Under the pieces are notes generated by a model. That model searched no databases, was not told the DNA's origin, and saw only the letters and a list, made by a program, of their open reading frames with translations. A DNA stretch of 62,728 nt, filler included, from Globobulimina sp. (Eukaryota): the NCBI GenBank assembly GCA_003354225.1. It is 37 parts of 37 records of this genome, joined end to end, with 100 filler letters (N's around TTAATTAATTAA, not from the genome) between each part and the next. Parts side by side here need not be neighbours in the genome. Positions count along the whole stretch, not along the records: positions 42,465 to 44,061 come from PIVH01014323.1; 36 more parts are not named here. The stretch is one strand, 5' to 3'. Below, piece by piece: positions 1-62,728 of the stretch (position 1 is the stretch's first letter; every line of letters begins with the position of its first letter). A program made the position numbers and the translations under genes.

Positions 1-347
1 GAATTAACCATTTATAAACAAATGTAAAATTTAAAATCATCACCGTTATTAATACAATAAATAATAGAATCGTCATTGTTAAGTAAAACCCATCGAACCA
101 AAATGTCGTTGTCATCCAATATAAGGCATAAAACAGATATATATCAGCCCAGAAATTACAGATTTGAAAGAAGAATAAGAATAATTTATACAATGAAGCA
201 TCGTCGATCTGTATACCGAGGACACACGCAATATTTTGCTAAACGGAAAGTATGTAATAGCACCGTTATGAATATGCCAATCATTCCACAAAGCAATATA
301 ATACATAGTAGAGCAACAAAGTTCATCTGGAAAGCGAATGTGTCCAT
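1..347 (-). CDS. Multi-pass membrane protein fragment with an apparent frameshift near 205; related to the domain at 59753-61031
   Basis: Manual translation gives MDTFAFQMNFVALLCIILLCGMIGIFITVLL...PRYTD, then in a shifted frame DDASLYKLFLFFFQICNFWADIYLFYALYW...LFIVLITVMILNF. FQICNFWADI resembles FQIFDVLSDI at ~61000. Confidence 0.5.
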
Positions 348-392
348 TGTTTTACTGTGGAAATTAAAACTGCGAGGTCAAAAACAAACTCC

Positions 393-1600
393 ATGCTTGA
401 AAACCTGAAAATGCGGATGGAAGAAACTCCGACAGCAAAAGTAGTGATGTTAGGAGATACAGGACAAGGAAAGTCTGCCATTGTGCTTCGCTTTGTGACC
501 GGACGTTTTATAGAAGAACATGACCCAACAATTGAGGACTTGTATCAAGATTATCATGTTTGTCAAAATGAGCCGATCATCCTTGAAATATTAGACACCG
601 CCGGCGGCGAAGAGTACCAACACACATTGGGACCACACTGGATCAGAGAGGCTGACATATTCGTATTAGTCTATGCCATTGATTCAGATCTACAAAGCAC
701 ATCCACTGCAACTGCGACACCATTCGACCAATGCACGACATGGAGAAATAAAATATTAGAAATCAAAGAGACAGCAAACGATATAAAATTACCCATTATT
801 TTGGTTGCCAATAAATGTGATGTAATACAGGAAAAAAGGAAGGTTGGCAGCCACACCGGTCAGCAACTTGCAAAAGATTTGGGCTGCGCCTATGTCGAAG
901 TCAGTGCTGCGACGGGATACAACTTAGACTTGTTATGGGATACCGTGGTGATCGAATATAGAAAGTCACAGCAGGTCAAGAAGTATGAAATTGTTCAAGA
1001 TGGCAATGAGCAGAATTGGCAATGCTGTGATGGTTGTTTTAAAAAACAGAATGGGTCCAAGCAACGCATAAAATTACAGGAACAGACTGAGACAGCATCC
1101 AACATTGAGAGGCGAATTGGTGATAAAATAAGATTGTATGATATCCGTAATTTGCCGAAAGATGATACATTTGAACCGATTATTTCATCGACAAACTTTG
1201 AGATAAAAAGGAAATTTGGTTTCCAGCGACTTACTAAGGTATGGCACTGAAATTAGATAATGTAATTTGGATAATACATAATTAAAATTGCATTATTTAG
1301 TTGCGATACTAACTTAAGATGATGTTCTGTGGATTATTGTTGCCGCTGATTTTAGTTTGTCAGACTGTCATTTTTTGGATGTATTCAGAGAGCACAAATG
1401 ATGATTTGTGTCATTATAAGTTTTATCCATATAATTATAAATACAATGATATTCATTATTGGATATTTTTAGATTTTTTAGGTTTGATTGTTGGTCGCGA
1501 AGCGAACCAGGACCCGGAAACTGTGAGAAATAGGAAATGGTTTCTAAGGCAAACCCAACAACAATTATGGTCAAGGTATGCACTCCAAAAACGTTTCTAT
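393..1600 (+). CDS. Ras-family small GTPase with C-terminal extension including a hydrophobic segment (3' partial; intron 1239-1318)
   Basis: G1 GDTGQGKS, G2 PTIED, G3 DTAGG, G4 NKCD, G5 EVSA. A phase-0 GT..AG intron with a TACTAAC branch site joins ORF 357..1250 to ORF 1319.. Confidence 0.88.
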
Positions 1601-1700
1601 NNNNNNNNNNNNNNNNNNNNNNNNNNNNNNNNNNNNNNNNNNNNTTAATTAATTAANNNNNNNNNNNNNNNNNNNNNNNNNNNNNNNNNNNNNNNNNNNN
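1601..1700. other. Artificial contig linker (N44-TTAATTAATTAA-N44); first of ~36 copies spaced every ~1.7 kb
   Basis: An identical 100-nt spacer with a six-frame-stop 12-mer recurs throughout. The flanking contigs are all about 1597-1600 nt, consistent with a length-sorted concatenation. Confidence 0.99.
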
Positions 1701-1715
1701 TATGATAAATGAAAC

Positions 1716-2570
1716 ATGGCAAACAACCTTTTGATTTGTATAAGTTGTTCTTTATTATTGTCACTAATACAATGTGATATCACCCAAAACGATAGAAACA
1801 CATTAATTGATGTTTATTCCTCAACAAATGGACCACATTGGAAGATTACATGGAATCTATCAACATTGCAAAATGGAACTGTTTGTCCAGATGGTTTATA
1901 TGGTGTGGACTGTGATTATAATGATATCACGGTTATTCGCATAAATTTACGTTCCAACGAACTCAGTGGAACAATACCCGCATCCATTGGTAATTTGACA
2001 TCATTGACAACTTTAGATTTATATTCCAACGAACTCAGTGGGTCAATACCCGCATCCATTGGTAATTTAACATCATTGACAAATTTATTATTATATTCCA
2101 ACGAACTCAGTGGAACAATACCCACATCCATTGGCAATTTAACATCGTTGACATATTTATCTTTATTTTCCAACGAACTCAGTGGGACAATACCCGAATC
2201 CATTGGTAATTTAACATCATTGACAACTTTATATTTATATTACAACCAACTCAATGGGACAATACCCGCATCCATTGGCAATTTAATATCATTGACAATT
2301 TTATTATTAGATTCCAACGAACTCAGTGGGACAATACCCGCATCCATTGGTAATTTGACATCATTGTGGTATTTATCTTTATTTTCCAACCAACTCAGTG
2401 GAACAATACCCGCATCCATTGGTAATTTAACATCGTTGACAACTTTATCTCTAAAGTCCAACCAACTCAATGGGACAATACCTACATCCATTGGTAATTT
2501 GACATTATTGTGGTATTTATCTTTAAATTCCAACCAACTCAGTGGAACAATACCCGCATCCATTAATTGA
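1716..2570 (+). CDS. Secreted/receptor-type LRR protein with 24-aa plant-type repeats; probably truncated at the 3' end
   Basis: Signal peptide, LRR N-cap (W...C...YGVDC), then about 9 repeats of LxxLxLxxNxLSGTIPASIGN that are near-identical 72-bp units in the DNA. Confidence 0.93.
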   Translation: MANNLLICISCSLLLSLIQCDITQNDRNTLIDVYSSTNGPHWKITWNLSTLQNGTVCPDGLYGVDCDYNDITVIRINLRSNELSGTIPASIGNLTSLTTLDLYSNELSGSIPASIGNLTSLTNLLLYSNELSGTIPTSIGNLTSLTYLSLFSNELSGTIPESIGNLTSLTTLYLYYNQLNGTIPASIGNLISLTILLLDSNELSGTIPASIGNLTSLWYLSLFSNQLSGTIPASIGNLTSLTTLSLKSNQLNGTIPTSIGNLTLLWYLSLNSNQLSGTIPASIN

Positions 2571-3180
2571 AGAGCTTCATTAATTGAAGATGTTTCATGG
2601 GAGCATCATTAATTGAAGAGCTCCTCCATATTTATAAACCTATGTCATTTAAACAGCTACTTTTTACGTTTTTTCTGATAAAGACAAATTAAGATACACA
2701 TGCACGCAACGAGAAACAATTGAGAACTGGATAAAAACTAGCTAGAAACAGATGGAAACATTCACAAAAGATAGGCACATGCGTTTTGGTGTGCAATGGA
2801 AGTTGTTTTTGCAGCACACAAGAGATGAGAAGACAAAATAAGAATAAAAAACCATGCGTGCATTTGCAAACAACAATCTACGAGCTATAAAAATCCTATC
2901 AAAAACAGAGTTCATCAATCTGTCTTCATTGTAAAAGACGGTTGGATACCGTTATGGAAACGAACACGTGGTATTAGTGGCAGTTTCAGAATACAAAGAG
3001 TCACATTTGTGGGAGATCTTTGTGTAAAAATAAAGATCATATAACGTAGCATCCCAGACTGTGAACATGAACCAAAGTGTTTGTATTGTCATCCAGTCTG
3101 AAAACATCTAACATAATCTAACATTTAGTGAAAATCCCAAAAACCTTAAGCTTTAGCAAATGTCATAGCATGTCAGTCAG

Positions 3181-3299
3181 TCACAATCACAAAGGCGGAG
3201 TTCCGCGCCGGCTACGAACGCTTGAAAGGCAAAAACGTATTATTCCCGTTCGCCTTCCACTGCACCGGTATGCCCATCGCCGCTGCGGCCAAACGCATC
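3181..3299 (+). CDS. LARS1: Cytosolic leucyl-tRNA synthetase fragment (not in the ORF track)
   Basis: The frame starting at 3183 reads [39 protein letters not shown], the eukaryotic/archaeal LeuRS segment just after the HIGH motif. It is preceded by CAG at 3178-3180 and an abrupt rise in GC. Confidence 0.88.
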
Positions 3300-3912
3300 N
3301 NNNNNNNNNNNNNNNNNNNNNNNNNNNNNNNNNNNNNNNNNNNTTAATTAATTAANNNNNNNNNNNNNNNNNNNNNNNNNNNNNNNNNNNNNNNNNNNNC
3401 GTTCTTCATCATCATGAGTTTTAAGGGGGTTGTTTCAAAGACTTGTGATGAAGAATATTTCCTATAGAAATGATCCTGTACAAGTATTTCCTTAAAGAAT
3501 AATATTTTCTCATTTGCTAACTCCACTTTCATGCCATTCCCATCAAATATCTATAAATTCCATGCAAACCAATTCCATTTATGGTACGGTATTATATCCA
3601 ATTCAATTCCAATCACAAATAACTCACTTAGTGCTGCTCCATCTGTCAGATGTAATCTATTCTGTGTGTTTCAGTTTCAGTGTTGAGTGTGCCATGACTG
3701 CCATGCTCAGTTCAGATGAATTTAATTAATGTTAATTTGACTGTTTTGTTTTTGAGTAAAAAATAAATGTAGGTACACAAATTTAATTACACGTACGGAT
3801 TGGCTGCAGCTGGCTATTTAATTGAATTGATTTGATTTTATGGATAATAAACTTTGTGATATGTCTGCAAATTGCTTCATCGATGCAAAAATTAAAAAAA
3901 TAAACTTTGTGT

Positions 3913-4128
3913 TGACTCAGATAGGATTCAAACCTATATCTATGTGGACTATACCAACAACATTTGGTTGTGTATTATATTTAAGCTAAGGTGTTGGTAA
4001 ACAAATTGCTTTTAAACTTGGACGTTTAACGTTTTATCATATTGAGAAAAGGTTGGTTGTTGGGGGGGACACAGCCGAAGCTGCAGACACACGCTCTATC
4101 AAATATTATATCATTGAGCTACTGAGTC
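3913..4128 (-). tRNA. Interrupted tRNA gene or pseudogene (Arg-TCG-like body; alternative reading anticodon GCA)
   Basis: Minus strand: acceptor GACTCAG (4128-4122) pairs 7/7 with CTGAGTC (3920-3914); TA linker; D-stem GCTC/GAGC; T-arm ATAGG-TTTGAAT-CCTAT; an oligo-T run about 12 nt downstream. Confidence 0.65.
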
Positions 4129-5435
4129 TTGTATTTCTTGTGTATAACATAATTATTGATGCGCTATATATGTTGCTATCGAATGGCACACAAATATTTA
4201 TGGTATGCACAGTCGAATCAAATCAAATCAAAATGTAATATATTATTTGCAATTGGATCGATTCATTATAAAATTAAATAATTAAAAATCAAATGTATAT
4301 TATAAATAAAATTAATTGGATTCGATCTGATTAAATTCAACGGATTGAGAATCGAATTTGATTGGTATTAAAATGATTGTTATTGTTTACTATGAATATA
4401 TGATATCGATATCATTGATATGAATGCGTACGTTGTGTAACTGTAACAACAATAAAATTATATGCACTGTGCTGTAAAATGTTCATCATGAATTAATTCA
4501 AGTGGCTCCATTGTTCATTGTTAAATGCAGGATCGATCCGATCGACTCGCAAACTTGCAATTGAGTTGCCATTGCCATGCTGGATGATGCATGATGTTTT
4601 CTTGTGACTGACTTTTTATTCAACATTTTTAATTTAAACAAAATGGATTAAACCATAAGCATTTTGCAGTAAATTGAATCATGTATAAATATACGTCAAT
4701 ATTATGCAGTTTAAAACAAGAAGGAAGTTCCAAGTGATATTAACTTGAGACAAAACATATTTGGATTGGTTTGCGTCAACATCATTCCTTATTAACACCT
4801 CTTTCCGAATATGCAATATTAAGATACTCAGTAGTTATCATCTTGCTTTCTTCTTTTTTCTCGATGACAATGATGAATCAAAAAAAAAAAGAACAATTAT
4901 TTGCATTTTGTGTTTCTCAATAGTGAATAATACGCGCAATAATTGAGTGAAAAAGGCACCATTTGTGCTCAAGGATGCAGCTCTCGGAATAAATCAGANN
5001 NNNNNNNNNNNNNNNNNNNNNNNNNNNNNNNNNNNNNNNNNNTTAATTAATTAANNNNNNNNNNNNNNNNNNNNNNNNNNNNNNNNNNNNNNNNNNNNTC
5101 ATTGCGCAGAAACTCAACGACGACGAACAAAGGAGGCTGGCCGGCGCCAATCAGATAAATAAAGTGGCGCCGCACACTCAGTTCAACTTAATGGCAGAAC
5201 AATGATTTTCTTTTTCTTTTTGTTTGTTTAATTTGTAGAATTATTAATAAATCGATTTTAGTGTTTTGAAGAAGAAACTTTTTGCTTTTTTTGTGCATGT
5301 GTGTTTGTTAAATTTGCTGTTTTAAATTATTATTTTCGATCTCCATCCACCAATTTATTAAAAAAAGAGAGAGAGCATCACACAAAACTATAGGGCTATA
5401 ATTTTTTATTTATCGAGATCGCACTTCGACTTTTT

Positions 5436-6412
5436 GGTTGTGGCTGGTTGGTTGGTTGTGGTGGGGCGGGGCGGGTGCGGCTGGTTGGGTTTGTTGTGGC
5501 TGGCTGTTGGTTGTGATTGGCGAGCATCTTATTGTATTTTGTAGGACAAAGTGTCGCGAGGATGATGACCGAATGTTTTTTGTTGGGTATTTTAAAACAT
5601 TTTCTGAAAATCTGAAATAAATATCAACATAAAAATAACGAAAAAAAGGAACACACTGTCAAAATTGAAGAACTATAAAACTAATCAAATCCATAATCTA
5701 CCGAATATGGATCACAATAACCACTCCAAAAAGTACACAAAATATCAGAGTCAATCAACTAATATATGACCATCATAAAAGATTTCGCAACTGCTTACAT
5801 CTCGATTGCCATCACAACAAATTGCATAACCATTCTCCATCCTTTACATCAAATGATCCATCAATCACCATGCCCATCATCACTAAAAACCATTATTATC
5901 CGTATTATTTTATTATTTTATTCTTTTCGAGCTGCGTTGGTTGGTTGGCGGTGCGGGGCGAGCTGGTTGGGGCTGGTTGGTCGTTGGGTTTGTTGTGGCT
6001 GGCTGTTGGTTGTGATTGGCGAGCATCTTATTTTATTTTGTAGGACAAAGTGTGCGCGAGCATGATGATTGAATGTTTTTTGTTTGGTTTTTTTTAACAT
6101 TTTCTGAAAATCTGAAATAAATATTAACATAAAATAACGAAAAGAAAGAACACACTGTCAAAATTGGCAAGAACTGCATAGATCCAAACATATTTATAAT
6201 CAAATCCATAATCTACCGAATATGGATCACAATCACACACAATAACCACTCGAAAAAGTACACAAAATATCAGAGTCTGATGACGCATATAAACTGCAAG
6301 ACAATCCACTAATATAACCATCTCGATTGCCATCACAACAAATTACATAAACATTCCCATCCTACACAGCAAATGATCCATCCATCCATCAATCACCATC
6401 CCATCATCACCA
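5436..6412. repeat. Diverged ~490-bp direct duplication (about 5436-5890 and 5935-6412)
   Basis: Shared blocks such as GGGTTTGTTGTGGCTGGCTGTTGGTTGTGATTGGCGAGCATCTTATT and TTTTCTGAAAATCTGAAATAAATAT occur in both copies. Confidence 0.9.
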
Positions 6413-6797
6413 AATACTTGACATTCATTGTCATTCAAAGCAATCAAATGTAAAAATCTTGCTTCAAATTAAAAACCTTCAAACTTTTAACTTTTAACAC
6501 ATTTTTCAGTGACTTTGAAATGTTGCAGCATGGTTTTCATTACAAAATAATACGGATAATAATGGTTTTGGTGATTGAAAAATTACGGATAGGTATTTTG
6601 GTTCAAACATCAACCGTCGTTGGCCAAAATACACGTTGCTCGGCATACTGACAGTAACTAGAGTCGAAGTTGGGGTCATGCCTGTTCCTCTCTTTATNNN
6701 NNNNNNNNNNNNNNNNNNNNNNNNNNNNNNNNNNNNNNNNNTTAATTAATTAANNNNNNNNNNNNNNNNNNNNNNNNNNNNNNNNNNNNNNNNNNNN

Positions 6798-7148
6798 TAA
6801 AACCCTATTATTTAATATTCCACACACAGACGATAATCGAACAAGATCATCAATAGTTAAAAATGGAACGATTGTCGTAAAACATGGTTCTAAACTATTG
6901 ATTAATTGATGATGTTGATTTAAATATCGTTTTAAGCGTATTTCGTTTCGATATTTGACATGATACAAAGGCGGTGAATCTGGAATTGGTTTATTGTCAA
7001 TTAATTTTGGTGGTGGCTGTTTTGATGGATGTTGATTTTTTGCATGAGCCTGTTTCATACTCTCTTGTTTTAATAAAAAAAATTTAGGGATACTTGGTGA
7101 TGTTAATGGTATTGACGACGGCGAATTGTTTCTTTCACAACTTGTCAT
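6798..7148 (-). CDS. Putative F-box protein N-terminus (3' partial)
   Basis: LEPCFTTIVPFLTIDDLVRLSSVCGILNN matches the F-box consensus (I..FL...DL..L..VC). Confidence 0.6.
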
Positions 7149-7218
7149 GTTTCAAAAAACGTTTTTTCCAGAAATTTCTAGAAAAGTTTTGTAAGTTGGA
7201 AGAGTATCGTTAGATCAG

Positions 7219-8396
7219 ATGGCGGGTAAAATTGAAATAACACATCCCTCCAATAATAGCATATTAAATATGTTATGGGATGAATCAAAACAACCGCAAC
7301 AGACAATGCGCATTGAAGTAACTGGACCATCGGGGTCGATATCGACATTGCCAAACGTTTCAACCGTACCAAGCGGAGCAATATTGAACGAAAATGAAGA
7401 AAAGGAAGAAAAGCAACAAATAAAAGCAGATAAAAAGACTGAACCGCCCACTTTAAAGGAATCCGCTGCATTTTCTACGTTACGAATGTTTCATGAAATG
7501 GGTTTAGGCGGTGATTCTGAAGATATTTTTATTAATTCTTCACCGAACAAACAAACAGAATCTCAAATACAAATACAAACAGAAATAGAAAGCAAACAAC
7601 AACCAATTACCATTAAAGGAGGAGGAGGCAATAATAAATCAGGCAAAAAAAATAAGAGCATAAAAAGAAAGAAGATAGCCGCGTATGATATGGATATGGA
7701 GATGGAGATGGATATGGATATGGATATGGACTCATATATAAATACTGTAAATGGCGCATTTCCAGAGACAACACCGCGAAAAGAGCATGATGTTAAAGAT
7801 ATGGATAGGAATCAAGAGATAACACCATCTGATTTACAACAATTTGAATCAATGTTGGAGAATACGGAAAGTTTAATCAATGATATGATTGATGTGTGCA
7901 ATGAGAATGGCTATGGCTTAGACTGTCCATTGCAAGGCCAAGGACAAGGCCAAGGCAATGACCTGGACAGCTCACTAAGTCTAAATAGCAATATAAAGCG
8001 ATATATGGCCTACGCACAGCAACAACTATGCCAATATAACTTCAATTTGTCCTCCAACGCAATTGTAGATTTGATGGGTGTCAAACACACAATGCCCTTC
8101 CTAATGAATCGCGAATTGTACAAATTATATAACAATCCCAGCGATTGTCATATATCGTCGCAAGGCTATGTATTATATGCAAATAAGAGGTTGACGCCGC
8201 ATTATTATTTTAATGTGATCGATTATCGCGTGCGGAGACGGATTGATCTAACCATTGCTAAAATAATTCGCGATTATTTGCGGAAAGGACACTTTAATAT
8301 GTTTGAATTTATGTATCCATCGTCGCAGTCATTAAAGGGTATCACGCCAATACTAATCAACCACTTTGAAGAGCAATCCAAAATATGTTATAAGCC
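7219..8396 (+). CDS. Hypothetical protein with low-complexity N-terminal half (3' partial)
   Basis: Long open frame (>390 codons) with DM/EM and QG repeats; no family recognised. Confidence 0.65.
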
Positions 8397-8496
8397 NNNN
8401 NNNNNNNNNNNNNNNNNNNNNNNNNNNNNNNNNNNNNNNNTTAATTAATTAANNNNNNNNNNNNNNNNNNNNNNNNNNNNNNNNNNNNNNNNNNNN

Positions 8497-9995
8497 ACTA
8501 AACCAGAACCAACCACATCAGAAATAAAAACAGATAATGATGCCCAAAACGATGAGCAATTCAGGGTATCAAAATATGTAATATATGCCTATGAAGATGC
8601 AAAATTATTACTACAATGCGGACGCTTAAAAATAGTTTTCGTTTTAGCTGTAATCATTGGTTATTTATCATATGGTTTTTATTTTTATTTCGATAAAAAA
8701 CAAAATCAGTCCTCACAAACAGAGTTCATTCAAATCGATGCGATGCGAGTCCCTTATTATTATATTTATGCTTCAGAAAAAGTATTTGATTTAGAGTTGG
8801 TGTCCATTGCTGTGGTTGATTCAGCTGGCAATATCACACAACGATGGGAAGGCTCCGGAGGAGATATAGAAATAATATCCGCTCCGCAGTTTAATTTTGA
8901 ACATGTCTCAAATTCAGATACATGGACAGAGTGTGGTATATTAAATACAGTCCAACAAGATGATGGATCGAAGAGGTTATTGATACCTCCCACTGATTTA
9001 GAATTAGATATTGGTAGTACATTAAGGTTGCGCTTAAAAATGAAGTCACATCCATTGGATGATTATACTTCGTTTGGTTTTTCTGGTTCGGGGCCAGGCG
9101 GTGCTGAGCCACCGACTGGGATGTCATTGTCTGATGATCTACAAACAAAATATTTTAATTCATTTTTATATGGTTTATTTTGGTTTGCCGACGATGTCGA
9201 ATTGTTACATGTTGCGGGTCTGTGACACCACATTGACTGTTTGATGCATATGGATCAATCAAAGATTGCGTATAACGGAAACGCTTAATTCAATTTGTTT
9301 CTGGCATTTCATTTTTTGAACGTTTCCTTTTGCCGCACAGTCTGTAGATTGATCCAAAGACGCACACAATCCAACAATTGCAACGACAAAGAGGCAATGT
9401 GGTGATACCTAATTGTGCAGATTCAGATAATTATACATTGAATGATTTTCCGGACGATACATATTCAAATCAGTTACAATTATATTATACATTTTTATCA
9501 ACAGAATATTATGCTTATATGGACTTATTTAATTTTATTGATAAAATCGAGGATTCGGAAAGTTTTTATTATTCATTTACGCCGGTTTCATCATTAATAA
9601 ATTATATTTTAACCAAGTTTGATGCCGTCCAAATGAACAATACGGAATATGAAGTTCGATTGAATTTTTATCCAAATCCAGCCGGGGAAGGTCTAATGAC
9701 ACAAATTATTAAAAAAGAAAAAAAATCGTGGACCGATGTGTTTAGTGAAGTCGGAGGAATGTTTACTGTGATAAATGCCTTTTTCTATCGTACATTTACA
9801 TGGTTATTGTTAGGCATTGCGTGTTGGAAAGGATTAGCCCCAAATGATAGTTTGGGTGAAGCAGAAAAAAGAAAAATAAGAACATATTTACATGAATTAA
9901 AACTTATTGATGATGAACGGGCTGATGTAAATTTAGAAGATACACAAAAAACATTACTTGATACCATTGATGCAAAATGTTGTAAGTGTTGTTGA
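8497..9995 (+). CDS. Two-TM protein with large extracellular loop, ENaC/DEG- or PAC-like topology (5' partial; intron about 9211-9347)
   Basis: The frame is open from 8497. TM1 is IVFVLAVIIGYLSYGFLFLF, followed by QTEFIQIDAMRVP. The C-terminal WTDVFSEVGGMFTVINAFF resembles the pre-TM2/TM2 of this fold. The splice donor is uncertain. Confidence 0.55.
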
Positions 9996-10289
9996 TTGAT
10001 GATCGTACTGTGTCTTCTGTTTTTTTTTGAGTGCGTTTTTTTAGAGTGTCATCTACGTTTTTTTTTGAGTAAATTGTCTGACAAAAACCTTTTTGNNNNN
10101 NNNNNNNNNNNNNNNNNNNNNNNNNNNNNNNNNNNNNNNTTAATTAATTAANNNNNNNNNNNNNNNNNNNNNNNNNNNNNNNNNNNNNNNNNNNNACGAA
10201 TTCATGCATTCAGCGTGAATCAAAGCAGATTAAAAAACTTCCTTCAAAAATCTTACTTCCCTTACAACTCAAAATAGCCACAATTAAAT

Positions 10290-11794
10290 ATGCAAGAATC
10301 CAAAGACAGTTCCGAGGCCATGCAACCAAATTGGATAATTATTGACGGAATTCCAGACCTAATTGAAAACCAAGACTACGCTCGTTATGCCACGGCATTA
10401 GAAGAAGCAGCCAAAACCATTGCAAACAACGGCTCTAAAATCGAACCAATTGTGTACATCCCCTTTGATAAAAAGGTCAGCAAACATTCAGAAGACCTAA
10501 TCATTGATGGTTCTGGCTTTATCGAATTCGGCAACGTCGAAGATGCACAAGAATTTTCCAAAAATTACCGCAATCTCGCTCCATTACAACCGTTCTTAGG
10601 CGATTTAGTGTGTTATAGCAGTCGAGAAGTGGATGAATTGGAAGCATTGCCGGACGAATATCACAAATTAACCAGAGACGAATTCCAAACACAGCGCAAC
10701 TTATTATGGTGGCTATTGGACGAAGAAGGCGGTGAGCGGTATGCGGTTCAGTATGTAATCAGATATCAAGGCACTGAGTTCCAAGAAACAAACGTATTTT
10801 GGATGGATGAAAACCAAGTCAAGGAACGCCGCACTTTATGTTACGATGCGAGTGAGCTCAAACAACAGAGACAAGTTAAATTATTATACGCTGATTAATC
10901 ATATACATAGCCACACGGCCACACCTCTACAACCAGGAAATGACTCGGCAATTCGTACAATGGTCGCCCAATGGATACTATTTACTCACTACGCACCCAC
11001 AAGGCATCCAGTTATGGGGCGGTCCCAACTGGCAAAGCTTTCAGAAATTGTCGCATAACCGCGTCGATAAGATGAGTTTCAGTCCGAATGAAACGTTTTT
11101 AATCACTTGCAATACGGCACCGTATGAGAATTCTAGCGGAAACCGACAAAATCCAGTTTAGTTTTGCTCCTTTTTCCATCCTTGCACACACGCACAAAGC
11201 CATTGAATTCGTACTTACTCGCATACTGTGATAGGAATGCAAGATCTGGGACGTCTTAACCGGCCAAGAAATCATCACCGTCAAATATAGCACCATCGGA
11301 CCGGGGATAAAACTGCGATTACCGGGTTGGTGGCCAATCTTTAAATGGAGTTTCAACGAGGAATACATTGCCAAAATCAACAGTGAGCGCGGTATGAACG
11401 CCAAAGCCAAAGATTTGAATAAAATCAACATCTTCAAATTGTGCGATCGCACCGAAGACAGTGGTTATGACTGTCGGTATACAGTGGAGAAACTAGGCGG
11501 CAAATCCATCACTGTCGACGCCTTATTCAATATGGAATTTAGTCCCAGCGACAACATATTGGCCTACACCACCTTCGCACAGAACGACGACCAAAGCAAA
11601 GTGAGCTTGATCTCCATCCCGAGCAAGAACTCGCTCCGTGTCCAAACCTTAGGGTTTGATGTGGTGAAAGCGCATTTGTACTGGCAATCATTGGGCAGAT
11701 ATTTGGCCATCAATATGGCGCACAGTGCGTCCAAATCCAATTTCCGATTAATCCGCCACCACTCCATCGGGATCATGACGGAGCGGGCCAAGAA
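10290..11794 (+). CDS. EIF3B: Eukaryotic translation initiation factor 3 subunit B (3' partial, two introns)
   Basis: N-terminal RRM (IIIDGIP...GFIEF...A), LLWWL, WSPNGYYLLTTHPQGIQLWGG, FSPNETFLIT, WPIFKWS, LYWQSLGRYLA. Confidence 0.88.
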
Positions 11795-11894
11795 NNNNNN
11801 NNNNNNNNNNNNNNNNNNNNNNNNNNNNNNNNNNNNNNTTAATTAATTAANNNNNNNNNNNNNNNNNNNNNNNNNNNNNNNNNNNNNNNNNNNN

Positions 11895-12826
11895 CCATCA
11901 CCTCCATTGTGTCTGAAATTGAGGAAAATAAAGATATCGATGTGCAATCTGGTTACATTGCCTATCGGGACCATCCACCCCAAGACTCTTCATTCATTTA
12001 TCAAATCCATCCATTTACGAAATTGAACAAAGAAATGATAGCTTATATCAATGAATATGGTGCCGAAGGAGGGGGCGATGGCCCTGAGGCAGTCACATCG
12101 GGTTTGAATGCAGCAATTAACGATACATCTGGGAATAAATTAGTATGGAGGGCGTCCAGTGTGCGGATTGTGGTTTTGATCGCCGATGCACCGGTACATG
12201 GCTTGGGTGGTAATGAATATGATGGATTTCCGGAGGGTTCGCCGGATGGATTGGATCCAATCAAAGTGGCCAGGAATTTAGCTGAGCATGGCATTGTTTT
12301 ATATGTGGTGGCCTGCGAAGGTGCGTTGTCTGGCTATCGACGAGCACATGATTTAATGGCTGGATTAGCCAAAATAACGGAAGGGTCCTTTTTGCCATTA
12401 ACGAGCGCGAAATTATTGCCAGATATTATTGTTGGTGGAGCAAAGCAAGAGATATCTTTGCAAAAATTGACGAGACAAATACAAGAGGAATATAACGAAA
12501 ATATTAAAATCAATTTTAAGGAGTTAGTTGTTGAAAATAATTGGACTGAAATTTACGAACAAATATCGATTGCATTGAATTTAAAAAATATTACATATTC
12601 AAAATTTGAAATTGATGATATTTATGGTGACTATAATCCGATTAATATTGATAAATGTGTGTATTGCGAGAGTTTGGAAGAATGGAGAAACGAATATGAT
12701 GATAATATACAACAACCGGATGTTGATTTTGGTAATATTCAGGAGCAAGCTACAAAATCACAAGAATCACAAATTACACCGGAAATTGTGAAAACTGTAA
12801 TGAATAGATTGTTAAATCAATGGTAA
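11895..12826 (+). CDS. von Willebrand factor type A domain protein (5' partial)
   Basis: YRDHPPQD, GGGDGPEAV, RIVVLIADAPVHG and FPEGSPDGLDP motifs of a protist/fungal vWA family. Confidence 0.85.
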
Positions 12827-12955
12827 AACACAAAAAAAATCATTTTTATTCTTTGTAAATTACTTATAATCTTCATACAAAAACAATGTACAAATTTGAT
12901 CTTGTGAGTTGTGACAGTATAAGGTTTTTACAAATGTCAATTTTAATACATTAAT

Positions 12956-13493
12956 ATGTCAAGTTCAGATGATGACTGGTGGGAAGAGTGCCAAGCACTT
13001 GTTATTGACAACGGGTCCCTTATGATAAAAGCAGGGTTTGCAGGCGATGATGCACCGAGAGGTACACTGACACACATGCCGGTATATAATATACAGACAT
13101 GCAATGTAATTTAAATAAAAAAGCTGTATTTCCGTCAATTGTGGGGCGACCTCGCCGTCCCGGTATAATGGTTGGAATGGGACAAAAAGACGCTTATGTT
13201 GGAGATGAAGCGCAAGCAAAGAGAGGCATTCTCTCTTTACAAAATCCCATACAAAACGGTGTGGTCACTAACTTTGATGATCTGGTTTGTAAAAATATAT
13301 TATGTCTATATGTTCTATCACAATTTTGCAAAAAGGAAAAAATTTGGCATCATACATTTTACAATGAACTATCTGTTGCTCCCGAAGAACATGAAATATT
13401 GATGACAGAAAGAGTCACAAATTCAAAGAGCAACAGATAAAAAATGATACAAATAATGTTTGAAACATTTGCTGTTCCTGCAACATATTTAAG
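12956..13493 (+). pseudogene. ACT: Divergent actin with in-frame TAA (3' partial; introns 13062-13123, 13285-13335)
   Basis: Spliced product [33 protein letters not shown]...[12 protein letters not shown]...SNR*KMIQIMFETF. The stop at 13438-13440 replaces the conserved E of NREKM. Confidence 0.85.
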
Positions 13494-13904
13494 NNNNNNN
13501 NNNNNNNNNNNNNNNNNNNNNNNNNNNNNNNNNNNNNTTAATTAATTAANNNNNNNNNNNNNNNNNNNNNNNNNNNNNNNNNNNNNNNNNNNNCAAGGCT
13601 GCAATAAGTTGACTCAAATATTTAAGGACAGATTTTGAAGAAAAATGATGCACTTAAGGACAGAAATTTAACTCCGAAAATTTTTTTTTGCTACGCATAT
13701 TATTATAAATAAACTTGTGGTTAAAAAAACACTTTAAATTAAATCATTTTCCTTTAATAAATGTATCATTAAGCTAATCAGATTATCTTCATTTGATTTT
13801 TGTGTTTTGTCTTCATACACATATCTGTCAATTATTTGTGATTGTATAGTTTTTCTGTTCTGTTTTGGAATGAGTGGTGATCTATTTTTTTTAAACTGTA
13901 AAAA

Positions 13905-14453
13905 TTAATTCACCAATCTATCTTCAAATTCTAAATTTTCTCCTAACTTTCCCAAATTATCCTTCAAAATAAGCTCCCAATTAAACTGTGACTCACTTAA
14001 GCTTGGCTTATTCACAAATAAATGTTTAATATCTTTTCCAATTGTTTCCATCTTTGCTTCAATGCAATCAAAACTTCCACCAATATCATAAATGCGCAAA
14101 AATGGTTGACATCCATTATACAATTCTTTCCTACTAAAAAATAAGCGGTCACACTCTTGTTTAATTGTCCATTGCCCTTTATATTTTGTTTTGCGTCTCC
14201 AATATTTTTTAAAAGACACATATGATCTTTTTAATAAACCACTGATCCAAATAACCTTTTTCTTTAAATAAGTTATATGCTTCGGTAATGCTTTTAATAT
14301 TGATACCATATTTGTTATGATGAATACCATATTTGTTGAATTAAGATTATTTGTAATTGAATGAACCAATAATACTAACGGATTAAGTATAATATATTGA
14401 GCTATAATATATGTTTTATACAATGAATGAAGATATATTATTACGGATGGCAT
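13905..14453 (-). CDS. Hypothetical protein
   Basis: 182-codon ORF in very AT-rich DNA; no motif recognised. Confidence 0.3.
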   Translation of the reverse strand: MPSVIIYLHSLYKTYIIAQYIILNPLVLLVHSITNNLNSTNMVFIITNMVSILKALPKHITYLKKKVIWISGLLKRSYVSFKKYWRRKTKYKGQWTIKQECDRLFFSRKELYNGCQPFLRIYDIGGSFDCIEAKMETIGKDIKHLFVNKPSLSESQFNWELILKDNLGKLGENLEFEDRLVN

Positions 14454-14931
14454 TCATTATTTTTATTACTTTTATTTTTATTAGCATCCATTATTAACAG
14501 TTGCTGATATTAATTTATTGCATAATTTAATTATAATTAGGTATGAGCACACTAACTCTTTCGTCATTTTGCTTGACTTTTGCCTTGTTGTATTGTGTGT
14601 GTATTGTGTTAATCAGATAGGTTCTAAAAGGAAAGTCTTCAATTCTTCGTTTTGACAAAGTTAGACATGAACAGAATTTCGCTTTTTTATAGAGAATTTC
14701 TATTATATTTGTTTATGAATAAATCAGATATTTGATATTATGTTGCTTTGTGACCCACAGGAAGCTGTATAAACACTTTTTATAATATTAATCTGCTACA
14801 GATTTTATGAAGTCAAGGCTGACATGGTCGTCGATCAGGTTCAGATTATCGTATACAATACACATTATATTCAGTGGCATGGTATTCAGCAGACACAAAT
14901 GTTGGCGAGAATGGAATTGTATTTATGACAT

Positions 14932-15004
14932 AATTATCTCACCATTATCTCACCATTATCTCACCATTTATTTATCGAGAATGGAATCCACCATTATCTC
15001 ACCA
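14932..15004. repeat. Short tandem repeat of an 11-mer (CACCATTATCT)
   Basis: About three consecutive copies plus one more at about 14989. Confidence 0.75.
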
Positions 15005-15292
15005 GAATATCATAGTTATTGTCGACACAATGATAAGATTCATATGTTTAATACAGATGTAAGTATAATAATATTTAATATGAATCAAAAGACATTTATA
15101 AATCCATTTCAAATATAAAAAATAAACAATTAATCGAAGAGATATAATTCATATTTTGGTGGTTTAGAGAATGCATATCATTTATTATATTCNNNNNNNN
15201 NNNNNNNNNNNNNNNNNNNNNNNNNNNNNNNNNNNNTTAATTAATTAANNNNNNNNNNNNNNNNNNNNNNNNNNNNNNNNNNNNNNNNNNNN

Positions 15293-16891
15293 GGTCGATG
15301 TTGGCCGCGTTGTTGTGTCTCCATTGCAGCTGTTTTTTGAAATTGTTGTCTTCCGCGCTTTTGCTCGCAGTCGGAGCGTCGCTCTGGTTCCAAAAGTTGC
15401 TCTTTTCCGCGTCTTTGGGCACATACTTCAGCGCCAAAATGCCATGATGTGCCAGCACCGTCGCGCCAGGCATAGCGATGCCGTCCTTGTCCAGCGCCAT
15501 TTCGCTGTCCCTCTGGGCCGCACCGCCCGTGCCTTTCAACGCAGCATTGTCGAAAACGCGGTACGATTCGCTCTCAGTCTGCACGTATTTGGGCAGCAGA
15601 TCTTTTTTCTGCGATTGATAGTAATATCGGTAATCCAGACTTTCCGTTCGGTTCACCACACAACGCATAAAGCCGCGGTCCAAAGACGCTTTGTTCAAAA
15701 TCACTGCGTCTTCGATGTCGTAGCCACTGAAAGACATTACGCATAAAATGGCATTGACGCCGGCGGGGATTTTGTTGAAATTGATGGTTTGGATGGTCTT
15801 GGTCTGCACCATTGGCTGTTGCGCGTAGCACAAGTCGTAAAATAGCTGGTCGCAGCGCACAAACTTATTCATGCCGATGCAGCCCATGGCCTGTTTGCCC
15901 ATCGCGCACTGATACGTGTTACGCGGCGATTGGTTGTGGTGCGGGAAGGGAATGAGGCCGCTGACACAGCCCAAGATTGTCATGCAGTCGATCTCCAAAT
16001 GCGTGCTGGCGGCGCAAAGGTCAGACTCTTTCAAGGCGATCAAACAGTTATTTTCTTCATTCACATCCAAGTATTCGATCAAACCCAAAGAGATGAAGTC
16101 GTCGAAGGACATCAATCCACAGTGCAATAATTGCAAATGTTTGTCGGTCACCAATGATCGCGACTGGCTGCAAATAATCAGTGGCCGACAGACGCGGCCC
16201 TGATCTGTCGCAATCACAATGGATCGGTGCGTGTAATTCACACATATGGACGCAAAGGACGACAGTTTGTTATTTCGGCGCAGAAAACGCAAATTATACA
16301 CGAATTTTAAGTGGTCGCCATGCACACCGATACATTCGCCGTTTAACCACACGGTGAATATCTTCTTGTCGTTGATGAATAAATGCGGCAACAACGCAAT
16401 GTCTTGCATGCCGAGACAAAAGGATAACTTTTTGATATAGAACACGATATCTTCATCTAAGGTGATGTTGCACATTAAGGCCAGGTTTTTAATCAATCCA
16501 CAGCCCTGTCCTTCGGGTGTGTCACTCGGACACACCATTCCCCACTGACTGCCATGCAAAGCTCGAGGACCCGAAGTTTTTCGTGACTTTTCTACCGAGC
16601 TCGCAATGCGAGTCATGTGACCTAACGCGGAAATGAACGACAATCGACTCACTTTCTGAGTGACTCCTTCTTTGCGCATTTTAAATCGCCCTAAATCCCA
16701 GTTCCCTATTTGCAATGTTAAACAATCAAAAAAATATCTATTAATCGCAAAAAAAAGCATTTATTTATTATTTATTACCTGATTGGATGGCATATTTCAT
16801 GCCCTCTGTCAATCGGACGGAGCCTCGTTTCATCAAATTGGGGACTTCCGTGCTATCAAATTTTTGTACGGGCGATCGACTTAACTGAAAC
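15293..16891 (-). CDS. POLR3B: RNA polymerase III second-largest subunit (partial; intron 16706-16778)
   Basis: GNWDLGRFKM...SRLSFISALG, KTSGPRALH, DTPEG..CGL, LIPFPHHNQSPRNTYQCAMGKQAMG, SGYDIEDA. These are RPC2-type rather than RPB2-type motif variants. Confidence 0.95.
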
Positions 16892-17172
16892 NNNNNNNNN
16901 NNNNNNNNNNNNNNNNNNNNNNNNNNNNNNNNNNNTTAATTAATTAANNNNNNNNNNNNNNNNNNNNNNNNNNNNNNNNNNNNNNNNNNNNAAAAAGATT
17001 TGATTTAAATATTATTGAATCAGCACCTGTCTTGTTATCAAATATTTATGCAAGCAATTCGGAATGTATTTAAATAGTACCATTTGATCCGTTTCCCTGT
17101 TAGTAAACTACTCTGAAACTCAAAATGCGTAAAAAAAACAATGTTATTAATATAAACATATTATATTTTAGT

Positions 17173-18240
17173 TCAGACAAACATTTCCTTATATTTTCCA
17201 AACCATGAATAACAAAGCCCGGATTTTGCATTTTGTGCCCCATTCTCTGAACGTGTTTTTACCATTTTTTTATATTTTCTCTTTTTTTTATCTTTCTTAC
17301 TATTTTTATCCTTTCCAACAGATTTCTCCTTCTCTTTCTCTTTCTCATTCTCATTGTCATGTTCATCGTATTTCTTGTCGTCATCATATCCTTGTTGATA
17401 AAATCGTATTTGTTGTTGTTGCGTCGCAATGTATCTGCTCAAATTATATTGTTGTTCCTGCATTTGATGGATTGTTGCATCAGTTTGAAATTGCATTTGT
17501 CGAATTTGTTGAGAAAGTTGTTTATTTGTATTTTTTTCCTTTGCTAACAAATCTGTTAATTCATCCATTTTGACTTTACTCTCATTATCATCGCTAAGAC
17601 TATAACGTTTCTGATTATTTTTCTGTTGCTCCGACGTTTTATGTTTTTCATATTCTTCAAGCTTTTTGCATAATGATTGTATCATAACTTTTTGATCGGA
17701 TATCTTCTCATTTAATGTCTCTAATTCTTGCGTTTTGGACATTAATTCTGCATTTTGTGTGGCACTCTCACTTTCTTTAAATTTTTTAATTTGATGTTTT
17801 AACTCAGAATTGATCCTCAATATGTTATCGTTTTCGTTTGTTTGCGCTTTTAAAATCTGTTTAATTTCTTCATTTTCTCTGTTTTTATCTGCGATTTGAT
17901 TTTGAAAATGTTCAAGAATTAATAACGAATCTTGTGAGGTTTGGTGTGTTAAAAGTGCAGCTGGCTCATTTGTTGGTGTTTCCAATGTTGGGGAGGATGG
18001 ATGGAGCAGATTCCGACCAAATACAGTGCCCGATTCAGAATAGCGAGGCTCATCTATGAGATTGGTATGACTATGAATTAACCGATCAATATAGGCATCT
18101 TGGTTTTGGATTATTGTCTCTTCGATTGCGTTATCGTCAATGTCTGACCCGTCAGATTGCAATTGATCATGCGGACCAAAAGCTGTTGCCATTGTTAGAC
18201 TGTCTCTGTATGTGGATTTGTGGTGGAAAGTCGGTTGCAT
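17173..18240 (-). CDS. Coiled-coil protein
   Basis: 355-aa ORF, Q/E/K-rich heptad-like region, basic tail. Confidence 0.7.
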   Translation of the reverse strand: MQPTFHHKSTYRDSLTMATAFGPHDQLQSDGSDIDDNAIEETIIQNQDAYIDRLIHSHTNLIDEPRYSESGTVFGRNLLHPSSPTLETPTNEPAALLTHQTSQDSLLILEHFQNQIADKNRENEEIKQILKAQTNENDNILRINSELKHQIKKFKESESATQNAELMSKTQELETLNEKISDQKVMIQSLCKKLEEYEKHKTSEQQKNNQKRYSLSDDNESKVKMDELTDLLAKEKNTNKQLSQQIRQMQFQTDATIHQMQEQQYNLSRYIATQQQQIRFYQQGYDDDKKYDEHDNENEKEKEKEKSVGKDKNSKKDKKKRKYKKMVKTRSENGAQNAKSGLCYSWFGKYKEMFV

Positions 18241-18690
18241 AATACATTGACATCAAATAATTTACATACTCAGCCTCATATGCTTCTGCTAGCATCTCTA
18301 GTGCCTGCATTATCAATGTTTTAGGTTTTAAGAAAAATCAGCTTAAAAACGTTCAGTAGAGTAAAAGCAACACAACTTACACAAGTGAGAAATGAGGAGA
18401 GCAAAGAGAAAGAACTCGAGAATTATGAAGTTGTAATTAATAATATCCAAACGAATGATACTGAGATACAGCATGGCCAATAAAATAATTGCTAACGAAA
18501 TTAGTAATATATATATATAAGTACTAATTTCTGATTATCTCTATTTATAATATTTTTATATTGAGTGCTTTCTCTGTTTAATGATCTATANNNNNNNNNN
18601 NNNNNNNNNNNNNNNNNNNNNNNNNNNNNNNNNNTTAATTAATTAANNNNNNNNNNNNNNNNNNNNNNNNNNNNNNNNNNNNNNNNNNNN

Positions 18691-20289
18691 ATTACCATTA
18701 TCTGCTCCTTTCACATAAGCCCAATAATGGCCACCACGCAAAGTTCCAGAATGATTACAAACACCATACAATTCATATATATTATCATTGTCATATTGTA
18801 GCTTATGTGGATAATCAACAGTCGCTGTAAATTTTCTTCCATCGATATATCTATCAATTGTAAATATCAATATTTCGGAATATCGAACAATCGCAGTTTC
18901 CACTCTAAACACATCACTTTTTCGTAGACATTCACCGCATTTTAATACTGCGCCACGATCCAATAATTTCTCCCTTAAATACACATCAAACGCACCACAA
19001 ATATCATTCTGTATTAATGGTTTATGATAACCTTTATTTCCGTTATTAGCCAATGTAAATGCATCAAAAACTTTACGTTGAACATCATAATTAGTCCAAT
19101 ATGATTGTCTCTGCATTTTTTCATGAGTCCATAAGCAAATTACCGTCTTATTATATTCATCGACCATGCATTCATTCTCTTCGTTCAATAACCGTTGCTG
19201 TAATATTATACAATAAATTGTTATAACTTAAAAAAACAAATAAATACAGAATTATATACCTTAAAATATACATTTTTATGATACGCATTATGAATATTAA
19301 TATGTTCAAATGATTTAATTGCGCCTTGTCTCATTTCGTCAAACTCCAAATAAGATTTATTCGGTTCAATTTTACCATTTTCATCGATAAATAGATTGAA
19401 AATAGAAACAATACATTTTGATCCATGGCCATTATTAATATTTAATGATTCAATCACTGCAAAAATATAAATATTATCGTTTCGAAAACATTTACATTCG
19501 TTTTGTGGATGAATATCTTTTATCCACTCCTCAACAGAACTATTCCTATTTGCTCTCATTATTTTTATCTTTATCTGATTAATAGACTGCAACACAAAAT
19601 GTTTATCATTATCAGTTGATTTGGATTGAATTAATATGTTCGAAATTCGACGATATACGACATGTCGCAATGTATCAACACAACAATAATCCAAAACATT
19701 AAAAGATTGCGATTTGATTATTTCAGCAATGCCTGGAATATAAATATCCAAAATAACGTCAACAGAATGATCATATAATGGCAATAATATTTTCTCTTTA
19801 AATTCATATCTCGATTCTTTATACGTACATCCTGCATTCATGCACGATAAAATATTTCTTTCTACAAAGTGCATTTTCTCGCGAACCACTGACTTATACG
19901 GATTATAATTGATGACATTGCCAATGATTGAATCTTCCTCATCTTCAGCCATATAATTAATATACCAGCAACCGGGATGATTTATAACTTTATGCATTGG
20001 TTTTATCTCCGATTTCTGTCTGCTGATAATGCCTTTATCCAACAACTCAATCATCTTTGACACAGCGCTCAGCGCATCGCCTTGTGCACCAACTTCAAAC
20101 CTAACATCGCTATTTCTTAAACTACGTACAATTCCCGATGGTGCCGTCGCATTATATTTTGCATTTTTCTGTGTTGCGGCTCGGGCAACGCTAATAAATG
20201 AATCCAACATTGATGATGATGAGGTCCCCGACCACCAATGACTGGACCTGTTCGATGACCATTTTCTGAATCAGCATAGTACAGCAATA
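18691..20289 (-). CDS. Ubiquitin-specific protease (peptidase C19), partial; intron 19198-19259
   Basis: AQGDA (QQD-box-like), finger cysteines, His box YELYGVCNHSGTLRGGHYWAYVK. A phase-0 GT-AG intron joins the two ORFs. Confidence 0.85.
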
Positions 20290-22088
20290 NNNNNNNNNNN
20301 NNNNNNNNNNNNNNNNNNNNNNNNNNNNNNNNNTTAATTAATTAANNNNNNNNNNNNNNNNNNNNNNNNNNNNNNNNNNNNNNNNNNNNGTTGGTCTATA
20401 AAAATGTCGGTAATGGATACCCTGTGTAATATTCAAGTTTTAAAGTCAAACGGAATTATGAACACTAATTATTACAGCTGTGTAACTGTCATAATTCCGT
20501 ATAAATAATATAATTGACTCAAAATTCAGCTAAATATACTTTTAATTGTTACTTTTTGAAACATAAAAAAATCTCAAATTATTTGTTTCTTTTCTTTTCG
20601 CTAATATCCAAATCGTTCAATTACGCTAACCGCACAGAGATGTTTTGGATTTTTGTCACGAGGAAATGATGGTAAAGTTTATTGTAATACGGGATATGTC
20701 AGTATTGTGTCTATGACGCGGGTGGAGGAAGAATAATTTATGAGAAATGAAGAAATCAAATGTAACCATATTTTTTTAAGTTAGCTTTTTCATATGAAAC
20801 ACAACTCCTTGTATTGTTTGCTCATAAACAAATATCTGTCTTTTCAGAATAGACCGTTCGTGCAAGTTTATTTTGTTGAAAAATATTTCCATTAGAATGG
20901 CAACTGAACAAAATATATCTTTACATTAAATAGGGTCCAGCGATCCCGCTGGTTTTACAAAATAAATTGTCTTTGAAACGCAAACGTCAAAGTCGTAGAA
21001 AAAAAAATGCTATCTTCGCAAACGTCAAAGTCAATCAATTCTATCTTCACAAATTATCTCATCCCAATTGGTGCTATGGCCGAAATTATCCATGAACCCA
21101 TATCTTATTTTATCTCAACAATCTATTTGAAATATATTAATTTTGACATGAAAAGCTTTATTAACATTTTCTTACCACTTTGTATTTATTTATGACATAG
21201 TTCTTAAAATAAATATATATATGCGTTCACGAATAGAATACGTGTAGTATTGTTAACAATGGTACTGTATTCTATCTCGTAAATATACGAATTAGAGATT
21301 TCCGAAAAAACTAGGTAGCTGAAATTATGAATCAATAATTCATAAGTTGCTAATTTAGAGTCATAAGTCGCATGTTTAGATAATTATTATCAATTTTAGT
21401 TAATTATTATCAATTTTAGTTAGATCTTTTCATCTTTTCAGTTGAAAAACTTCAAATTTTCCCACCATCCCATCCCTCACAATTAATATCAATAAATTTA
21501 GCTTTATAATTACAATAATTCAAAGGAAAAAAAAATATCTGCTGTGATTCGGTACATACAAAACAATGATATCAAAAATAATTCATTTTTTTCTGTATTA
21601 CAAATCCTTCATAAAAATCGTGTTATTGGATAAATCCCCACAAAATAAACTCGATTTGTTTCATTGGTCATTTTATCAAATTTTGCATCTTTGGAACAAA
21701 CCCATACAAAAAAATGGTAAGACTGTAAAAGATAACATTTTGGACTTTTTGGATCCGAAATATGTTGGCCCCAAACTTGTATTCTTGAAATTATTACCAG
21801 TGAGTCGTGTATTTGTAATTATTTTTCAACTCATGCTGCCGTTCATCATTTTATGTCTTGGATTGTTGTTTAACCTATGGGAGCGGTAACGCTCAGAAAC
21901 CCCTGGAAATCATTATTTGGCTTTGGGTGTGATAGAATTGCAGCTGCAATTCATAATCAACGGTCATCGCAAATCACAAGTTAATTAANNNNNNNNNNNN
22001 NNNNNNNNNNNNNNNNNNNNNNNNNNNNNNNNTTAATTAATTAANNNNNNNNNNNNNNNNNNNNNNNNNNNNNNNNNNNNNNNNNNNN

Positions 22089-23634
22089 AATCATTAACTA
22101 ATTGATCAAACTGCACTTGGTATTGTTCTTTGTAATAACTCAAATCTAGTTCGATCATAAACGATTTACATAAATATTTTCTAATTAAATCTTTCTTCGC
22201 CATAATGTTGAGATATAACTCGTTTTTTAGTAGTTTTGCTATTAATTTCAATGTATCAATGCATGAAATGTTGGATGTCCACATATTTAAATTATATTTG
22301 ACATTGAATAATTTCATTACTTTTCTTTGTTTTTCTTGCTTTTCCGATGAAAATTGATGATTCTTTATTAGCAATGCAAACAACTGCCAAAATGTTCCAA
22401 TATCATTCAAATTCATATCCGTACAATTTATCACAACTTTGAATGTTTCACAACAATGATTTTCTATAATATCTAACATCATATTTGGTAAAATTTATAA
22501 AAATCCATCTGTAGTACATTTATTATATTTAAATGCAAATAATATATTCTCCAAACAATGAACTTTCGCTTTCTTTAATTTTTGTAATAAATGGGTTAAA
22601 ATCTCCCAACATTTTGATTCAAACAAATTAAGCGAAAGTGATGATATTTTGTTTATTTCTATGTTTGGCGATACAAATATATTTCCGATGGAATTACCAA
22701 TATCATCACCATTAAAATCATTATTATTTAAAAATAAACCAGGTTCAAATTGTATTTTTAACTTCTTATAAAATGTATTAATGATCAAATGTTTATAAAA
22801 TAAACATAGATTTGGTGTAATATCCATTTGCGGCAAACAAATCCTTCGCAAATTGTGCAATCTTCTTTTATCATCGCTGAAATCATCGCACTTTTTATCA
22901 AAGTGTTTCTGCCCATTTCCAGTTATTTTGAGATATTTCAATCGTTTGCAATTTAAAATGCAGTCAAATAATAATGAATAATTACTGGATCCATATATTC
23001 TGAGTTTTATATCCAAACTAAGCAGTGAGTTGAATGTTTTTTTAATTAAAAATGTTTCATTTTCAATATTTTGCAGTTTTAATGAATATAAATTATCAAA
23101 TTGTTTTGGCAAACATTCAAATATCATGTCACTGAAAAATGATCCGAATGATGATACTTCCAATATTTGTATCGATTGTTTCCAATTTGAATTTATTAAT
23201 TTATTTTTAATTATTTTATGATGCAACTTTTCAATTTCTTCAATGCAAAATGCTTTTAAATCATCATTATTCTCATTTTGTGCATTTTGGCTTGATCCAA
23301 AGTTCCATTCTTGAGTTTTTCGTTTTGTTTGCTTTGCTTTATCCATCCAATATTTCTTAATTCCATCAATACTCAATGCATTAATATCATCATCATATAC
23401 AAAATGATGAATTTTATGGAATTTATAATGTGAAAATGGTTGATTTGTTGCCAATACATCTTGATAAAATAATAAATAAGAAATTGAATTTGGATTAATT
23501 GATATTTGATGAAATAACGAGCAAACTTGACCCAATATCTCAATATCGGATAATTTCAAATAGGTTGCAGTATAAATCAAAATATCTTCATCTATGTCAC
23601 ATATACTGTGGTTTTCACCTGTTTTTAGTTCCAT
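22089..23634 (-). CDS. F-box + LRR-like protein (3' partial); in-frame TAA or 45-nt intron near 22495
   Basis: IDEDILIYTATYLKLSDIEILGQVCSLFHQIS is an F-box, followed by LxxLxL repeats. ORFs 22495.. and ..22482 are in the same frame. Confidence 0.7.
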
Positions 23635-24537
23635 TTAATAGATTCAACACAAAATCTTTATATGAAAAAACATTAAAAAAAACAATNNNNNNNNNNNNNN
23701 NNNNNNNNNNNNNNNNNNNNNNNNNNNNNNTTAATTAATTAANNNNNNNNNNNNNNNNNNNNNNNNNNNNNNNNNNNNNNNNNNNNTTGCAATTTGAATG
23801 GGGTGCAGTCCATAAAGGTAACATATTCTCCAAAGCAAAAGAGTGGTATGTACAAAAAAAGAAAATACAGCAAGTTGTTCTGAATGGGAAAATGCAACAA
23901 AATAAAAAAAAAGAAAAGAATGGTCATCTACATGTGTTTCAAGATAACATTGAATTTGAAACGAATACAATTACAAAGATAACCTATCAACAGACACAAC
24001 CTCGCCAACGTAAAAAACAAATAAGTAAGTAAGTGCGATGAAACCTTAATATGTGCTTTTTTCTGACTTTCTAATTTTATGTAAATTTCAAACATTTGTT
24101 CTTCCTTTGTTGCACTTTCGAAAACATTGTTCATTAAGGAAAAGGCGCTGCGTTTGACGGTGTGTCAAATATTTGGATGATAAGTGTTTTAAAAACAACT
24201 GTTTTTAGATATGAAATATTCAGTTTCGAACTCCATCAAAATTCAATATTTTTTACTCCATAAAGAGATGTGAAATCAATAAATAAATAAGTGCAAAACA
24301 TGAGCATTTTAGTTTTACCAAAATATCCAAAGGAAATTAAAAAAAAAACAAAAGAGATTGGTTTGGTAAAAGCTAAAAAGGCTAAATGTTGGCTAACAAA
24401 CACAAAATTAAATTAATTTATGCTTCAAAATAAACAGCATCTATTAATACAAAAATAAATAAGATGTATTATTGAGAATATTTTAGAAATTAATTGTGTT
24501 ACATTTATTTACTAATAATACGATTAATAAATCCGGA

Positions 24538-25384
24538 CTAGATATGTTTTACTGACTCACTAAATGCTTTCTGATCATGTGACATAAATCGAATTAAATC
24601 CCCATTCCAATACATAGTCACCGCCACTCTATATGTTGTTTTCTCAATTTTCTGTCCATTTTCATAATATTTGCCATTGACGGCAAAGGTCAATAACAAC
24701 GTATCAAAATCGCAAAACATATCAATAATGTCACCTAAATAATGTATAACAAGCAATATAATACAAATAGAAATAGAAATATATTCTGCGCGCATGCATA
24801 ACCTACCTTTTTTACAGTATGTCGCATATTTAATGCCACCGCAACCCGGCGTCCTTTCATCGGTCAATGTGCCATCGATGGCATTTACAGCATAGCCATT
24901 ATACTTTTTATCCGTAAAATATCTGTTTAAAATGGGTTCGCCGCTCTTCGTTTTCCAAATTCCAAATAAAACATAATATTTACGTCTCGAATCCAATGAT
25001 TCAATCTTGAATTTCCAATGATGAGTACCTTCGCAATATACTTCTGTTAAAAACGCTGAGCCCCAATCATTTGCAACACTTTTTTTTATACAGTTCCCAT
25101 TATCAATTATTTGCATGTTCGATGCTATCCATTTTGGTGAAGCATCCCATTTAATTATTATTGAATAATATGATTGACATAATTTGATTAAATTTTTCAA
25201 CCCTGAAATGCCGTCTTTTTTCCAAGTAAGTTTGATTAAATCGCGAATAAAACCAAATATCACTAATGAGTCATTTACATCTGCTTTGGGCGCCTCTTCT
25301 ATTGCTTTGATGACTGCCTCTTGGCTCTGGGTCGGATGTGGCGGTTTAACATCGTGTTTGTAATAACATGATTTGCCATAACGA
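24538..25384 (-). CDS. SPRY/B30.2-like domain protein (5' partial; one in-frame intron about 24735-24803)
   Basis: GTHHWKFKIE, VLFGIW, GD(I)IDMFCDF..LLLTFAVNGK, YRVAV: a SPRY-like beta-sandwich pattern. Confidence 0.75.
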
Positions 25385-25930
25385 NNNNNNNNNNNNNNNN
25401 NNNNNNNNNNNNNNNNNNNNNNNNNNNNTTAATTAATTAANNNNNNNNNNNNNNNNNNNNNNNNNNNNNNNNNNNNNNNNNNNNATTTAGCGGCGTTATC
25501 AGTGGCATTTGACACAGTGCCACGGTGTAAATTGGATGATTTGGGAGAGATTTGTTGTGCCGTTGCAGATTTTGCGGCATTTAAAGCAGTATTTGTCGCA
25601 TTGTCGCCGTGTAAATGATTGATAACCGTTTGTTGAGTAAAAAAGCAGTTTTTTCGTTTTTCGCACAAGAATTTTTGTTTACTTTTTGTCACATTTTGTG
25701 AGTAAAATTGAAAAAATATATCACGTGAGTTAAAAAAATATCACATGAGTAACAAATTCATAGACAAATACATAGACAAATACACAAAAAACCAAATATC
25801 AAACATAATAAATATAGACAAGCATACTATTCATACGTACAAAATGAACAAAAATCCGGGTAAAAAAACAAAAAACTGCTTTTCAGCGCACAAATGTATA
25901 CAAACCTACCCTATAATGTATGAAATGTGC

Positions 25931-26215
25931 CATTGATACCAAATATAAATACATTAAATAATTCTATGGTACATAGATGAAGCGGCTTCGCCGCTTGCTA
26001 TAAACACCAAATATAAAAAAAATCTATGTCCATAGATGAAGCGGCTTCGCCGCTTGCCATAAATACCAAATATTAATAAATGCGAATGTGCCCATGGATG
26101 AGGGGGTTCGCCGTTTGCCATAATACCAAATATAAAATAATTCTATGGCCGTATAATAAACCATAATAATATTCGTGGATGAAGCGGCTTCATCGATTTC
26201 CATTGATGCCAAATG
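25931..26215. repeat. Minisatellite (~59-61 bp unit) with a GC hairpin in each unit
   Basis: AAGCGGC-TTC-GCCGCTT at 25980-25996 and 26039-26055, with degenerate copies at about 26101 and 26182. Confidence 0.85.
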
Positions 26216-26610
26216 TAACGGGATATAATCTAATTAATAATACGTATAAGGAAACAAGAGACGATTGATGTCAGTTGTTACTTAACTTCTTAAGTGAGTA
26301 AATAGTTAGTTAACTTAAGTAAAAAACAGTAAAAACAGTAAGTTATCATAATTCACTGTTATCCCTTCAAGCTAACTGTTAAGTATATAAATATCAAAAA
26401 TTCATCTCAACAACACAGTATACACACAATAAACAAAATAAAAATAAAAAGCACTATAGAAACCGCCCGCAACCGCCACCGCACAACCACCAACCACACC
26501 CACCATCAAACACACCCAAAACATGCTATTTTTACTCACAAACGGTTATCAATTAATAACTTATTGATAGAGATTGGCATTTTATGTATTTGAATGAGAG
26601 AGATGCGTGG

Positions 26611-26856
26611 ATGAATTTAATGGGTCGAGAGATGAATATATAATGTTTGTATGAGACATGTGGGATGCGAGGCGCTACGCGCCATCACACCCACAGTCTC
26701 AACAACCATATATATCATCTCCAACCCATAAATTCATATGAATTTAATGTGTTGAGATATGAATATAATGTTTGTATGAGACTGTGGGATGTGAGGCGCT
26801 ACGCGCCATCCCACCCACAGCTCAACAATCATATATATCATCTCCAACCCATAAAT
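26611..26856. repeat. Tandem ~125-bp duplication containing a hairpin
   Basis: Two copies (26611-26733, 26738-26856), each with TGTGGGATG..GGCGC-TAC-GCGCC..CCCACA. Confidence 0.85.
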
Positions 26857-27182
26857 ATCATAAAATATCATAAAATGCCAACTCTACAAACAGTTATCTA
26901 TATAATATTTGGGGATGGTTTAGGCGGCGGATATTATAAAAGCAATGCCGGCGGATTTCATACTGAAAAAATTGGAAAAAAGGAAGGAAAGAATTGGTGG
27001 TGATAAACCACTACGGATTGAATAGAAAAAAGAAAAAATGGAATATAATTATTTGGATGAATACGATGATGATGAGGCAGTGNNNNNNNNNNNNNNNNNN
27101 NNNNNNNNNNNNNNNNNNNNNNNNNNTTAATTAATTAANNNNNNNNNNNNNNNNNNNNNNNNNNNNNNNNNNNNNNNNNNNN

Positions 27183-27702
27183 TAAAATTGAATTTGATTA
27201 TATTGGCAATTTAAAAATATTTGAAACAAAATTTACTAAATTAATCGGTGCTGCATTGAGTAGAATAAAAGCAATGATTGAGTCACAATTTGCAATTGAA
27301 GAATATTTATGCGATGAGATGGGATTTTCTTTTGGTATCATTCAATTAATATTACAATTGACACGATTCCAAAAGATTAGCTTTGAAATTAATGAAGGAA
27401 AAAGTAAATTTTTTGTCGAAAATGCAGCTGAAAAGGTGAGGTTTTCAAAAGTTTGTATAAAATCAAAAATGAGTCAATTGAAGCAATTTGATAACAAATA
27501 TAAGGAAAGGAATATAAATAAATATCTAAGGTGGCAATATAAAGATATTTTGGATAATGATAAACAAATTGAATATAAACCGTCATTTGAGTCTAATATA
27601 CTGATAAACAAAGAATATGGTAAGTTGATGAGTAAATATATGAAACTGATTTGTGCGGGAGATGTGTGTTTGGAAATTGGTTATAAATCTTTGCCAGTAT
27701 GA
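27183..27702 (+). CDS. Hypothetical protein fragment
   Basis: Open frame from the contig start; no family recognised. Confidence 0.45.
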
Positions 27703-27919
27703 TTTGAAACGACCTAACAGTCCTAACTCGAAAACTATTTGCCACCAAGCGAAACTTTCCAGAAATTTATGTTTGAGGCAAATATTTTTCGATTTATGAA
27801 TTGTTGTGCCATTGCTTGAAAGTCGGAAGACCGAAGTATGTGTACATAGTATTTGGTGTATATATGTTGTCATTTTGTATTTAGTATAATATTAATTTTA
27901 TAATATTTTTACGAGTTTG

Positions 27920-28710
27920 TCAAACACCACAAGGACCACCCATACAGACGGTTGTTCCCGCTCTAATTTCATTGTTACAATTAATTTTTGGATTAAGTTG
28001 TTCAAATCGAGTAAGATTCATCAATAACATATTTGAAATGGATTGACAAGTCCCGGATTGCGGGATTTCACATTCATTTCCACATTCATTTGGATGATTT
28101 GTGCGACACGGCTCGGGATTAGGCATCCAGCATTGGAGGGTATTACCATTAAACAATGGCTTTGTATCCACTGTTAAACCTTTATCCGGATCAATAATAA
28201 CCTGCGTTTTCGATTTAGTCATTGCATCCTCACAGGTTATCAAATCAGGCCCTTCTGTTAATGTATCGGGGCCCATCCATAAATCCTAAAATATAAATTA
28301 ATATAATATTATACATCCAAAATATTACAAGAAAACATACAAAATGCCATTTTTGATTTCTTTTCCAATCTTCATCACATTCTTCACCTTATTTAAGGGA
28401 ATAAAAGTAATTTATAACAAAGAGATTTAGAGATATATTAACAATCATCCTCCATAATAAAATATTTCTGAACAAATGATACATAAATTCTTGTTCCCGG
28501 TTTCGTTGCTTTGCTGCATCCAGCATATGTTATGGGATCCACATATGTGCCATTGCCACCTGCTTGTTTATGAAGATCTGGATATGCGATATCACCACCT
28601 GGCGGACAATTATCTCTCGCTCCATAAAATGTGGTCTCTGCGTTAACAGTTTGTGCTGATAAAGTAGGACGACATAAAAAAATAAGTAATGAAATAACGA
28701 AAATATTCAT
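27920..28710 (-). CDS. Secreted protein: 3D/DPBB-like domain plus C-terminal Cys-type LysM (introns 28388-28442, 28286-28340)
   Basis: Signal peptide; spliced TFYGARDNCPPGGDIAYP...GNGTYVDPITYA...GTRIYV...KYFIMEDDCEECDEDW...HFDLWMG; C-terminal TCQSIS...FEQLNPKINC..IRAGTTVC. Confidence 0.75.
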
Positions 28711-28880
28711 CCTTCAGTTTCAGCAGTATGTTCAAGGAGGACTTGTTCACTTCAAAAAAAACTCCAATACCTTTTTTAACNNNNNNNNNNNNNNNNNNNN
28801 NNNNNNNNNNNNNNNNNNNNNNNNTTAATTAATTAANNNNNNNNNNNNNNNNNNNNNNNNNNNNNNNNNNNNNNNNNNNN

Positions 28881-28999
28881 AATGTTCAATATTACAAGCA
28901 TTAGCAATAAATTAGGACAAGATTTCGTATCAAAAAGATTAAATAATATGGACACAATAATTGAAAAACACGACATTTATGGCGTATCAATATCCTTAA
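28881..28999. mobile_element. End of an interspersed repeat / DNA transposon terminating at TTAA (Kolobok-like)
   Basis: About 115 bp shared with 42465-42581. The similarity stops at CC-TTAA(A) in both copies. Confidence 0.65.
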
Positions 29000-29866
29000 A
29001 AGTATATTAACAATATCCAACGGAATTTTGTCATACAACATGTTACAATAAAAACGAAAATAACCATAAAAAAATATCTCATTAACACTATGTTCGTTAA
29101 ATAAAACGGCAGCGGCGTATGTTTTAGCATTTGGGCATGAAATTTTGCTCTGTCTTACACTCATGGTTTCCAATGATATTATAACAATGTCTCTTGTTAT
29201 ACAGTGTCCTGTATTGCCACCAAATATAATCAGTTCGTGTTCATTTCCTGTCATAATATATCCAAACGAATTTAATTTTGCTGGTAATTTGGCATCAAGT
29301 TTTATCCATTTATTGCTTTTCAAACAATGCATAAACATTTTATTTGTTCTACCGCTTATTCCAAGTTCATACCCTCCAAATAATAGCAACTGATCCTGCG
29401 ATTTTATATGTGATAATCCATGATAATAATTACCATTTTTCCAATATTTATTGTCCCGGAAATCGTAGATACATTCAGGAGAAAACTGCTTATTTTTTAA
29501 CTTGTAATGTTTTGTATTATCAGAGCCTCCAATTATATGCAAACAAGAATCAATAACAACAAATGAGGAACCAATACCAGTATAAATCTCATTTGTGGAT
29601 AATATCTCATGTATTGAAGTATCATTGACATTGATTTTTATGATTGAATAATCATTTATGATCCACAACATTTTATTTTCGTCATCAAAGCAACAGTTAT
29701 TTACAGATGAACATTTTGAGCCTGGATTCCAAATAAACCATTTATTTTCTTTATTATTAAATTTCCAATATTCCCTATCAGTGATGGCAATCAGCTCATT
29801 GTCATTCACTTTTATGATTTTAACAAATTTTTCTGGAGGTGATGGTGCTTTAATCCATGTAGCCAT
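28901..29866 (-). CDS. Kelch-repeat protein; last ~30 codons derive from the inserted repeat
   Basis: LHIIGG, LLLFGG and LIIFGG blades with W residues; C-terminal FYGYFR...IPLDIVNILL module. Confidence 0.85.
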   Translation of the reverse strand: MATWIKAPSPPEKFVKIIKVNDNELIAITDREYWKFNNKENKWFIWNPGSKCSSVNNCCFDDENKMLWIINDYSIIKINVNDTSIHEILSTNEIYTGIGSSFVVIDSCLHIIGGSDNTKHYKLKNKQFSPECIYDFRDNKYWKNGNYYHGLSHIKSQDQLLLFGGYELGISGRTNKMFMHCLKSNKWIKLDAKLPAKLNSFGYIMTGNEHELIIFGGNTGHCITRDIVIISLETMSVRQSKISCPNAKTYAAAVLFNEHSVNEIFFYGYFRFYCNMLYDKIPLDIVNILLRILIRHKCRVFQLLCPYYLIFLIRNLVLIYC

Positions 29867-29940
29867 TTCTTGAAGAACCCCTTTATGTGCGAGGATACAA
29901 ATGACCCCAAGCTTAACTAAATCAGTCTAAAATACTCTAA

Positions 29941-30478
29941 ATGGGTGCGTGTAGTCCGTGTACATGTTGTTTCAGGGACAGTAATAGTAAGGAAGATCGC
30001 AATGAATTGGAAGAATTGTTGCATTCTAATGACCGCTTATCCATTCGTATATTCACCTGGAATGTATGTGCACAGCAACCAAACAATACATCATTGAATA
30101 AATTACTGCGACAAACACCTAATGAGTCTGATATTGTAGTGATTGGTTTGCAAGAAATTATTGATATTAACAGTGCAAAGAGTATGCTATTTGATGATAA
30201 TTCAGACGCTAAATGGGATAATATTATTTTACGTGCATTAAATTCACATATCCAATCCAAAAAAAGTAAATTCAAGAAAAGTAAACACAACAAACAATTG
30301 ATAACCTATTCCCAATTGAGATCAATTCGTTTAATGGGTATATTGTTATTAATATATATTAAAGATACAATGCGCACTGCTATCGATCTTCCCAGTTTAA
30401 TGAGTAATCGTATCGGTGCTGGCTTATTTGGTATAGGACCAAACAAAGGTGCCGTTGCTATACGTTTTAGCATTTATA
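29941..30478 (+). CDS. Inositol polyphosphate 5-phosphatase (3' partial)
   Basis: IFTWNV, DIVVIGLQE, RLMGILLLIY, GPNKGAVAIRF. Confidence 0.92.
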
Positions 30479-30721
30479 NNNNNNNNNNNNNNNNNNNNNN
30501 NNNNNNNNNNNNNNNNNNNNNNTTAATTAATTAANNNNNNNNNNNNNNNNNNNNNNNNNNNNNNNNNNNNNNNNNNNNAACAAACCTATAAATATCAAAG
30601 CATAAATAAAAAAAGTCAATGAAAAAATGAAAATGTTTTTAATTGTAAATATTATAGCAATTCAAATAAAAATTAATATAATTAATATACACCAAAAACA
30701 CAATAAAAATTAGAAAACAGT

Positions 30722-32176
30722 TTATTTTGCTGTTATGGATGGAGATAAATTATCAGTCCTATTATCTGTCATATTTATATCATTGGAATGCAACATATAT
30801 TCATTTAATTGTTTCTTCTTATTCGTGTTACAATTATTCAATTCATTATTATTCACATTCGTGTTCTTCTCATTTGCGTCAAAATGAACATGTTTATCTT
30901 TATCTTTATCTTTGCTGTGTTTCTGATGCTTTTCCATTCCTATGCTATCACCCTTTATCAATATCGATCCATTCCCATTATAATTATGATTATGATGCCT
31001 ATCCTTATTTAGATCTATATCATCATTCTCCTCCTCATTCATATCAAATGTATCCGGGCTCTCATTAACATCACCATTCCTCATCAATTTCTGCTTCTTT
31101 TTCGGTGGATCATCGTGTTCCATTTCAGCTGTCTTATCCACATAATTCGACGTCGTGGTCACCGATATCTCCTCAAACTTCCTCTTTTTGTTATGTGTAC
31201 TCTTAATTTTATCCTTCCTCAATTTAGTATCACTGTCACTCATTGCATTCGATACGAAATCTAAAAAAGGACTCGTTTCCTTCTCTTTTTTTATGCCAAA
31301 ACTGAACCCCATCCCTCCATTTCTTTTGTTTTTCATTTTCCGCGCATTGCCCAACAAATCGTAGCTATCCTCGTTATTTTTCTGCCTATCCGGTAACCGC
31401 AGCTCTTTCCCTTTCCTCACCGCTACCAACCCCGCACCAAATGCGCCGGTGCCGGGTCGCGGTGAGTCCTTATACAGAATGCCGTGCATATGGCCATGCC
31501 CATTATGCCGCATTTTAATCGGCGTATCATTGCTATTCATATCTATATCCTCATCCTCTTCTCGTTTGTGCTCATTATGTTTATGTTTGTGGTTATTATT
31601 AATATCCTCCCCGTTGTTATTATTGCTGTTATCACCGTCATCCAACGCATAATCCGCGCCTTCCTCCTCATGATCGAAATAATGGATCTCTTCCTTGGAC
31701 GCTTGGTTCTGCCATGCATTCGACCCCAACATGCCAGGCGATAATCCATTGGGTGACATCCGTGGCGATAACGAGTCGCAATTCGACAACGTCGCCGTTG
31801 ATTGGTCATCAATGGTCTGCTGAATGGGAATGCCGTGCTGTGCCTTCTCATATAATTCAATCAGATCCGCAAACTTTGAGGTATATGCGATTAATTTGTT
31901 ATATTTCTCCAATATCTTCTCCTCGCCTAAGTACATAATGATATCCTCAATCTTCTTATCTTCGATGCTGGCAAACACACTCAACACCGTCGAATTTAAC
32001 ATATTGTACTTCTCCAATCCATTCCGCTCAAACACAGCCAACACATTCTTGAATAGGCCATACGTTTTAATCCGGCCGCTCCAAAATCTGTCATGCTGTG
32101 CCAAATGCAAACATTGGCGCAAAAAACGTATGCAACACATAGATAAATCTTTGTTTCCCAATGTCTCCTAATTGGC
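30722..32176 (-). CDS. PPP4R3: Protein phosphatase 4 regulatory subunit 3 (SMEK/Psy2) C-terminal part
   Basis: CCIRFLR...DRFW...LF..VL..F..NG..KYNMLNSTVLSVF..I, later EEIHYF and a disordered acidic/basic tail. Confidence 0.8.
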
Positions 32177-32330
32177 NNNNNNNNNNNNNNNNNNNNNNNN
32201 NNNNNNNNNNNNNNNNNNNNTTAATTAATTAANNNNNNNNNNNNNNNNNNNNNNNNNNNNNNNNNNNNNNNNNNNNGGTTTTCAACTTTGAAAACTAAGA
32301 TTCGAAACCTAGGTCAACTTCGAATACTAG

Positions 32331-32370
32331 GTTGAAAACCACTCTAGCTAACCCAAAAACCTTGCCAATC
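32331..32370. repeat. 40-bp dispersed repeat, inverse copy at 59478-59517
   Basis: GTTGAAAACCACTCTAGCTAACCCAAAAACCTTGCCAATC matches the reverse complement of 59478-59517 at 37/40 by manual count. Confidence 0.8.
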
Positions 32371-32544
32371 ACAAAAGAAGTGTTTAGAAGTGTGAACCTA
32401 AAAAGTCAAATGTGTTTCAAACAGGTCCTATTCTAAAGTACTTAATTAACAAATGTACGATGAAAGAAGATGAAAGAAGATGATATTGATGTTAGTGCTT
32501 TAAATTAAAAAATGTCACTACTAAAATATTAAAAATAAATCACA

Positions 32545-33874
32545 TTATTTGCCATAATATTTGTTATGTTTTGCATTAGGTTTTGTCCATTCGGAATGAA
32601 CAAACAATGCATCACCATTTTCATCATTACCAGGTTTACCATCCGTTCTTTGAAATGTATGTGCACCAAAATAATCTCTCTGTGCTTGCGTTAAATTCGC
32701 AGGTAATCTCTCCCTACGATACGAATCATAATATGCTAAAGAGGCAGCAAACGCAGGCACCGCTATACCATTTTGTATTGCTGCAATTACAACATTTCTC
32801 CATGACCTCTCACACCGTATAATATCTTTACTAAACTCTTCGTCCATTAGCAAAGACACCAACTTATCATTACGTTTATATGCTGCCGTGATACGATCTA
32901 AAAATTGTGCACGAATTATACAGCCACCCTTCCAAATCGATGCAATTCCGCCCAAATCCAACCCCCAGCCTTTATTTAGGCCCATCTCACGGATTAAATT
33001 CATGCCTTGCGTATAACTGCATATTTTCGATGCATATAAGGCGTTTTTAACATCATTTATAAATTCCTTTTGTTCCTCTGACGGTATCACCGTAATTTGC
33101 GGAGATTTATATTTTTTTGCGGCTTCAATCCGTTCATGTTTCAACGAGGATAAATTGCGTGCAGTCAATGCAGAACTTATAGTCGGCGCTGCAATGCCTT
33201 GTTCCGCAGACTCTTTTACTGTCCATAAACCCGTACCTTTTTGTCCAGTTTTATCCAATACCACATCCACTAAATAACTATCATCCTCTTCCTTTTTCTC
33301 GTCACTTTTCATATCATCTTTCTTTTTAAAGATATTGCATGTAATTTCAATCAAAAATGAGTCTAATTCGCCTTTATTCCATTCACCAAACACATTACTT
33401 AATGCATCGTTACTTAAACCACAAATATTTTTTAATATATCATATGCTTCGGCAATTAATTGCATATCGCCATATTCTATGCCATTATGGATCATTTTAA
33501 CATAATTGCCTGCACCGCCGGCACCTAAATATCTACAACAGACAGTACCGTCGGCGGTTTTGGCTGCTGCGGATAGTAATATTTTCTCAATACGTTGGTA
33601 ACCATCATAGGAACCACCGGGCATTAATGAGGGGCCATAACGAGCGCCTTCTTCGCCGCCACTTACACCCATACCCATATATAATATGCCTTTGCTAGTG
33701 GCCAATTTCTCTCTTCGTTCCGTGTTTTTGTACCATTCATTCCCTAAATATACGCATGCATAACATTGACAGATAATATTTAATTGCCAACATGTAGCCC
33801 GTTGCCGTGCGCAAGGATAACTGGATAGGGATAAGGATATTAAAATAGATACCTCCGTCAATGATCATATCACC
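32545..33874 (-). CDS. PGD: 6-phosphogluconate dehydrogenase, decarboxylating (5' partial; intron 33744-33852)
   Basis: IIDGGNEW, GMGVSGGEEGARYGPSLMPGG, YVKMIHNGIEYGDMQLIAE, QKGTG, WKGGCIIRA, QAQRDYFGAH. Confidence 0.97.
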
Positions 33875-33974
33875 NNNNNNNNNNNNNNNNNNNNNNNNNN
33901 NNNNNNNNNNNNNNNNNNTTAATTAATTAANNNNNNNNNNNNNNNNNNNNNNNNNNNNNNNNNNNNNNNNNNNN

Positions 33975-35572
33975 AATCTGACTCCAGTTGATTGATGATT
34001 GTTGGCGATGAAAAGGAACGCAAAAGGGGATGGCCATAAGTGTTGTCTGTTCAGGCAGAAGCAAAGGGAAACAGGTGTTCTGTGTCCGGCAGTTGTCAGG
34101 GCCTCATCCGCATGTAGTAAACCAATCCTGAGTGCACGCTGTGGGCTTCTTGATTTGTGTCGACTCAAACCAAAATTCTTCCGGCAGCACACAACAGATT
34201 GAAAGGCAAACAAAACCACAGAACCAAAAACGTCGGCCAATGCGTCTCTTTTTGTTCCAATCGTCCTTTTATCCTCCAACAAAATGCAAAAATAATAATA
34301 GAAATAGAACACCACTATCCCGCTAAGGCTAAGGAAAATGTTCTAGATCAATGGTTTCTTTCTTCCAGGTCGAATTGTCTTCCGTCAGTGTTCGTATCAA
34401 AACGAAGGGCACCATATGAAGAATGTAAAGAAAAGGAAATGGTATCGGCCCTGTATTGCGTTCTCTCCTTCTTCTCTGTTGCGATTGACCACTATAGCAA
34501 ATAATAATATATTTTACTATAGTCTACAAATAGGTAACAAGTGTAAATACAAGTCAAAGACAACAATAAACTGAGCTACTATCAAAGCAGCAGTAAAATG
34601 GGCGAAAGTATTACGTACTGGCACAGGGGTGAATACGTTATACAAATACGTCAATAACAGATAAATTTGCATATTACATAAAATACGCGGATTCACGTTA
34701 TGTATGCTCGCTAAATCCGCGACACTCCCGACAACAGAAATGTTGACTCGAGGGTGCCCTGAAAAACGAGCAGACATAAACATGATACAATATTACAAAA
34801 AGTATCAAATACAAAAAAGTAAATATACTGTTGTATCATCAGATAAAATCAGACAATGTTCCTTGAGTGTTCCTCTGAACCATGGGGAAGTTGGATGAAA
34901 AGCACAACAACCCACTCCATTGTCCGAGTAGTTGTTCGATTTGTTTGAGGAGCTTCTGGGAGGTTTGTTGGTTGATGATTGATTGATGCAATGTTAGGAC
35001 CGCCAGTGATTGCTGTTCACAAAATCCCTGAATGGACCGCCAGCGAGTACTGTTCTCAAAATCCTCTCCATTGCCTTGTGTCTGTGTCACCTTTGATTGT
35101 GTTAACTTGTTTGATTGACAACCACCTAAGAGTCTGTCGGCCCTGCCAGCTGTCGGTGAACTCTTGTTCGTTGACCAGGTCTGGGAAACGCATGTAAACC
35201 AGCTGTCAGATGAACTCTTGTTCTCTTGTTCAGGCCTGGTAATGCTTCTGGTTTCAATGTCCGATTCGTCTATAGGTGCCAAGGTAATGTCAACCATGAA
35301 TTGAGTTAACATTGGTTGTTCCAGCCACAGATTTGACTGGGGATGTGCGGTGAACTTGTGATGTGCCACTGCTGAATGGTGGACTTGATTGATGATGAAC
35401 TTGCCACTATGAGGTGGCACCTCCCAACGCAAAAGATTAGGTACCGTCAATGTAGAATCTGACTCCATGTTGATGATTGTTGGCGACCAAAAAAAACGCA
35501 AAAAGTGACGGCCAAAAGTGACATATGTTCGGCCAAAGGGAAACAGGTGTTTTGTGTTTGGCAGCTGTCTGG
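33975..35572. repeat. Diverged ~125-bp direct repeat at both contig ends (33975-34100, 35456-35572); possible decayed mobile element
   Basis: AATCTGACTCCA..TTGATGATTGTTGGCGA and AAAGGGAAACAGGTGTT.TGTGT..GGCAG.TGTC.GG occur in both copies. Confidence 0.7.
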
Positions 35573-36077
35573 NNNNNNNNNNNNNNNNNNNNNNNNNNNN
35601 NNNNNNNNNNNNNNNNTTAATTAATTAANNNNNNNNNNNNNNNNNNNNNNNNNNNNNNNNNNNNNNNNNNNNCCACCGCTGTGAAAACCTTTGCATAAAA
35701 AGCAGTGGCTAAACAGTAAATATACTGTGTGTGTTCCGGAGTTCAGTCTGGCCAGACAGACTCAGAAATCCTCCGTAGCCAAAACTGCCGGACGATATAC
35801 ACTGTTTGCTATTTGTTTTTTCAGAGAAAAACAGTGGAAGTGGATATTGTTTTTTTGATATGCCAAAAATTAGTTGACAGGATTAAAACAAAAAAGCTGT
35901 TTCTAAATCGGAAAAATACGGTCACAAAAAATACGTCACCAAAAACAAAAAATACAGTAGGCTGTCAACAAAAAAATAAGAGTAAAAAAAAAATATCTAC
36001 AATCTCGAATCTCAATAATGCATAAATAAATAAATCTAATCCAAAAAAAATAAGAATGTAAACAATTTAAAATAAAA

Positions 36078-37270
36078 TTAATTTGCTAAAATATCATCCA
36101 ATGATACTTTAATATGACTATACATTGCTTGCACCAAATGAACATACTCCTTATTATCATATTGATTTTTTACAATGGTCACATTGCCAAATCCAACACC
36201 TTGGAATGGTGATATTACATTACTTAGCCTCCATTTCATAGTCAATAAATTTAAAATATGAATCTGATCGCTCAATCCATCAGAATTGCTCCCTCCAATT
36301 AACATCACATACTCGCAATTCTCACTAATCACACTCCCAAACGATTGCATCTTATCCGGTACACACAATGCCAATTTCTCCCATTTGCATCCATTTGGTG
36401 AATATTTCCATATTTCATCAGTTCGGCCCAAATCTTTGCCTTTAAAGCCACCAAAAAATAAAAAATATTCGTCCACTTTATTGTATACCATACCAAACGA
36501 AATCAATCCTTTTTTAAACTCGGCAAATTCATAAATTATATCCAATTCACCATTATCATAAACTAAATGATTCCCATTATTGTTACCAAAAAATATATTA
36601 AATGTACCATCGATGACATACGACAATATGCCAAAACATTCGATATTGCCCAATGCAATGCACTCAAACCGTTGCGTTTTGATATGAATTTTCCACATTC
36701 CGCCACATCCAATGCCATTAAATAAATAAATGATTCCCTGCTTATAATCCATACAAATATTATGATATTGCGAGAAGAAATGATTTGGATAAATTAGCCA
36801 TAAATGCCACCTGTTTTTCAATATGTTATATTTATAAATGCCGTTCTTTTCGGCGTTACTAAATGCATATTCTGAGTTATTTGCATCATTGGCCTCATCC
36901 GAATAGGCGGCCGCTATGAATTCATTGTCATTCAATGGGATGATATTGGATAATTTGGGTGGAAGTATCAAATTATTTGTACCTAAGGCAATCCACGGCT
37001 TTTTTAGTGACACTGTGTTAACCATTCCTGTCCATAATAAATATCGTTTGAATATTTGTAATTCTTTGGAATATCGTTGTATATCACAGATTTTGTGTTC
37101 ATTGGTGTCCCAATATTTGATTTTCAACCATTCGCCGTCTTTGTCAGTAAATATGGAAATCACTTGTCCTTCGCACCATAATTTAATTATATTGGAGTAT
37201 ATTAAACAAATTGAGCCTTTTTTTAAGGATAATTTATGATCGTCGTCGATAGGTTTAATATCAGCACAAT
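36078..37270 (-). CDS. Kelch-repeat protein with an N-terminal Tudor/SH3-like barrel (5' partial)
   Basis: KKGSICLIYS...WCEGQVISIFTDKDGEWLKIKY...IQRYS, then blades FLFFGG and VMLIGG. Confidence 0.8.
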
Positions 37271-37370
37271 NNNNNNNNNNNNNNNNNNNNNNNNNNNNNN
37301 NNNNNNNNNNNNNNTTAATTAATTAANNNNNNNNNNNNNNNNNNNNNNNNNNNNNNNNNNNNNNNNNNNN

Positions 37371-38738
37371 CAAAGCATAGAAAACGAGCGAAAATATAAT
37401 GACAAACTACATGCATTAATCGAAGAGAATAAACGCATAAACACCAAACTCAAAAAACAACGGAAACAAAACGACGAATTCCGCGCCAAATTGAATGTGT
37501 TTCATTTTAAAAACGAAGAATTATTAAATAAATATAATTCGAATATGAATGAATTATTTGCGCAAAAGCACAAATACGAAGCGATCACCAAAGAGTTGCG
37601 GGATAAATCAGAGAAAGAATATAAAAAAAGAAACGACGAATTGATGTCGAAAATAAATAAATCAAATCTTCGCAATGAAGAGCTATCAAATAAAACAAGT
37701 GAAAGTGCTGCGGAGCTAAGTAAGATAAAAGGAGAATATATGCAATTATTAAACAAATGCAATGAATGCACCAAATACAACCAATCCATACAAAGAAAAA
37801 ACAATCAATTAATTAAAGAGAAGAATAAAATGAAAAACAAATTCCAAACTATGAACAATGAGTTGACGACGAAACTAAATAAAATTGAATCGGTCTTAAA
37901 AAAGAAAATCAAAGAAAAAGAAAAGGAAAATCAACATTTATTGGAAAAGTACGACAACGAAAATAAGCATTTACTAAACAAACACCGCCGACAATTAAGC
38001 AAATCGCACCAAAATGAGCAGAGTCTGAAAGATGTGCATAAGCAAGAAATAAAAGGCAAAAACCGGCAATTATTAAATAAGTACAATGAATATCAGAACA
38101 TGATCGACAGACTAAACACAGAGATGAATGAATTAAAGAAAGAGAATAACAGATTGTTGGAGAAATGCAGCAAATTAGAAACAGAGAGCGATGAATTAAA
38201 TCATCAATGCAATGTCATGGCGAATGAGTTACAAAATTATCACAATGACATTGACGAAATTCATCAATTAAAAGAGGAAGAAGCTACTGTTAAAAATAAG
38301 GAGATTCGAATGTTAAGCAAACAAATCGAGGAATTGGAGGATAAATTGTCGGAATCATTAAAAGCAGGCTCCACTACCTCGCAATCGCAGGATTTTAGGT
38401 TCAATTCGGAGGATTTGGAGGATTCAAAGGACACTGAGTCAATCCCAGAGTTGTCGCGTAATGGTACGGGAAGTAACAGTGTGTGGGTCCACGATAAAGG
38501 AATTACGGCGTGCACGCAGTGTAGGAATACATTCAACAAAATATATAGAAGAAAACATCATTGTCGTGCGTGTGGATATATTTTTTGTGACACGTGTTCA
38601 AAAAATAAAATACAATTAATAGGATTTAGCAAAGCTGTGCGAGTTTGTGATGATTGCTATCAGAATCAAGCAAGCAAAGAATCGATAAAAACATCCAAAT
38701 CCGAAGTAGAATCATCATCGCCTCTTTATGAGCATTAG
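37371..38738 (+). CDS. Coiled-coil + FYVE zinc-finger protein (5' partial)
   Basis: WVHD...CTQC...F..YRRKHHCRACG.IFC..CS...VRVCDDC. Confidence 0.93.
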   Translation, partial: QSIENERKYNDKLHALIEENKRINTKLKKQRKQNDEFRAKLNVFHFKNEELLNKYNSNMNELFAQKHKYEAITKELRDKSEKEYKKRNDELMSKINKSNLRNEELSNKTSESAAELSKIKGEYMQLLNKCNECTKYNQSIQRKNNQLIKEKNKMKNKFQTMNNELTTKLNKIESVLKKKIKEKEKENQHLLEKYDNENKHLLNKHRRQLSKSHQNEQSLKDVHKQEIKGKNRQLLNKYNEYQNMIDRLNTEMNELKKENNRLLEKCSKLETESDELNHQCNVMANELQNYHNDIDEIHQLKEEEATVKNKEIRMLSKQIEELEDKLSESLKAGSTTSQSQDFRFNSEDLEDSKDTESIPELSRNGTGSNSVWVHDKGITACTQCRNTFNKIYRRKHHCRACGYIFCDTCSKNKIQLIGFSKAVRVCDDCYQNQASKESIKTSKSEVESSSPLYEH

Positions 38739-39246
38739 CAATTTATTGCGATCCAATTTATATACAAACTATATTTGTTTTGTTTGAACTTTGAAGAGTT
38801 CGTTTATGTTTTTTGCTAATTTTTTTAATTTTATTTGAAAGTTTCTGATGTGGATTAATTGTATTATTAGATAACTTGACCCATTTTTGTTATAAACGCG
38901 ATACAGTATCATCATTAGATATTTTTTTCCAATGTCTGGTGAATTCACAAAATTGCTAAAAATGAGAGNNNNNNNNNNNNNNNNNNNNNNNNNNNNNNNN
39001 NNNNNNNNNNNNTTAATTAATTAANNNNNNNNNNNNNNNNNNNNNNNNNNNNNNNNNNNNNNNNNNNNTCAATACATTTCTCGATACATTTCTCAATATT
39101 AATGTTGGAATGGCTCATTTCACGCAAATGGAAACTTAATTTGTTTGTCAAGGAAAACTCTGACGCTGAAAACCGGATGCTGTATTTTTTGTATGGTAAA
39201 ATGTTTTTTGTATGGTTTTTTTAAAAATTTTAATTGGTATAATATA

Positions 39247-40022
39247 ATGGCTGAAGAAGCAAAACAAGCCAATGAAGAGGAGACCAAAGAGTTAGATAAA
39301 GAAGAAAAGGACAAAAAAGCTGCAGAAATATTGCTTCAAATTTATAAGATGCAGCCATTAATGTTTCGAACAAGAGTTCAACGAATGATGAAGAAATATG
39401 TCAAGGACATGTCTGAATGGGCCGCCACAGAATTCACTGAACAACAGTTCATTAACCAAATGGATGGAAAAGTATCAGCGCCGATTGTTCAAATATGTTT
39501 TAGAATGATTTGTGAGTCGAAGGATCTCAACGCAGACTCAAAAGCAAAAGCAAAAATCACAGCGGATGATATTATCGCATTCGCCAAAGGGAAGAAATCG
39601 CATAAACATGTTCGAATGGTGACGGTTCACGACGCCAACTGGGTATTAAACACAATTAAAAAAACAGAATTCCATCAATTGGATAAAAGAAAGGATAAAG
39701 GTAAGGTTTATAGCTGTATTCATCTCTAATTTTAATATGTTCTGCCACAATATTTGACAGATTATGATACAAAAATTGATATTGATCAATTTCAGGGATT
39801 TTTTAAAGATGTTGGCTTATCGCCTGAACGAACTGCAATTATATTCAAAGAAATTGATAAAAATAACACTGGCTTTATTTCTGTGGTCGCGTATACGAAA
39901 TGGAGAGCAAATCAAAAGGAAGACAGTCTACAGAAAATACTTAATGTTAAGCATCGAATTGATTTCGTATATATTAGAACTAATTATATGTTATTTTAAA
40001 TATTTAGAATGTTAAATGGTAG
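39247..40022 (+). CDS. EF-hand protein (two introns)
   Basis: FKEIDKNNTGFIS loop; GT-AG introns at about 39701-39760 and 39946-40007. Confidence 0.7.
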
Positions 40023-40243
40023 CTGACAAATATGAAAATAATTAATTTTGACTTTGTTTTGTAATTTTAACCATGTATTGTATTGCTTTATAATTTCTGG
40101 CAAAATGTTTTGTTTTCATATCCTCGCACTCTACGCAAATGATCATTGGATTCATCGATGCCATCTCGTTTTGAGAGCTCTGCAGAATTTAGTACTTCCT
40201 CCAAAAAACTATTCTATTTTCGGCTTTCACAAACATTTGAAGC

Positions 40244-40666
40244 ATGTCACTTTGGTCACTCGTATTATTGCAATTAATTTCCTTGCAAAATACATATGTT
40301 CATAGTAACTTAATCCGTTCTACAATCAGTCAGACACAGCCATCTGATGCACTGACCATAAGTCTACCAAACGAACATTCAAAAATCAACAGCAACACAG
40401 ATCCAACAACGTGGATATTACAAAGTCCACCAAAACCATATTCACACGCTCTTCACCTCCAATCCTCTTCAAAATCGTTAACATTCACATCCAAACAGTC
40501 CTGCTTTCTAAACATAACCATTGACGGCATCCAAAAACCTAAAAACGGCGCTATATTTTATGTATTTTCCATTGGTGCTTCATTCATCAGTTTTGCGCAT
40601 GGTATGATATATAAAATAACCCTCCAATACACATACATACACAACACAATAATGCAGATTTTGACG
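40244..40666 (+). CDS. Secreted protein of unknown function (3' partial)
   Basis: N-terminal hydrophobic signal-like MSLWSLVLLQLISL. Confidence 0.5.
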
Positions 40667-40766
40667 NNNNNNNNNNNNNNNNNNNNNNNNNNNNNNNNNN
40701 NNNNNNNNNNTTAATTAATTAANNNNNNNNNNNNNNNNNNNNNNNNNNNNNNNNNNNNNNNNNNNN

Positions 40767-40937
40767 GTTACGCTGTTGGGTTTCCGCAATCGGGTGATGG
40801 TCATATTTAACTGGACTTGGAATTATCTAACGTATGATCGCTCGGTTCGCTTGATTTTGGACCAATCCCCTTCAAAGGTAGAGGAATCGTCAATCGCTCC
40901 TTCGGCAAACTCAGAACAAGCAAATCATCAATCGTAA
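40767..40937 (+). CDS. ndh: Bacterial type II NADH dehydrogenase (NDH-2) C-terminus (not in the ORF track)
   Basis: VTLLGFRNRVMVIFNWTWNYLTYDRSVRLI matches the bacterial NDH-2 membrane-anchor motif LxGxRNRxxVxxxWxWxY...RxxRLI. Confidence 0.8.
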   Translation, partial: VTLLGFRNRVMVIFNWTWNYLTYDRSVRLILDQSPSKVEESSIAPSANSEQANHQS

Positions 40938-40938
40938 A

Positions 40939-41310
40939 TTATCTTGGCCCAGTCATCATGCCTTTGACATATTTGGAGTTGCGGCTACGGAGGAGGGGGA
41001 AGCGCCCCATGATGTCGGTAAGGCGTTCTGCTTGGTCTGGTAGCGCTTTGAGTTCGATGACGAGTTCTTTTTCGATGGGTAACGGCCGTTTCACATTCGG
41101 CATTATACTTAAACGCTGATCATACACTTTTTGGTCGAAATCCAACGTCAAGCGTACTTGCCCGTCGTGGGTGACGAAGTATTCGCGCTGGTAGCTATTG
41201 ATGACAGTTGGCTGGCTGTGCTGCTTGAGAATGGGGAGAAATGAGGGAGAAATAGCCGTTTTCACACCTGCAAGAACATCCGACCAAGCCATTCCTAAAT
41301 CCAATGAATA
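40939..41310 (-). CDS. Bacterial VTC / polyphosphate-polymerase-domain (CYTH-like) protein C-terminus
   Basis: YQREYF...VRLTLD...VIELK...SKYVKG; no introns; convergent with ndh with a 1-nt gap. Confidence 0.75.
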   Translation of the reverse strand, partial: YSLDLGMAWSDVLAGVKTAISPSFLPILKQHSQPTVINSYQREYFVTHDGQVRLTLDFDQKVYDQRLSIMPNVKRPLPIEKELVIELKALPDQAERLTDIMGRFPLLRSRNSKYVKGMMTGPR

Positions 41311-42364
41311 GGCCAATTTTTGGAAATTGCGTTATGCAGTAATGCATACAGTGCGTCATCTTTGTTAGCTTTGTGAAAGATAGCCAACGATAAGCCTTGA
41401 GAAGTGACAGCTTTTATGACAATTGTTGCCATTGGATCTTGAACACCAAGTTCGGTTGCTTTTGTTGACAGTCGTGACATTGCATCGGCAACTGTGTTGT
41501 CAGCACCTTTTCGGTATTCAATGGTGAAATCAAAAACAGACAAGCGTTCGTACCACCGAGCAAATTTACCAGATTTGCGACCATCCCCGTATTGTTTGAG
41601 CAATGTGGTGAGAGCTTGATGATCTGTTCTGAGTGTAAAATGACGACCAAGTAGAAATTTCTCCCAATATTCGGCAAAGTAGACAGCAGCGTAACCTTCA
41701 GCCTCATTTGTGGCCATACCTCGTTGTCGGGCATCTAAGGTGTGATGACCAAATGCTATAGGAATTTCACGACCATTCTGTACTTGTGACAGGACACCAC
41801 CAATGCCAACGTCGCACGCATCTACGGAGAGATAAGTTGGACAATTGGAGTCGAAAATGGCCAATTTGAGGTTGGTGCAGACTAACTTCTTCAGTGTTTC
41901 GAAGGCCTTTGAACAGTCAGCGGACCAATCAAATGTAACATCCTTTCGAGTGAGACTTCGTAGTGGTTCTGTGAGAGCCGCTAAATCCGGAAGAAATGGA
42001 CTGTAGTAGTTCAGCATACCAAGAAAACTTTGAACTTGTTTCAAGGTTGTAGGTGTTTGAGCATCACGAATCGGCTGTAAATTCTTGGGATCTGGTTTGA
42101 TACCTTCATGAGAAATGAGATGACCCAGAAACGGAACTTCGGCAGCGCGGAAAATGCACTTTTTGATATTAAGCCGTAGATTTTTGTCATTGAGCTTTTG
42201 TAACACCTTGTGGAGATTTGAATCATGTTCCTCTTGTGTTTCTCCAAAAATGATGATGTCATCCATATAAGGCTCACAACCTTGACAGTCAGCGAGTATC
42301 TGAGCAATCATTTTGTGGAAAACTGCGGCAGAATCCACCAAACCCATAGGCAATCTATTGTAAG
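41310..42364 (-). mobile_element. Ty3/Gypsy LTR retrotransposon pol fragment (RT + RNase H)
   Basis: RLPMGL, YMDDIIIF, FLGH, FLGMLNYY, VDAC..GIGGVL, FTLRTDH, YRKG..N.VADAMSR. Confidence 0.95.
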
Positions 42365-42464
42365 NNNNNNNNNNNNNNNNNNNNNNNNNNNNNNNNNNNN
42401 NNNNNNNNTTAATTAATTAANNNNNNNNNNNNNNNNNNNNNNNNNNNNNNNNNNNNNNNNNNNN

Positions 42465-42581
42465 TGTTCAATATTTTAAGCATTAGCAATAAATTAGGAC
42501 AAGATTTCGAATCAAAAACATTAAAAATTATGGACACAATTATGGAAAAAAACGAAATTTTCGGCGTATCAATACCCTTAA
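42465..42581. mobile_element. Second copy of the TTAA-terminated repeat end
   Basis: Homologous to 28881-28999; ends GGCGTATCAATACCC-TTAA. Confidence 0.65.
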
Positions 42582-42651
42582 AATGTTTTTAAAGTTTTGG
42601 GCGAAACCAAAACCTTTTTTCAACAATCAGCAACCTAACTAAACTTTCATA

Positions 42652-43891
42652 ATGGCAGAAGGCGCAGAAGCAGATAATTCAAGCATTAACAAAAAACCAG
42701 CAACAGATAAAGTATGGAATTTCAAATTATTTCAAAACGGTCAAATGGCCACAAGTCTCTCTTGTATTGAGTTAAATGATATTTATATATATTTAAAAAT
42801 TACAACACAACTTTAATTCTCCAATACTCACACAACAAAAACAGATGTGGACATCCTCCAAAAAAATGTTTTGTCGACCATAACAATCAAACATTATGCG
42901 AGTTGTGCGCTGACCCATTATTACAAAAAGGATTTAAAATTATCGCAAATTCATATGCTGACACTCTTATCGCGCAGAGTGAGATAATATGTCCAAATGT
43001 ACTATTTGATCCAAGCAAAGTCGATGATGAAAAAAAAGAAGAAGAAAAACAATGCGAAACAAAGTGTTTAGTCAAGGATTGGAAACAGCACAATGACGCG
43101 GACTGTAACTACACAATCGTGGATTGTGCAAATTGTCACAGCGATTTTACAGCAGCGAGATGTTTACAGGCAGAACATAATAAAACCTGCGGCTATGTCA
43201 CTATCCAATGTCCGCAAAGTTGTGGCCGTGATATATTGCGAAAGGATACGGAGAAACATATAAACGATGATTGCGCCAAAACTATATTAGCGTGCAGTAA
43301 TATTGGTTGTCCAGATAAGATTGCCAGGGAATTGCATGCAAACCACGTCAACCAATGTCCTAAACGCATCGTACAATGTGAATACAGAGCATTTGGATGT
43401 ACTCAAATGGATGTTAAATATGAAGATATGGCGACGCATATGCAACAATTTGAAATCAAACATTTGCAATTCCATTTAAAATCTCTTTATCGATTGGTAC
43501 AACAAGTTATGTGATCTTATGTGTGTAGTTATTTATTATCTGAGTTGTGTATTAAACATGAAATAACTTTGACTGTGTACAGCAACAACAAGTGTCCGAT
43601 CAAAGTGGGATGATTCGAATGTTTGGTGGTAATATGAGAAGTATACCGAATGGGTGGATTTTATGTGATGGGCAAAATGGTTCGCCGGATTTGAGGAAAA
43701 TGTTTGCGTTAAACAATAGTAAACTGGAAATGGAAGAGGATGTTTGCGATTTTGATGTGGATCAAATCAGTGAATGTGAAATGGAAATGGAAGAGGATGA
43801 TGGTAAACAAACCATTGGCGATACTCCGTATAACCAGGAGAATGATAAGAATTTTTCACCATTTTCAATGATTTATATCATGAAAGTCTGA
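42652..43891 (+). CDS. TRAF-type zinc-finger protein with C-terminal phage tail-collar-like domain (introns 42771-42844, 43506-43582)
   Basis: Degenerate RING (CIEC...CELC); repeated C-x2/4-C...H-x3/4-C TRAF fingers and CEYRAFGC...H...H. The last exon reads SGMIRMFGG...IPNGWILCDGQNGSPDLRKMF...FSMIYIMKV. Confidence 0.85.
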
Positions 43892-44161
43892 TTTTATATC
43901 ATTGAAGGGGTTATTTCATATTATTTTGAATTTGTACGTGTTTATATATGAAGACTTGCATTTTAAAACCAAACCTTACTCTTTGTTTTGTTTAACGCCC
44001 ATCAAAATCATCAAGAACGTGCTTAACCACATTAAAACCAGTTGTTTAATAAAGTTCAAACNNNNNNNNNNNNNNNNNNNNNNNNNNNNNNNNNNNNNNN
44101 NNNNNTTAATTAATTAANNNNNNNNNNNNNNNNNNNNNNNNNNNNNNNNNNNNNNNNNNNN

Positions 44162-44547
44162 TTTTTTATTTTCATATCTTTTATTTGATGCCATATATTA
44201 ATATTATTATAATGTCCAACACCTAATACACCCCAAACAATACCACAACTAACAATATTTTTTATTTTTTTTTGAAAGGTTTTTATTTTTGTTATTTTTT
44301 TACACTTCAAGTGCATCACGGCCATCCAAGGATGCAGCTTTAAATTATTATTATTATTATTTCTTCCATTGCCTTGTTGTCCATATTGGTTGTTGCCAAT
44401 AGAATATAATTCCAAGAAAATTGTATAATGGAATGCATGAATAACATTAATAATATCCATATGGATGTATTGAGAGCTAGATTTTCCAACGTATCCACTT
44501 ACTAATAATTGTGAACGTCTTTTCATGACAGCATAATACCGGTTCAT
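44162..44547 (-). CDS. RCC1-like repeat protein fragment, possibly degenerate
   Basis: LYSIGNNQYGQQGNG, IKNIVSCG, GVLGVG; the expected spacing between motifs appears shortened. Confidence 0.55.
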
Positions 44548-44619
44548 TTTTTGGCGAAAAAAAAGTTTACTAACTTTATACTGTTTTTAAATCCTGTCAG
44601 GCAGTGTGTTTACCGAATA

Positions 44620-45750
44620 ATGATAAATGTCATAATTAAACGTGATTCTGCTAAACCCATATTAATATGCATTAATCCATTCGCTAAAGTGTCTGAATTA
44701 AAAGCCAGAATACTTAATGTACAACAAACAGAATTAGCTCAATCGTTTAAGCTATTTATTACACATAATGGATGTAAAAAAGAATTGAATGATAATGATA
44801 GATTGACAGATTATGGCGTCGTAAATAAGCAAACAACTTTATTATTAGTGCCAGCATTTGATGGTGCGAAATTTATACAATTTAAATTATTCAATGCAGC
44901 AAAAAGCGATCGCGAAATACATTCAACAGCAACAAAAGAAATATCACAATTTGACATAACACAACCGATTGATAAAATTATTGAAAAGTACCTACGTGAA
45001 ACTGATTTAAATCCATTATTTTATTCTGGTTATTGTCGATTTAAAAGTGTAGTAATTACATTTAATGAAACACAAAAACCATTAAAATTAGTATCCAGAC
45101 ACAATTCGAGGTTGCAAGCATCAAAAACATTTGATGGTAATGATATATTTAGCCATGGCCTAATTCCATCGGATACATTGTCACAATTAATTGCTGAATA
45201 TACTACAGATCTAAATGAAATTTTTTGTGATCGATATTATTTTGGTTGTCGCCATGACCGTGTTATGATTAAATCAGTAATAAACATTGAGATCACATTG
45301 CCAGATATTTCGTTTTTGCTTCATGATAAATATTATTATATCAATGGTGAATTTTATCAAAAATATGACAAACAAAATAATAAAATGAATTTACAATTTG
45401 TTCCATTATTAAAAAATGCACTCAAAGCAAAAGAAAAAGTGTTAGTATTTGGTTACATTCGTGATAGATTTAGCTTAAATTATCATATTATCCCATTAGA
45501 TATCATTAATTTAATTGATTTATTTTACCCTCAATTACATGGCGGAAGATACGAAGTAAGTGAATATAATAAAGGATTAAGCAATAAATTAGAACAAAAA
45601 ACGAAAACGTTTATAATCTCAGGAATTGAATTTTATTTAAGGTACGATTCAAAATTATATTTGGTGTTGAATTGTAAGCAAGAAACAAATATATCCGATG
45701 TTACATTTTTATGTCAATTATACTGTAAATCAACAAAGCAAAAAGTTTAA
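44620..45750 (+). CDS. Protein with N-terminal ubiquitin-like domain
   Basis: MINVIIK...KVSELKARI...KLF...ELNDNDRLTDYGV..QTTLLLV; C-terminal LVFGYIR..IPLDII module followed by a possible MATH-like start. Confidence 0.75.
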   Translation: MINVIIKRDSAKPILICINPFAKVSELKARILNVQQTELAQSFKLFITHNGCKKELNDNDRLTDYGVVNKQTTLLLVPAFDGAKFIQFKLFNAAKSDREIHSTATKEISQFDITQPIDKIIEKYLRETDLNPLFYSGYCRFKSVVITFNETQKPLKLVSRHNSRLQASKTFDGNDIFSHGLIPSDTLSQLIAEYTTDLNEIFCDRYYFGCRHDRVMIKSVINIEITLPDISFLLHDKYYYINGEFYQKYDKQNNKMNLQFVPLLKNALKAKEKVLVFGYIRDRFSLNYHIIPLDIINLIDLFYPQLHGGRYEVSEYNKGLSNKLEQKTKTFIISGIEFYLRYDSKLYLVLNCKQETNISDVTFLCQLYCKSTKQKV

Positions 45751-45858
45751 TTTATTAANNNNNNNNNNNNNNNNNNNNNNNNNNNNNNNNNNNNNNNNNN
45801 NNTTAATTAATTAANNNNNNNNNNNNNNNNNNNNNNNNNNNNNNNNNNNNNNNNNNNN

Positions 45859-47097
45859 ATAATTATCAATTTTTTGGGCATTTTAGGTATTACTGGTTTT
45901 TGTTACAGAAAAAATAAAAAACTGCAGGACGAAGTGCGAAAGCAAAGACAATATGAACATAAGTTGGAAAATCCGATGTTTATATCCATAGGAATCGCTT
46001 TTTACAACTCCGAGGCTACAAATCCTGGATTTTCTGGTCTTTGTTCGGATCTGAATGGAATAGATCGCGATTATGAAAATATTAAAAGATTCTGCGATGC
46101 TTTTAATTACGATTTATTTCCAAAAATTGAACAATACGAATGGACACAGAAAGAAATAATTGAAGAAATAGAAAAAGATGTAATAGCATTTGAAGCAAAT
46201 AGGAAAAGTGAACAAAATCCGAATGGATATGATAGCATTGTAACCATCATCAGGTAATGTGTGAAATATTTATTATATGCAATATCTGCACAAATTATTT
46301 GTATAAAATATATAAAGTGGCCATGGCTATAAAAGTTCAATTATTGCATCAGATTATCATTTAGTGAGCAAACTGGCAATACACAGATTGTATTCTATCA
46401 ACCATGCTGCGGTTCGAACATATCCAAGAATATTTTTATTCGATTGTTGTGATGGTATACAAGAAAGAAGTGATTCTCCTGCACATTCTCAAGATTATGA
46501 TGCAGGGAAAAACTTTGACATTGATGACATAAAAATAGATGTGGTTGACGAGGAAATATGGAAAAGTAATCAGGTTAATCCTGACTTTAAAGTTGCACTT
46601 ATTCACGCTGCAAATGATGGCTTTCAATCAAAAATGAATAATATCGATGGTTCATATTTGATCTATGAATTTATCAAAAGAATGTTCCAAAATACACAAG
46701 ATAAAGAAGATAAATTTCTTGGTGATATTATTGATGAGATCCAGCAATATTTACATGATAAAGGAAAACAACAAACGTAAATAAAATAAAATATGAAAAT
46801 GTTTTTATTCTCATATACATATAAATGCGCTGCGTATATACGGAATAAAAAACATTTTCGTTTTTTATTTTTAGGAAATCAGTATTTAACAATAATACGA
46901 GATATTTAAAATTTGAAATCAATACAAATGCCAAAAAAGAAGAGTTTGAAGAGCAAAAAGAAGAAGAAAAAGCAAATGATGCATCGGATGAAGGACAAAG
47001 CAGCAGACTTTTGGAAGTAAATGAAATGGAATTAACTGAAGTTACTGGAGATCAGCTAGATGATATAATGGTTCACAAAAAAATCAGGATAATATAA
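45859..47097 (+). CDS. Caspase-fold (peptidase C14-like) protein downstream of a transmembrane segment (5' partial; introns 46254-46317, 46777-46874)
   Basis: Splicing creates YDSIVTIISGHG (catalytic His-Gly). YPRIFLFDCCDG carries the catalytic Cys. A p10-like GSYLI...KQQT...YLKF follows. The N-terminus is IIINFLGILGITGFCY then RKNKK. Confidence 0.8.
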
Positions 47098-47555
47098 TAC
47101 AAATAAATAATGGGATTTTCATCCAATACAAATAAATTATATGTGTGTTTTTTTTTATGTGAAGAAAGTTTTTCTTTTTTGTTGAACGTTTTTATAATTT
47201 ATATTAGAAATAGCCATCACCACAAATAAACATCGGTTATTATTTATCATATTTTGTCATTATCGTTGCAAATTACACCGAGGGATTTATCGCAATTGGA
47301 ATGTGAAGAAGCGCGACTTAAATTAACTCATAGCTTGAATGTGAAGTTGAATGGAGATATTTGTATAATATTTGCAGTGCTTGTTTAATATGAAAATTAT
47401 TATGGGAGTTATTATTTTCTGATCAATGTAATGAGTCATATCTATCAATGATCGGNNNNNNNNNNNNNNNNNNNNNNNNNNNNNNNNNNNNNNNNNNNNT
47501 TAATTAATTAANNNNNNNNNNNNNNNNNNNNNNNNNNNNNNNNNNNNNNNNNNNN

Positions 47556-49152
47556 TGAAATTCACCACAAAAAAAGACGTCAACCTCTTCATTGGCACTT
47601 GGAACGTAAACGCCAAAGAACCAAAAGATTCGATAAAATCATGGCTAATCGACACCGACTGCAAATTCAACGCCGATATGTATGTCTTAGGCTTTCAGGA
47701 AATTGTGGACTTAAACGCAGCCAATTTATGGATCGAAAACACCGCCAACGAAGGTTGGGAGAAAATGATCGAAGACTGCTTGCAGTCCAATATCCCGCAC
47801 GGAGACTTTGTGCAGGTCGAATCTCGGCATTTAGTGGGCATATTATTATGCATTTATGTGCGCAAATCACTACGTCTAAAAATCAAAAACATCATGACCA
47901 GCATCGTCGGAGTGGGCCTCTTCGGCACCGCAGGCAACAAAGGCGGCGTCGGCATTCGTATGCAGCTCTATGACAGCGACATTTGTTTTATATGCACGCA
48001 TTTGGCCGCACATAAGAACAATGTGCAAGGCCGCAACCAGGATTACCTCAAAATCATTGAAAATATGAAGTTCAGCCCTTCCAACAAGAACAGGGAAAAG
48101 GTAGAGACTGCAGACAGTGCCGACAGTGCTGCGCCAGACGGGAAGGAGCAGAAAGAGGAGGAGGACGACGAGGAGTTATTGTCTGTGATCCGCAACCACG
48201 ATATGGTGGTTTGGTTGGGAGACCTCAATTATAGGCTCAATTTCGATGACTTGGAGCACGTTTTCAGCAAAGTGGAGGAAGCCGATTGGAAGTATTTGTT
48301 GAATATGGATCAGTTAAATATCGAACGCGACAAAATCAGAGCTTTTGGCGGCTTTCACGAACATGTAATTAACTTTGACCCTACGTATAAATTCCAACCA
48401 GGAACTTCCAAATATGAACAACGACCGGATAAGAAAAAGAGGTAAGTTTATGAGTTCTGAATGTGAGCGTGCTGATTATAGGGAATATGTTTACAGATTT
48501 CCGGCGTGGTGTGATCGTATTTTATGGCGTCGGGGCACGCAGAAAACGACAAATATCGCCGACGTGAAGTGTTTGAAATATTGGGTGTCGATGGAGCAAA
48601 CTATGAGTGATCATAAACCGGTTTATGCGTATTTGAGGTATAAGGCGAATATATTTGATATGGCGAAAAAGGGAGCAATGCGCAAACAGATTATGAAGAA
48701 TAAAGATAAAAATGATAATAACCAGTTGCCGCAAATTGAAATCGACCCGGAAGTGACTTTCCCGCTGATTAAGTTTGGTGAATCTGAGCAGAAAAAGTTC
48801 ATAATTCATAATACTGGCCAGGTTCCAGTCTCTTTCAGGTTTACGCATGCCGAGCATAAGGAATCTCTGCCAAAATGGTTGAAGGTGTCGCCCAATCGGG
48901 GCTTGATACGGTTTGTCCATTGCAATATATCTGTAATTAAATATGTTGTTTGCTACGTACAGGCCGCAGGAGAAAGGAAGCATTATCTTTGAGATATGCA
49001 TAACCTCTCAAATTATCAAATTAATCCAACCCGACGGCTATCGGTTGGAGGAGACGGTGTTGCTTCGCATTGAAAATACGTCGGACAAAGTTGTGCCGAT
49101 GAAATTTATTGTGGTTTCCGCCAAATATTTGATCTCTTGCTTTGGGAATAAA
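47556..49152 (+). CDS. OCRL/INPP5B-like inositol 5-phosphatase with ASH domain (partial; introns about 48442-48496, 48911-48962)
   Basis: GTWNVN, GFQE, GNKGGV, WLGDLNYR, PTYK, PAWCDRILW, SDHKPV, then IHNTGQVPVSFRF..KWLKVSP (ASH). Confidence 0.9.
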
Positions 49153-49252
49153 NNNNNNNNNNNNNNNNNNNNNNNNNNNNNNNNNNNNNNNNNNNNTTAA
49201 TTAATTAANNNNNNNNNNNNNNNNNNNNNNNNNNNNNNNNNNNNNNNNNNNN

Positions 49253-50849
49253 GCCCGTCGCGTGGCATCATTGATGCACAAAGCTCGATTGAAATGACTT
49301 TTGTATTTAATGGAGAAGCAAATATTAAAGCTTTTGGAACGGCATTATGTGAAGTTACTGGTGGTCCCGATTATTATATTCAACTTAATGGCTGTACGAA
49401 TGAGATCGATTATAATATTTCAACCCAAAATATTGATTTTGGTACAACTATGATGCGAGAAACTGTGTGCGGTGAAATAATCATATCCAACACTTCTGGT
49501 GTTCCGTTTGAATTCTTTGTTGATACAAATTTATTAAAATATAAAGAGTTCATCCAAATAAACCCGGTCCAGGGAACCGTTGCTGGATATTCAAAACAGA
49601 AAATATGCATAAAATGTACCCCATTGTTACCTATTAAATATAGAGAACAATTTAATATACAAATTGCATATTTTGAGCCACAAACAGTTTCATTAGCTCT
49701 CGATGCATATTGTTCGGAGATTATTGTGGAATTACCACGGGATATTCCCCTGGACATTAAACAAAATGAAGAATATATTAAACTATTAAATGTTGCAGGT
49801 ACAAATATTAAGCAAACCCTACAAAGTATGTATGACCTGTATCAACAGCAAAAAATTGCTTTGGAAGAGTCCTCTGAAAACCTTGAAGACCGTAAAGAAA
49901 CAGATAAAATATGCCTGCTGGACATGGATATAAATGATAATTACATTAACAGAGAAGTGGACAAACTGCAATTTGTTGATGTACTGCAACATTTATTATC
50001 AAATTATTGGAGTTCTAATAATGACAATCAAAATAAACAAAAATCAAAACGAATTACATTTTCTAAGAAAGAGTTAAAATCAGGATATGATAAATCAAAT
50101 TTAATTGCATTGCTACATGACATAAACAATGATTTTAATAACTATCAATATCTATCTATCGGATCAATACGTTATCGCCCTTTTGAATTAATGATTGGAT
50201 GTTATTTATTATCATTTGGTAATGTGGTTCATTCATTGTCATACAACAAAACGTTCACATTGAAAAATCAAGATTTATTCTATTATTTTAAAAACCACAT
50301 TTTGCACAATAACGACACTAATGTATGTTTAGAGAAAATTCAACAACAAAAACAATCCCTAATTGTTGAATGTGACAAACAATTATTAGGATATACGCCA
50401 TTCCATATTGAACCAAATAAAGCCGTAAAAATAACAGCAAACACTTCATTTGATTTTATTGTATCTTATAATCCAAACAAAAAAGTTCAAACAAAATCAA
50501 GCAACAAAAATAAAGATATCGCACAGATGATAGGTTTACAAAAGTTTTCCATTCCTTTTCGTATTGGAAGTGGTAACGGACCCTGCTTTTGCTTAAATGT
50601 TGCATTAAATATAAGAATTCCAAATATTCAAATGCAATCTGCTCAAAACAATATCATCCAAAATGAAGAATGCTGCTTAGATTTTGGTGATGTTTTAGTT
50701 GGACAATGCAAGGATTTATATATTCGACTAATAAATAATGAAAAGGTAGATTGTGAGTGGCAGTTTGATGCATTGAATGGTACAAAATCTGCAAATAAAC
50801 CATCACGGTTTTTAATTGAACCACAAATTGGCCACTTATCACCAACGCA
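49253..50849 (+). CDS. HYDIN-like axonemal central-pair protein fragment
   Basis: Tandem ASH/Ig-like repeats (IDFG...ISNTSGVPFEF...INPVQGTV; LSFGNVV; LDFGDVLVGQC...LINNEKVDCEW). Confidence 0.75.
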
Positions 50850-51289
50850 NNNNNNNNNNNNNNNNNNNNNNNNNNNNNNNNNNNNNNNNNNNNTTAATTA
50901 ATTAANNNNNNNNNNNNNNNNNNNNNNNNNNNNNNNNNNNNNNNNNNNNTTGATGTAAACTTGAGAAAATTGTTTCAAGATTGTAGAAAAAGGCGAAAAT
51001 AAAATATCTCACTCATACAGTAGACTATCACCTGAATGTCACACCTCTCAAATTAACTTTACAATAATTACCTTATTCCTTTACCAATTGAAGCAGAATT
51101 GGTCCATAAACACAAAGTCCACATTTAATTTCTCTGCCATAGAATTCCCACATTGCTAAGACAGACAGTTGAAGAGAAAAGAGAGAAGTCGCAAGCAGAC
51201 CAAAGAGTAGAGAGACAAGTTGTAAGTACTGGAAAATCGGGGGCTTATAAAGGGAAAGTATGACTGGATGATGAGACGATATCAGTGAT

Positions 51290-51505
51290 ATCATGATGAC
51301 CAATCATATGGTGAAGGATATGATGATGTCATATTACTCACCTCAAGTGATAAGATAAAGAAACTCTAGTCATCATCAAGTCGATGACAAAACATATTGC
51401 TCACCGATTCGTAACCTCAAGTGATAAGATAAAGAAACTCTAGTCATCATCGAATCGATGACCAATCATATGTCTAAGGATAGGATGATGTCATATTAGT
51501 CACCG
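51290..51505. repeat. Local duplications
   Basis: ACCTCAAGTGATAAGATAAAGAAACTCTAGTCATCATC twice (about 51340 and 51414), and GATGACCAATCATATG twice. Confidence 0.8.
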
Positions 51506-52391
51506 CGATTCACCACATCGATAAGGAAACTAGTCACCAAAAAATATCTATTTAAACCCTATCTTTTCTGTGTATGATCATTTTTGTCTTGACTCTCTCT
51601 CTTGCTTCAACTTTCTTCTCTACTTACTGGTGTAAGATGATGGCTGTATTTTCTTTCTTTATTGTCATCTCTCTCTCTCTGGTTGGCCGAGTTTGGAAAA
51701 GTGGTAAAAGATTGGCAAACACTCCAAGTTTCACTTATTTGGTAAGTCGTTCGGTAAATTTTATCAGATGTTGACATATTGTGTAAAGTGTTTTCATGTT
51801 TTAAAACACTTAAAAACTGAACTATTACTTTAATTGAAACACAATACACAAGTCGTACTTATTCGATGTTCAACTGAGATTTGTTAGTGTGAATGTTTGA
51901 AATGAATAGATCGCATGCTCTCTCCTATTTCCCCTAAGTTTATTCGTGTTTCAAAATTTAAACTACTATGTCAGTATCTAAAACGGACTCTGTCACCCCC
52001 TTAGATAGATTTTTATCAGCAGAGTGTATGTTTTCATGTTAAAATCAAAAACAGTATAAAAACTACTATCTCAAATAATTGTAGGTACCTACATATATGT
52101 GTAACACCTTGACATCCTTATGTTGATAAACGCGTACGTGTATGTAAACTTCAACAATTTTTTAAATCGAACAACCAACCAACCAACTCCGTCTCCCCAT
52201 CCCATAAGTATCTTCAATTGTAAATGTACTCTCACCGTCCGTAAGGTTTATTAAAAATTCGTTATCACATCATATCTGTACACAATACACACAGAGTAGG
52301 CTATCAGGTAATCAAAAATTCGATCGACATGTTTTTTAATTAAACAATCCCTTCCGGCGCGCCCCAAACCCCACCCCCCAGGCCCCTCCCC

Positions 52392-52432
52392 GCCCCGCTC
52401 TTTCAAGCCCGGCGGGCTTGAAAGAGCGGGGC
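52392..52432. other. Perfect 19-bp GC-rich inverted repeat (hairpin)
   Basis: GCCCCGCTCTTTCAAGCCC-GGC-GGGCTTGAAAGAGCGGGGC. Confidence 0.95.
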
Positions 52433-52646
52433 CCCACCTTTGGGGGGTAAAGGGGGGAAGGGGGGTGATGATTGTATGTACCGTTCGACATCCAAAACAG
52501 AAAAGATTTGGGACCGGACGGGACCGGACAGCATGTACGACGTCAGNNNNNNNNNNNNNNNNNNNNNNNNNNNNNNNNNNNNNNNNNNNNTTAATTAATT
52601 AANNNNNNNNNNNNNNNNNNNNNNNNNNNNNNNNNNNNNNNNNNNN

Positions 52647-53959
52647 TAATTTTAAATGGTTTGCTATTTACAACCCTCCCATTCTTTGTCCATTGTATAG
52701 TCCAATTCTTACAATCCAACAAAATGGTGATCACATCATCAGTTTTCCATCCATCATTGACATTATTTTCAAATATATATTCACCGCCGGATGATCCATA
52801 AATATATCTCCTATACGAATTCCAATAATAGGCATATTTTATTCTATTGTCATTCACCCAATTTGCTCCATTTGAGGCAATCTCATTATCAGTAAATACA
52901 CCCAATGCATGCGAGGCATTGCCGGCCGATGACGAACTATCATAATTTATACATTTTATTTTCCATTCAAACAAACCATCTCTATACCCATTGCTACATG
53001 AGACCATTCGCGCATATTTTCCTTTTTTCAGTCCATTCCCGGAAATAACATCTCCATTTTCATCATTAATATAAATATAATTCTTATCATAAATATCAAA
53101 GCTTACAAATTCTTCATTTATTTTATTAATGCTTCCACATTTAATATCACTCCGTTTTGACCAAACTCGCAAATTTGATTCAAAATATTGTATTCGCAGC
53201 GAATAATTGCCATCTTTATTGACATTGACTGTGTTTTCATAAATTTTCGTATCATTGTCAGTCACATTTATTTCACTTATATTTACATTCTCGTTTTTCT
53301 TTTCATCATCATCCATATTTTTCCATTCAACTCTGATTTTATTTATTTTAAAATCAGCATTATCAGTCACTTGTATATTCCATTTAAAATTTACATTGTA
53401 ATTCCTAGAGTTATTACGCAGGAATAATAAGGTTGGTTTTTTTAAAGGCAATGATATATCGCCATAATTGTTCATTAATTGAATAAATTGTTGTTTTGAG
53501 TGTTGATTTGTATAAAATATACCATTTTGGTGCTGTTGAATGGCTGTATTTATCGCATCCAATTCTCTTTGAGATGGCCATTGTTTGTTGTTTGAATATT
53601 GTTTCATTTTATTTATTTCGACATCCATTGAATTTGTTTTACTCTCTGATATATTGTATAATTTTTGTAAAACAGCGGTCTTTCGTTCGTTTATTGTTGA
53701 TACTAATCCATCAAAATCTGCCTTAATGTTTTTAATGCATTCTTCCACATTCATTCCGATATCTTTTTTTGATGTTTATAGGTAGTACTTTTTGATTCTC
53801 ATATTGGAGCTCCATACCTTTTTGAGCTTTTTCCATGTTTGCAACACAGGCATTGATTTGTTTGATTTTTTCAGCATCATTATTTTTTTTAGCATTTGGA
53901 CTGCTGTTTCCACCGAAAAAGAAGTCATTATTCGCAGTGCCCCACATTTTAATTTCCAA
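52647..53959 (-). CDS. Coiled-coil + FN3-like + SPRY-like (TRIM C-terminal-like) protein, frameshift near 53765 (3' partial)
   Basis: BBC-like coil (IKADFDGLVSTINERKTAVLQKL), FN3-like W/Y pattern, GLFEWKIK, WKTDDVITILLDC..WTIQWTKNG. Confidence 0.7.
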
Positions 53960-54343
53960 AGCTAAAAAGATTTTGTTGATCGAGTAATCTCAAATTTCGT
54001 TGAGTCGATCAGTCGATCAGTCGATCCACAACAACTGAACTTGATATACCACTTCTTGTTTTTTTTTTGCGTAGCAGCTGGTTTGCAAATACAACAATAC
54101 ATTAATTAATTGATGAATAAACAAAACATGATCGTAGATATCGCTAAAAGGGAAAAACAAATTGCTACACGTTGGATATTCAAAGAAAAAAAAAAAAAAA
54201 AAAAAAGGGTTCAAAAATAAAAAAATTTTAAAAAAAAATATCANNNNNNNNNNNNNNNNNNNNNNNNNNNNNNNNNNNNNNNNNNNNTTAATTAATTAAN
54301 NNNNNNNNNNNNNNNNNNNNNNNNNNNNNNNNNNNNNNNNNNN

Positions 54344-55940
54344 CTGAAAAATGTTTTTGTTTTGGAACTTGAAGCAAACTGAAAATAATACGATTATAAC
54401 AGGCGAGCGCAAGAAGTGATCTTAGCGATGAATATTCGCACACAAATGACTATCCATTGCGGTTTAATAGGACCAAATCGTACACGCAGTCCCGAAATAA
54501 TTCCTATAGCGATGCAGGAACGGTAGTGATTCGAGGCAGCGTCGCCGATGACCGACAGAGCGTATATACCGCGCCAATGTCGCCTGCTGTCATGCCGCTG
54601 TCGCCAGCCATGCCGCCCATAATCACCGATATGCACAATGATTTGCATAAATTAATCGACAATTTGCTTGCGGCAAAGTGTGAGAATAACAGCAATTACG
54701 ATGAATATCATGAAGCGTTGGTATCATTGACAACCAATTGGGACCGCGAACGGAGTGAAAAGAATTTGAAATATCTAAATGCAAAACATAATTATAAAAA
54801 CCATGTGATATTAGATTTATTGGGTGTGCTCAATGCGCAGTTAGGAAACACCAAAGATGCCTGCAAATACCATACACAGTCCATTGCCATTTCCAATGAT
54901 AAATATATCGAAGCCATGCATAACTACGCATACTTATTGCATAGAATTGGCGATAAAGAATCTGATTTATTGAGTGTGAAGTATTATAAATTGGCGTTGA
55001 ATATAAACAGTACTTTTGCGCACTGTTGGTTGCATTTTGGAAATTTGTTAGAAGACTCTGGCAAATTAATGGAGGCCGCGGAAATGTATAAAAGAGCAAT
55101 TCAGATAAGACCGACCAACGCTGCATTTCATTTGGATTTTGCTAACGTATTAGGTATTGTTTATAAATAATTAGCATATTTTCAAAAACGTTTTTTTTTT
55201 AATCTGAAAATATTTTTGAAATCTGACACAAACATTTTTTTTTAGACTGAATATTTCATTTTTGATTGGTTGCAAAAAATAAATGCATTTTATTTTTTAG
55301 ATGATTTGAATGAATTTGAGGAGGCATCCAATCAATATTTAAAATGTATAGAATTACAACCAAACGATGCAGTGTATCATTGGAACTATGCGATATCGTT
55401 AGAAAACCAATGCTTTTTTTATAAAGCCGAAGAAGCGTATAAACGAGCGATCAATTTAGATTTCGAGTGTATCGATGCGCACATTAACTACGCGCATATG
55501 CTCTGCAACCAACCCAACCCACAGTACAGGAAAGCCATTAAAGAGTACGAATTGATCCTCAAAATACCGGACATGGCGTGCAATACGGAGATCATGTTGA
55601 AATTAGCGAAATTATACGACCATTTTGGGCAATTAACGGATGAAACGGAGGAGATTTATATGAGTATATTGCAGCTGGACCCAAGCAATGAAGACGCATA
55701 CATACTATTTGCGACCTACCTAACCAATCAAAACCGGATTGAGGATGCAAACGCATGCTATCAAGCCGGTATTCGGCATATTCAATCTGATAAATTGCAA
55801 GGACATTACATCATTTTTTTAAAAGAAATTCAAAATGGCTATAATAATAAACCTAAAAAAATAAATCATGCGCATGGCCGTGCTCAGGCCACGCCGCGTA
55901 AAATAAAATTGGAAAAGAAAGCTTCGTATGTCCCGCCTTC
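54344..55940 (+). CDS. TPR-repeat protein (partial; intron about 55154-55309)
   Basis: Multiple TPRs (EAMHNYA, YKRAIQIRP, YLKCIELQPNDAVYHWNYA). The exact start is unclear. Confidence 0.88.
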
Positions 55941-56040
55941 NNNNNNNNNNNNNNNNNNNNNNNNNNNNNNNNNNNNNNNNNNNNTTAATTAATTAANNNN
56001 NNNNNNNNNNNNNNNNNNNNNNNNNNNNNNNNNNNNNNNN

Positions 56041-57323
56041 GTATTGACGGGAGGATGGACAATGATGTCTTGCGGACACGAAAGCAGGCTGTCTAGCATA
56101 CGCTGAGTGTTGCCAGAGGCCGACAGTGGGTTTTGCCGATTGTGTGGGTGATCTTTGCGCAGTTCAGGGTATAGTGCGGGGTCTGTTTCATTGGCAATGA
56201 AGCAGTTGAAACACACATCACATCGGCATGCTAAGCACGTAAATATCATAGGATTTGTTGGCTGGATGTTGGGCGAATCGTTGGCTTTAACATACTGTAT
56301 TCGTCGGTGGCATATCTGACACTGAAATCCGTTGCTGTAGCGATATAAAAGCGAATCCAAATTATGATTAAGATTATTAGTAATAAATATGTTGAGCATG
56401 TAAGAAATGATAAATTGCAGCAGTTTGTGCCCATCGTCGCAGAACTTGTTCGGGTCATTATTGAATTTCTCCCGAATATAGATAGGAAAATAAAGGTCCT
56501 CATGGGAGAGGGCACAGGCTTCAGATACCAGAGAGTCGACTTTGGAGCGGATTGACAGCGCATATTTGAAGGAGAGGTCCAGAGTGTGATCATTTTGAAT
56601 TAATGAGCTATTCATCCTTTTGGTGCAGTCCCTGGTGAACGTGCCAAAGTTGTTCCAATCCGCTGTACCATTCATACCAAAATAGAACGAATTGAATGAG
56701 GATTGGTAGAAAGACTCACGCTCTTTCAAGCCTGCTTCAATGTGGATTGGAGAGGGGCCTTTAATGAGTTCCACGCCGTATAACGTGATCGATGAGAATG
56801 GATTATGATGGACCATGTGTTGGTAACACGAGGTACCATCCAGACCAACAAAGTGCATTATATCCCCTGTCCAGGTGTTGTAATTAAATTTGATAACTTT
56901 CTCAATCAAATAATTCATTTTCTGATACTTTGTCATATTTACGAATCGGATTCTGTTATCGGTAATGGCTTCGCTGTCATCGAGAAAGTCCATCTGCGAC
57001 TCATTGACGGCGAGCGCTTGATTCTCATCCAGTTTCTCCTCGTCTTGCAATGCTTTGATACCTGATTTGATTCGAAACATAATTTCGAACTTCTCCCGCC
57101 AGTTAAGAGTAATTTTATTGTTGGGCAAATCATAAAAACCCATTGAAATCAGCATTTTATAGAGGTTCTTAATGGCGCAAAGGTGTTCATTCAACCTGTT
57201 GCGGAGTACTCTATTTCCATTGATGCTATGACAGAGGATGAGATTACTTTGTGTAACACACTCAAATCCCTTCCCGGCTCTTTTATTTCCAACAGCAACC
57301 AATCCATTTTGATTTATGAACAT
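56041..57323 (-). CDS. Hypothetical protein with C-terminal Cys-rich zinc finger (3' partial)
   Basis: >420-codon intronless ORF; FQCQIC...FTCLACRCDVCFNC (ZZ/C1-like). Confidence 0.6.
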
Positions 57324-58188
57324 CGCCGATTCAAATTAGCCAATATTGGGTTGTGGAAAGGCTTTATGACCTGTAAATACTTGGAATCTTTGGATATTTT
57401 GGTTCCAAACAGAGGTCGCAACTGCAACTGCCACCACTGATGCCCACACAATGGGTAGTCTACATGCAGTATAGTCCTACTGTGTCTCAGCCACTACACC
57501 GCTCCCTCCACACTTCTTTGGCCACATACTGCAATTATGAAAGGTCTAGTCAAGGCACAGATCGATAATGTGTGAGACATGTGACACTGCACTTTCTCAC
57601 CTCGATATAACTTGTGATATGATTTACAATGACTAGANNNNNNNNNNNNNNNNNNNNNNNNNNNNNNNNNNNNNNNNNNNNTTAATTAATTAANNNNNNN
57701 NNNNNNNNNNNNNNNNNNNNNNNNNNNNNNNNNNNNNGGAATGCAGTCATGATGGCATCCTGTGACAAAGCAAGAGAAGTTTGAAAGATTGAATATTGTA
57801 TTTAATACTTCTATTGGTATTAATTATTATGAAGAAATTAAATGGATTCAAGACATATGCAATGGAGAGAAAAAATCAGAAACAAAAGTTGATAAACTCA
57901 CTCAAAATAATAAGCACAAACAACCATTAATAATATCAAAGCCTTCTCAGTCTCAACACCTTCTTTCACCACATTTCATTTTAAAATGGCAAACAAAATT
58001 GCTACGGCATCAGCATGAAGCAAGCAAATATTATCAGAATCAAAAAGAACAATATTAATTCAACAACAATATTTATGTCAATCCTAAAAGAAGAGAGGGA
58101 TGTAATAATCCCATAATCGTATATTTTATACAGCATATTTATACTTGGTCCTATTTTTAGCACTATTCCTATTCCTATCTCGCTAACA

Positions 58189-58947
58189 ATGTTTAAATAT
58201 CTCTCATTCTCATTGGGTATGATCAGTTGTTTGGTGGTTGCAAACAATGAGTGTTCAGAATGGGATTTTCTGTGTCCACACAATTATCAATGTGTTAGTC
58301 ATCAATGCGTTCCATTATTTGTTGGATTAGAAAGGGGTGGAGGTGGCAGACAGTTGCAAGCAGCTCAACAGAAAGAAGAAGAAGAAAAAGAAAACCATTC
58401 TTGGAATTGCTTAAAATCCGCAGTGGATACTCTTTCAAAGGTTTTTTGGAAAGCAAGAGACTTCAAATACCAACATGGCGACGCATTTCTTACATATCAT
58501 TCGGTGAAAGACCAGTCGTTAATTGCAAAAGTTCATTTTACGCACACAACAGAAGTATTTGCGACTGAATATTCCGACTTGAAATATAGGATTCATTTAA
58601 CAGATATTATTCGCATCGATGACAAAAATCAATGCAAAGGACGTGCTTTATTCACGATGAACTTTGGTGGCGACGGACCTGCTTATGAAAAGGCACTGGC
58701 TGCACTTAAGCAAGCAAGTGGATTGATGGAAATGGTGGTGATACAATCTGAACGCGATGTTGACGAAATATCTCGACGCCGCACATTCAGAGATAAAGGC
58801 AAATCACGCATATGGTACCAGTATGATCCACAAAAGAGAGAATTGACGATAACAGAAACGTATATACGGAGCAGAATCGCTGAAGTAAAGCTACGTTATT
58901 CTCACACAGAACGCAGTCGATATGTACAGATAGTGCAGTCAACGTAA
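58189..58947 (+). CDS. Secreted protein with a small Cys-rich N-terminal module
   Basis: Signal-like N-terminus, CSEWDFLCPHNYQCVSHQC, then an unrecognised globular domain. Confidence 0.6.
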   Translation: MFKYLSFSLGMISCLVVANNECSEWDFLCPHNYQCVSHQCVPLFVGLERGGGGRQLQAAQQKEEEEKENHSWNCLKSAVDTLSKVFWKARDFKYQHGDAFLTYHSVKDQSLIAKVHFTHTTEVFATEYSDLKYRIHLTDIIRIDDKNQCKGRALFTMNFGGDGPAYEKALAALKQASGLMEMVVIQSERDVDEISRRRTFRDKGKSRIWYQYDPQKRELTITETYIRSRIAEVKLRYSHTERSRYVQIVQST

Positions 58948-59752
58948 TAATGAGCCATAAAAGGTGAGGTTGTAACTTCGCCGTCTTTTCGCATTGTGTT
59001 CATATTTGTTTATTGTTTCCATATCTCAGATGCATACATTTTGACAGAAATCATATACAAAAAAAAACATATTTTAGCCCAATCTTTTTTGTTACGATGC
59101 TCTGCCAAATCACCGTTTAACTCCTCTCGATGTTTAAAAAACACTCTACATTTATTCCTCTCGCTTCCTTTAATTTGTTTATGCCGATAATTTTATCATT
59201 GATAATTTTTCTTCCGTATTTTTGTGCGTTTTACAAATGCTGCACAAATATTGCTCAATGTAAGATATACCACAAATGGCACATCATTAAACACAGGAAA
59301 TTATTCGCAAATCCATGATTCTAAAACTCAAATTNNNNNNNNNNNNNNNNNNNNNNNNNNNNNNNNNNNNNNNNNNNNTTAATTAATTAANNNNNNNNNN
59401 NNNNNNNNNNNNNNNNNNNNNNNNNNNNNNNNNNTATTTAACTTTTTTGGCTTAGTTTCGTTTCGTTTCATTTCAACGATTAGCAAAGTTTTTGGGTTAG
59501 GTAGAGTGGTTTTCAACGGGCCAAAAAGAGTGGAGTAATGCCACTTTTACTGGACTTTTTTGGATAAAAATTATATAGGTTCGGCTTCGTTTCTCAGAAA
59601 CAATATATAAAAATTTGTCAAAAAGGTACCATAAATCCTAAAAAACAAAGAACACAGTCAAAAAGATTAGAACAAAACGTATATACAGCATTTACACTAT
59701 TATAGTGTCAATGAGCGGTATTAATATTATACAAAAACATTGACATCATGTT

Positions 59753-61031
59753 CTATAATGTAGTTTTATTTACTTGTTGAATTAAATTGTCATCATCTTC
59801 ATTATCTGCTGTTTTATTTATCGCATCAATTATATCCATATTATCTGCCGTTTCATTTACTGCCGCAATGATATCATTATCATCATAATTACCCATTGTA
59901 TTTTTACCAGATGTTGCAACATATTGTTCTGATTCAGTACTATTTGAATATTCATTCTCTTCAATCTCACCATGGCCAACAGCTGTAATTGCCACACACG
60001 GCATTGGTTCAAGTTCAATATTTACATTATTCCCTCCTCCGCCTTCAACTGACAATGCCATTTCAGCCATTTCAGCCATTTCATTTTCGGCTGTTTTACC
60101 ACTTTTAATTGTAATTGTCACTGCATTTTTTATTCTATTTTGTGATTCCTTTACATTGAATTCAATTTCAGAAACAACAGGTACACCATTTAAATTCCAC
60201 GAATTTTCTAATATTTGAGCCAATTGTCCATTTTGTTGACATTCATTTAATAATTCCTTATAATTAATATTTCGACTCAATATATGATTTAAATGGATAT
60301 TTGTTGTAATTTTTAACCCATTTGGAATATGTATTGGTCGCATAATTTCAAGTAATCGACGATTTACTCCAAGTACACCAGCTAATTGATTTTGAATTTG
60401 TTTTGTTTGATTTCTACATTCTTGTAATTTACAAATAATTGGCGAGCCGGTCACATTAAATTCAATAATAGCATATTCTTGGTTGTTTAAGATAGTTTTT
60501 TCATTTATCATGGATCTAACTGTGCCAATTATAGATACGATTGAGAATATCATTGAAGTGATTGCAATCAAATCAAAATCTTCAATTGCAAATAAATAAA
60601 TAATTTGTAAAACCACTTGAGGCAAATTCTCAAATAAAACAACGGAATAAATTCTATGTGAACCAAATCGAAGCAACTGTTCATTTGTCAAATCCATACA
60701 AAAAACATTTAATTGAAACAAACTTGAATTCATTAATTGTATTGCTGTAAATGATGAACCTGAAAATATTGATAATAAATATAATAATTTGGAATTATTG
60801 GTTATCCATAATTTTATATTATCTCTATGCCGCCAATACTTATTAATTTCATTCAATAATTGCAAGAATGACATTATTATTGGTAAAATTATAAAAAATA
60901 AAGCAAAAATAAATAATACTAAAAATACATCTTTTTTATCATTCATTTTCTGACTAATTACAACTGAAAAAAAAATATCTGATAATACATCAAATATTTG
61001 AAACATTGCCACAAATACTGATGAAATAGTA
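59753..61031 (-). CDS. Multi-pass membrane protein with XK-related-like signature (5' partial)
   Basis: FDVLSDIFF...LFENLPQVVLQI resembles the XK/Xkr ExxPQxxLQ motif; acidic tail with D-I-I-x-A-V/I-N-x-T repeats. Confidence 0.65.
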
Positions 61032-61131
61032 NNNNNNNNNNNNNNNNNNNNNNNNNNNNNNNNNNNNNNNNNNNNTTAATTAATTAANNNNNNNNNNNNN
61101 NNNNNNNNNNNNNNNNNNNNNNNNNNNNNNN

Positions 61132-62478
61132 GATAGAGGCTCTCAATTGAATGTAGCGATGTGTTGCTTGAATTGCTTAAAATGTTTGGAATTCCCGGGC
61201 CATATCTAGGCGAGTTCTTAGTGACAGCAATAATATGTTTTATATTATAATCCCAAGTCTCTTGTATTGAAAGTTTACGTTTAATTTTGGGTGGTTTTAC
61301 GTATAAATAAGTTCCAATTAAAATAACAATAAAACCTAACAATCGAATAAATGAGTATTTATCCCATGGCTCACCATACAATGAATTAATACAATAAGTG
61401 ATCAGCGATAATATCCACGTTCCGATAGGGTATAACTGTTGAAATAATTTCCTTGTTAAAGATGACGTTAATTTGGCAACTTTCATTTGCATCGTGTCTT
61501 TGCCAAAAATAGCAAATATAAATAATATAAAACAGACAATAACGGCTGGAAAACCTGCAATATATCGCGCAGCCTCTCCAATATCATCATAATCCTCGTC
61601 CTCACCAAAAGGATCGGTGAATAATAAAATTATGCCGAATATTACCATAAAAAATAAAGAAATAATTGACTCCATTCCAACTACAGTACAACAACAAAAT
61701 ATATATATTTTCAAAAAACGATAAAAACACTAAATAATGTACCTAAAAAATCGGAATCCAATGCTTTTCCATTTGGAAGTTGCAATAATATCTCTTCCAT
61801 TGTGTTCCGAATGGAACCTAAAAATCCTATAATTATTAACAAAACTGTGCCAATTATGGTTCTTTGAAGTTGTTCAGGATCATTTGATGCTAATTTCGAT
61901 AATATATCTTCCAGAGACACAATAATTAAACCAATAATAGTTACTGATAAACCTATCCATTGCAGATTTGTGAGGTGTTTTTTCCTATAAAATCTACGAA
62001 ATAATGCTAGAAATAATAATTGAAAGCCATTCTTTAAGATTGATATAACTGCGGCCGGTAAGAAAACAAGCGATAAGTAACGACCGCCCGTCACAAATAA
62101 GTCCATAAATGCGGGAATACATATTTTTAAAAATAATTTCTTGTTCAACAATGTAAATGATTTCCGACCACCAATTAAAGCAAATGAACAAATAAAAAAT
62201 GAGCCAGCAGTCAAACACCAGGTAGCCCAGTAATCGACTTCTAAGCCAGGGAGACCGGAATCGTCGCCAGGTATTATTTGATATATTAATTTGCCTAAGA
62301 AGTCATTGCTGCTGCCACAGACTAACATCACTATGATTGCAAGTAAAAATACCCGTTTCGGTGATGCTTTCCTAGTCTCACTACTGTCACCTGCTAGATT
62401 TTGTATGTTAGAATTTCGAGGCACCAAATTTTGGTCCAGGTGTTGGGAAGACGTCATCATGAAACCTTTTTTTCGCAT
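61132..62478 (-). CDS. DMT-superfamily (SLC35F/CRT-like) transporter (3' partial; intron 61681-61742)
   Basis: About 10 TM segments; IPAFMDL, QWIG, EE.LL, spliced FLVGMES, GEPW...LLGF..LIGT.LY. Confidence 0.8.
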
Positions 62479-62728
62479 TTCAAAGCTAGAGTCAAAGCTA
62501 GTATAACATTTTTTCGCATTTAATTCAACAATATAAAATTTTTTCGCACAGATTTAATAAACAAAATAATGACACTCTATAATTGATAAACTCATGGGGT
62601 ATAATATTTCCATATCTAAACTTTGCATATGTTGATCGCATTGTAAAAGCGGTATGACACTGCAGACATATGGTGAATTTCATTCTGCAGACAATTAAAC
62701 ACTGCAGTCACAACTATTGAGCTAATTT

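Follow-up and report, generated by a model that had tools for sequence, protein, structure and literature searches.

The gene on contig 42465-44061 (PIVH01014323.1) is real, eukaryotic and spliced, and evolves under purifying selection. It joins TRAF-type zinc fingers to a C-terminal domain that is a 'headless' tail-fibre collar: the collar N-motif, an LTEAEMP remnant and the YIMK strand are present, and the His-rich head is absent. The architecture is new, and its parts are known. As the earlier note had supposed, searches of the full-text literature, supplements aside, turned up no description of a TRAF-collar fusion, nor of any spliced signalling protein with a collar in a eukaryote.

The window, that is, the whole 62,728-nt stretch of DNA that was analysed, consists of 37 separate contigs of 1597-1600 nt each, ordered by size and separated by spacers of the form N44-TTAATTAATTAA-N44. 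Because the contigs are merely joined by these spacers, adjacency in the window tells nothing of genomic neighbourhood, and the sole true context of the gene is its own 1597-nt contig. This contig holds a single three-exon gene on the + strand, with its ATG at 42652 (the first ATG past an in-frame stop), its stop codon at 43889-43891 and a product of 362 aa without an N-terminal signal sequence; the interval 42652-43891 is exactly the CDS. Exon 1 (42652..42770) encodes aa 1-40, including the first two bases of codon 40, and contains a conserved VW.[FI][KR]LFQN motif and the first C-x2-C. It is followed by intron 1 (42771..42844; 74 nt, GT..AG, phase 2), the removal of which joins MAEG...SLSCI to ECGHPP. 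Exon 2 (42845..43505; aa 40-260) encodes the RING-like Cys/His region, an acidic DDEKKEE stretch, the TRAF-type zinc fingers and the start of a helix, and is separated by intron 2 (43506..43582; 77 nt, GT..AG, phase 0) from exon 3 (43583..43891; aa 261-362 and the stop), which encodes the entire collar-like domain. The GC content is 25% in the introns and 37% in the exons. The earlier note had given the gene coordinates and the phase-0 GT-AG intron correctly, but had overlooked intron 1.

Several high-depth contigs that continue into unlike sequence matched both ends of the contig (42465-42581 and 43939-43996). These ends look like dispersed repeats, which is probably why the assembly stops there. 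No paralogue lies on any of the remaining 36 contigs (tblastn, best foreign E 2.8). On the contig at 40767-42364, an open frame on the - strand (41295-42362) matched RVT_1 (E 1.9e-13) and RT_RNaseH (E 5.3e-23), and is the end of a reverse transcriptase with RNase H, a pol fragment of the LTR-retrotransposon type. On the contig at 44162-45758, a 411-aa open frame on the + strand (44515-45750) had no Pfam match at E<=0.001.

Eight public runs from four studies contain the gene, none of them on record as RNA. We aligned contigs from four of these runs (X1, X5, X6 and X8), one per study. The joint 42770>42845, which skips the 74 nt of intron 1 with its GT..AG borders, was exact in the X1 and X5 contigs; it was displaced by 3 letters in X8, owing to an adjoining substitution, and was present as loose ends in X6. 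The joint 43505>43583, which skips the 77 nt of intron 2 (GT..AG), was exact in the X1, X5 and X6 contigs. Considering these exact exon-exon joints, an intron-less form of the gene exists in four independent data sets, and no contig among those aligned from the four runs covered the interior of an intron. A single X1 contig (record 3, 1170 nt) corresponds to 42625-42770, 42845-43505 and 43583-43949, thereby crossing both joints, and in length and arrangement is what a full mRNA would be. The untranslated regions are known as far as the intron-less contigs reach: on the 5′ side 42625..42651 (+ strand), X1 record 3 starting at 42625 and an in-frame stop lying just upstream of the ATG, and on the 3′ side 43892..43949 (+ strand), with 43949 as the last position of X1 record 3 and of X5 record 10. 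For runs without an RNA record, the simplest reading is that the intron-less contigs are mRNA. The check proposed previously, transcript reads across 43505/43583, came out in favour of the gene model in so far as intron-less contigs cross both splice sites. In addition, two database homologues, P0001 (344 aa) and P0003 (359 aa), read without interruption over both junctions, with the parts in the same order.

Comparison of the run contigs with the window listed 39 nucleotide differences, 9 further ones lying outside that list. Synonymous differences made up 29 of the 39 and non-synonymous ones the other 10, three of which, an apparent stop included, fell at 43729-43736, a patch of poor alignment around a 12-nt in-frame length difference. 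Outside this misaligned patch, all six differences in exon 3 were synonymous. Identity among P0001, P0003 and the protein encoded by the gene was 60-74% in the collar N-motif, 58-75% in the C-terminal strand, 48-57% in the zinc fingers and 23-35% in the linker, the N-motif being the long segment with the highest conservation. The base composition of exon 3 (GC 0.373, GC3 0.363) was close to that of exon 2 (0.377 and 0.318). The top stretch of the protein in identity (78-83%) was NVLFDPSK.DDEKKEE.K (aa 91-108; region 42922-42975), which separates the RING-like part from the first finger, and no family matched this segment.

The zinc-finger half was readily recognised. Exon 2 matched zf-TRAF (PF02176) with 61.6 bits (cut-off 27, E 1.2e-16), and P0001, P0002 and P0003 also matched this family. 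A PDB search with a profile of P0001 and P0003 retrieved a TRAF4 finger (E 3.4e-6) and an FLN29/TRAFD1 finger (E 5.7e-4), and weak TRAFD1-XIAF1_ZnF matches were also present. The fingers (about 43050..43463, + strand, about aa 109-246) were delimited by Cys/His spacing by eye together with zf-TRAF. Their TRAF type, asserted in the earlier note, is therefore borne out; their number, put there at about four, is five when counted by eye. The 'degenerate RING' of that note was not confirmed: at E<=1, neither exon 2 nor P0001 nor P0003 matched a RING family, no RING chain was among the PDB matches, and what is visible is a conserved C-x2-C...C-x2-[CH] pattern. The RING-like region (42763..42995, + strand, aa 38-90, spanning intron 1) retains this one site, with the second degenerate, and two lone conserved cysteines, including that of a lone C-P-N. 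MATH/TRAF-C was likewise without a match at E<=1 in exon 3, P0001, P0002 and P0003, and the match of exon 3 to Collar, described below, agrees with the proposal that a collar stands at the C-terminus instead of MATH.

The fingers are connected to the collar by a helix and poly-Q segment (43464..43606, + strand, aa 247-268, spanning intron 2), a candidate three-stranded coiled coil. In the AF2 full-length model of P0001, residues 230-265 form a helix, with low confidence (mean pLDDT 46). P0002 (187 aa, ENA) passes from KHLQF directly to QGMIRMF, without this connector of about 20 residues, so that not every member has a long coiled coil. The gap in P0002 could stem from alternative splicing, from the way the gene was called or from a true deletion.

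Several searches identified exon 3 as a collar. Its residues 9-34 matched Pfam Collar (PF07484) with 26.6 bits (cut-off 24, E 5.7e-6), a match that spans profile positions 1-24 of 57 only and is not full-length; P0001, P0002 and P0003 scored below the Collar cut-off, with 21.3, 22.7 and 12.7 bits. The PHROG family 'tail collar fiber protein' matched exon 3 at 3.5e-6, and phage tail fibres were 44-61% identical to its residues 8-43. No NCBIfam family was matched. A profile made from the C-termini of four family members matched the solved tail fibre 9qgo (E 5.8e-11) and, more weakly, C24 (6ov6) and the fibres 8on5 and 9nxk. When HMMER was run on 9qgo, the final strand of the family was collinear with the last residues of the chain, with a non-significant strand score. 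In the ESM Atlas, exon 3 retrieved viral tail-fibre clusters only (0.94), and P0001 gave no usable match. In the AF2 model of exon 3 (mean pLDDT 63.5), the N-motif reached 85-91 and the last strand about 89, and the linker remained below 50. All 10 Foldseek matches of this model at E<=10 were tail-fibre or collar structures, none of them at E<=0.001. VIA-align gave Z values of 4.0-5.0 and aligned T4 gp12 (1ocy) over residues 334..525, in agreement with the collar residues 342-397 of T4 gp12 given in an excerpt of PMC3004832. The tail-collar signature read from the sequence in the earlier note is thus recovered by the Pfam score and by the match to 9qgo. Both HMM matches foreseen there, to zf-TRAF and to Collar, were obtained. 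Of the outcomes that the note had named as refuting (a lack of spliced reads linking the exons, a read-depth or chimera break between 43514 and 43592, a last exon without a collar-family match), none occurred.

Alignments with canonical collars resolved three collinear conserved segments in the C-terminal domain, namely the N-motif, DF..ISE.EM and the terminal P.YSM.YIMK. The N-motif (43607..43711, + strand, aa 269-303) reads GMIRMFGG..IPNGWILCDGQNGSPDLRKMFAL. The second segment aligned with canonical (V/Q)LTEAEMP.H.H, as seen in EISEAEME of P0003 versus QLTEAEMP of P0204 and P0209. The C-terminal strand (43856..43888, + strand, aa 352-362, SPFSMIYIMKV; pLDDT about 89) is the counterpart of canonical PPYYxLAYIMK, and aligned column for column with canonical collars as P-(S/V/L/-)-(Y/F)-S-M-x-(Y/W/F)-I-M-K. 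In the same alignments, neither the GDTGG loop nor any H-x-H motif was present, nor was the long intervening insertion that makes up the receptor-binding head. Their place is taken by an acidic linker (43712..43855, + strand, aa 304-351) with 17 D+E, 3 K+R and no His, and across the family the replacement of the head measures 34-52 aa with 11-18 D+E and 0-2 His. It had been suggested that this linker replaces the fibre. It does replace something, but the missing part is the distal His-rich head inside the collar; the position of the fibre shaft, N-terminal to the collar, is occupied by the zinc fingers and the helix. Nor is the linker a pure spacer, since it holds the DF..ISE.EM remnant, whose conserved F-x-I-S-E-x-E-M segment aligns with (V/Q)-L-T-E-A-E-M-P.

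Within the linker, a 17-nt direct repeat occurs at 43726-43742 and 43783-43799, 57 nt apart, and both copies encode EMEED. The X1 and X5 contigs are 12 nt shorter, in frame, at about 43725-43746, so that linker length differs among near-identical alleles. The repeat and the in-frame difference together suggest that linker length varies by slippage. The domain is short: in a crude motif scan of 381 domains in 243 proteins, the distance from P.GW to the end of the C-terminal strand was 63 aa in P0001 and had a median of 128. Short collars also occur elsewhere. The first collar of P0101, a phage-like fibre of 1158 aa, measures 73 aa and ends with VPTYSLAIIMK, and the second collar of P0065 measures 71 aa. 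Since headless collars are therefore not unique to the TRAF-collar family, loss of the head may have preceded the fusion.

The gene has counterparts in four database proteins. Two of them, P0001 and P0003 from a eukaryote protein collection, are full-length and have the same architecture, with 53-60% identity. The survey for further cases proposed previously has therefore uncovered the same fusion in other eukaryote-derived proteins. When the C-terminal profile was searched against 1.84 billion representative proteins, 10,859 matched at E<=1e-3; of these, 387 reached E<=1e-10 and 4 reached E<=1e-30. P0001, P0002 and P0064 (a 79-aa fragment) belong to the TRAF-collar family among the best 150 of these matches; 30 of the other 147 listed were examined, and every one proved to be a canonical or short collar that lacked TRAF parts. 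In a word-indexed search, zf-TRAF was carried by 3 of the 120 matches listed (P0001, P0002 and P0003), the rest being Collar/Gp10_C, collagen and similar proteins, including some from Asgard-archaeal MAGs and 'microcystin-dependent protein' entries. Two multi-collar proteins from Asgard-archaeal MAGs, P0159 and P0109 (Promethearchaeota and Hodarchaeota according to their source), were among the better collar-profile matches. Among 243 stored proteins, only P0001-P0004 matched the N-terminal or the zinc-finger part. Relatives were absent among 594 pattern matches in JGI metagenome contigs and among 277 in IMG/VR viral contigs, and the window gene's own protein was absent from the protein collections searched. 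Given the few carriers in these searches, the TRAF-collar fusion is rare and apparently confined to one eukaryotic lineage.

A three-copy model of P0001 residues 236-344, made without an alignment of our own, scored 0.53 (runs 0.53, 0.55 and 0.53), and the best of three controls scored 0.01. In a two-copy calibration, the score mark was reached by 21 of 30 solved pairs of one chain and by none of 23 single chains; for eukaryotes the figures were 17 of 29 pairs and none of 30 single chains, again with two copies and not three. The three-copy runs had at least 66% contact agreement and a partner pLDDT of at least 62 (range 62-67). Confident modelled contacts between subunits followed heptad spacing in the helix (245, 248-249, 252, 255-256, 259 and 262-263 in P0001) and further involved the GMIRMFGG strand (268-278), PDLRKKF (295-306) and the last strand (333-342). 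Solved tail-fibre trimers exist, and the three-copy pass may therefore reflect likeness to them rather than binding. The model supports self-association of the P0001 C-terminus and, as a prediction, the trimerisation module postulated in the earlier note.

These results lead us to favour, with somewhat better than even chances, a TRAF-like scaffold whose C-terminal trimer cap would be the headless collar, preceded by a short coiled coil. The helix would form a three-stranded coiled coil leading straight into the collar, which would shut the trimer by beta-strand pairing between subunits, in which the GMIRMFGG and YSMxYIMK strands and the PDLRKxF segment take part, and would thereby act as the cap. 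The scaffold thus closed would hold out three zinc-finger arms. The receptor-binding head is gone, as are the His residues that bind metal, and the acidic linker would most likely be a flexible loop with a partner-binding or autoregulatory role. Coiled coil plus collar would have the same topology as phage shaft plus collar and as TRAF coiled coil plus MATH. The collar exon is probably an ancient acquisition from the prokaryote or virus gene pool, and its GC and GC3 now match those of the rest of the gene. The HMM matches, the splice joints, the trimer model and the homologues all favour the idea, put forward before this analysis, that a module, putatively derived from a virus or bacterium, was domesticated in a TRAF-like adaptor.

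Other functions of the captured domain can be envisaged. TRAF scaffolds are immune adaptors in animals, and the inter-subunit strands are the best kept and most conserved parts of the domain, as might be expected of a virus sensor whose collar co-assembles with, or binds, the fibre collars of giant viruses or virophages. Such an antiviral 'poison subunit' might tether viral collars to a scaffold of the TRAF type, for signalling or ubiquitin, much as restriction factors have been built from structural genes captured from viruses. Viruses of eukaryotes do have collar proteins, an excerpt of PMC3671162 describing OLV18/19 of a virophage with close relatives in the giant virus OLPV, and an excerpt of PMC12724248 three collar proteins in 45 virophages with heterotrimer models. 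We nevertheless hold a virus sensor to be unlikely: no virus of the host organism is known here, the IMG/VR pattern search placed no family relative on viral contigs, the RING looks degenerate, and the nearest collars are not assignable to eukaryotic viruses over phages, bacteria or archaea. That the gene is a host immune factor, whose captured fibre core heterotrimerises with, poisons or flags giant-virus or virophage collar proteins via the TRAF-type scaffold, appears quite unlikely; if true, a protist would have its own version of the restriction factors that derive from viral structural genes. Should viral fibres still be recognised by the collar, the protein would exemplify virus-derived immunity in a protist. 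The fact that gp12 binds LPS raises another idea, in which the collar remnant binds a small ligand or glycan and the protein serves as a cytosolic receptor for bacterial products. However, the head and the H-x-H motifs, which are the binding parts of canonical domains, are gone, and the linker that stands in their place, with its 0-2 His and 11-18 D+E, makes a ligand sensor an improbable reading.

The identity of exon 3 and the reality of the gene are open to far less doubt. A Pfam match over 24 of 57 positions and structural Z-scores of merely 4-5 could be taken to mean that exon 3 carries a convergent or chance motif rather than a homologue of the collar. Such convergence is very improbable given the E value of 5.8e-11 to a solved tail fibre, the 387 proteins at E<=1e-10 among 1.84 billion, the collinearity of the N-motif, ISE.EM/LTEAEMP and the terminal YIMK, and structural matches that were all collars. 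An assembly chimera, a pseudogene or a processed artefact might be suspected from a contig of only 1.6 kb that is bounded by repeats, and from runs whose library type is not on record. We regard this suspicion as scarcely credible, because the same exon joints recur in contigs of four studies, the frame is intact with a strong synonymous excess, and full-length homologues that are 53-60% identical have the same architecture.

Read as a TRAF-like scaffold capped by a headless collar, the protein can be compared with two sets of known systems. With tail-fibre collars (T4 gp12, 9qgo, the Pa223 fibre 9nxk, the Photorhabdus eCIS fibre 8on5 and Bizionia C24 6ov6) it has in common the N-motif G-h-I-x-h-(W/F)-x-G-x(3-5)-I-P-x-G-W-x-L-C-D-G-x-N-G-(T/S)-P-D-L-R-x-x-F, the L-T-E-A-E-M remnant and the terminal P-x-Y-x-h-x-Y-I-M-K strand. 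By contrast, its domain lacks the G-D-T-G-G loop, H-x-H and the head, follows zinc fingers rather than a beta-helical shaft, and is intracellular. Parallels in form are domain 1 of P0101 and domain 2 of P0065, which are also short (about 71-73 aa) and without His motifs, and VPTYSLAIIMK of P0101 resembles VPSYSMVYIMK of the TRAF-collar family; these are, however, internal or terminal modules of tail-fibre-like proteins that carry other, canonical collars, and they have neither an acidic linker nor a TRAF part. The collars of virophages and giant viruses (OLV18/19 and the DSLV2 tail proteins) belong to the eukaryotic virosphere and are a possible donor pool but, by their published descriptions, keep the receptor-binding head. 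A collar of the kind found in phages, bacteria, archaea and viruses is thus encoded here by an exon that is spliced like any other, in a eukaryotic protein of the signalling type. The protein is a rare case of an adaptor in eukaryotes that has incorporated a structural module of viral kind. It also defines a minimal 'headless' collar of about 75 aa which, if the trimer model is correct, may serve as a compact trimerisation tag.

On the TRAF side, TRAFD1 and XAF1 have TRAF fingers without MATH, as does the window protein, and we know of no collar and no trimer cap in TRAFD1/FLN29 or XAF1. The canonical TRAFs (TRAF4, TRAF6) share with the window protein the TRAF-type fingers and the helix that follows them, whereas the latter has no MATH/TRAF-C or RING match at E<=1. 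There is a likeness to TRAF7, in which WD40 repeats form the C-terminus in place of MATH (excerpt of PMC12387233) and for which a trimeric coiled-coil structure has been reported (excerpt of PMC11216086). In both proteins, zinc fingers are followed by a trimeric coiled coil, predicted by the model in the present case, and then by a non-MATH C-terminal domain. They differ in that TRAF7 is an animal protein with WD40 repeats, whereas the present one belongs to a protist, has no recognisable RING and ends in a headless collar of about 75-95 aa. The TRAF-collar family is a second natural replacement of MATH in a TRAF scaffold, beside the WD40 repeats of TRAF7.
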